Shown: positions 1 through 39,454, counted from the first letter of the stretch. The stretch: 39,454 bases of DNA from an uncultured Mycoplasmatota bacterium (GCA_900552975.1 UWSL01000002.1:1-39454); one strand, 5' to 3'. Made by a program: numbers and translations. Notes: generated by a model not told the origin, from the letters alone.

Positions 1-144
1 GCCGCCCTGCAGAACCTTTATCGATGGATACGGCGTATCCCCCGCCTGACGGAAGAACTCAATGCCACAGGCTACAACAAATACCGCCATTGCTACCTGA
101 AACAGGAGGTGGAAATCATTGTGAAATACCTGGGAGAGCCTTAG
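1..144 (+). CDS. 3' end of a DUF4248-like gene (5' end lies outside the window)
   Basis: Frame 1 reads AALQNLYRWIRRIPRLTEELNATGYNKYRHCYLKQEVEIIVKYLGEP*. The pattern W-I-x3-P-x-L-x2-EL-x3-GY...Q-V-x2-IV-x2-LGEP is the typical C-terminus of Bacteroidales DUF4248 proteins. The segment is G+C-rich (36/60 in the first 60 nt), unlike the rest of the window. Confidence 0.55.
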   Translation, partial: AALQNLYRWIRRIPRLTEELNATGYNKYRHCYLKQEVEIIVKYLGEP

Positions 145-246
145 CGGAAAAGAGAGCTGCGAAAGAAAAGCAGCACAAAAACGCACTAAAGTGTTTCCGG
201 AAAACTCTTCCGTCTTTCAGGAAAAGACTATTATGTTTGGGAAAAA

Positions 247-283
247 GACCTTGATGTTTTTCGAGAACATCAAGGTCTTTTTT
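247..283 (+). terminator. Rho-independent terminator hairpin in the foreign G+C-rich segment
   Basis: Perfect 12-bp inverted repeat GACCTTGATGTT / AACATCAAGGTC (247-258 / 266-277) with a 7-nt loop. It is followed by T6 (278-283) and preceded by an A-run, so it may act in both directions. Confidence 0.6.
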
Positions 284-598
284 CAGGGTGAATGCTATCG
301 GGCGGACACACGGGACTGCCCTGAACCCCACACATACACCATAGAAATCCACCCACTCAAACCAACAAAAAAACGGTGCAGCGGAGGGTTTCACAGGTGC
401 CCTCCCGGTGGTTGCGGTTATTTCCAATACGATTCACAATCAACAGACTGATTATCAACATAATGACATCTAACTTTGGGACCACTGGGACCAGGGCCCA
501 CCTTTATGAGTTTTTGAACCTGCATTTATAGAAATTACAACGTATATTCACCTATCATTCAACAAATTACACCTTTAAAAAACGGACAAGGCTTTTGG

Positions 599-1417
599 GT
601 AAGATTAGAAAAAGAATTAGAAACCAATGTTGGTTTAGAGGTTGCTGAATTGCCTGATAGTGATGGTTATAAGGTTTCTGGTAGAGGTGAATTACATTTA
701 TCTATATTACTAGAAAATATGCGTAGAGAAGGTTACGAATTAAGTGTTTCTAAACCTGAAGTATTGTATAAAGAGATAGATGGTAAGAAATGTGAACCAT
801 TTGAAAAAGTTATTGTAAATTGTCCTTCAACGTATTCTGGAACAATTATTAATGATTTACAAGAACGTAAAGCAATGTTAGAAGTTGTTAATAATGATGA
901 AAATGATTATGTTCATTTGGAATTTAGTGCTCCAACAAGAGGGCTAATTGGTTATAGAAGTGCTTTCATTACTAATACTAAGGGTGAAGGTGTAATGGTT
1001 CGTTCATTTGAAGGATATAAACCTTATGTAGGAGAAATAAGTGGACGTAAGAATGGTGTGTTAGTTTCAATGGAAAATGGTAAGACTTTAGGGTTCTCAT
1101 TGTTTAATTTACAAGATAGAGGTACTTTAATAGTTGGGCCTGCAGAAGAAGTTTATGTTGGAATGATTGTTGGTATTAATAATAGAGATAATGATTTAAA
1201 TGTTAATCCATGTAAAAATAAACAATTAACTAATACTCGTGCTTCTGGTTCAGATGAGGCAATTGCTTTGATTAGACCAAAAACATTTAGTTTAGAAGAA
1301 GCATTAGAATTTATTCAAGATGATGAATATGTTGAAGTAACTCCTAGTGCAATAAGATTAAGAAAGAAAATTTTAGATCCTGATGAAAGATTTAGACAAA
1401 ACAGAAAAAATAGTTAG
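599..1417 (+). CDS. typA: Translational GTPase TypA/BipA, C-terminal ~270 aa only; 5' part missing and replaced by unrelated DNA
   Basis: The frame stays open upstream of the track start (650). From ~599 it reads VRLEKELETNVGLEVAELPDSDGYKVSGRGELHLSILLENMRREGYEL, the conserved BipA domain III-V region, and continues to ...LRKKILDPDERFR at the C-terminus. There is no GTPase domain, RBS or start codon. Similarity is lost upstream of ~595. Confidence 0.85.
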   Translation, partial: VRLEKELETNVGLEVAELPDSDGYKVSGRGELHLSILLENMRREGYELSVSKPEVLYKEIDGKKCEPFEKVIVNCPSTYSGTIINDLQERKAMLEVVNNDENDYVHLEFSAPTRGLIGYRSAFITNTKGEGVMVRSFEGYKPYVGEISGRKNGVLVSMENGKTLGFSLFNLQDRGTLIVGPAEEVYVGMIVGINNRDNDLNVNPCKNKQLTNTRASGSDEAIALIRPKTFSLEEALEFIQDDEYVEVTPSAIRLRKKILDPDERFRQNRKNS

Positions 1418-1443
1418 TTAATAGTTGTTAACTAACTTTTTTA
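1412..1443 (+). terminator. typA terminator
   Basis: 10-bp perfect stem AGTTAGTTAA / TTAACTAACT with a 6-nt loop, followed by a T-run. It overlaps the typA stop codon. Confidence 0.7.
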
Positions 1444-1472
1444 TTGTTTTATTGTTCTAATACATATATAAT
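1444..1472 (+). promoter_or_regulatory. Sigma-A type promoter for the paralog pair
   Basis: TTGTTT (1444-1449), 17-nt spacer, TATAAT (1467-1472). Confidence 0.4.
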
Positions 1473-1489
1473 AATTTCCTGAGTTGGTG

Positions 1490-2368
1490 ATGTTAATGAT
1501 ATTAAAGGCTTGTTCTTTAGATGAAATTGAAGATAGTGAAAATTATGTAGAAATTATAAAAGAAAATTTTGGAAATCTTGGTGGTGATTTTTATAAATAT
1601 AATTATTTAGAAAAAGAGCGTATTCTTTATTGTGATGGCTTGTACAGTATTATATTTTATCATGATAGAGAATATTTAAATTATGGGATTTTAGTAATGG
1701 ATGAAAATTATAATTTAGATTATGCATCTTTAGATGAATTTAATTTTTCTTTAAAAGATGGTCATTTGATGACTTGGGATTCGCCGGTTTATGAAACGAT
1801 AGATTTTTGTAAAAAAAAAGACAGTGTAGGCGACGATTATGATTCAAGTATAATATATATTCAAATTAATTCTTTAACTGGAGAAGAGTTAGTTATGGCA
1901 TATGAATGGAATGATAGAGGAGCATATAATAGACTATATACTTCTTCATTGAAGGAACCATATTCATTAGCTTTTTTGCAAAATAAAAAATTACAAAAAT
2001 ATGTTTTGGTTAAAGCAGAACAAGGACTATTAGCCTATGATGTGATGACTATAAAAGATTATGGTATGACAGAATTTTTAAAAAATGGAATGTATTCTTT
2101 AAATAGAGAAAAAGAAATTAGTCGTTATTATAAAGTAAAAGGAACTTTGAAAAATGGTAAACCTATTATATTGTATCCTTTTAGTAAACAATATGATGCT
2201 TTGGAAATGAAGACAATGATTAAAGATAAAGGATTTAAGGAAGAAGTCCCAGAATACTTGATAGATTTTTATAATGGAAATTATGAAGAATGTGAAGAGT
2301 ATAAAGAAGTAGTAAATGCTATAAAAGATTTAAAAAATACGATGAGATTAAAATTAGAAAATAAGTAG
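1490..2368 (+). CDS. Hypothetical cytoplasmic protein, paralog A of a tandem pair
   Basis: Long ORF. The start is ambiguous (TTG 1484, GTG 1487, ATG 1490 or 1496). Its C-terminal ~120 aa clearly align with the next ORF: DYGMTEFLKNGMYSL / EYGLENFLKNTSYSL; SRYYKVK / NRYCTIK; EVPEYLIDFYNG / EVPQIVIDEYNG. I recognise no family. Confidence 0.6.
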   Translation: MLMILKACSLDEIEDSENYVEIIKENFGNLGGDFYKYNYLEKERILYCDGLYSIIFYHDREYLNYGILVMDENYNLDYASLDEFNFSLKDGHLMTWDSPVYETIDFCKKKDSVGDDYDSSIIYIQINSLTGEELVMAYEWNDRGAYNRLYTSSLKEPYSLAFLQNKKLQKYVLVKAEQGLLAYDVMTIKDYGMTEFLKNGMYSLNREKEISRYYKVKGTLKNGKPIILYPFSKQYDALEMKTMIKDKGFKEEVPEYLIDFYNGNYEECEEYKEVVNAIKDLKNTMRLKLENK

Positions 2369-2376
2369 GTGGTAAT

Positions 2377-3327
2377 TTGACAAAATTGATTGAAATTGGA
2401 ATGGAAACATTAGAAAATGTTCCGAGTATCTTACATTTTATAAGAGATGTTTATGGATATGGTCATCCTATTATGTTATATGCTGTTGCTGGTGATAATA
2501 AAGGATTTATTATTAGAAATGGTAATCAATGTACATATATTATAGATAGACAAACTTTAGATTTGGTTGAATTTACTTTAAATGATGATAATTCTTTAAA
2601 TAGTATTTTGAAAGATGATTATCTTATTTCTTATAATAGTGATGATATTACGGTTTATACCGATATAAATAATAATATTGAGATGACTTTGTTATATGAT
2701 AAGTATGAAGAAAATGACTTAGAAGGATATGATGGAACAGTTGTTTTTACACAATATAGATTATCAGCAGATAAACGCTGTGAAATACATTATCCTCATA
2801 TGTACAGAAAAAATGTTAAAACAGGAGATGCTCATATTTATCCTTTTAATTTACGTGAATTACAAGCTGTTTTTATTGATAATGAATATGGTGAAAAAGG
2901 GGCAAATGCACATGGCTTGATTAGAAGAGGATCAAAGTATTTTCATAAGATTACAGTTTGTAATGGTGATATAGATTATGATATTATTGCTCTTCGTGAA
3001 TATGGTTTGGAAAACTTTTTAAAAAACACCTCATATTCATTGCTAAAATCTGATAAGGTAAATCGTTATTGTACTATAAAGTTGTTATTACCATCTGATG
3101 TGGCTTGTACTTTTTTTCCATTGTGTAAGATGTATGAGGAAGAAGATATAAAACAGTATTTAATAAACGAAACTTTTTTGACAGAAGTACCTCAAATTGT
3201 AATAGACGAATATAATGGCGAAGATTCATTAGTTAATGATATAAAAGAAATATCTTTACAAATAGCTACAATTGAAAAAAATAAAGAAGAAAATAAAAGA
3301 TTAACGTTGGTGTTGCATGAAGAATAA
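2377..3327 (+). CDS. Hypothetical cytoplasmic protein, paralog B of a tandem pair
   Basis: TTG start 4 nt after AGGTGG (2367-2372), which overlaps the stop of paralog A. ATG 2401 is an alternative start. It shares C-terminal motifs with the 1490-2368 ORF. Confidence 0.6.
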   Translation: MTKLIEIGMETLENVPSILHFIRDVYGYGHPIMLYAVAGDNKGFIIRNGNQCTYIIDRQTLDLVEFTLNDDNSLNSILKDDYLISYNSDDITVYTDINNNIEMTLLYDKYEENDLEGYDGTVVFTQYRLSADKRCEIHYPHMYRKNVKTGDAHIYPFNLRELQAVFIDNEYGEKGANAHGLIRRGSKYFHKITVCNGDIDYDIIALREYGLENFLKNTSYSLLKSDKVNRYCTIKLLLPSDVACTFFPLCKMYEEEDIKQYLINETFLTEVPQIVIDEYNGEDSLVNDIKEISLQIATIEKNKEENKRLTLVLHEE

Positions 3328-3331
3328 TAAA

Positions 3332-3359
3332 TTGATTTTTCCAGTATTAATGGTATACT
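3332..3359 (+). promoter_or_regulatory. lysS promoter (extended -10)
   Basis: TTGATT (3332-3337), 16-nt spacer, TGgTATACT (-10 at 3354-3359). Confidence 0.5.
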
Positions 3360-3384
3360 TAATTAAGTAAAAAGGAGAGAAATT

Positions 3385-4869
3385 ATGAGAGAATTTACAG
3401 AACAAGAGTTAGTAAGAAGAGAAAAAGCTCAAAAAATCAAAGATTTAGGTTTAGATCCTTTTGGTCATAAGTTTGAAAGAACAGCATTGGCAAGTGAGAT
3501 AAAAGAAAAATATGCCGATATACCTCATGATGAATTTGAAAATATGACAGACGAAGCTACTGTTGCTGGTAGAATTATGTTTATAAGAAAAATGGGGAAA
3601 GCATCATTTTTTAGTATCAAAGATAAAACAGGTAACATTCAAATTTATATTTCAATAAATGATGTTGGCGAAGATAGCTATAATTTATTTAAAACTGCTG
3701 ACTTAGGTGATATTGTTGGAGTTCGTGGAAAAATTATGAAGACTAAGACAGGTGAAATAACTATAAAATGTCTTGAATATACGCATTTAGTTAAAGCGTT
3801 AAGACCGCTTCCAGAGAAATTCCATGGTTTGACAGATATTGAAGAAAGATATAGAAGACGTTATGTAGATTTAATTATGAATGATGATTCAAAAAAGGTT
3901 GCTTTCTTAAGACCTAAAATTATTAGATGTATTCAAAATTTTATGGATAATCAAGGCTTTACAGAAGTAGAGACACCTATTTTATCAACTTTATTAACAG
4001 GAGCATCTGCAAGACCTTTTGTTACACATCATAATACACAAGATTTAGATATGTATTTAAGAATTGCTTTAGAATTACCTTTAAAAAGATTACTAGTTGG
4101 TGGTATGGAAGCTGTTTATGAAATTGGCCGTGTATTTAGAAATGAAGGAATGGATCCTAAACATAATCCGGAATTTACCTTAATGGAAGCTTACTTGGCT
4201 TATAGTGATTTAGAAGGTATGATGAATCTTACAGAAAATATGTATCAAACGATTGCACGTGATGTAATTGGTAAGATGGATTATAATTTTGGTGGTTATG
4301 AGATTAATCTAGAAGGACCATGGAAAAGAGTAAGTATGGTAGATGCTATTAAAGAAAAAACAGGTATTGATTTTAAAGAAGAAATGAGTTTGGAAAAAGC
4401 ATTGAGTCTTGCTGAAGAACATGGTATTGAAGTTCAAGAGCATGAAAAAACAGTTGGACATATTATTAATTTATTTTTTGAAAAATATGTTGAAGAAACA
4501 TTAATTCAACCAACTTTCTTGTATGGTCATCCAATTGAGATTTCACCACTTACTAAGAAAAATCCAGAAGATCCAAGATTTGTTGATCGCTTTGAATTAT
4601 TTATTGCTGGTAAAGAGTTTGCTAATGCATATACAGAATTAAATGATCCAGTTGATCAATTAGAAAGATTTGAAGAACAATTAAAAGAAAAAAATTTAGG
4701 TAATGATGAAGCTAATGATATTGATATGGACTTTATTGAGGCCTTAGAATATGGTATGCCACCAGCAGGTGGGATAGGCTATGGTATTGATAGACTATGT
4801 ATGTTATTCTTAGAACAAGAATCAATTAGAGATGTTTTATTATTCCCGACAATGAAGGAAAGAAGCTAA
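3385..4869 (+). CDS. lysS: Lysine--tRNA ligase, class II
   Basis: AAAGGAGAG RBS. OB-fold N-domain (VAGRIMFIRKMGKASFF). Class II motifs: FTEVETPIL; YEIGRVFRNEG; the NPEFT, ELFI and ANAYTELNDP segments; GMPPAGGIGYGIDRL. Confidence 0.97.
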   Translation: MREFTEQELVRREKAQKIKDLGLDPFGHKFERTALASEIKEKYADIPHDEFENMTDEATVAGRIMFIRKMGKASFFSIKDKTGNIQIYISINDVGEDSYNLFKTADLGDIVGVRGKIMKTKTGEITIKCLEYTHLVKALRPLPEKFHGLTDIEERYRRRYVDLIMNDDSKKVAFLRPKIIRCIQNFMDNQGFTEVETPILSTLLTGASARPFVTHHNTQDLDMYLRIALELPLKRLLVGGMEAVYEIGRVFRNEGMDPKHNPEFTLMEAYLAYSDLEGMMNLTENMYQTIARDVIGKMDYNFGGYEINLEGPWKRVSMVDAIKEKTGIDFKEEMSLEKALSLAEEHGIEVQEHEKTVGHIINLFFEKYVEETLIQPTFLYGHPIEISPLTKKNPEDPRFVDRFELFIAGKEFANAYTELNDPVDQLERFEEQLKEKNLGNDEANDIDMDFIEALEYGMPPAGGIGYGIDRLCMLFLEQESIRDVLLFPTMKERS

Positions 4870-4884
4870 GAGCTTCTTTTTTTA
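4861..4884 (+). terminator. lysS terminator
   Basis: AGAAGCT-aag-AGCTTCT hairpin overlapping the stop codon, followed by T6. Confidence 0.7.
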
Positions 4885-4932
4885 TTTAATATATTGTAGT
4901 TAATTGTGTTATAATTTAATGGGAGGTAAGAA

Positions 4933-6342
4933 ATGGAAAAAAATAATAATGGTAAGTTAAAGTTAGTTGTTCTTATTGGAATATTTGCACTTATCATGAC
5001 ATGGTTTGTAGCAGGAGGATCTTATAGTGATTCAGGAGTTTATACTGCAGGTAGCATAACAAGAGCGGGAATATTTGATTTCTTTTCGTTGTTGTTTTAT
5101 AGCTTTTACTACAGAATGCCTAATATAATGTATATCTTAGTAGTAGGTGGCTTATATGGTGTTTTAAGTAAAACTAAAGCTTATAGAAAACTTCTTGATA
5201 AAACAGCTTCTTTTGTTAAAAACAAAGAAACTATTGTGATGTTAATTACAACATTATTAATGGGACTTTATACGTCTTTGTGTGGAGATTTTTTTGTTCT
5301 ATTAATGTTTGTACCATTTATAATTAGTGTATTCTTAAGATGTGGTAAAGATAAAATTACAGCATTAAATGCAGCAGTAGGTGGTATATTCATAGGTACT
5401 GTTGGATTAACGTTAGGTACTGTAGGAATGGGAAGCTTAGCAAGCTCGTTAAGTGTAAAATTAACTGATGGAATAGGATTTAAGATAGCACTATTTGTAG
5501 CGGCTTATATTCTATATAATTTATTTGCAATTTTACATATGAACAATCTATCTAAAGAAATGGCTGAAAATGATTTGTTTGCTACTGAGTCTTTAGATGA
5601 ATCTAAAGTGAAAAAAAATAGAAAAACTAAAATTTGGCCTACTATGATAGTTATGGTAGTAGTTATAGTGATTGCTTTATTAGCTTTTATCAATTGGGAA
5701 GAAAGTTATAGTGTTGATATCTTTAAGAATGCACTTGAAGGTCTTCAAAATATAAAAGCTGGTGATGTTCCTTTTGTTTATAATATTTTAGGAAGTGTTA
5801 CTGCTTTTGGTGAATGGGATTTAGTAAACATGTCAGCTATTTTGATAATAGCAACATTGATTATAGGTTTAATGAATGGCCTAAAATTTGATGAAGTTAT
5901 TACGGAATTTGGTAATGGTATGAAAAAAATATCTAAAGTTGCTTTAATCTATGGTTTAGTATTTGTATCATTTATGGTTTGTTATGCTTATGGATGGCAA
6001 GTAACAGTAACTACTAATATATTAGGTACTAAGTTTAATATGTTTAGAGTATTAATTGCAGGATTCTTTATTGCTGTAATGTGTGTTGATCCAGAATTTA
6101 TAACATATATTTTGGGAACTCATCTTTCAACAACCTTTGTTAGTGATTTAGTAGCTACAAATTTGATAATGGGTGCAGCATATTCTTTAGCCTTAATTAT
6201 TTCACCAACTAGTTTCTGGTTGATGATGATTTTAACTTATTTGGATATTCCATTTAAGGACTGGTTAAAGTATATTTGGAAATTAGCTTTAGCGTTATTA
6301 ATAATATTTGTTTTAATATTTTCAATAATGTGTTTTATGTAA
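4933..6342 (+). CDS. Polytopic membrane protein, probable YfcC/DcuC-type (C4-dicarboxylate anaerobic carrier family) transporter
   Basis: GGGAGG RBS. More than 10 hydrophobic segments. The N-terminal pattern LIMTWFVAGGSY ... YILVVGGLYGVLSKTKAY resembles the YfcC family (LTWIIPAGxY ... IGG...V...TGA). The family call is by eye only. An extended -10 (TGtTATAAT, 4907-4915) lies upstream. Confidence 0.5.
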   Translation: MEKNNNGKLKLVVLIGIFALIMTWFVAGGSYSDSGVYTAGSITRAGIFDFFSLLFYSFYYRMPNIMYILVVGGLYGVLSKTKAYRKLLDKTASFVKNKETIVMLITTLLMGLYTSLCGDFFVLLMFVPFIISVFLRCGKDKITALNAAVGGIFIGTVGLTLGTVGMGSLASSLSVKLTDGIGFKIALFVAAYILYNLFAILHMNNLSKEMAENDLFATESLDESKVKKNRKTKIWPTMIVMVVVIVIALLAFINWEESYSVDIFKNALEGLQNIKAGDVPFVYNILGSVTAFGEWDLVNMSAILIIATLIIGLMNGLKFDEVITEFGNGMKKISKVALIYGLVFVSFMVCYAYGWQVTVTTNILGTKFNMFRVLIAGFFIAVMCVDPEFITYILGTHLSTTFVSDLVATNLIMGAAYSLALIISPTSFWLMMILTYLDIPFKDWLKYIWKLALALLIIFVLIFSIMCFM

Positions 6343-6396
6343 AAAGAAAAAGTAATTTTTTCTTTTTTTTTGCATATTATTAGTAAGGTGATAAAA

Positions 6397-6750
6397 ATGC
6401 AAGAAGATTTATTTTTGATAGCTGAACAAGAAATGAAGGAGTTGCGTAATCCGTATGTAGGAACGGAACATTATTTTCTAGCTTTTTTAAAAAACAATGA
6501 TTTAAAAACTATTAATTATGATACTTTTAAGAGAACAATAAAAAAAGTAATAGGTAGTTGCTATAAAGAAACAGAGTATGTTTTATATACTCCTTATTTA
6601 AGAAAATTAAAAAATAGTTCTAATAATGATTTGGATAATGTATTAGAAATATTAAGAAATACAGATAGTATTGTATATAATATTTTAATTAGTGAAAAAT
6701 ATAATATAGAAGATATTTTCGAAGAGATTAAGAATACTTATAAGGGTTAG
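6397..6750 (+). CDS. Small Clp N-terminal (Clp_N repeat) domain protein
   Basis: ATG at 6397 follows AAGGTG; the track start at 6370 is less likely. RNPYVGTEHYFLAFLKNNDL matches the Clp_N repeat signature (yigtEHlLLall). There is no AAA+ domain. Confidence 0.6.
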   Translation: MQEDLFLIAEQEMKELRNPYVGTEHYFLAFLKNNDLKTINYDTFKRTIKKVIGSCYKETEYVLYTPYLRKLKNSSNNDLDNVLEILRNTDSIVYNILISEKYNIEDIFEEIKNTYKG

Positions 6751-6762
6751 TATTCTTTTTAT
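6730..6762 (+). terminator. Terminator after the Clp_N gene
   Basis: AAGAATACT / AGTATTCTT 9-bp stem (6730-6738 / 6749-6757) followed by a T-run. Confidence 0.55.
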
Positions 6763-6817
6763 TTATTATTTGTGGTAAAATATGTTCATCTGTTGATAAT
6801 AATTGGAGATGGTGAAA

Positions 6818-8128
6818 ATGAAAATATATAATACATTAACTGGCAAGTTAGAAGAATTTAAAACGATAAATGATGGAAAAATAAATATGTATGTTTGTGG
6901 TCCTACTGTTTATAGCTATGCTCATGTAGGAAACATGTGTCCAGTTATTATTTTTGATATGGTGTATAGATATTTTAAGTATTTAGGCTACGATGTTAAG
7001 TATGCAAGTAATTTTACAGATGTTGACGACAAAATTATTAAAGCAGCAATTGAACAAGGTGTAAGTGAAAAAGAATTAACTGAAAAGTTTATAAAAATTT
7101 ATTTGGAAGATGTAAAAGCTTTGAATTGCTTAGATATTGATTATCGACCTAAAGTTACAGAAACAATGGATGAAATTATCGCTTTTATAGAACAATTGTT
7201 GGAATCTGGTCATGCTTATCAAAAAGGAGACGACGTTTTCTTTAGAATAGATTCGATAAAAGATTATGGTGAATTAAGTAAACAAATTGTTGATAATCTT
7301 GATTATGGAAAGAGAATAGATGTAGATTCTAATAAAGAAAATCCCTATGATTTCGTTCTTTGGAAAAAAACAAATGAAGGAATTACATGGGATTCTCCAT
7401 TTGGTAAAGGTCGCCCAGGATGGCATACTGAATGTGTAGTAATGATTAATAAAATATTTGGCGGTAAAATAGATATTCATGGTGGTGGAATAGATTTGAA
7501 ATTTCCACATCATGAAAATGAAATGGCTCAAAGTAAAGCGGCTTGGAATCATAAATTAGCTAATTATTGGATGCATAATGGTCATGTTTTAGTAGATGGT
7601 GTAAAAATGAGTAAATCATTAGGCAATTTTATGTTGGTAAGAGATTTACTAGATAAATATTCTTCTAATGTAATAAGATTGGGAATATTGAAAACAAGTT
7701 ATCGTTTACCTTTTGATTTTACTGATACTTTATTTGCAGAAACTAAAACAATAGATGAAAAAGTATATAATGCTTTAAAACAAGCTAATTTAGTAATTCA
7801 AATTGATAATATTAAGGTTGGTTTAACAAAGAAAGATGAAAAAATTAATGAAATAATGGATGAAGACTTTAACACTTCTAATTTAATTACCTATTTGTTG
7901 GAATTAGTAAAAGATTTAAATAATAGATTGAGAAATAAAATGGATTTTGTTGAGGTATTTGATAAAATTAATTTAATTAATTACATTTTAGGTTTGAAAT
8001 ATGATTTGGTGAAATTATCTGAAGATGATAAGAAATTGTACAAAGACTGGTTAGAATATCGTAACAATAAAGAATTTGCTAAAGCTGATGAATTAAGAAA
8101 AGAATTAGTTGAAAAAAATATATTGTAG
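6818..8128 (+). CDS. cysS: Cysteine--tRNA ligase
   Basis: ATG at 6818 lies 8 nt after GGAGA and starts MKIYNTLTGKLEEF. Motifs: CGPTVYSYAHVGN (HIGN-type HIGH motif as in Bacillus), WHTEC, KMSKSLGN. An extended -10 TGgTAAAAT sits at 6773-6781. Confidence 0.95.
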   Translation: MKIYNTLTGKLEEFKTINDGKINMYVCGPTVYSYAHVGNMCPVIIFDMVYRYFKYLGYDVKYASNFTDVDDKIIKAAIEQGVSEKELTEKFIKIYLEDVKALNCLDIDYRPKVTETMDEIIAFIEQLLESGHAYQKGDDVFFRIDSIKDYGELSKQIVDNLDYGKRIDVDSNKENPYDFVLWKKTNEGITWDSPFGKGRPGWHTECVVMINKIFGGKIDIHGGGIDLKFPHHENEMAQSKAAWNHKLANYWMHNGHVLVDGVKMSKSLGNFMLVRDLLDKYSSNVIRLGILKTSYRLPFDFTDTLFAETKTIDEKVYNALKQANLVIQIDNIKVGLTKKDEKINEIMDEDFNTSNLITYLLELVKDLNNRLRNKMDFVEVFDKINLINYILGLKYDLVKLSEDDKKLYKDWLEYRNNKEFAKADELRKELVEKNIL

Positions 8129-8137
8129 GAGGTATTA

Positions 8138-8812
8138 ATGGAAAGTTTTATTTTATATCTGCTAATATTAATAATTCCTTTGATTGCTCAAGTAAATATT
8201 AGTTCGACTTACGGGATGTATAAAGGAATTAGAAATAAGAAAAAATTAAGTGGTTTTGAAGTTGCTCGAAAAATACTTGATGAAAATGGTCTTAATGATA
8301 TGTATATTGTAGAAGTTAGAGGTAATTTAACAGACCATTATGATCCAACTCAAAAAGTTGTAAGATTATCGACGGATGTATTTCATGGAGAGACAGTTGC
8401 GGCCGCGGCAGTAGCAAGTCATGAATGTGGTCATGCAATCCAAGACAAAGAAGGGTATTCATGGTTTAGAATTCGTTCTGCTTTATGTCCTATTGTTAAT
8501 TTTATAACGTATGTAGCTTATATTTTATTTTTTATAAGTTTGATACTTCAATTTGTTGATATGTTATTGTTAGCAATAGTTATGGTCTTGGTTGGTTTGA
8601 TTTTTCAATTAGTTACTTTACCAGTAGAATTTGATGCTAGTAAACGTGCTATTGAACAAATGAAAAAATTAAAATTGTTAGATGATGGTGAAGTAGAAGG
8701 AACAAGGAAAGTTTTAACAGCGGCAGCATTGACTTATGTTGCTTCAGTATTGTCTTCTTTACTTAATTTATTGCGATTAATATTAATGTTTAATGATGAA
8801 AATAGAAATTAA
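8138..8812 (+). CDS. YugP-like putative neutral zinc metallopeptidase (Zn_peptidase_2), membrane-associated
   Basis: GGAGG RBS. HECGHAIQ zinc motif, a DHYDP segment, and two central TM helices, as in YugP-family proteins. Confidence 0.8.
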   Translation: MESFILYLLILIIPLIAQVNISSTYGMYKGIRNKKKLSGFEVARKILDENGLNDMYIVEVRGNLTDHYDPTQKVVRLSTDVFHGETVAAAAVASHECGHAIQDKEGYSWFRIRSALCPIVNFITYVAYILFFISLILQFVDMLLLAIVMVLVGLIFQLVTLPVEFDASKRAIEQMKKLKLLDDGEVEGTRKVLTAAALTYVASVLSSLLNLLRLILMFNDENRN

Positions 8813-8837
8813 TGAAATATTGATTTCTATTTTTTTT
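8799..8837 (+). terminator. Terminator after the Zn-peptidase gene
   Basis: 11-bp A/T-rich stem AAAATAGAAAT / ATTTCTATTTT with a 13-nt loop, followed by T8. Confidence 0.5.
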
Positions 8838-8899
8838 AGTAAAAATTGTAATATAAAATCTTTTTTGTTAAAATAATATCGATTTTAGGGGGATTTTTA

Positions 8900-10012
8900 A
8901 TGACTAGTAAAAATTATGAAAAAGATTTGGTTGATTTTTTAGCTAATAATTTTACAAATGGTGTTATAAAAATGAAAAAAAATGCACCAGAAGCTAAATA
9001 TTTAGAAAAGGCACAAAATGTTATATTGTCAGATTTAACTGGCGAAGAACAATATAGTTTTTATAAGCCTTATTTTACAACAACACAAAATCAGCGTTAT
9101 TTAACACAAGCTGTACCGGCTAAAGCTAAGAGTGCGTGTGTTATTTTAGGTGCTGGTGATACAACTTTTCAACTAATATCACAAGGAGTTAAGGATATTA
9201 CAGCTTTAGAAAATAACGATTTACAAATATTAACTTATTATTTAAGATTAGCAGCAATTAAAGGATTGTCTAATAGTGAATTTGAAGATTTTTTATTGGA
9301 TTGTAATGGGATTAATTTTTTGTCTTTAGAAAATTTTAATAAAGTAAAAGAATATTTTGACTCTGATAAAATAGTCGAGAGAGACTTTTGGGAAAAGTTT
9401 TTACAACTTAATCCGATTGAAGATATTAAAAGCTCATATATAAAAGGTGGTTTAGAACAAAATGATTTGTTTTTTGTTCGTTATGCGTTGCCTTATTTAA
9501 GCAAAAAAGGTAAATATTATGCATTAAGAGATAAAATTGCTCAAGCAAAATTGCAAATTCAATTAACTGATGCTATTGAATATCTGTTGAATGCGAATGA
9601 TAAATTTGATTATATTGATATTACTAATATTTTGTTTACGATGTTTCAAAATGAATATGATTGTAATCCTGAAAAATTTAATGAATGTGTGGAAAAATTA
9701 AAGGTGATATATGAAAAAAAATTAAATAGCGGTGGAACTTTTGTAATGGATTATGTATTTGGAATGTCTAAGAAAGAAATGGAACGTGTTATTGATATTT
9801 CAGCTTTGGTTAATAAAGAATTTTTAAGAGAGTTAGATCCATTGGAACGTTTGAAAAAGAAACAAGAATTTGTAAAAGCTATTAATGCAACAATTTTTAA
9901 TAAATTAAACCAAGAGTTTTCAATTGATACATTTGAGGTACAATCTTCTAAAATTTCTGTTACATCATTAGATGGAGCATGTGACACAGTTGTATTAGCT
10001 AGAAAAAGATAG
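8900..10012 (+). CDS. Uncharacterised protein with a DUF3419/BtaA-like (SAM-dependent transferase fold) N-terminal half
   Basis: GGGGGA RBS. ACVILGAGDTTFQLISQGVKDITALENNDLQILTYYLRLAAIKGLSNSEFEDFL ... DFWEKFL follows the DUF3419 pattern (vLsItSaGcNaLdyL...vDlNpaQnaLLeLKlaAi..L.yeeF..fF ... FW). Assigned by eye. Confidence 0.45.
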   Translation: MTSKNYEKDLVDFLANNFTNGVIKMKKNAPEAKYLEKAQNVILSDLTGEEQYSFYKPYFTTTQNQRYLTQAVPAKAKSACVILGAGDTTFQLISQGVKDITALENNDLQILTYYLRLAAIKGLSNSEFEDFLLDCNGINFLSLENFNKVKEYFDSDKIVERDFWEKFLQLNPIEDIKSSYIKGGLEQNDLFFVRYALPYLSKKGKYYALRDKIAQAKLQIQLTDAIEYLLNANDKFDYIDITNILFTMFQNEYDCNPEKFNECVEKLKVIYEKKLNSGGTFVMDYVFGMSKKEMERVIDISALVNKEFLRELDPLERLKKKQEFVKAINATIFNKLNQEFSIDTFEVQSSKISVTSLDGACDTVVLARKR

Positions 10013-10091
10013 TGTCAAAAAGTTTAATAGTTTATTATTATTAGACTTTTTTTTGTTTTCTTATGATATTATAAAAAGAGAAAGTGATATT

Positions 10092-11585
10092 ATGAACCCT
10101 TTTAAATTTTTTAAAAAAAATAAAGAATCGTTTGTTGAATATACAGAAGAATTAAATGAAAAAGAAAAAGTTTTTAGTAAACCTAATGTAGTATTTGATT
10201 TTCCGGATGGGGAACTTGTTAATATATCTGACGAGATTATAGATACAGAAGATGAAGAGATGATTGCTAAGTTTAAACATAATTTACAAGTTATAAAAGA
10301 TCAAATTATTAGTACTGGAAATACTTCAAATTTTTTTCTGATTAGAGAAGATGACGAACTGCCTAATAATTGGCAATGGGAAATGTTATCAAAAAATACT
10401 AAATTAGAAGAAGTTATGCTCCCTTTATCACAAGAGATTCGTAAAAGATTAGCTTTAAAAGATTATCAAGAACGTTATGGAAATGTTGATAATATATTTG
10501 GTTATGATTTTTATGGGTATGATAATGAAAAATTTAATGAGATATTACGCAGAATTCCAAAGAATCTTGGGAAGGTTATGTTGCCTAGTCATTTTCGTTC
10601 TACTAAACATTTTACAATTAATACACCACTTGAAAATACAGGTGATTATAATTTTGTTACAGGAGAACGTAACTTTATAATATTAGATAATATGGAAAAT
10701 TTTATTAATTCTGGATATGGATATTCTATTTCGTATCATGATGCATATTTGGATGTATCGCATGAAAGCTTAAATATTTCAAAGTCGGCAATAGTTTTAA
10801 TAAATGGAGATAAATATCAAGAATTAATTAAAAACGAAAAAGTTGCTGAACAGTTAAAGAGAAGAAAAGTTATTTTATATCGAGGAGAGACCCAAGTAGC
10901 AATAAATATGCTTTTAAGTCAGTTAGGGGCGATGTCTTTCAGAGTTGGTGGAAAGTATATAGAATATGATTCTAAGATGAATGATATTATGACAAATAGT
11001 TTGAAGAAGATAGCTAGAGATAATAATTTATTATATGATAAAAGTCATGGTGGAACATTTTCACCAAGTGGTGGACATTTTACTGACTATTATGATGAAA
11101 TGAATAAAGATTATACATATAATTTAATGACTTTTTATAATTTTTTATTGCGAAGATTTCCTAATTGTGGTTTAACTTTACGAGATTTAGAGAAAAATAA
11201 TGAGTTTAAGATAGAAAAATTTTTTGATCAAGTTGGTGTTGACAATATTTTGGAAGTTATTGAAAGTTATAATAAAATAGTAGAACTTGATTATATGGAG
11301 AGATATCAGCATTATTTAGAAGATAGAAAGTTTGTTGATTTTAATATTCATAAACTTTTTACTTTGACTGTACAAAAATTAAATGAGTTTTTTATGATGG
11401 AAAATAGTTTATCTTTGGAAGAGGAACAGAAATTGAATGAATTAATTATTAATTTTTATCAGTCTTTTAATGTAAAAAAAGAAATTCAAACAGCCAAAGA
11501 AATCTTAGCTTTTTTAGAAAAAAAATGGAATTTCGATGATGTAGTAGATAAGGAAAGGTCTGCCGTTAATGGAATGAGAATATAA
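10092..11585 (+). CDS. Hypothetical protein (497 aa), no recognisable family
   Basis: Long ORF. ATG at 10092 (MNPFKFFKK) is preferred over the TTG at 10053. The N-terminus is acidic. The central region contains LPSHFRSTKHFTINTPL ... GERNFIILD ... YHDAYLDVSHE. Confidence 0.6.
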   Translation: MNPFKFFKKNKESFVEYTEELNEKEKVFSKPNVVFDFPDGELVNISDEIIDTEDEEMIAKFKHNLQVIKDQIISTGNTSNFFLIREDDELPNNWQWEMLSKNTKLEEVMLPLSQEIRKRLALKDYQERYGNVDNIFGYDFYGYDNEKFNEILRRIPKNLGKVMLPSHFRSTKHFTINTPLENTGDYNFVTGERNFIILDNMENFINSGYGYSISYHDAYLDVSHESLNISKSAIVLINGDKYQELIKNEKVAEQLKRRKVILYRGETQVAINMLLSQLGAMSFRVGGKYIEYDSKMNDIMTNSLKKIARDNNLLYDKSHGGTFSPSGGHFTDYYDEMNKDYTYNLMTFYNFLLRRFPNCGLTLRDLEKNNEFKIEKFFDQVGVDNILEVIESYNKIVELDYMERYQHYLEDRKFVDFNIHKLFTLTVQKLNEFFMMENSLSLEEEQKLNELIINFYQSFNVKKEIQTAKEILAFLEKKWNFDDVVDKERSAVNGMRI

Positions 11586-11641
11586 TTTTAATACAAATTT
11601 ATTATATTATGGTAGAATATATCAATATTAGGGGGATTTTT

Positions 11642-12556
11642 ATGGATAAATATAATGAATTAGTTCGTAAAGAAGTAGATGATAGGATTACTGATTTACA
11701 GGTTAAAAATGGTTATTCTGTAAAGGAAGCTATAAGTTTTTATATGGATGAACTATATCAAAAGTTTGATAATGTTAGTTCAGTTATAAAAGATGAGTAT
11801 TCTTTATATAAAAATGTGTTTATTGGTGTACTTTTTATAGATGCTTATAAATTTTATTCTTATAAAACCAAAGTTCATTTGGCAACTGATGTAGATAAGG
11901 ATGTTTTCTTTCAATTGTATAATTTTGAAGATATGGATGACCTTCTATCAGAAATTAGTGCAAATCCTAATTTATTTGGGTACATGCTTAATGCAACGTA
12001 TAGCTTTTATAATATGGACAAACTTGGTAAACAAATGGTTTTGGATTCTTTAGCTTCATCAGAAAATGAATATTTGATGGGAATATTTAATCCGCACCAA
12101 TATGATGTATTAAAAAAACAAGATGAATTAAATATAGAAAATATAGTTTTTTATTTTAGAAGACAACAATTATATATGCAAAAAATCATGGAAATTGATT
12201 TTGATGATGAAGTTATATGGGAAATTATAAGTTATCTTAAATATGTGAGTATTGATAAAAAAGATGAAGTAGTAGCTTTTTATAAAGAATTAATGATAGC
12301 TGATTATAAGATGATTTGTAAAATTTTAAAAAGTGAAAATGATAAAGAACTTCAAAAAAGACTAAAATTTTATTCATGTAACGATATGCAGACTATTATG
12401 AATGAAATGAGCTTTAATCAAGATTTCTTATTTGATGTTTTGAAAAATTACATTGATGTAGTAGTTAATTTGAAAGTACCTGAATTTGACGTAGATAGTA
12501 TTAATGAACTAGATGAGAAAGATGAAGAAACTTTAAAAAAATTGTTAAAAGTGTGA
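11642..12556 (+). CDS. Hypothetical protein (304 aa), helical, acidic C-terminus
   Basis: ATG at 11642 is directly preceded by TTAGGGGGATTTTT, the same 14-nt initiation region as the gene at 8900. I recognise no family. Confidence 0.6.
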   Translation: MDKYNELVRKEVDDRITDLQVKNGYSVKEAISFYMDELYQKFDNVSSVIKDEYSLYKNVFIGVLFIDAYKFYSYKTKVHLATDVDKDVFFQLYNFEDMDDLLSEISANPNLFGYMLNATYSFYNMDKLGKQMVLDSLASSENEYLMGIFNPHQYDVLKKQDELNIENIVFYFRRQQLYMQKIMEIDFDDEVIWEIISYLKYVSIDKKDEVVAFYKELMIADYKMICKILKSENDKELQKRLKFYSCNDMQTIMNEMSFNQDFLFDVLKNYIDVVVNLKVPEFDVDSINELDEKDEETLKKLLKV

Positions 12557-12647
12557 TTTGTAATATTTTTTTATAGAAATAAATTTGAAAGAATTATTAA
12601 AAAATTATTAAGGTATTGTTATTAGGCAAAGTGCAGGTGTACTTAAT

Positions 12648-12992
12648 ATGGCTGATAAAGTTTTTAATAGTCTGGAAGAACAATAAATTTCAGAACCGTT
12701 TTTTTATGACGGCTTAGGTCTTACAAATATAAATATAGAACAAAATTTTGTTTATGACACTTTAAACTTTGATGATAATGAAAAATATCAAAGAGATGCA
12801 ATTATGAAAGAATCATTCAATCGACCTATTTATGGTCAATCTAATGAAAGTCATATTTTTATAGATAATAATGATATTGCTACAATATATGGTGAAACAT
12901 ATTTAATTCATAATGGCGATATTGGATATATTTGTAAAAATGGAAGGAATATTATAATAAATAATGTAATTGAAGATAAAAAAATGAAATAG
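12648..12992 (+). pseudogene. Small gene (~114 codons) interrupted by an in-frame TAA
   Basis: ATG at 12648 gives MADKVFNSLEEQ, then TAA (12684-12686). The same frame then continues ISEPFFYDGLGLTNINIEQNFVYDTLNFDDNEKYQRDAIMKESFNRPIYGQ... to the stop at 12990-12992. The track ORF 12804-12992 is the in-frame tail. Confidence 0.4.
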
Positions 12993-13065
12993 GGAGAAAA
13001 TTACTAATATATTGTTAAGAACGTATGGAATTTGTTGTATAGGCGACGTATGGTATTAGTATAGG

Positions 13066-14309
13066 TATACAGACACAAAAGCGTGGATAATGTTAAAATA
13101 ACAAGAAACGAAAGGAGTGTCTATATTGGCTAAAGGGCAAACATTTGATGAGGACTTTAAAAAAACAATTGTTGATTTATATATTAGTAAAAAGCCAGCA
13201 TCTGAGATTACTCGTGAATATGGCATAAGTAGTTCAGTACTTTATAAATGGGTAAAACTTTACTCACCTATAAAAACTGAAGATGGAACAGTTACGACTA
13301 ATAAGGAATTCCAAAAGCTAAAGAAGAAAATGAAATATTAAAAAAAGCAATTGCCATATTCACGCAGAAATAAAAGACAAAATAAACTTTATTGATGAAA
13401 ACAAAAGTAAATATGATGTAAGAACTTTATGTAAAATATAAAATATTCATCATTCAGTTTATTATTATCATTGTAATCACAGAGAAGAAAATAGGTATTA
13501 AAAAGCCAATAGTGAGTTAAATATTAAAATCTTAAAAATCTATCAAGAATCAAAATGTAGGTATGGTTCACCCAAAATAACTAAAGTATTAAATAATGTG
13601 GGTATGAAAGTAAGTCAAAAAAGAGTTGTCAAAAGAATGAAAATACTTGGACTTAGGAGTATAACAGTTAAGAAATATAATTAAGCTGGAAGTTCTAAAA
13701 CAGATAATACAAAAGAATATCCCAACATATTAGGACAAAATTTTAATGCAGATAACCCTGGGCAAAAATGGGTTGGAGATATCACTTATATTTATATAAA
13801 AGAAACAGGTTAGACATATTTAGCTATTGTAATGGATTTATTTGATTTAAAAATAATCGGTTGGAGTTATGGTCTTAATATTAATGAAAATTTAGTTATT
13901 GGTGCTTTTAACAAAGCAAAAAGAAACAGAATGCTTTCTAAAGATGCAATATTTCATTCTGATCGTGGAAGCCAATATACATCAAACAAATTTGAAAAAG
14001 TTCTTAGTGATAATATCATTAAACATTTTTATAGTAAAAAAGGTTGCCCTTATGATAATGCAAGTATGGAAAGTTTCAATGTCATATAAAAAAAAGAAGA
14101 AGTCAATGTAAATAATTATGAAACATTTAATGAAGCAAAGATGGCTATATTTGAATTTATCGAGTCATGGTATAACAATATTAGGATTCATTCTAAATTT
14201 AATTATCAAACGCCAAGTCAAAAATATAACAATTATGTTTCAAATATGGTTCTTGCTTAATCAGTGATTATATTGCGTTGTGATTTGTCCACGAAAGTGT
14301 GTCTAAAAA
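13066..14309 (+). mobile_element. Decayed IS3-family (IS150-like) insertion sequence
   Basis: Imperfect terminal inverted repeats: AGACACAAAAGCGTGGATAA (13071-13090) against the reverse complement of TTGTCCACGAAAGTGTGTCT (14285-14304), 15/20 identical. The left tip TATACAG resembles the IS150 TGTACTG. The element encloses an orfA/orfB transposase with an A-AAA-AAA-G slippery site (13340-13347). Outer boundaries are +/- ~5 nt. Confidence 0.75.
13117..14260 (+). pseudogene. IS3-family transposase orfAB, inactivated by one frameshift and five nonsense codons
   Basis: orfA has an HTH (KPASEITREYGISSSVLYKWVK). The leucine-zipper end ENEILKKAIAIFTQK* is now in a different frame (about 1 nt lost near 13320-13325). 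In the orfB frame, in-frame stops occur at 13439, 13499, 13682, 13811 and 14087. DDE motifs are still legible: QKWVGDITYI, FHSDRGSQYTS, YDNASMESF, then IRIHSKFNYQTP. Confidence 0.85.
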
Positions 14310-14310
14310 T

Positions 14311-14339
14311 TTGACATAGATTCAAAATGGATATACAAT
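14311..14339 (+). promoter_or_regulatory. Near-consensus sigma-A promoter abutting the right IS end
   Basis: TTGACA (14311-14316), 17-nt spacer, TACAAT (14334-14339). It lies ~90 nt upstream of the ATG at 14427. Confidence 0.5.
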
Positions 14340-14426
14340 TTTAAAAGAAGTGGATTACAATTATTTTAATTAAAGTTTATATAGTAGTTTACGAATATAT
14401 TTTATTTAAGAAGGTTGGAGGAGAAT

Positions 14427-15407
14427 ATGGGTTTTTTAGATAAATTTAGAAAAAAGGGTATAAGTGTAAAGAATAAAGATTTAAATACTAGTGTTATATC
14501 ACCAAAACAAGAAAAAGGAGAAAAAACAGAAGAGTTTCTAAAAAAAAAATATAATTCTATAATAACTGTTCAGAAAAATATTTTAAAAGAATCTGAAATT
14601 TCATATCATGATTTTTGTAATTTAACATTAGAAGAGATAAATGATTTGGAATTTCAAATAAAAAAAAGAGGGATTGATACATTAAAAGATAAAATTATTA
14701 GAATTCGTAATCAAATTGATGGAAAAATAATGTTTGATGAGGATTTGTCTTTTTTGAAAGAAATAGAACCAGAAATAAAAAAGAATATTGTTGAGGAAAT
14801 AAATAATAAAAGCATAGAAATTAATTATAGCATGGAGATAATAACGGTTACTAAAATATGTAATAATATTGTTGAAATTTATAATAAAGTAAATGGTTTA
14901 ACATCATGGATAAAGATTAAATTAAATCGTTGTCAAGATAGATTATCTTTATTAGGAATGTCAAGTCAATTTGATAATATTAAAAGAAATATATTAATAT
15001 TATTTGATAATTATTTAGTTGAAAAATATTCTGTTGCTGAGCTAAGTTATAAAGTTGAAAATTTATTTAAGTCAATTGATGTTGATCTAAAAAAACAGAT
15101 TGATCTAAAAAAACAGGAAGAAGCTAATTTGAAAAAGTTTAATACAGAAGTTGACGCAACAATAACATCATATTTGGATAGTAGTATTGATGATATAAAT
15201 ATTGATGAGATTAATAAGTATCATTTAGAAATAGCTCAAGAAAAGTTAGACAAAATAAGTAAAGGTGATTTTAGTGAAAAATTATCATTTAATGAAATTA
15301 AATTGCTATATGATAATTCTTTAATAACTGAAGAAGAATTGTCGAATTTAGAAACTATGGGATATGATTTGTCATTTCTTAGTAATGAAGGAACGAAAAA
15401 ACTTTAG
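14427..15407 (+). CDS. Hypothetical Lys/Glu/Ile-rich, probably coiled-coil protein (326 aa)
   Basis: ATG at 14427 lies 4 nt after GGAGGAG; the track TTG at 14415 overlaps the RBS. It contains an 18-nt tandem duplication (GATCTAAAAAAACAGATT GATCTAAAAAAACAGGAA, ~15084-15119) encoding DLKKQIDLKKQ. No family recognised. Confidence 0.6.
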   Translation: MGFLDKFRKKGISVKNKDLNTSVISPKQEKGEKTEEFLKKKYNSIITVQKNILKESEISYHDFCNLTLEEINDLEFQIKKRGIDTLKDKIIRIRNQIDGKIMFDEDLSFLKEIEPEIKKNIVEEINNKSIEINYSMEIITVTKICNNIVEIYNKVNGLTSWIKIKLNRCQDRLSLLGMSSQFDNIKRNILILFDNYLVEKYSVAELSYKVENLFKSIDVDLKKQIDLKKQEEANLKKFNTEVDATITSYLDSSIDDINIDEINKYHLEIAQEKLDKISKGDFSEKLSFNEIKLLYDNSLITEEELSNLETMGYDLSFLSNEGTKKL

Positions 15408-15442
15408 TTATATTATAAAAATATAAATTGGAAGCTATTAAA

Positions 15443-15565
15443 ATGAGTAAGAAAAGTAATAAAGGAATTATTATATTAATGGGAGTAATAATAGTAATAC
15501 TTGTAGTACTATGCTTCTTATTTGCAACAAATACAATAACTTTTAATCGGTTCTTTGTCAAATAG
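15443..15565 (+). CDS. 40-aa single-TM ORF, possibly a truncated membrane-anchor remnant
   Basis: ATG at 15443 to TAG at 15563-15565 gives MSKKSNKGIIILMGVIIVILVVLCFLFATNTITFNRFFVK. The basic N-terminus plus one TM helix matches the start of the 37495 protein (MKKSNKKKK...TM). There is no clear RBS, and it falls below the ORF-track size cutoff. Confidence 0.25.
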   Translation: MSKKSNKGIIILMGVIIVILVVLCFLFATNTITFNRFFVK

Positions 15566-15607
15566 TGTTGGTAGACAATAAATTTGATAAATGAATCTAT
15601 AATGAAG

Positions 15608-15628
15608 AGTGATGAAAATCACTTTTTT
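15608..15628 (+). terminator. Terminator-like hairpin
   Basis: AGTGAT-gaaa-ATCACT followed by T6. Confidence 0.45.
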
Positions 15629-15850
15629 ATAATGCCCTTAATTAAGAAAACACGAACAATAAAATGATCATATTTCCTGTAATCAATAGCAATTCTTTTT
15701 ATTGTTTTAATAAATTGTTTGTTCCTTCAACTCGCTCATTATTAATATCATAGTTAAATGAATTAACAGTATTTTAATTAAAAAATAGATGATAATAGTA
15801 ACAGGGTATTTTGGCGATTATCTTGCTTTTTTCAAGGTAAAAATGATAAA
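15620..15850 (-). pseudogene. C-terminal remnant of an ISL3-family-like transposase
   Basis: The reverse complement reads ...LEKSKIIAKIPCYYYHLFFN*NTVNSFNYDINNERVEGTNNL, then after a frameshift IKTIKRIAIDYRKYDHFIVRVFLIKGIIKK*. This matches the conserved ISL3 tail pattern (tNgxxEGxNNkIKxiKRxayGyRnfxxFrxRil) with one stop and one frameshift. Confidence 0.45.
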
Positions 15851-16064
15851 ATAATATAACAAAAACGTCATTAAATGTTATTTAGTGTTATTTAGTCCAG
15901 AAAATAAAATTTGTGACTTTCATTCGTCCAGAAGAAAAAAATATCAATTTAACCATAAAATTATAAGTCGTAAGGACGAATTTAGGGACTAATAGTTGAC
16001 TGACAGTTATCTTTTAAAAACTTATAAAAAAGTCACAGAAAGTTATAAAGGAGAGAAGAAAATT

Positions 16065-18020
16065 ATGTTTAAATTACACGCACCGTACGAACCATCGGGC
16101 GACCAACCAGAAGCAATTAAAGAACTTGTTGAAGGAATTAAAAAAGGAAAGAAAGAACAAGTTTTATTAGGAGCAACTGGTACAGGTAAAACTTTTACGA
16201 TAGCAAATGTTATTGCCGAAGTTAATAAACCAACATTAGTATTGGCTCATAACAAAACTTTAGCAGGGCAACTTTATTCAGAGTTTAAAGAGTTGTTTCC
16301 TAATAACCATGTAGAGTACTTTGTATCTTATTATGATTATTATCAGCCAGAAGCTTATGTTCCACAAAGTGATACTTATATTGAAAAAGATGCTTCAATA
16401 AATGATGAGATAGATGAGCTTCGTCATGGGGCAACAAGTGCTTTAATAAATAATCGTGATGTTATAGTAGTTGCTTCCGTGTCTTGTATCTATGGTATTG
16501 GTGAAAAAGAAGAATACGAAAAAATGATGCTAACAGTAGAGGTTGGTCAAACAATAAAGAGAAATGAAATAATAAATAAACTTGTTGATATGACATATGA
16601 AAGAAGTGACTTGGATTTCCATCGTGGAACTTTTAGAGTTAGAGGCGATAGTATAGATATAATACCAGTAAATGAGAAGTCTAATGGTATTAAAATTGAA
16701 TTGTTTGGAGATGAAGTTGATCGTATAGTAACTTTTGATCCGCTAACTGGAACAGTTATTCAAAATAAAAAAACAATAAGTATTTTTCCGGCATCTCACT
16801 TTGTGACGGGTCCAGAAAAGATGCAAGAAGCTATTAAACGTATTGAGAAAGAGCTTGCAGAACGTTTAAAAGTATTACACGAAAATAATAAATTACTCGA
16901 AGAGCAAAGATTGAAAGAAAGAACTAATTATGATTTGGAAATGTTAAAAGAAACAGGTTTTTGTAATGGTGTTGAAAATTATTCGCGTCATTTAGCGTTA
17001 CGTGAAGAAGGGGAAACACCTTCTTGTTTAATAGATTTCTTTCCTAAAGACTTCTTACTTGTTGTTGATGAATCACATGTTACTTTACCACAAGTAAGAG
17101 GAATGTATAATGGCGATAGAATGCGTAAGCAGACTTTGGTTGATTACGGTTTTCGTCTTCCAAGTGCTTTAGATAATAGGCCTTTAAAATATGATGAGTT
17201 TGAAAGTAAAATAAATCAAGCAATTTACATATCAGCGACTCCAGGTGATTATGAATTAGAAAAAGTTAATCAACATTTTGTTGAGCAAATAATTAGACCG
17301 ACTGGTTTACTTGATCCAACTATTGAGGTTAAGGGGACAGATGGACAAATTGATGATATTATTGAACAAATTAATTTACGTAAAGAAAAAAATGAACGTG
17401 TTTTAATTACGACTTTGACAATTCGAATGGCTGAAGAATTAACAAATTATTTAAAAGATGTTGGGATTAAAGTGGCTTATTTACATAGTGAAATTAAAAC
17501 TTTGGAACGATTAAAGATAATTCAAGAATTGCGTATGGGTAAGTATGATTGTGTAGTTGGGATTAATTTGTTACGTGAAGGTATAGATATACCGGAAGTA
17601 AGTTTAATAGCAATTATGGATGCTGATAAACAAGGCTTTTTACGTAGTACGAGAAGCTTAATCCAAACGATAGGGCGTGCAGCAAGAAATGAAAATGGAC
17701 ATGTTATTATGTATGCTGATAATATGAGCGAAGCTATGAGTGAAGCGATAAGTGAAACTCTAAGAAGACGAAAAATTCAAGAAGAATATAACTTAAAACA
17801 TGGTATTGTTCCACATACAATTATTAAAGAAATAAGAGAAGTTGTTAGCAATGATATAGCAGATGTTAAGAAAGATAAGGGAAATATTAAACGTTCTAAA
17901 AAGGAACAACAAGAAATTATTGCTAAGATAGAAAAAGAAATGAAAGAAGCCGCTAAAGCACTAGATTTTGAAAGAGCTATGGAACTTCGTGATATTTTGT
18001 TTGAACTGAAAAGTGAATGA
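16065..18020 (+). CDS. uvrB: Excinuclease ABC subunit B
   Basis: ATG at 16065 follows [26 protein letters not shown] is the canonical UvrB N-terminus; the track TTG at 15996 is an upstream extension. Motifs: GATGTGKT Walker A, DESH box, beta-hairpin [10 protein letters not shown], and the C-terminal UVR domain ([12 protein letters not shown]). Confidence 0.97.
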
Positions 18021-18049
18021 AAAGAGTAAGGCTTTGGCCTTCTTTTTGT

Positions 18050-18078
18050 TTGCGTAAATTAACTGTCAGTGTTATAAT
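18050..18078 (+). promoter_or_regulatory. Promoter (extended -10) for the 18108 gene
   Basis: TTGCGT (18050-18055), 17-nt spacer, TGtTATAAT (-10 at 18073-18078). Confidence 0.5.
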
Positions 18079-18107
18079 AGCTAACCATTAAAAAGGGGCG
18101 TTTTATT

Positions 18108-19496
18108 TTGGAAAGTATATTAAATGAGTTAAAAAGAAATAGTATTTCGATGTTTAAAGATATTACAAACTTTGATATGACTTATACAATTAATAGTTTT
18201 AAGGCAAGTTTGACGGATAAACAGGACCTTTTTCAGTATTTTAATGCTTTAGTAAAAAGTTATCCAGAAGCAGCCTTTCTTTTAGTTTATGATTTAGAAG
18301 AATATAAAGAATTTTGTTTAACTTATTTGAATAAGGATTATTCTATATTACTTAATGATCGTATTTTTCATAATTTTTTAGGAAGTACTGAATGGTCGGT
18401 TAAGTATGTTAAAGAACATCTTGAAGAATTGATTTTAAAAAAACCAGATTTGGCTTTCTCAGTTTTAAGATATGGAATTTGTTTTCCAGATGAGGCATGG
18501 TTGAGAGAGGTATTGTATCATGAAAATTTGGAAATAAGAGGTTATTTTATGCTGGAATTAATAGATAATTTTCATAATAGTTTTTTTGAATATTATCCTA
18601 ATGTCCTTGATTATTTAACTAAAACCGATGAGAATGGTAAAGTAATAGATAAAATTAGTGAACCATTAGTTAGTAAATTAGCATATTTTATGATGAGTCA
18701 AATGATGGATGTTAAAACGTTTTATATATTGAAAGAATTTATCTTTGCTAATTATGATAAAAATATTTTAGCTTCTTTACTTAATGGCTATGGAACACCA
18801 ATGTCTATTTATGGTCCAGGAGATAATTATGATTTTTTGATTGAGGAGGATGCAACTAGATTTTTTGTTACTTCTAAAAATTATAAGTATCGTTTGTATA
18901 AGAATAAAGAATTTGTAATAGATGAAGAGATTAGAAATGATTTCGCTTGTAAAATTGAAAAATTTGCTAAAATAGATGATGAAGTGATAGATCATATTTT
19001 CTTGTGCGGGCTTGGTGATAAATTTTTAGAGTATGTATCTTCTTATATGGAAAAAAGTACAGGTAGTCATCTTGTTCAGGATTTAGGTAGAGGGAGTACA
19101 ACACGATCTTTTAGAATTGGTGATTATGTTGTTAAATGTTCTCTTAGGAAATGGGAGAAAACGGAATGTCCCGATATATATTTGTTTGCTAAATGTTATG
19201 AAAAAGATTATGTAAAGGATAATTTTGGTAGAATAACAGGAGGTTTAGAAGTACAAAAGTTTTATTCTCAAGTTGTAACTTTAGATGAAAAAGAAATTAT
19301 TAATTGTTTTTATAATTCGTTAAAAGAAGCAGGGTATGAAATTTGGGATAGATTAGTTGGAATGAATAATACTTATAATTTATTTCATTTAGATAGTTAT
19401 GAAGATGCAGATATTGATGATTATACAAAATTACCTGAATGGTTTAAAAAAGATCCTGTTGTTTGGGTAGATCGTGATTTAGTTCATAAATTATAA
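18108..19496 (+). CDS. Hypothetical protein (462 aa): helical N-terminal region plus a C-terminal segment with kinase-like motifs
   Basis: TTG start 9 nt after AAGGGG. The C-terminal ~150 aa contain LGRGSTTRSFRIGDYVVK (Gly-rich loop plus Lys), EIWDRLVGMNN, and VVWVDRDLV. The family is not established. Confidence 0.55.
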   Translation: MESILNELKRNSISMFKDITNFDMTYTINSFKASLTDKQDLFQYFNALVKSYPEAAFLLVYDLEEYKEFCLTYLNKDYSILLNDRIFHNFLGSTEWSVKYVKEHLEELILKKPDLAFSVLRYGICFPDEAWLREVLYHENLEIRGYFMLELIDNFHNSFFEYYPNVLDYLTKTDENGKVIDKISEPLVSKLAYFMMSQMMDVKTFYILKEFIFANYDKNILASLLNGYGTPMSIYGPGDNYDFLIEEDATRFFVTSKNYKYRLYKNKEFVIDEEIRNDFACKIEKFAKIDDEVIDHIFLCGLGDKFLEYVSSYMEKSTGSHLVQDLGRGSTTRSFRIGDYVVKCSLRKWEKTECPDIYLFAKCYEKDYVKDNFGRITGGLEVQKFYSQVVTLDEKEIINCFYNSLKEAGYEIWDRLVGMNNTYNLFHLDSYEDADIDDYTKLPEWFKKDPVVWVDRDLVHKL

Positions 19497-19573
19497 ATTT
19501 AATATAGAGATTATTTTAATTGTAAAATAGTTGTGTTATACTATGGAAATAGTAGTGGGAGAAGTGATGTTAG

Positions 19574-21184
19574 ATGGAAACAACGTATATATTTGGACAT
19601 AAAAATCCAGATACAGATTCTATATGTGCCAGTATTAGTTTATCTTATTTAAAAAATAAATTAGGTGGAGATACAGAACCAAGAGTATTAGGGACTCTTA
19701 ATAAAGAAAGTAAATTTGTATTAGATTATTTTAAAGTTAAAGAACCAGAGTTTTTAAATGATGTAAAAGTTCAAATTAGAAATATGCATTATAATAAAGA
19801 AGCAATGGTTGAAGAACATGAATCAATTTTTTCTACATATCATTTATTATTAAAATATAAAGCTACAGGTTTACCTTTGATTGATAAAACAAAAAAATTA
19901 ACAGGTTATGTAAATGTTAAAGAAATATCTAAGTATTTAATAGAAGGTGATATGAACTATATTAAAACTTCATATGATAATGTTATAAATACTTTAGAAG
20001 GTCAAGAAATTTTACGTTTTGATGATGAAATAGAAGGACATATTTTAGCAGCAACATATAAAAGTAAAACGTTTATTAGTAGGATAAGTTTAGTTAGAGA
20101 TGATATTTTAATAGTTGGTGATCGTTATAAAATAATGGAATTTGCAGTTAATTCAGCTATAAAATTATTGATTTTAGTAAACAATATAACTTTACCAGAT
20201 GAGCTTTTGGAAATTGCGCGTAAGAATAAAGTAAATGTTATATCTGTACCAATGGGGACTTATAAGTGTTCTAATATGGTTAAGTTATGTAATTATGTTA
20301 AATTAATTAATATAAATCCAACACCAGTAACTTTTAGTATTAATGATTATCGTGATTATTTTGTTGAAGTGAGTAATAAATTGGGTCATACTAATTATCC
20401 AATTGTTGATAAGAAAAATACTTGTTTAGGGATGATTCAATTAATTGATTCTTCTAATTATCAAAAAAGACCAGTAATTTTGGTTGATCATAATCAACAA
20501 ACACAAAGTGTTGAAGGAATTGATGAAGCTTTAATTATGGAAGTTATAGATCATCATAATTTGGGGACAATGGGAACTTCTATTCCGATTAATTTTAGAA
20601 GTATGCCAGTTGGTTGTACTTGTACAATAATTTATAAAATGTTCCAGGAAGCTGGGGTTAAAATACCTAAAAACATTGCAGGAATAATGTTGTCAGCTAT
20701 ATTATCAGACACGCTGCTGTTTAAGTCTCCAACAACGACAGATCTTGATATAGAAGTTGGTAAAAAACTAGCCAAAATAGCAATGGTTGACCCTTATGAA
20801 TATGGTTATGAAATGTTTAAAGCTGCATCTTCAGTATCTGGAATGACAGTTGAAGAAATAATTAATTCTGATATAAAATCATTTAAATTAGGTGATTCTA
20901 ATATGGCTATTGGTCAAGTTATGACAATGGATTTAGATGAAATAAATGCAAGAAAAGACGAAATAATTAATTCACTTAATCAAATGTGCACTATGGGTGG
21001 TTATAAAATAGCGTTATTGTTTGTTACAGATATAATAAAAAATGGCTCATATTTATTTTATAATGATACAGCAAAAGAAATTTTGGAAGATTCTTATGGT
21101 ATAGAAGTGTACCAGAGTGTTTATATGGATGGATTTGTATCACGTAAAAAACAAATGTTACCACCATTACTTGAAAACTTATAA
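19574..21184 (+). CDS. ppaC: CBS-domain-containing family II (Mn-dependent, DHH/DHHA2) inorganic pyrophosphatase
   Basis: FGHKNPDTDSICASISLSYLK (DHH motifs I/II), an inserted CBS pair plus a DRTGG-like segment (VGDRYKIMEFAVNSAIKLLILV), VDHNQ, VIDHHNLG, and DHHA2 (LSDTLLFKSPTTT, GQVMT). An extended -10 TGtTATACT sits at 19534-19542. Confidence 0.9.
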   Translation: METTYIFGHKNPDTDSICASISLSYLKNKLGGDTEPRVLGTLNKESKFVLDYFKVKEPEFLNDVKVQIRNMHYNKEAMVEEHESIFSTYHLLLKYKATGLPLIDKTKKLTGYVNVKEISKYLIEGDMNYIKTSYDNVINTLEGQEILRFDDEIEGHILAATYKSKTFISRISLVRDDILIVGDRYKIMEFAVNSAIKLLILVNNITLPDELLEIARKNKVNVISVPMGTYKCSNMVKLCNYVKLININPTPVTFSINDYRDYFVEVSNKLGHTNYPIVDKKNTCLGMIQLIDSSNYQKRPVILVDHNQQTQSVEGIDEALIMEVIDHHNLGTMGTSIPINFRSMPVGCTCTIIYKMFQEAGVKIPKNIAGIMLSAILSDTLLFKSPTTTDLDIEVGKKLAKIAMVDPYEYGYEMFKAASSVSGMTVEEIINSDIKSFKLGDSNMAIGQVMTMDLDEINARKDEIINSLNQMCTMGGYKIALLFVTDIIKNGSYLFYNDTAKEILEDSYGIEVYQSVYMDGFVSRKKQMLPPLLENL

Positions 21185-21260
21185 AAAAGAAAATTTTTCT
21201 TTTTTTTTGAAAAAATATAATATTTTTGATAATTTTGGTAAAATAGAAATGGGTGATAAT

Positions 21261-22028
21261 ATGAAAGCACTGATTACGGGAGCTAGTAGTGGTATAGGTC
21301 GAGATATGGCTTATTATCTTGGAAAATTAGGCTACGATTTAATTTTAGTTAGCCGAGATAAAGATAAGCTAATGAAAGTGGCTAATAAAATAAAAACCAA
21401 TACAGAAGTTTTGGCTTATGATTTAAGTAAAACAGAAAATTGTTATAAATTGTTTGAAAAAGTAAAAGACCAAAACATTGACCTAGTTGTAAATGGGGCT
21501 GGTTTTGGCTTGTTTGGAAATACATGGGAGACTGATTTAGATAGAGAATTAGAAATGATAGATTTGAATATTAAAGCAGTTCATGTTTTAACAAAGCTTT
21601 TTTTATCCCAAATGATGAAACGAGATTCAGGGCATATTTTAAATATTGCTAGTAGTGCAGGATTTCTAAGTGGACCAATATTAAATACTTATTATGCTTC
21701 AAAGAATTATGTAGCAAAGTGGACTTTGGCTTTGTATGAAGAATTAAGAAGAACCCAAAGTAATGTTAAAATAAGTTGCTTATGTCCAGGACCAGTAAAT
21801 ACTAATTTTAATAAGACTGCTGGTGGTTCTTTTAATTTAAAAGGATTATCTAGTGAATATGTAGCTAAGTATGGGATTGATAATTGTTTGAAAGGTAAAC
21901 TACTTATTGTACCAGGAGTGATGGTTCGATTAGGATTGTTTTTTAATCGCTTTGTTTCTAATAAGGTATCTTTAAAAATTGTTTATCATATTCAAAATAA
22001 AAAAGTAAGAGGTGGTAAAAATATTTAA
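21261..22028 (+). CDS. Short-chain dehydrogenase/reductase (SDR) family oxidoreductase
   Basis: MKALITGASSGIGRDMAYYL (TGxxxGIG), NGAG, and the catalytic S...YASKNYV (YxxxK). The track start at 21117 overlaps ppaC and is rejected. ATG 21249 is an alternative start. Confidence 0.88.
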   Translation: MKALITGASSGIGRDMAYYLGKLGYDLILVSRDKDKLMKVANKIKTNTEVLAYDLSKTENCYKLFEKVKDQNIDLVVNGAGFGLFGNTWETDLDRELEMIDLNIKAVHVLTKLFLSQMMKRDSGHILNIASSAGFLSGPILNTYYASKNYVAKWTLALYEELRRTQSNVKISCLCPGPVNTNFNKTAGGSFNLKGLSSEYVAKYGIDNCLKGKLLIVPGVMVRLGLFFNRFVSNKVSLKIVYHIQNKKVRGGKNI

Positions 22029-22698
22029 TAATTTGTTCAAAAATTTTCCAACCAAATATATTTATGCGGGATATACAATTAGAAAAGGATTGACTACCGT
22101 TACAACATCTGTTGATGGGAAAATTATTTATGATGTAATTTTATATACTTATATAGATGATTATTTATCTTTTTATTGTTTGATGGAAGATGGTAAATAT
22201 AAAAACATGAAGGAAAATATTAAAGTTGATTTGTTGAATGCTGATCAATTAATAAGTAAACATTTGGAGCGAGGAGATAATGTTAAATTAGATAAGTATA
22301 ATGATTATTTACAATATGATAAACAAAAAGCATGTGGGGTATTTGGCTTACATACTATAGCTGAATTATTAAAAATGGAAGAGGATCAAGCACGAGCTGA
22401 AAATAAAGATATTCCAATGGCAGTTTTAAGTGGTGAAAAAGCAGCTTATACGGGATTAGAAGTTAATGGTATTATAAAAACATTTAATCAGATGCATAAT
22501 AGTCAAAAAAGAACACTAACTATTCCAGCATTGAAAAATTCTAGTACAGATACGATGGATTCGCCAATTGGAGAAGAACTTGATTTTTTTGATTTTGTTT
22601 CAAATAAGACAAGCGATGAAATTGTTAGTGCAATTAAAAAAATCGATGACAATGTTGATGCTTTAGGTAATAAGAAGTATGAGACATTAGGTCTATAA
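22012..22698 (+). CDS. Hypothetical protein; start uncertain
   Basis: The ORF is open from GTG 22012, overlapping the SDR end by 17 nt with no good RBS. The true start may be downstream (TTG 22033 or later). No family recognised. Confidence 0.45.
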   Translation: MVKIFNNLFKNFPTKYIYAGYTIRKGLTTVTTSVDGKIIYDVILYTYIDDYLSFYCLMEDGKYKNMKENIKVDLLNADQLISKHLERGDNVKLDKYNDYLQYDKQKACGVFGLHTIAELLKMEEDQARAENKDIPMAVLSGEKAAYTGLEVNGIIKTFNQMHNSQKRTLTIPALKNSSTDTMDSPIGEELDFFDFVSNKTSDEIVSAIKKIDDNVDALGNKKYETLGL

Positions 22699-22727
22699 AA
22701 TATTCTCAAAATGGAGAATATTTTTTT
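22698..22727 (+). terminator. Rho-independent terminator
   Basis: AATATTCTC-aaaatg-GAGAATATT 9-bp stem followed by T7. Confidence 0.7.
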
Positions 22728-22754
22728 GTAAAACAAATGTTTGTGTGTTATAAT
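22726..22754 (+). promoter_or_regulatory. Promoter of the radical-SAM/uvrA transcription unit
   Basis: TTGTAA (22726-22731), 17-nt spacer, TGtTATAAT (-10 at 22749-22754). The spacer contains the palindrome AAAC-AAAT-GTTT (22731-22742). Confidence 0.6.
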
Positions 22755-22771
22755 TTCGTTTAGGTGTTATT

Positions 22772-23581
22772 ATGTTTAAAAAAGTTTATGTAGAAATTAC
22801 TAATGTATGTAATCTTAATTGTCGTTTTTGTCATGGAACTAAAAGACAAAAAGAATTTATTTCTTTAAATAATTTTGAGGTGTTATTAGAAAAACTAAAA
22901 GGTTATACAAAATATTTGTATTTTCATGTGATGGGTGAGCCTTTATTGCACCCTTTTATTAATGAATTGATTGATAAGGCAAGTAAGGAAGGTTTTTTAA
23001 TAAATTTAACGACTAATGGGTATTATATAAAGAAAATAATGGATAATAAGAATGTAAGACAAATAAATATATCTTTACATGGTTTTTCTTTAGAAAATGA
23101 AAAAAGTTTAAATGAATATTTTAATGATTTGTTTGAGGTGTCAGATATAATGGCCCAAAGAGGAACGTATATTTCTTATAGACTGTGGGCTAAAAGCCCT
23201 TTTCGAACAGAAATAATAGGAAAGTTAGAAAAAAAATACCATGTTTTGATTAAAGAGGATAGTAATATTAAATTAAGTGATAATGTTTTCTTAGAGTTTG
23301 ATAATGAATTTATTTGGCCTGATTTAAATAATGATTATTTTTCGGAAGATGGATCATGTTTAGGATGTCGAAGTCATATTGGAATTTTAGTTGATGGTAC
23401 GGTTATTCCGTGCTGTTTAGATAGCGAAGGTTTGATCAATTTAGGAAATATTTACAAACAAAATTTAGATGATATAATAAATTCGAAAAAATTTATTGAT
23501 TTAAAAAATGGTTTTTTAAACAACAAAAAGAATAATAAATTATGTCAAAAATGTAATTTTTACAATAATAGAAAAAATTAG
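22772..23581 (+). CDS. Radical SAM protein with a Cys-rich SPASM/twitch-like C-terminus
   Basis: VEITNVCNLNCRFCHG (CxxxCxxC), HVMGEPLLHP, and C-terminal CLGCRSH...IPCCLD...CQKCNF. It ends 10 nt before uvrA. Confidence 0.85.
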   Translation: MFKKVYVEITNVCNLNCRFCHGTKRQKEFISLNNFEVLLEKLKGYTKYLYFHVMGEPLLHPFINELIDKASKEGFLINLTTNGYYIKKIMDNKNVRQINISLHGFSLENEKSLNEYFNDLFEVSDIMAQRGTYISYRLWAKSPFRTEIIGKLEKKYHVLIKEDSNIKLSDNVFLEFDNEFIWPDLNNDYFSEDGSCLGCRSHIGILVDGTVIPCCLDSEGLINLGNIYKQNLDDIINSKKFIDLKNGFLNNKKNNKLCQKCNFYNNRKN

Positions 23582-23591
23582 AGGTGTTTTT

Positions 23592-26396
23592 ATGGATAAA
23601 ATAGTAATTAAGGGTGCAAGAGAAAATAATCTACAAAATGTTGATTTAGAGATTCCTAAAAATTCTTTGGTTGTTATGACAGGAGTTTCTGGTTCGGGGA
23701 AAAGTAGTTTAGCTTTTGATACTATATATGCTGAAGGTCAAAGGAGATATGTGGAAAGTTTGTCAGCTTATGCCCGTCAATTTTTGGGTGGTTCTAGTAA
23801 ACCAGATGTTGATAGTATTGAAGGATTAAGTCCTAGTATAAGTATAGATCAAAAAAGTACCAATAATAATCCACGTAGTACTGTCGGAACAGTAACAGAA
23901 ATTTATGATTATTTAAGATTGTTATTTGCTAGAATTGGTATTCCTTATTGTCCTAATCATCATGAACCGATTAAAAGTCAAAGTATTGAAGAAATGACAA
24001 ATAAAGTCATGGGATTTCCAGAAGGAACAAAAGTAGAAATAATGGCTCCTGTTGTTCGTGATGAAAAAGGCTCTCATATGCAAATTTTAGATGATTTAAG
24101 ACAAAAAGGTTATACAAGAGTTCGTGTTAATGGTGAAGTTGTTGATTTGGCTTCAGAAATTAAATTAGAAAAAAATAAAAAAGATACTATAGAAGTAGTA
24201 GTTGATAGAGTTGTTGTTCGTAGTGATGAACGTAGTCGAATTTTTGAATCGATTGAAAATAGTTGTGGTTTAGCAAACGGAATGGTTTTATTAAAAATAA
24301 TTGGTGGCGAAGAATTATTAATGAGTGAAAATTATGCTTGTGTACATTGTAATTTTTCGATGCCTCAATTGGAAACAAGAATGTTTTCTTTCAATTCTCC
24401 ATGGGGAGCTTGTCCTGAATGTAATGGCTTAGGAATGAAAATGAAAATATCAGAAGAGTTGTTAATTCCTGATAAAAATAAGTCGATAAGAGAAGGCGGA
24501 ATTCTTACTTTATCAGAAGACCAGAATACTTTATTTACAGAAGTATCAACAGTTGCTGATTATTATGATATTGATTTAGATGCTCCTATTTCAAAACTTC
24601 CTCGTATTAAATTAGATAAGATTTTGTATGGAACAACTGAAGTGATGGATTTTAAGTATGTTTCTAAAAATGGTAATATTCGAACTAAGAGTGATTTTTT
24701 CGAAGGAATTATAAATAATTTAGAACGTCGTCATGTTGAAACTAGTGCTGGTTGGGTTAGAGAATGGATAGAAGGATTTATGATTGAAAAAGAATGTCCT
24801 TTATGTCATGGAACTAGGTTAAAGAAAGATATTTTAAATGTTTTTATCAACAAGAAAAATATCTATGATATGACCGCTTTAAGTATTGAAGATTTGTTTG
24901 AATTTATGAAAAAATTAAAGCTAACCAAAGAACAACAGACGATTAGTGAATTATTGGTTAAAGAAATTTGTAATCGTTTAGAATTTTTAAATAACGTTGG
25001 CTTGGGGTATTTGACTCTTAATCGTGCAGCGGGAACTTTATCTGGTGGTGAAGCACAGCGAATTAGATTGGCTACGCAAATTGGTAGTAAATTAAGCGGT
25101 GTTTTATATGTTTTAGATGAACCTAGTATTGGTTTACATCAACGTGATAATGAGAAATTAATTGCATCTATGAAAGAGATGCGTGATTTAGGAAATACAT
25201 TAATCGTTGTTGAACACGATACAGATACAATGTTGGCTGCTGATTATTTGGTTGATGTTGGTCCAGGAGCTGGGGTTAATGGAGGAAGAATAATGGCTTG
25301 TGGAACTCCAGAAGAAGTTATGAGAAATCCAAATTCATTAACTGGGAAATATTTAACTGGTGAATACAAGATAGAAGTTCCTTCAAAAAGAAGAAAGGGC
25401 AATGGATTATTTTTGGAAGTTAAGGGAGCTAAAGAACATAATTTAAAAAATATTAATGTTAAGTTTCCTTTAGGTAAGTTTATTTGTGTAACTGGTGTTT
25501 CAGGTTCTGGCAAGTCGACTTTGGTTAATGATATATTATATAATGCTTTGACCAAAAAAGTTTATAAGTCAAAGACTGTAGTTGGAAAATGTAAAGAAAT
25601 TAAAGGTTTAGAGAATATTGATAAAGTAGTTCATATTACTCAAGATCCAATAGGTAGAACACCTCGTAGTAATCCAGCAACTTATGTAGGTGTTTTTGAT
25701 GATATTAGAGATGTTTTTGCTAACATGAAAGAAGCAAAAATGCGTGGTTATGGTAAAAATAGATTTTCTTTTAATGTTAAGGGTGGCCGTTGTGAAGCTT
25801 GTTGGGGCGATGGTGTAAAAAAAATAGAAATGAATTTTTTACCAGATGTTTATGTTCCTTGTGAAGTTTGTAAAGGGACAAGATATAATAAAGAAACTTT
25901 AGATGTAAAATTTAAAGATAAAAATATTTCAGAGGTTTTACATATGCGCGTTTCAGAAGCTTTAGATTTTTTTGATAATATTCCTAAAGTAAGAAATAAA
26001 ATACAAGTAATGATGGATGTTGGTTTATCATATATCGAACTTGGACAACCAGCTCCGACTTTATCTGGTGGTGAAGCTGGACGTGTTAAGTTGGCGAAAG
26101 AACTTCAAAAAAAAGCAACCGGTAAAAGTGTTTTCATTTTAGACGAACCAACGACGGGATTACATAGTGATGATATAAAGAAATTATTAGCTATTTTACA
26201 ACGTATTGTTGATAATGGTGATACTGTTATTGTAATAGAACATAATTTAGATGTTATAAAAGTTGCTGATTACTTAATTGATTTGGGTCCTGAAGGAGGA
26301 GATCAAGGTGGATCAATAGTTGCGACTGGTACACCAGAACAAGTTGCTAAAGTAAAAGAAAGTTATACCGGTCAATGGTTAAAAAAATATTTATAG
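23592..26396 (+). CDS. uvrA: Excinuclease ABC subunit A
   Basis: GARENNLQNVDLEIPKNSLVVMTGVSGSGKSSLAFDTIYAEGQRRYVESLSAYARQFLG, two ABC modules (a second GVSGSGKST, two LSGGE signatures), and zinc-finger Cys pairs. Confidence 0.98.
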   Translation: MDKIVIKGARENNLQNVDLEIPKNSLVVMTGVSGSGKSSLAFDTIYAEGQRRYVESLSAYARQFLGGSSKPDVDSIEGLSPSISIDQKSTNNNPRSTVGTVTEIYDYLRLLFARIGIPYCPNHHEPIKSQSIEEMTNKVMGFPEGTKVEIMAPVVRDEKGSHMQILDDLRQKGYTRVRVNGEVVDLASEIKLEKNKKDTIEVVVDRVVVRSDERSRIFESIENSCGLANGMVLLKIIGGEELLMSENYACVHCNFSMPQLETRMFSFNSPWGACPECNGLGMKMKISEELLIPDKNKSIREGGILTLSEDQNTLFTEVSTVADYYDIDLDAPISKLPRIKLDKILYGTTEVMDFKYVSKNGNIRTKSDFFEGIINNLERRHVETSAGWVREWIEGFMIEKECPLCHGTRLKKDILNVFINKKNIYDMTALSIEDLFEFMKKLKLTKEQQTISELLVKEICNRLEFLNNVGLGYLTLNRAAGTLSGGEAQRIRLATQIGSKLSGVLYVLDEPSIGLHQRDNEKLIASMKEMRDLGNTLIVVEHDTDTMLAADYLVDVGPGAGVNGGRIMACGTPEEVMRNPNSLTGKYLTGEYKIEVPSKRRKGNGLFLEVKGAKEHNLKNINVKFPLGKFICVTGVSGSGKSTLVNDILYNALTKKVYKSKTVVGKCKEIKGLENIDKVVHITQDPIGRTPRSNPATYVGVFDDIRDVFANMKEAKMRGYGKNRFSFNVKGGRCEACWGDGVKKIEMNFLPDVYVPCEVCKGTRYNKETLDVKFKDKNISEVLHMRVSEALDFFDNIPKVRNKIQVMMDVGLSYIELGQPAPTLSGGEAGRVKLAKELQKKATGKSVFILDEPTTGLHSDDIKKLLAILQRIVDNGDTVIVIEHNLDVIKVADYLIDLGPEGGDQGGSIVATGTPEQVAKVKESYTGQWLKKYL

Positions 26397-26407
26397 GATG
26401 GTAAAGT

Positions 26408-26779
26408 ATGGCGATAGAATTAGAAGTTACGAAAAAAGTTCGAAATAAACCGATAATAAAAAGGTTAGAATTAGAATATGGAGATATGAATTATATAATT
26501 GTTAATTTATTAGAAAATGTCATTGATGTTGATGGAAATTTATGGGAATATCAAATAGATGATGATATAAAACAAAAAATATTTGATTTAGTATGGGATT
26601 ATGCTGAATTAGATGAATTTGACTATTGGCCAGATAAAAGTAAGGATCATAAACCAATGTCACCTAAATGGAGATTAGCATTTTATGATGAGTTTGATAC
26701 GTATTATCATAAGAGTGGAGCAACTCACTATCCAGACAAATTTATGGATCTTGTAAAATTATTAAAAGATTTAAAATAA
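26408..26779 (+). CDS. Hypothetical acidic protein (123 aa)
   Basis: ORF with GGATGG upstream, tightly spaced after uvrA. No family recognised. Confidence 0.55.
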   Translation: MAIELEVTKKVRNKPIIKRLELEYGDMNYIIVNLLENVIDVDGNLWEYQIDDDIKQKIFDLVWDYAELDEFDYWPDKSKDHKPMSPKWRLAFYDEFDTYYHKSGATHYPDKFMDLVKLLKDLK

Positions 26780-26807
26780 AAAAGCTTTATTTAAATAGAG
26801 CTTTTTT
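26780..26807 (+). terminator. Rho-independent terminator
   Basis: AAAAGCT(tta)-tttaaa-(tag)AGCTTTT stem followed by a T-run. Confidence 0.55.
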
Positions 26808-26864
26808 GACTATTGTTGGATAAAAAAAGATTTATGTTATAATATTTTACTAAGGAGGAATCAT

Positions 26865-27671
26865 ATGAATCCAGTAGCTTTTTCGATAGGTCCACTTGAA
26901 ATTAGGTGGTATTCAATATGTATTTTAACAGGAATAATAGTAGCTTATTTGTTAGCAAAGCATGAAAGTAAAAAATTTAATTATGAAAAAGATTTTATTT
27001 TTGATTTAGCTTTTTATGTGGTGATTTTTGGTATTTTAGGAGCACGTTTATATTATGTTTTATTTAATTTTAAATATTATGCAAATGATTTTCTTGAAAT
27101 ATTTAAAATTTGGAATGGTGGTTTAGCTATTCATGGTGGCGTTATTGCTGGTCTAATAACTTTAATTGTTTATTGTAAATTGAAAAAAGTTGATATATTT
27201 AGAACAACTGATTTGATTAGTATCTCTTTATTGTTAGCACAAGCAATTGGTAGATGGGGAAACTTTTTTAATAGTGAAGCTCATGGTCCAATAACAACAT
27301 TAAGTAATTTACAAAATATGAAATTTATTCCTTCTTTTGTTATTCAGGGAATGAAAATAGATAATGTTTATTATCATCCGACGTTCTTCTATGAGTCGTT
27401 GTGGTGTTTTATTGGAGTAATTTTTTTATTAATTATTCGTCGTTATTTAAAAAATTTAAAAAAAGGTCAATTAACATGTTTATATTTTATTTGGTATGGT
27501 ATAGGTCGCTTGTTTATTGAATCATTGAGAACTGATTCACTGATGATTGGGAATTTGAAAATGGCTCAAGTGTTTTCGATTATGTCTATTGTATTCGGTT
27601 TAATATTTTTAATTTATTTATTTGTTAAAAGAGATAGTGAACTTTATTATGGAAAGGAAAATAGTAAATGA
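26865..27671 (+). CDS. lgt: Prolipoprotein diacylglyceryl transferase
   Basis: GGAGG RBS. IRWYSICILTG, GARLYYV, WNGGLAIHGGVIAG, GRWGNFFNSEAHG, and FFYESLW motifs. Confidence 0.93.
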   Translation: MNPVAFSIGPLEIRWYSICILTGIIVAYLLAKHESKKFNYEKDFIFDLAFYVVIFGILGARLYYVLFNFKYYANDFLEIFKIWNGGLAIHGGVIAGLITLIVYCKLKKVDIFRTTDLISISLLLAQAIGRWGNFFNSEAHGPITTLSNLQNMKFIPSFVIQGMKIDNVYYHPTFFYESLWCFIGVIFLLIIRRYLKNLKKGQLTCLYFIWYGIGRLFIESLRTDSLMIGNLKMAQVFSIMSIVFGLIFLIYLFVKRDSELYYGKENSK

Positions 27672-28567
27672 TTTACGATTTAATAATTGTAGGAATGGGA
27701 CCTGCTGGAGTTACAGCTTCAATATATGCTAAAAGGGCTGGTTTGAATATTTTATGTTTGGATAAAGGAATGATAGGTGGGTATCTAAACTTTATTGATA
27801 GGATTGATAATTATCCGGGGTGTTATAATGTAACAGGACCAGAATTAGCTTTTAATTTATATACACAAATTAAAAATCTGGAAATAAACTATAAAAATGA
27901 AGAAGTTATAGATGTTGTTGATGAGGCTGAAGAAAAAGTTGTTAAGACCTCAAAAAATGAATATAAATGTAAATATTTAATTATTGCAACAGGAAGAATT
28001 TCTAAAAAATTGGGGTTAGAAAATGAAGATGTTTTGCTGGGAAACGGGTTAAGTCATTGTGCTTTATGTGATGGATATTTATATAAAAACCAGGATGTAG
28101 CTGTTGTTGGTGGTGGCGAAAGTGCTTTAACTGAAGCTTTGTACTTAGCTAATATTTGTCATAATGTTTATTTAATTCATCGTAGTGAAAATTTTAAAGC
28201 TGCGGAAGATTTGATTGAACGAATTTTAAAAAAGCAAAATATTATTCTAAAAAAGAATAGAAAAATAAAAACATTAAATATAAAGGATAATAAGTTAGAT
28301 TCGTTGAGTCTTGATAATGGTGAAAAATTGAATGTGTCATGTTTGTTTTCATATATTGGATATGTTCCAGGAACTAATTTTGCAATTACATTAGGTTTAG
28401 CTGATAAAAATGGATATATAAAGGTTGATGAAAAATATGAAACAGAGCATTCGGGAATATATGCAATTGGAGATATTATAGAAAAAGAAATGTATCAAAT
28501 TGTTACAGCGAATGCTGAGGGAGCAATCGCAGCTAATGAAGTTATAAAAAGAATTAAAGCTAAATAA
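27668..28567 (+). CDS. trxB: Thioredoxin-reductase-like flavoprotein (TrxB family) with a non-canonical pyridine-nucleotide motif
   Basis: ATGA overlap with lgt. YDLIIVGMGPAGVTASIYAKRAGL (FAD GxGxxG), the redox CALCDG, GGGESALTEALYL, and GDI. It has HRSENFK where canonical enzymes have HRRDxFR. Confidence 0.8.
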   Translation: MIYDLIIVGMGPAGVTASIYAKRAGLNILCLDKGMIGGYLNFIDRIDNYPGCYNVTGPELAFNLYTQIKNLEINYKNEEVIDVVDEAEEKVVKTSKNEYKCKYLIIATGRISKKLGLENEDVLLGNGLSHCALCDGYLYKNQDVAVVGGGESALTEALYLANICHNVYLIHRSENFKAAEDLIERILKKQNIILKKNRKIKTLNIKDNKLDSLSLDNGEKLNVSCLFSYIGYVPGTNFAITLGLADKNGYIKVDEKYETEHSGIYAIGDIIEKEMYQIVTANAEGAIAANEVIKRIKAK

Positions 28568-28634
28568 TTCTTTTTTTATATATAATTGTCGAAATTTTTC
28601 CCTTTTTGTGTTAAATTATATTTGGTGATTTGAT

Positions 28635-28994
28635 ATGAGTAATCCTTTAGTTATGGCATATATGGGAGATACAATATATGAAGATTATGTAAGAGAATTT
28701 TTGATAAAAAAAGGATATGCTAAAATAGGCGAACTGCAAAAAGAAAGCTTGAATTATGTAAGCGCTACTAGTCAACGTAAACATTTGGAAAGATTAATTA
28801 ATGAAGGCTTTTTATCTGAACGAGAGATTGAAATAGTAAAATGGGGAAGAAATGCTAAAGGACCTCGTACCAAGAGTGCAGATATTGTTACTTATAGAAT
28901 GGCGACTGGTTTGGAAGCACTAATAGGACACTTGTATTTTGAAAAAGATAATAAACGTATAGAAGAAATAATGAATTATATTTTAGGAGAGTAG
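28635..28994 (+). CDS. mrnC: Mini-ribonuclease III
   Basis: LVMAYMGDTIYEDYVREFL and ATGLEALIGHLY (a single RNase III-like domain, ~120 aa). It occupies the conserved position before rlmB. Confidence 0.85.
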   Translation: MSNPLVMAYMGDTIYEDYVREFLIKKGYAKIGELQKESLNYVSATSQRKHLERLINEGFLSEREIEIVKWGRNAKGPRTKSADIVTYRMATGLEALIGHLYFEKDNKRIEEIMNYILGE

Positions 28995-28995
28995 T

Positions 28996-29679
28996 ATGAA
29001 GGTATTTGGAAAAAATGTTTTTAATGAAATGAAAAATGAGTTTAAATCTATTAAAAGAATTTATTTAGCTCGTAATTTTAATGATAATGATATTCTAAAT
29101 TTTATTAAAGATAAAAAGATTAGTTATTCTTTTATGGATATTAAAGCAATGGATAAAATGGTTGATGGAAAACATCAAGGAATTATTATGGTTGTTGATG
29201 ATTATAATTATGTTGATTATAAAAAAATGTTAAATGATAAAGTTGTTGTAATGCTTGATCATTTAGAAGATCCACACAATTTAGGAGCAATTATTAGAAC
29301 TTGTGAAGCAGCTGGAATTAAATCAGTAATAATTCCTAAAGATCGTAGTGTTGGAGTTACTAGTACTGTTATGAGGACTAGTAGTGGAGCTTTAGAATAT
29401 GTTGATGTGGCAATGGTTAATAATTTAGTAAATACAATTGAAGAATTTAAAAAAAATGGTTATTTTGTTTATGCGGCAGATATGGATGGAACTAATTATC
29501 GTGATGTTTCTTTTGCTGATAAAGTTTTACTAGTAATTGGAAGCGAAGGTAATGGAGTGGGAAGATTAGTCAAAAAATCTTGTGATCAAATTTTGGCAAT
29601 TCCACAATATGGTAGTGTTAATAGTCTAAATGCTTCTGTAGCAGCTGGTATTTTGATTTATGGTATTGTTAATAGGTAG
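28996..29679 (+). CDS. rlmB: 23S rRNA (guanosine-2'-O)-methyltransferase RlmB / TrmH (SpoU) family
   Basis: LDHLEDPHNLGAIIRTCEAAG, LVIGSEGNGV, and IPQYGSVNSLNASVAAGILIY (SpoU motifs 1-3). Confidence 0.85.
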   Translation: MKVFGKNVFNEMKNEFKSIKRIYLARNFNDNDILNFIKDKKISYSFMDIKAMDKMVDGKHQGIIMVVDDYNYVDYKKMLNDKVVVMLDHLEDPHNLGAIIRTCEAAGIKSVIIPKDRSVGVTSTVMRTSSGALEYVDVAMVNNLVNTIEEFKKNGYFVYAADMDGTNYRDVSFADKVLLVIGSEGNGVGRLVKKSCDQILAIPQYGSVNSLNASVAAGILIYGIVNR

Positions 29680-29685
29680 GTTATT

Positions 29686-30300
29686 ATGAATTATGAAAAT
29701 TATAGTGATGATTATTTATTACAAATGATTAATGAAAGTAGCGAGGAAGCTAAAGATGCTATTTTTGAAAAATATCGCTATATTATTGATATTGAAGTAA
29801 AAAAATATTTAAACATGGCATCAGTACTTGGATACGATTATAATGATTTATATCAAGACGCATTACTTGGTTTTGCTGATGCTTTAAATGGGTATCGAGA
29901 TGATCGAAATGCTTCGTTAGCAAGATTTATAACAGTTTGTGTTGATAGAAGACTACAACTTTCGATAAAAAAAGCAGGTCGTATTAAAAACAAATTGATT
30001 GCTGACTCTTTATCATTAGAATATACTTATGAACAATTTTCTTCACCATTACGTGATTTACTTAGTGATAATTCATTGAATGATCCGTTGGAACAAATTG
30101 TTAAAGATGAGAAAATGAAAGAGTTAGTATCTAAAATAAAAGATGCTTTGTCGGCAGCGGAGTATGAAGTTTATACTTTGATGATTAGTGGTTTGAATTA
30201 TAATGAAATTGCACTTATTTTGAATAAGACTCCGAAGCAAATTGATAATTCAATGCAACGAATAAAAACAAAAATAAAAAAGATCTTGGATGAAAGGTAG
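29686..30300 (+). CDS. sigH: Sigma-70 family sigma factor, SigH-like by sequence and position
   Basis: Region 2 (YNDLYQDALLGFADALNGY) and a region 4 HTH (NYNEIALILNKTPKQIDNSMQRIKTKI). It has the conserved Firmicutes position between rlmB and secE. Confidence 0.75.
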   Translation: MNYENYSDDYLLQMINESSEEAKDAIFEKYRYIIDIEVKKYLNMASVLGYDYNDLYQDALLGFADALNGYRDDRNASLARFITVCVDRRLQLSIKKAGRIKNKLIADSLSLEYTYEQFSSPLRDLLSDNSLNDPLEQIVKDEKMKELVSKIKDALSAAEYEVYTLMISGLNYNEIALILNKTPKQIDNSMQRIKTKIKKILDER

Positions 30301-30388
30301 TAAAATACTTGTATTTATAAAGGAAATGTGTTATTTTATTGGTAACACGAAAAGGTGTTTTTTTAATACAAAAAAATGAGGTGAACTT

Positions 30389-30724
30389 ATGGCACAAAAG
30401 CAAACAAAAAAAATGCTTGAAAAAGAAGAAATAGTAGAAGAAGATGTTGCTTCTGAAGTCGAAGAAGCGGCTTTAGAAGAACAAGAAGAAGTAAGAGAAG
30501 TAAAAGAGGATAAAAAGAAAGAAAAGAAAAATAAAAAAGAGTCTTCAACTAAAGGTGATGGATATTTTAAATCATTAAATAAAGAGTTGAAAAAAGTTGT
30601 ATGGCCTAAGGGTGGAGAAGTTTTGAAATCAACTATTGCAGTAATAGTAATATGTTTGGTTTTAATAGGTTTCTTTGAATTAACTCAGTTATTAGTAGCA
30701 TTTGTGAAAGGATTGTTTGTATAA
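30389..30724 (+). CDS. secE: Preprotein translocase subunit SecE with a ~59-aa charged N-terminal extension
   Basis: The C-terminal ~52 aa, FKSLNKELKKVVWPKGGEVLKSTIAVIVICLVLIGFF, form the SecE core and TM helix. It lies directly upstream of nusG with a start/stop overlap. Confidence 0.85.
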   Translation: MAQKQTKKMLEKEEIVEEDVASEVEEAALEEQEEVREVKEDKKKEKKNKKESSTKGDGYFKSLNKELKKVVWPKGGEVLKSTIAVIVICLVLIGFFELTQLLVAFVKGLFV

Positions 30725-31263
30725 TGGAAAAAGAATGGTATGTTGTTAATACTTATAGTGGTCATGAATCAAAAGTAAAAGAAAAATTGGAATCAAGAGC
30801 AGTCTCAATGGGAATGCAGGATCATATTTTTAGAGTAATAATTCCTGAAACTACAGAAGTAGAAGTGAAAGACGGCGTAAAGAAAGAAAAAGTAAAAAAA
30901 ATGTTTCCTGGTTATGTTTTAGTAGAAATGATCATGTCAGATGAAGCTTGGTATATTGTACGTAATACTCCAGGAGTAACAGGATTTATAGGTTCATCAG
31001 GACATAAAGCCAAACCTACGCCATTGATGCCTCAAGAAATAGATCATATTTTGGCTACGATGGGTATGAGTAGAGTTGATATTGAGTCTGAAATGACTGT
31101 TGGATGTAAAGTAACAATAATTGATGGTCCATTCAAAGGAATGACAGGAACTGTTGATAGTATTGATACTGAAAATAATAGATTAAATGTTTTAATAGAT
31201 TTATTTGGACAAGAAACACCTGTTGAAGTTGAATTATTTCAAGTTAATAAAATACAAGAATAA
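30724..31263 (+). CDS. nusG: Transcription termination/antitermination factor NusG
   Basis: WYVVNTYSGHESKVKEKLE, FPGYVLVEM, and the KOW motif (GPFKGMTGTV). Confidence 0.95.
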   Translation: MEKEWYVVNTYSGHESKVKEKLESRAVSMGMQDHIFRVIIPETTEVEVKDGVKKEKVKKMFPGYVLVEMIMSDEAWYIVRNTPGVTGFIGSSGHKAKPTPLMPQEIDHILATMGMSRVDIESEMTVGCKVTIIDGPFKGMTGTVDSIDTENNRLNVLIDLFGQETPVEVELFQVNKIQE

Positions 31264-31288
31264 GCTTTGGAGACAAAGCTTTTTTTGA
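31262..31288 (+). terminator. nusG terminator
   Basis: AAGCTTTG-gaga-CAAAGCTT perfect 8-bp stem followed by T7. Confidence 0.75.
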
Positions 31289-31313
31289 CTTTTAGTATCT
31301 CATTTAATATAAT
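31285..31313 (+). promoter_or_regulatory. Near-consensus sigma-A promoter of the 996-aa ORF
   Basis: TTGACT (31285-31290), 17-nt spacer, TATAAT (31308-31313). Confidence 0.65.
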
Positions 31314-31346
31314 ACGTGCTGAGTTTTAAGAAACAGGGGGAAGCTT

Positions 31347-34337
31347 ATGTATGGATGTGAAATTTATCGAAAAGATTGCAATGAAATATTAAAAGAATAT
31401 CAAAATAAGGTAAATGCAGGTCAAAGGAATTATGCTAAAAGAGATTTATTGTTAGTAAGAAATGCATATAAAACTCTTGAGATTATAGAAAACCCTTTAT
31501 TAAATTTTAACCAGTATTTTCAATATATAGAAAGTTTAAATTTAAATCAAGAAGAATATCGTAAATTGATGCGCAATAAAATGTTTCCCATGGGTGGTTC
31601 AATTAAAGCGTGGATTGTTACTATTTTTGAATTTTGTCAAAATGGTAAAATAAAAGATCAGGAAATTGTTTATAAAGTTTTTTCTATATATCAAAAGGTT
31701 GTAATGGATCAGATTGATGATCTGGCTAGTTCTTTAATGAGATTATCTTTTTTACTAGGATATAATGATGAACAATTGGCTGCGTTTTTACATATTAAAT
31801 TGTTTATGCTTCAGAAATTAAAAAAAAGAAAAGAGCCTTTGAAGGAACGAATTTTTAATAAAATATTAGAAGCGGAGAAAGAGTATGATAAAAATGTCTT
31901 TGAAGATTGGCAATTGTTAGAAATAGAAAATTTTTTTCTAAAATTAAAAAAATGTGATTATGAAAAAAGGATACACAAAGAAAAAAAAGTTTCTAAAAAA
32001 ATTGAGAAATCTAGAGTTAAACAAAAAGAAATTACTTTTCAAAATTGGTTGAAAATTAATGGTGTTGTTGAGTTACGTGCAAAATGTTTAGAGATTAAAG
32101 AATATTTAAAGCGAAATGACGTTGATCGAATTACTAATGATGTTAAATTTCTAGATGGAACATATATGAACCCTTTATTACGAAAATTTATTCATTTTAA
32201 TAATTCTGCTTCACTTGATGTTCCGTTAGAAGTAAAAGAATATTTATCTAGAGAATTAGCTGAAATTATTGAATTGTTTTTTAAAAATAAAAATAATAAA
32301 TTAAATAAAAATAGTAATTTAAATTATGGTTTAGCATTAGATAAAGTTTTGTTTAGTTTTGATATATCTTATATTGCTTTTTTTGAACATACCCAAATTC
32401 CAATGAGTGTTATAAGTGGAATATGTCGAAATGAATTTTTTCCATCAGCAGAGCTTGTTATGAAAATAATTGCTTTATTAAATGATCTTAGTTTCTTACC
32501 TTTAGATGATTATCAATCTGTTATATTAAAAGAAGCCAAAGAAATTTACGGAGAATTGTACCTTGAAGTTTATGGTAAGAAAAATAAAGAAATTAATAGT
32601 TATGTGTTGTATTCTAAAGAAAAGCTTTTAATTTTTGAAGAAAAGATACAAGGCGTTGATTTAATCATACTTAATTCTGTTAAGAAAAATAAGTTTGATT
32701 GGTATTTAAAATGGTTAACGTTTTATTATATATGTGAGGTAGAAGAAAGAAAACCGAACAAAAATGAATATTTTTATGATGGAACAATAATTTTTAAATG
32801 GATTTTTACTCAAAAAAATACTTTAGATAAAAGTAATTATTGCTTAGAGTTATCTAAAGATCAAATGTTTTTGTTAGACATGTTAATGGAAAAAGTTGAT
32901 GAATTAAATTATAAAAAACATAATGTTGATGAGTTAAAAATTATTGAAAATTTTGATTCCATTATTAATGAATATACTGAAAGAATTAAAAATGGTGAAG
33001 ATTTATTAACAACTTTGAATAATGATACTTCTACTATTTGGAATTTGTTACGTAAGATGATTTTTATGGGAAATTGGTTTAATGATGAACAAATTTTAAA
33101 AGTTAAACAACTTAGAAATATGGCGATTGTTAATCATTATGGATACAATAGAATGAATGGAATAAAATACGAAGAAAGTTTTGGATTTAGATTAATTTCT
33201 TTAATGGATTCTTTTAATATTTCAATAGTAGAGTTTGCTAAAATGGTAGATTGCTCTGTGCCTTCAATAACATCGTATCGCCGTAATGATTCTATTCCAT
33301 CTGTTGAAATTATAAAGAAAATGAAAAATGTGATTTTACAATTGCAAATGCAAGCAATTAATATTGATCAACAACAAGAAATTATAGTTTTTGAAAGTTT
33401 TTTAAATAAAGTAGCTTATGATAAAAAAACGAGAACTAATGGTCAGGATAAAAATAATTATTTGCAATCTTTTGATAAGTATGTTTACAGAAAAACAGGA
33501 AATGTTTATTTAGATATTGAAAAAGGTATTTTAACTAAAGTGAAAGAAAATAACGTTGATTGGTATAATGATTTCTTGATAGTTTGGGAAGCTTTAAAAA
33601 ATAGTGATACTTCTTTGTATGATGGTAATAAAGGATATTTAAATAAATTTGGATGGTATTTAGATGCAATGCGAGATTTAAATCATGATAAATTAAGCTA
33701 TGAACAAATTGTTCTTCTTAAATATTTAACTATAACTGAAGAAAAAAATAAATTTAAATTTTTAAAAGCTAAAGTAAAAAAAAGAATTAATGAAGTAGAA
33801 TATTTTATAGACGTAAATGGTAGACTTCCGAAAAATGGCGAGGTTGAATTAGATGATCATATAGATGCATATTTATTTTACCGTGATTTGAGAGATAAAT
33901 ATTGGGGATTTCTTCCTACTAGGTATAGATGGTTTGATGATGAAATGTTTGTTATGACTAAGGAATTACTTGTTAAAGTGAATAAACTTGAATATGGATT
34001 AGAAAATAAAGATGATTATAAAGAAAATAATAACTACTATATTGGTAATTTTTTAAATTATTTACGTATCAGTTTAGGTTTTTCTAATAGAGTTTTACCT
34101 AGTATATTGAATTTACCACGCGAAATTGTTACAAAAATTTATAAAAATGAAATACCTTTAAATTTAGAGTATCTTACTTTTCTTTTAAAATATTTTGGTG
34201 ATTTTACAAAAAATGATTTACGTAGAGATCAATTGGTTGATATTGATAATTTTTATAAATTTATAAATACCTTGAATACTAGAAAAAATAACGAATTAAA
34301 TTTGAGTTTGGTGTATTCGCCAGAAGAAGAAAATTAA
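31347..34337 (+). CDS. Large (996 aa) uncharacterised protein with four degenerate XRE/Cro-type HTH modules alternating with helicase-associated-domain-like helical modules
   Basis: GGGGGAAG RBS. HTH_3-like segments: aa ~125-175 (LASSLMRLSFLLGYNDEQLAAFL); ~327-380 (YGLALDKVLFSFDISYIAFFEHTQIPMSVISGICRNEFFPSAELVMKII); ~612-665 (FGFRLISLMDSFNISIVEFAKMVDCSVPSITSYRRNDSIPSVEIIKKM); ~899-950 (IGNFLNYLRISLGFSNRVLPSILNLPREIVTKIYKNEIPLNLEYL). W/Y-rich modules include KFDWYLKWL...LSKDQMFLLDML and VDWYNDFLIVWEAL...FGWYLDAMR...LSYEQIVLLKYL. Confidence 0.75.
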   Translation: MYGCEIYRKDCNEILKEYQNKVNAGQRNYAKRDLLLVRNAYKTLEIIENPLLNFNQYFQYIESLNLNQEEYRKLMRNKMFPMGGSIKAWIVTIFEFCQNGKIKDQEIVYKVFSIYQKVVMDQIDDLASSLMRLSFLLGYNDEQLAAFLHIKLFMLQKLKKRKEPLKERIFNKILEAEKEYDKNVFEDWQLLEIENFFLKLKKCDYEKRIHKEKKVSKKIEKSRVKQKEITFQNWLKINGVVELRAKCLEIKEYLKRNDVDRITNDVKFLDGTYMNPLLRKFIHFNNSASLDVPLEVKEYLSRELAEIIELFFKNKNNKLNKNSNLNYGLALDKVLFSFDISYIAFFEHTQIPMSVISGICRNEFFPSAELVMKIIALLNDLSFLPLDDYQSVILKEAKEIYGELYLEVYGKKNKEINSYVLYSKEKLLIFEEKIQGVDLIILNSVKKNKFDWYLKWLTFYYICEVEERKPNKNEYFYDGTIIFKWIFTQKNTLDKSNYCLELSKDQMFLLDMLMEKVDELNYKKHNVDELKIIENFDSIINEYTERIKNGEDLLTTLNNDTSTIWNLLRKMIFMGNWFNDEQILKVKQLRNMAIVNHYGYNRMNGIKYEESFGFRLISLMDSFNISIVEFAKMVDCSVPSITSYRRNDSIPSVEIIKKMKNVILQLQMQAINIDQQQEIIVFESFLNKVAYDKKTRTNGQDKNNYLQSFDKYVYRKTGNVYLDIEKGILTKVKENNVDWYNDFLIVWEALKNSDTSLYDGNKGYLNKFGWYLDAMRDLNHDKLSYEQIVLLKYLTITEEKNKFKFLKAKVKKRINEVEYFIDVNGRLPKNGEVELDDHIDAYLFYRDLRDKYWGFLPTRYRWFDDEMFVMTKELLVKVNKLEYGLENKDDYKENNNYYIGNFLNYLRISLGFSNRVLPSILNLPREIVTKIYKNEIPLNLEYLTFLLKYFGDFTKNDLRRDQLVDIDNFYKFINTLNTRKNNELNLSLVYSPEEEN

Positions 34338-34347
34338 TAAAAAAATC

Positions 34348-34376
34348 TTGCATTTATTAATATAGTGTGTTAGTAT
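34348..34376 (+). promoter_or_regulatory. rplK-rplA promoter (extended -10)
   Basis: TTGCAT (34348-34353), 17-nt spacer, TGtTAGTAT (-10 at 34371-34376). Confidence 0.55.
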
Positions 34377-34486
34377 CTTAGGTGCAATTATGTATATTTG
34401 TATATATGTGATTAGCTTAAGTGGGAGGGAATAGCGGATTGCCCTATACCACTTTCGCGAAAAAAATTTTTTAGGAGGTGTTTTTC

Positions 34487-35065
34487 GTGGCAAAAGAAGT
34501 CGTAAAGAAAATTAAATTACAAATTCCTGCTGCAAAAGCAACACCAGCACCACCTGTAGGAACTGTTTTAGGACCTGCTGGAATTAATCTAGGTGAATTT
34601 TGTACAAAATTCAATGATGCTACAAAGGATAAAGCTGGAGATATCGTTCCAGTAGAAATCAGCATTTATGATGATAGAAGCTTTGATTTCGTACTAAAAA
34701 CTCCACCAGCTGGTTTCTTAATAAAGAAAGCTGCAAAAATTCAAAAAGGAAGCACAAAAGGTGCCAACGAAGTTGTTGCAACAATTACTGTTGATGAATT
34801 AAGAAAAATTGCAGAAACTAAGTTGCCTGATTTAAATGCATATGATGTAGAATCAGCAATGAAAACTATTGAGGGAACTGCAAGAAATATGGGTGTAGCT
34901 GTTAAAGGATTAAATGATGCTGAGTTAGCAGAACAAGAAAAAGAAGCTAAAGAAGAAGAGATTAAAGAAGCTAAGAGAGAAGCTGAATTAGAAAAACTTG
35001 AAGCTGAAGTAAATGAATCTCACGAAGTAGAAGTAATTAACGAAAATAAAGAAACAGAAGAATAA
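34487..35065 (+). CDS. rplK: 50S ribosomal protein L11 with a 51-aa Glu/Lys-rich C-terminal extension
   Basis: GTG at 34487 lies 8 nt after AGGAGG and gives [25 protein letters not shown], the canonical L11 start; the track start at 34478 lies inside the RBS. The conserved body is 141 aa, followed by [17 protein letters not shown]...NKETEE. Confidence 0.93.
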
Positions 35066-35134
35066 TTTATAATATAAGATTATAAATTGATATAAAAAAA
35101 GTCCGCTAATAAACCACAATTAGGAGGTAAAATA

Positions 35135-35833
35135 ATGAGAAAGTTAGGTAAAAAGTATGTGGAAGCTTCTAAAAAAGTAGATAAGAATACTCTTTATACT
35201 AAAGAAGAAGCAATTAAATTAGTCAAAGAAACTGCCATAACTAATTTTGATAGTACTGTTGAAGTAGCTTTTAAATTAAACTTAGATACTAAAAAAGCTG
35301 ATCAACAATTAAGAGGATCTATGGTATTACCTAATGGAACTGGAAAAACTAAAAAAGTATTAGTAATTGCTAAGGGAGAAGCTGCTGAAGCTGCTCGTAA
35401 AGCAGGTGCTGATTATGTTGGCGATACTGACATGATAGAAAAAATCCAAAATGAAAACTGGTTTGACTATGATGTTATTGTTGCTACTCCAGACATGATG
35501 GCTCAATTAGGTAAAATTGGTCGTGTTTTAGGACCTAAAGGTTTAATGCCAAACCCTAAAACTGGTACAGTTACTATGAATACTCAAAAAGCAGTTGAAG
35601 ACATTAAAAAAGGTATGGTTAGTTATAAAACTGATTCTTATGGAAATGTACATTCAGTTATTGGTAAAGTTTCATTTGATGATGCTAAATTAATCGAAAA
35701 CTTAAATTATGTTGTAAATACAATTAATAAAGCAAAACCAGCTGTTGTAAAAGGAAAATATATTGAAAATATTTCAATTTCTAGTACAATGGGACCTGGC
35801 ATAAAAATTGACAAAAATTCTTTTGACATTTAA
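35135..35833 (+). CDS. rplA: 50S ribosomal protein L1
   Basis: [43 protein letters not shown], and [22 protein letters not shown]. Confidence 0.97.
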
Positions 35834-35851
35834 TTGTTGATAGAATATAAT
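35823..35851 (+). promoter_or_regulatory. Consensus sigma-A promoter of rplJ-rplL
   Basis: TTGACA (35823-35828), 17-nt spacer, TATAAT (35846-35851). It overlaps the rplA stop codon. Confidence 0.7.
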
Positions 35852-35857
35852 AAATTT

Positions 35858-35976
35858 GTTGAAAAAAAGCGTTTTCCAAAGACAGCAAGTACAAAATAAA
35901 TCTTGCCGAGGATACTTATTTTATAACATTTTGAAATGTTGTATTTTAAGCTTTTCCTTGGGGGAAAAGCTTTTTT
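35858..35976 (+). promoter_or_regulatory. Ribosomal protein L10 leader (autoregulatory attenuator) with a terminator hairpin
   Basis: AAAGACAGCAAG...CTTGCCGAGG resembles the conserved L10(L12)4-binding core of Firmicutes rplJ leaders. It is followed by the hairpin AAGCTTTTCC-ttggg-GGAAAAGCTT (35948-35972) plus T-run (T6, 35971-35976, overlapping the stem end), just before the rplJ RBS. Confidence 0.6.
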
Positions 35977-35998
35977 AAAATCCTAAAGGAGGGAAAAA

Positions 35999-36490
35999 AT
36001 GGCAAGTTCAAAAATTTTAGAAGCTAAGAAGTCAATCGTTTCAGAAATTCAAGACAATGTAAAAAATAGCGAATCTGTTATATTATTTACTTATCAAGGT
36101 TTAAGTGTTTCTGATATGAGTGAATTAAGAAGAGAACTAAGAAACATTGATAGCGAAATTAAAGTTTATAAAAATACTTTAGTAAAAAGAGCTTTGAATG
36201 AATTAGATTTAAACTTAGATGAGTTCTTAGAAGGTCCAAATGCAATTCTTTTTGGAAAAGATTTGTTAGAACCAATTAAAGTTTTATCAAAATTTGCTAA
36301 AGATCATGATAAAGCTGAAATTAGAGTAGGTATTATTAGTGGTGCTAAAGCAGATTTAGATACAATTAAAGAATATGCGGCAATTCCATCAAGAGAAGGC
36401 TTACTTACTATGTTGGCTGGTGGAATGATTCAATATGTTAGAGATTTAGCTATTGGTCTTAATATGTATGCTGAACAATTAGAAAAATAA
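35999..36490 (+). CDS. rplJ: 50S ribosomal protein L10
   Basis: GGAGGG RBS. The typical L10 sequence (FTYQGLSVSDMSELRRELR, KVYKNTL) in the position before rplL. Confidence 0.95.
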   Translation: MASSKILEAKKSIVSEIQDNVKNSESVILFTYQGLSVSDMSELRRELRNIDSEIKVYKNTLVKRALNELDLNLDEFLEGPNAILFGKDLLEPIKVLSKFAKDHDKAEIRVGIISGAKADLDTIKEYAAIPSREGLLTMLAGGMIQYVRDLAIGLNMYAEQLEK

Positions 36491-36515
36491 TTAAAGTGAG
36501 AAAGGAAGAAATAAA

Positions 36516-36887
36516 ATGGCAAAATTAACAAAAGATGAATTTATAAGTGCTTTAAAAGAAATGACTATTCTTGAAGTAAAAGAATTAGTTGATGCAATGA
36601 AAGAAGAATTTGGTGTAGATCCAAGTGCTGTTGCAGTAGCAGCTGCTCCAGCAGCAGGAGCTGAAGCTCAAGAAGATAATGCAGCTAAAACAGTTGTATT
36701 AAAAGAAGCTGGAGCTACTAAAATGCAAGTAATTAAATTATTAAAGGAAATTACTGGTTTAGGTTTAGTAGAAGCTAAAGGTTTAGCTGATAATGGTGGA
36801 AACGTTAAAGAAAACGTTCCAGCTAAAGAAGCTGAAGAAATTAAAGCACAATTAGAAGCAGTTGGTGCTACAATCGAATTAGTATAA
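36516..36887 (+). CDS. rplL: 50S ribosomal protein L7/L12
   Basis: Ala-rich hinge (AVAVAAAPAAGAEA) and the C-terminal domain (KMQVIKLLKEITGLGLVEAKGL...EEIKAQLEAVGATIELV). Confidence 0.96.
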   Translation: MAKLTKDEFISALKEMTILEVKELVDAMKEEFGVDPSAVAVAAAPAAGAEAQEDNAAKTVVLKEAGATKMQVIKLLKEITGLGLVEAKGLADNGGNVKENVPAKEAEEIKAQLEAVGATIELV

Positions 36888-36897
36888 TTGCTTTTAT

Positions 36898-36929
36898 AAA
36901 ACGACTTGAGATTTCAAGCCGTTTTTTTC
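36898..36929 (+). terminator. rplL terminator
   Basis: AACGACTTGA-gatt-TCAAGCCGTT stem with one mismatch, followed by T7. Confidence 0.7.
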
Positions 36930-36986
36930 ATGGTGGAAAAAAAGTTTATTGTGTATTATAATTATTGATAGAAGGAGGGGAGTAAT

Positions 36987-37484
36987 GTGAAACTTAATAA
37001 CCATGGTTGGGGAATGAAAAATATGATTATTTATTGTTGTATATTACTTCTCTTTTTAATTATTGCAGTTTGTAATGTACATTCTTTATATAAAAATATC
37101 GAAGATGGTCATAAAAGTTATAATAATCAAAATAAACAAAACAATAAATTAAATAATACAACTAATAAAAACCAAAATAATAATGGAACTACGAATGGTG
37201 GAAATTCAAATGTTTATATTGATTATAGTATTTATCATGATTATGAAAAAAAGATGGCTGAAGTTGCTAAGAGTTATGTGATAGAAAATCGTGATGCCTT
37301 ACATACGGGAATTGCTTCGGTTTTATTAACAGAACTGGTTACGAATGGTTATATCAATCAGTTATATGATCAGGTTAATAATACTGAATGTTCTGGTTAT
37401 GTTAATGTATGGGATGATGAGAGTGGAACCTATCAAAGTCAAGCTTACTTGAAATGTACTAATTATACAACAGAAGGATATTAG
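36987..37484 (+). CDS. Membrane-anchored, Asn-rich secreted protein with a C-terminal two-Cys domain (paralog 1)
   Basis: GTG start 8 nt after GGAGG. One N-terminal TM helix, a poly-N/Q linker, and the C-terminal domain ...LVTNGYINQLYDQVNNTECSGYVNVWDDESGTYQSQAYLKCTNYTTEGY. Confidence 0.65.
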   Translation: MKLNNHGWGMKNMIIYCCILLLFLIIAVCNVHSLYKNIEDGHKSYNNQNKQNNKLNNTTNKNQNNNGTTNGGNSNVYIDYSIYHDYEKKMAEVAKSYVIENRDALHTGIASVLLTELVTNGYINQLYDQVNNTECSGYVNVWDDESGTYQSQAYLKCTNYTTEGY

Positions 37485-37494
37485 GAGGTATAGA

Positions 37495-37971
37495 ATGAAA
37501 AAAAGTAATAAGAAAAAAAAGAGAAAGAGTTTAAAAAAAATAATAAAAACTATTTTGACTAATATTAAGAACTTTTTTGTTAATATATATATTAAATTTA
37601 AGAAATTACCTAAAAAATTGCAAAAATTAATTATTTTGTGGTTAGCTATTTTTATTATAATTGTTGTTTTGATATTTTTTTGTGGTACAAATAAAAAAAT
37701 TGTTGTTAATCATGAAAAAATGGAAAATGATGTTGTATCTGCAGCTTTAGACTATGTAAAAACTCGTGAATTATATCCAACAAAAGATCAAAAAATGCGT
37801 TTAAATATAAATACCTTGATTGAAAATGGAGATTTGTATGATGATGCTGTTGATAAAAGTTGTATAGGTTATGCGCTAATTTTTTATGATGAGGATAAGA
37901 GTGATTATAATGTAAAGGCTTATTTAAGTTGTAAAAATTATGAAACGGATGGTTATACTTTTATTAAATAG
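37495..37971 (+). CDS. Membrane-anchored protein with the same C-terminal two-Cys domain (paralog 2)
   Basis: AGGAGG RBS. A Lys-rich N-terminus, one TM helix, and the C-terminal ...LIENGDLYDDAVDKSCIGYALIFYDEDKSDYNVKAYLSCKNYETDGY, which aligns with paralog 1. Confidence 0.65.
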   Translation: MKKSNKKKKRKSLKKIIKTILTNIKNFFVNIYIKFKKLPKKLQKLIILWLAIFIIIVVLIFFCGTNKKIVVNHEKMENDVVSAALDYVKTRELYPTKDQKMRLNINTLIENGDLYDDAVDKSCIGYALIFYDEDKSDYNVKAYLSCKNYETDGYTFIK

Positions 37972-37987
37972 AAAAAGATGGTTTGTA

Positions 37988-38016
37988 TTGACATTTTTAA
38001 TATATAATGTTATATT
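37988..38016 (+). promoter_or_regulatory. rpsL-rpsG-fusA (str operon) promoter
   Basis: TTGACA (37988-37993), 17-nt spacer, TATATT (38011-38016). A 5'-UTR hairpin AGGTTTCGCC-tag-GCGGAACCT lies at ~38035-38058. Confidence 0.6.
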
Positions 38017-38111
38017 ATGTTTGCGTTTTAAATCAGGTTTCGCCTAGGCGGAACCTAATTTAAGAAAATGTTTGATACACCAGGATGTGTGTATATGAGA
38101 GGAGGAAGAAT

Positions 38112-38531
38112 ATGACAACTATTAATCAATTAGTAAGAAAAAACAGAAAAGACAAAACTAAAAAAAGTAAAAGTCCAGTTTTAAATGTTGGTTTTAATAG
38201 TATGGAAAGAAAGGCTACAGTTCAAAATAGTCCACAAAAAAGAGGAGTATGTACAAAAGTAGGAACTCGTACACCAAAGAAACCTAACTCAGCATTAAGA
38301 AAATTCGCTCGTGTTAGATTATCAAATGGTAGAGAAGTTGATACTTATATTCCAGGTGAAGGACACAATTTACAAGAACATAGCGTAGTATTAGTACGTG
38401 GTGGACGTGTAAAAGACTTAATCGGTGTTCGTTATCACATTGTACGTGGTACTCTTGATACTCAAGGCGTTAATAATAGAAAACAAAGCCGTAGTAAATA
38501 TGGTACAAAAAAACCAAAAGATAATAAATAA
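38112..38531 (+). CDS. rpsL: 30S ribosomal protein S12
   Basis: ATG at 38112 follows [42 protein letters not shown], and [26 protein letters not shown]. The track start at 38085 is an upstream extension. Confidence 0.97.
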
Positions 38532-38565
38532 TTCTTAATAAGATAATAAGGAAGGAGAGATAAAT

Positions 38566-39033
38566 ATGCGTAAGAGACGTGCAGAAAAAAGAGATGTTTT
38601 ACCTGATCCAATATATAATTCTAAGATTGTTACTAAGTTAATTAACCAAATTATGCAAGATGGTAAAAAAGGTACAGCTGAAAGAATTTTATATGAAGCT
38701 TTTGATATGATCAAAGAAAAAACAGGAAAAGATCCTATGGAAGTTTATTTGAAAGCTTTAGAAAATGTTACTCCTCTTTTAGAAGTAAAATCTAGAAGAG
38801 TTGGTGGCTCTAATGTTCAAGTTCCTATTGAAGTAACAGACGTAAGAGGCCAAGCATTAGCATTACGTTGGATTGTAAACTATGCTAAATTAAGAAATGG
38901 TAAAGGAATGGCTATAAATTTAGCTAATGAAATTATGGACGCTGCAAATGGCGTTGGTGGAGCCGTTAAAAAACGTGAAGATACTCATAAGATGGCAGAA
39001 GCAAATAAAGCATTTGCTCATTATAGATGGTAG
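38566..39033 (+). CDS. rpsG: 30S ribosomal protein S7
   Basis: [41 protein letters not shown] and the C-terminal KAFAHYRW. Confidence 0.97.
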
Positions 39034-39045
39034 GAGTAAGAGAAT

Positions 39046-39454
39046 ATGGCAAGAGATGTTACAATAGATAAGTTAAGAAATATCGGTATCATGGCTCATA
39101 TTGATGCTGGTAAAACTACTACAACTGAGAGAATTTTATACCTTACTGGTATAACTCATAAAATTGGTGAGACACATGATGGTGAATCTCAAATGGACTG
39201 GATGGCTCAAGAGCAAGAAAGAGGTATCACAATTACTTCTGCTGCTACTACATGCCACTGGAAAGGTTATAGATTAAATATTATTGATACTCCAGGACAC
39301 GTTGACTTTACAATAGAAGTACAAAGATCTTTAAGAGTATTAGATGGAGCTGTTGCATTAATTGATGCACAAGCTGGTGTTGAACCACAAACAGAAACTG
39401 TTTGGAGACAAGCAAACGAATATAAAGTTCCAAGAATGATTTGTGCAAACAAAA
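39046..39454 (+). CDS. fusA: Elongation factor G, N-terminal 136 aa (continues beyond the window)
   Basis: [32 protein letters not shown] (G1), [18 protein letters not shown], and [14 protein letters not shown] (G3). The ORF is still open at the window end. Confidence 0.97.

Follow-up and report, generated by a model that had tools for sequence, protein, structure and literature searches.

The gene string secE-nusG-rplKAJL ranks among the most strongly conserved in bacteria, and the gap between nusG and rplK is normally empty. Repressors of the XRE/Cro-C1 type (PF01381), such as HigA (2ict), ClgR (3f51), the N-terminal domain of DdrO (6rnz) and phage CI/Cro, carry one helix-turn-helix (HTH) on a chain of ~70-300 aa and form dimers, and the RNPP/Rgg regulators join an XRE HTH to a helical-repeat domain of ~230 aa, giving ~285 aa in total. 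Proteins of the helicase-associated (HA) type (PF03457), with BVU_0683 (aa 627-691, PDB 2KTA) as a solved example, contain three-helix units of ~60-75 aa in multiple copies; the passages of PMC12191111 that cite Mills et al. 2013 report DNA binding by the 2KTA domain.

In the present work, a window of 39,454 nucleotides from an uncultured Mycoplasmatota bacterium (GCA_900552975.1 UWSL01000002.1:1-39454) was analysed, in which a sequence-only reading had noticed a gene for a 996-aa multi-HTH protein between nusG and rplK. The best overall explanation, which could as easily prove wrong as right, is that of a real lineage-restricted gene with its own promoter, encoding a four-module, multivalent DNA-binding regulator of a global or architectural kind.

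Locus organization and expression signals

The upstream neighbour nusG (179 aa; 30724..31263, + strand, as are all features below) was taken from the ORF list, and the identical gene in loci L002-L004 matches the Pfam NusG/KOW models. The clean terminator claimed behind it was found at 31262..31288 as the intrinsic terminator of secE-nusG, an 8-bp hairpin (AAGCTTTG-GAGA-CAAAGCTT) followed by a T-run. The near-consensus promoter proposed for the ORF was likewise recovered: TTGACT (31285-31290)-N17-TATAAT (31308-31313), at 31285..31313, matches 11 of 12 consensus positions and ranks second among the promoter matches in the 5.8 kb scanned. The ORF itself (31347..34337) begins with ATG and is preceded, 6-11 nt upstream, by the Shine-Dalgarno sequence GGGGGA. 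Terminator and promoter stand 5' of the ORF in six lineages in all, with the same structure and differing hairpin sequences; TTGACA/TTGACT-N17-TATAAT is kept upstream of the homologues in all five other lineages, and hairpins of other sequence lie at the same place in L005, L006, L008, L009 and L010, as well as at the empty sites L012, L014 and L015.

No terminator was found between the stop codon of the ORF and the rplK promoter. Hence the transcription unit, which had been described as autonomous, is so only at its 5' end, and its transcript probably reads through into rplK-rplA. The separate rplK promoter, TTGCAT-N17-(TGT)TAGTAT with a TGn extension (34348..34376), scores 8/12, which is below the cut-off of the promoter scanner, and is kept in 7/7 related loci, including those lacking the ORF. 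It is followed by the rplK leader (34377..34486), consisting of two hairpins, the second of which encloses the Shine-Dalgarno sequence; this leader is near-invariant in seven lineages and has no match in Rfam. The downstream neighbour rplK (L11, 192 aa; 34487..35065) has a GTG start and an E/K-rich C-terminal extension. In the mechanism proposed here, transcription would start at the gene's own strong sigma-A-type promoter, which lies behind the secE-nusG terminator and ahead of the rplK promoter, and would continue into rplK-rplA.

Distribution and evolution of the family

An exhaustive homologue search of 1.84 billion representatives returned 12 clusters, across which conservation extends over the full length. 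The family is undescribed, the deposited copies are all annotated as hypothetical, and it occurs only in uncultured gut Bacilli that form a small clade. The hosts are not Erysipelotrichia, one of the groups that the sequence-only reading had named for a survey of the gap, but relatives of Ca. Coprovivens, placed in the literature in the order RF39, family CAG-1000. Every homologue with readable context (L001-L011) is located in the nusG-rplK gap, where one to three copies stand in tandem, amounting to up to 9 kb of paralogues, truncated ones among them. The RF39/CAG-1000 gut Bacilli have reduced genomes and have never been cultured. On a rooted marker tree (bootstrap 92-100%), the distribution matches a single gain in the ancestor and a single clean loss, the gene being absent from one nested sub-clade. 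This fits an origin in the common ancestor of one RF39/CAG-1000 sub-clade, which has kept the 3-kb gene family at this site ever since, with duplications, truncations and one loss. The gene is therefore not the single insertion that had been supposed, but a member of a vertically inherited, fast-evolving and clade-wide family.

The dN/dS ratio is 0.31 against a 57%-identical orthologue and 0.18-0.23 within the species, so the ORF is coding and under constraint. Orthologues are 24-28% identical while the NusG proteins of the same comparison are 91-96% identical; across lineages, NusG and the stalk proteins keep 87-99% identity and the 996-aa protein 24-57%. The gene is thus constrained yet fast-evolving. 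An assembly or annotation artefact, whether a long ORF arisen by chance in AT-rich sequence or a chimeric contig, is effectively refuted: its sole support is the metagenomic origin of all data, whereas the ORF with the same flanks was assembled independently from many samples (Logan, ENA, NCBI, JGI), synonymous substitutions exceed non-synonymous ones, and the AF2 model is confident once supplied with a 15-sequence alignment. The low GC content (22-25%) lends no support to a chance ORF either, since it makes stop codons frequent.

As the sequence-only reading had stated, neither IS ends nor repeats were found around the gene in the window, and the same holds for terminal repeats and target duplications; a Pfam search of the protein and its neighbours revealed no transposase or integrase domain. 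An insertion sequence, transposon or integrative element was rejected on account of the missing domains and repeats and of the same location in every genome. It is also very improbable that we are dealing with selfish or near-neutral cargo of little benefit to the host, lodged in a permissive terminator-promoter gap. Such cargo would be in keeping with the clean empty sites of L012, L014 and L015, with the fast evolution and with the gap of L016, which holds an HNH-endonuclease-like gene and a second, uncharacterised gene instead. However, besides the lack of mobility features, the distribution tracks the host tree, the consensus promoter is conserved, and the 3-kb ORF has been held intact by purifying selection down to 24-28% identity.

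Modular architecture of the 996-aa protein

The product (119 kDa, pI 8.3) is a soluble, all-alpha protein composed of four tandem homologous modules, in each of which one or two HA-like helical domains are followed by an XRE-type HTH and a conserved amphipathic helix, 'LRxDQxxDxxxF'. A search for transmembrane segments found none, no enzymatic domain was detected with Pfam, which agrees with the reported lack of enzymatic motifs, and helicase and nuclease domains are absent from both the protein and its neighbours. The internal repeats were established by self-alignment of the family profile (aa 52-693 against 241-980, E 3.7e-28; at two-unit and three-unit offsets, E 1.9e-8 and 2.6e-7), and the AF2 model (pLDDT 80.5) displays four identical four-helix HTH patterns. 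Repeat statistics and model together bear out the four degenerate XRE HTHs that had been placed at aa ~125, ~327, ~612 and ~899. One chain thus comprises as many as ten small domains whose types are nucleic-acid binders in other proteins.

HTH3 (aa 608-668; 33168..33350), of the Cro/C1 (XRE) type, is the only one of the four to pass the Pfam gathering score (HTH_3, PF01381, aa 619-659, 29 bits where 23 are required, E 1.1e-6) and has PDB profile matches to XRE domains; orthologues give an HTH match at this position as well. HTH1 (aa 121-180; 31707..31886), the most degenerate, is recognized by the AF2 helix pattern and by repeat alignment to HTH3 and HTH4 (E 1.9e-8 and 2.6e-7, respectively) only. 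In HTH2 (aa 322-383, NYG...IPxSxISxxxxNxxxPS; 32310..32495), residues Y327, G328, I351, P352, N362 and P366 are near-invariant, and the orthologue P0003 gives a sub-threshold HTH_3 match (aa 333-373, 20.7 bits). HTH4 (aa 895-953; 34029..34205) matches the 434-repressor design 1sq8 in the PDB profile search and, below threshold, Pfam HTH_19 in the orthologues P0004 (aa 896-948) and P0006 (aa 892-933). HTH1, HTH2 and HTH4 are thus homologous to the bona fide HTH3, all four being aligned in register. The helix behind HTH4 ('LRRDQLVDIDNFYKFI', aa 954-980; 34206..34286), in which L958, R959, D961 and Q962 are invariant or nearly so, has counterparts after the other HTHs (aa 181-205, 384-412 and 669-695). 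A similar end, '...YLLxRTDQ', is seen in a stand-alone XRE protein of L016. With the whole 996-aa model as the Foldseek query, so that the matched HTH among the four is not specified, local matches were obtained to DdrO 6rnz (probability 1.00, rmsd 1.2 A over 53 columns) and to HigA 2ict and ClgR 3f51 (both 0.99); phage Cro/CI-like models superimpose on an HTH of the model at rmsd 0.8-1.5 A.

The W/Y-rich modules noticed between the HTHs are present and three-helical, but they do not simply alternate with the HTHs, as there are six of them, distributed 1+1+2+2. The domain of module 1 (aa 50-120, 'F.xGGS...W'; 31494..31706) is supported by self-comparison with modules 2 and 4, and that of module 2 (aa 238-316, 'KFLDG....L'; 32058..32294) by an orthologue Pfam match and by hhalign against 2KTA. 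The first domain of module 3 (M3a, aa 446-522, 'DWYxKW...YFYDGxxxxKWxxTQ...LSKDQ'; 32682..32912) is the best-conserved segment of the family. It was aligned with 2KTA, as were both domains of module 4, M4a (aa 734-800, 'DWY...FGWY...LSYEQxxLLKYL'; 33546..33746) and M4b (aa 806-884, 'EVEYFIDVNGRLPKNGE...'; 33762..33998), and the second domain of module 3 (M3b, aa 528-600; 32928..33146) is supported by self-comparison with M4b.

The resemblance to HA domains stood up as a weak one. Four of the six domains align with 2KTA weakly and in register (M4b, P 1e-4, probability 57%; M4a, P 0.002, over 55 columns; M3a, P 0.006; M2, P 0.04), and M1 and M3b gave no direct hhalign match. The similarity lies under the Pfam threshold in every family member: PF03457, with a gathering score of 28.4 bits, matched one of 11 members (P0008, aa 246-299, 18.9 bits, E 0.002) and did not match the 996-aa protein, whole or in segments. 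Nor was 2KTA retrieved by the PDB profile search or present among the 50 Foldseek matches listed for the whole 996-aa model. The weak BFVD matches include a phage 'helicase associated domain' protein.

Possible functions

We infer that the protein is most likely a multivalent nucleic-acid-binding protein of regulatory or architectural function. A single polypeptide would contact several half-sites or distant DNA sites, where repressors with one HTH normally act as dimers. Several observations count against this explanation. The HTH modules are neutral or acidic (net charge -3 to +2, values that by themselves say little about sequence-specific DNA binding), strongly basic parts being confined to the linkers, the surface residues of the recognition helices vary among orthologues and are poorly conserved, three of the four HTHs and the HA similarity are sub-threshold, and a search of the window turned up no repeated operator-like motif. 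Divergence of this speed is unusual in a core nucleoid protein, and one sub-clade can dispense with the gene.

The same charges and variable helices would also suit a protein-protein scaffold or adaptor, whose degenerate HTH and HA-like domains recruit partners rather than DNA, possibly from the neighbouring transcription-translation machinery (NusG, L11/L1/L10/L12 stalk). The nusG-rplK position, fixed in every carrier lineage, and the probable co-transcription with rplKA point in this direction, as do the full-length Foldseek matches of the model, which are to alpha-solenoid scaffolds only and non-significant (TM ~0.1). Such a role is nonetheless rather unlikely: an obligate partner of the well-conserved NusG and stalk proteins should have kept its interface, the gene is missing from the nested sub-clade, and position is weak evidence for functional linkage because the same gap holds unrelated cargo in L016.

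Outside Pfam, the profiles matched best are those of phage repressors, namely phrog_2328 ('transcriptional repressor', 5 of 11 members, E 2.5e-6), phrog_8 and phrog_3. They raise the prospect, which we consider clearly unlikely, of a domesticated phage-repressor array, a chromosomally fixed, constitutive polyvalent immunity repressor with each HTH directed to a different foreign operator. It would silence or exclude several phages or mobile elements at the level of transcription and without an enzymatic effector, and would diversify as its modules diverge and the gene is duplicated in tandem or truncated. Such an array would explain why the gene diverges so fast, changes in copy number and can be lost, and why the recognition helices vary on a conserved scaffold; rapid divergence, one to three copies, truncated paralogues and one loss are a pattern typical of conflict genes, and the strong constitutive promoter is conserved. 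However, overall dN/dS is 0.2-0.3 and not >1, XRE HTHs match phage repressor profiles generically, none of 11 family members matches a PADLOC-DB defence model, and no relatives were found in phage, plasmid or IMG/VR collections. We know of no phage of RF39/CAG-1000 hosts.

If the favoured reading, multivalent DNA binding, holds, the protein would be a candidate lineage-specific global regulator or nucleoid organizer and would exemplify tandem HTH recognition within one natural chain; a conflict gene would instead point to a new type of immunity. Either way, the family provides a cheap marker locus for the clade and a defined set of constructs.

Comparison with known systems

In modules 3 and 4 the repeat measures ~285 aa and links an HTH to an all-helical part, in which it resembles RNPP/Rgg regulators, but the helical part precedes the HTH, which in RNPP/Rgg comes first. 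Membership of that family was rejected, given the reversed order and the lack of TPR or Rgg_C Pfam matches; the structures of PlcR, PrgX and Rgg are not among the top Foldseek matches.

With XRE/Cro-C1 repressors the protein shares the HTH fold, a sequence signature including the 'xNxxxPS' turn, and the C-terminal '...LLxRxDQ' ending also met in small Firmicute XRE proteins. It differs from them in having four HTHs in one chain, each inside a larger repeated module, and no known oligomerization or sensor domain. HA proteins likewise possess multiple three-helix units, and the pattern W/F..x..L..F....P....(DG)...W...QR.....LS.EQ..LL is common to both; the 996-aa protein, however, has no helicase or nuclease attached, and two of its six HA-like domains lack direct similarity.

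In L016, from a related genome, the HNH-like gene and its companion fill exactly this terminator-promoter gap; they are unrelated in sequence to the 996-aa protein. Unlike such variable cargo, the 996-aa gene has no homing-endonuclease or recombinase features and is inherited vertically across the clade. HA-like domains interleaved with HTH domains were retrieved nowhere else by our searches, in accordance with the earlier statement that no characterized protein is known to combine them. The constituent domain types are known; the architecture of four XRE HTHs and six HA-like domains is new.

Transcription unit and neighbouring genes

The 996-aa protein is encoded by an uninterrupted ORF of 996 codons (31347..34337, + strand), whose ATG start codon is preceded by a GGGGGA Shine-Dalgarno sequence. 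Its upstream neighbour is nusG (30724..31263) and its downstream neighbour rplK (34487..35065), the real start codon of which is the GTG at 34487. Directly after the nusG stop codon lies a terminator consisting of an 8-bp hairpin and a T-run (31262-31288), and the T-run is overlapped by a promoter (TTGACT at 31285-31290, N17, TATAAT at 31308-31313) that matches the sigma-70 consensus at 11 of 12 positions. A separate promoter precedes rplK (34348-34376; TTGCAT-N17-TAGTAT with a TGn extension) and is followed by a conserved leader. The coordinates and all three signals given in the sequence-only reading, which took the ORF for an autonomous transcription unit, are right. That autonomy, however, does not extend to the 3' end: a terminator scan found no hairpin or terminator between the stop codon of the ORF and the rplK promoter, so that transcripts begun at the ORF's promoter would probably run through into rplK-rplA.

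The rplK 5' leader (34377-34486 in the window; also present in the related loci L005, L006, L008, L009, L010, L012, L014 and L015) hardly differs between seven lineages. Two elements can fold in it, a stem (AAGUGG-GAGGG...GCCC-CCACUU) and a further hairpin around the Shine-Dalgarno sequence; covariation is unavailable because the sequence hardly varies. A search of Rfam at E<=1 retrieved nothing for the leader, which may represent an undescribed autoregulatory leader of the L1/L11 operon. Upstream of rplJ (35823-35985), an L10 leader (Rfam RF00557, 59 bits) comes after a promoter that matches the consensus at 12 of 12 positions (35823-35851); this arrangement is ordinary and confirms that the regulatory RNAs of the operon are intact.

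The C-terminus of L11 (34910-35065) bears an E/K/A-rich extension reaching about 50 residues past the Pfam L11 domains; it is kept in most relatives, the L11 of L008 being only 150 aa long. The N-terminus of SecE is extended by about 55 K/E-rich residues (30389-30560), and the length of this extension varies between strains (SecE of 111 versus 117 aa). Two small genes with no Pfam assignment (36987-37484 and 37495-37971; 165 and 158 aa) are situated between rplL and rpsL, where many Firmicutes carry rpoB-rpoC. The 165-aa product gave weak DUF matches only. Pairs of Pfam-less genes, alike in size and position, occur there in related loci too. Directly 3' of uvrA lies a 123-aa gene without a Pfam match (26408-26779), and a Pfam-less gene of similar size follows uvrA in most related loci, L016 excepted.

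Domain architecture

The single Pfam domain above threshold in the 996-aa protein is HTH_3 at aa 619-659 (29 bits; cut-off 23), beyond which NCBIfam, PADLOC and segment-by-segment Pfam searches revealed nothing. Comparison of the four closest sequences aligned aa 327-627 with aa 612-910 (E 3.2e-7), while self-comparison of a 15-sequence family profile aligned aa 52-693 with aa 241-980 (E 3.7e-28) and was also significant at offsets of two and three units (E 1.9e-8 and 2.6e-7). Since the internal repeats are significant at one-, two- and three-unit offsets, the protein is built of four tandem homologous modules. Each consists, in this order, of an HA-like helical domain with an 'F/Y-x-D-G-x4-W' turn, an XRE-type HTH and a conserved helix 'LRxDQxxDxxxFxxxL'; a second HA-like domain ('DWY...W...LSxEQxxLL') is present in modules 3 and 4, making four HTHs and six HA-like units in total.

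The Pfam hit falls in HTH3 (about aa 608-668). HTH2 (about aa 322-383) and HTH4 (about aa 895-953) correspond to sub-threshold Pfam HTH matches in orthologues, so that, over the family as a whole, direct profile matches back every HTH except HTH1 (about aa 121-180), which was recognised from the internal-repeat alignment and the AlphaFold model only. An AlphaFold run with four sequences was too poor (mean pLDDT 56), and a run with 15 family members was used instead (pLDDT 80.5, pTM 0.39); by these values the individual domains are modelled with confidence, but not the way they are arranged relative to each other. The all-alpha model repeats an identical four-helix pattern at every HTH. The four degenerate HTHs proposed in the sequence-only reading are borne out by repeat alignments and by the predicted structure.

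Foldseek searches with the full-length model retrieved local PDB matches to solved XRE domains (HigA 2ict, DdrO 6rnz (1.2 Å) and ClgR 3f51) with a probability of 0.99-1.0. Apart from such local HTH matches, the whole chain gave only non-specific alpha-solenoid matches in the PDB and BFVD (TM about 0.1). With a maximum KD19 of 1.45 the protein is soluble, and its pI is 8.3 (family range 5.9-8.6); the linkers are basic, the HTH modules neutral or acidic. We infer that it binds nucleic acid; the best explanation, with chances about even, is a multivalent DNA-binding protein, regulatory or architectural in function. Another reading, in which the protein serves as a scaffold for other proteins, perhaps those of the transcription-translation machinery, is considered unlikely.

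Among viral models (BFVD), local matches were to phage Cro/CI-like proteins, and a phage 'helicase associated domain' protein was matched weakly (E 0.17). The family could be pictured as phage-type repressors that were domesticated into a polyvalent array with a role in immunity. PADLOC gave no match to the family and tblastn found no relative in phage and plasmid collections; this role seems quite unlikely. The single IMG/VR match proved spurious, falling in an ORF for a SleB-like cell-wall hydrolase.

Resemblance to helicase-associated domains

The sequence-only reading also likened the helical modules to helicase-associated (HA) domains. The Pfam run that found HTH_3 gave no match to HA (PF03457) on the window protein; in the orthologue P0008, the module-2 unit (aa 246-299) scored 18.9 bits, under the cut-off of 28.4. 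When 2KTA, the solved HA domain of BVU_0683, was compared by hhalign with the profile of each helical unit, M4b (P 1e-4, probability 57%), M4a (P 0.002, 55 columns), M3a (P 0.006) and M2 (P 0.04) matched in one shared register on 2KTA, and M1 and M3b did not match. A profile of the HA-like modules did not retrieve 2KTA from PDB sequences. The resemblance is therefore real, with four of six units in register, but weak. The label 'HA-like', an inferred identity, is justified for the helical units; membership of the HA family is not demonstrated. For the BVU_0683 domain, DNA binding has been reported (Mills et al. 2013, as cited in PMC12191111).

Distribution and evolution of the family

When 5.8 billion proteins were searched by word index, only three relatives came up (98%, 97% and 57% identity), and a word-index search with an 11-sequence alignment, where low-complexity K/N/E words probably swamped the candidates, gave just these three again. 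Exhaustive phmmer against 1.84 billion cluster representatives brought the total to 12 clusters; the distant ones measure 820-1015 aa and share 25-28% identity along their entire length. The only name given to any of them is 'hypothetical protein [Bacilli bacterium]', and the sole match in a JGI metagenome scan was a near-identical copy (OIYO01000082.1). The closest named NusG (90% identical) is that of Candidatus Coprovivens sp.; Coprovivens corresponds to GTDB UBA11963 of family CAG-1000, order RF39 (PMC8035907).

Every homologue with readable context lies in the nusG-rplK gap. A single copy is found in the close relatives L001-L005 and L011, in L006 and L007 (982 aa; GCA_017472465.1) and in L008 (1015 aa). 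L009 (1387-10099) carries three full-length tandem paralogues of 975, 961 and 932 aa, 33-43% identical to each other, and L010 (8114-12460) two shorter ones with fewer modules (623 and 819 aa). Between the second L010 paralogue and the rplK promoter there is about 350 bp of non-coding DNA (12461-12808), which might be a decayed further copy. The first copy at these loci is preceded by the nusG terminator hairpin, different in sequence in each lineage, and a TTGACA-N17-TATAAT promoter; the second L009 paralogue, too, is preceded by its own promoter. At none of these occupied loci is the last copy followed by a terminator.

Nine flanking proteins were concatenated for a neighbour-joining tree. 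Rooted on the single outgroup L016, it separated clade A (window, L005, L008; all with the gene; bootstrap 100%) from clade B (bootstrap 92-98%), in which L006, L009 and L010 have the gene and L012 (GCA_051891735.1), L014 and L015 lack it, the last three being monophyletic (100%). In these three relatives of the Coprovivens type nusG and rplK are directly adjacent and gene order is otherwise largely as in occupied loci; a Pyr_redox_2 gene, present in the window and most occupied loci, is absent. The empty junction is clean in L012 and L014 (terminator-TTGACTTGCAT...TGTTAGTAT) and reads TTAACTTGCAT in L015; two -35 boxes overlap in the empty sites (TTGACTTGCAT). The family is confined to one clade and a fixed locus, with vertical inheritance, duplication and loss. 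With the root on one outgroup, the simplest history would be that the common ancestor gained the gene once, that it was cleanly lost once and that it was duplicated within individual lineages.

The 9-bp repeat TTAGTATCT flanks the ORF (31292-31300, just past the -35 box of its promoter, and 34370-34378, in the -10 region of the rplK promoter). It was rejected as a target-site duplication because it is missing from other lineages, not being conserved at their upstream junction, and is probably a chance occurrence or a remnant of promoter duplication. A search for operator-like or IS-like repeats gave nothing above the AT-rich background.

Relative to the window, identities across loci are 90-99% for NusG, 87-97% for L1, 83-98% for UvrA, 64-96% for the SigH-like protein and 61-92% for LGT; the 996-aa protein has 57% in L005 and 24-28% in all others, its amino-acid change being several-fold faster than in even the least conserved neighbours. 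Between L001 and L005, the C-terminal 96 codons of nusG give dS 0.49 and dN 0, and the ORF gives dN 0.31 and dS about 1.05 (dN/dS about 0.3). Within the species its dN/dS is 0.18-0.23 (neighbours 0-0.25). Ratios of 0.2-0.3 indicate purifying selection and give no sign of pervasive positive selection, which was rejected as the cause of the fast divergence. Conservation is even over the modules (mean pairwise column identity 0.21-0.34); within the HTHs, structural positions are conserved and exposed recognition-helix positions vary. This is a real, constrained and strongly promoted gene, and an artefact is hardly conceivable.

In the more distant L016 (NusG 86%), the gap holds unrelated cargo (7593-8617), a 132-aa HNH-endonuclease-like gene, which scores 20.5 bits against Pfam HNH, just under cut-off, and a 209-aa unknown gene. 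An HTH gene and a PT-HINT (intein-like) gene lie between the sigH-like gene and secE (5315-6677). These genes suggest that, in this group, the gaps of the conserved cluster act as hot spots for insertion. A permissive gap could also house near-neutral cargo, an explanation that is very unlikely for a gene under the purifying selection seen here.

The hosts are uncultured organisms. The 285-aa repeat length prompted comparison with RNPP/Rgg regulators, to which, by a membership test, the protein does not belong. Its architecture and family are undescribed in Pfam, NCBIfam, PHROGs, PADLOC, PDB, BFVD and the literature searched; its domains are of types already known. It is unusual for the nusG-rplK junction to be occupied over the long term by genes that can expand in number.
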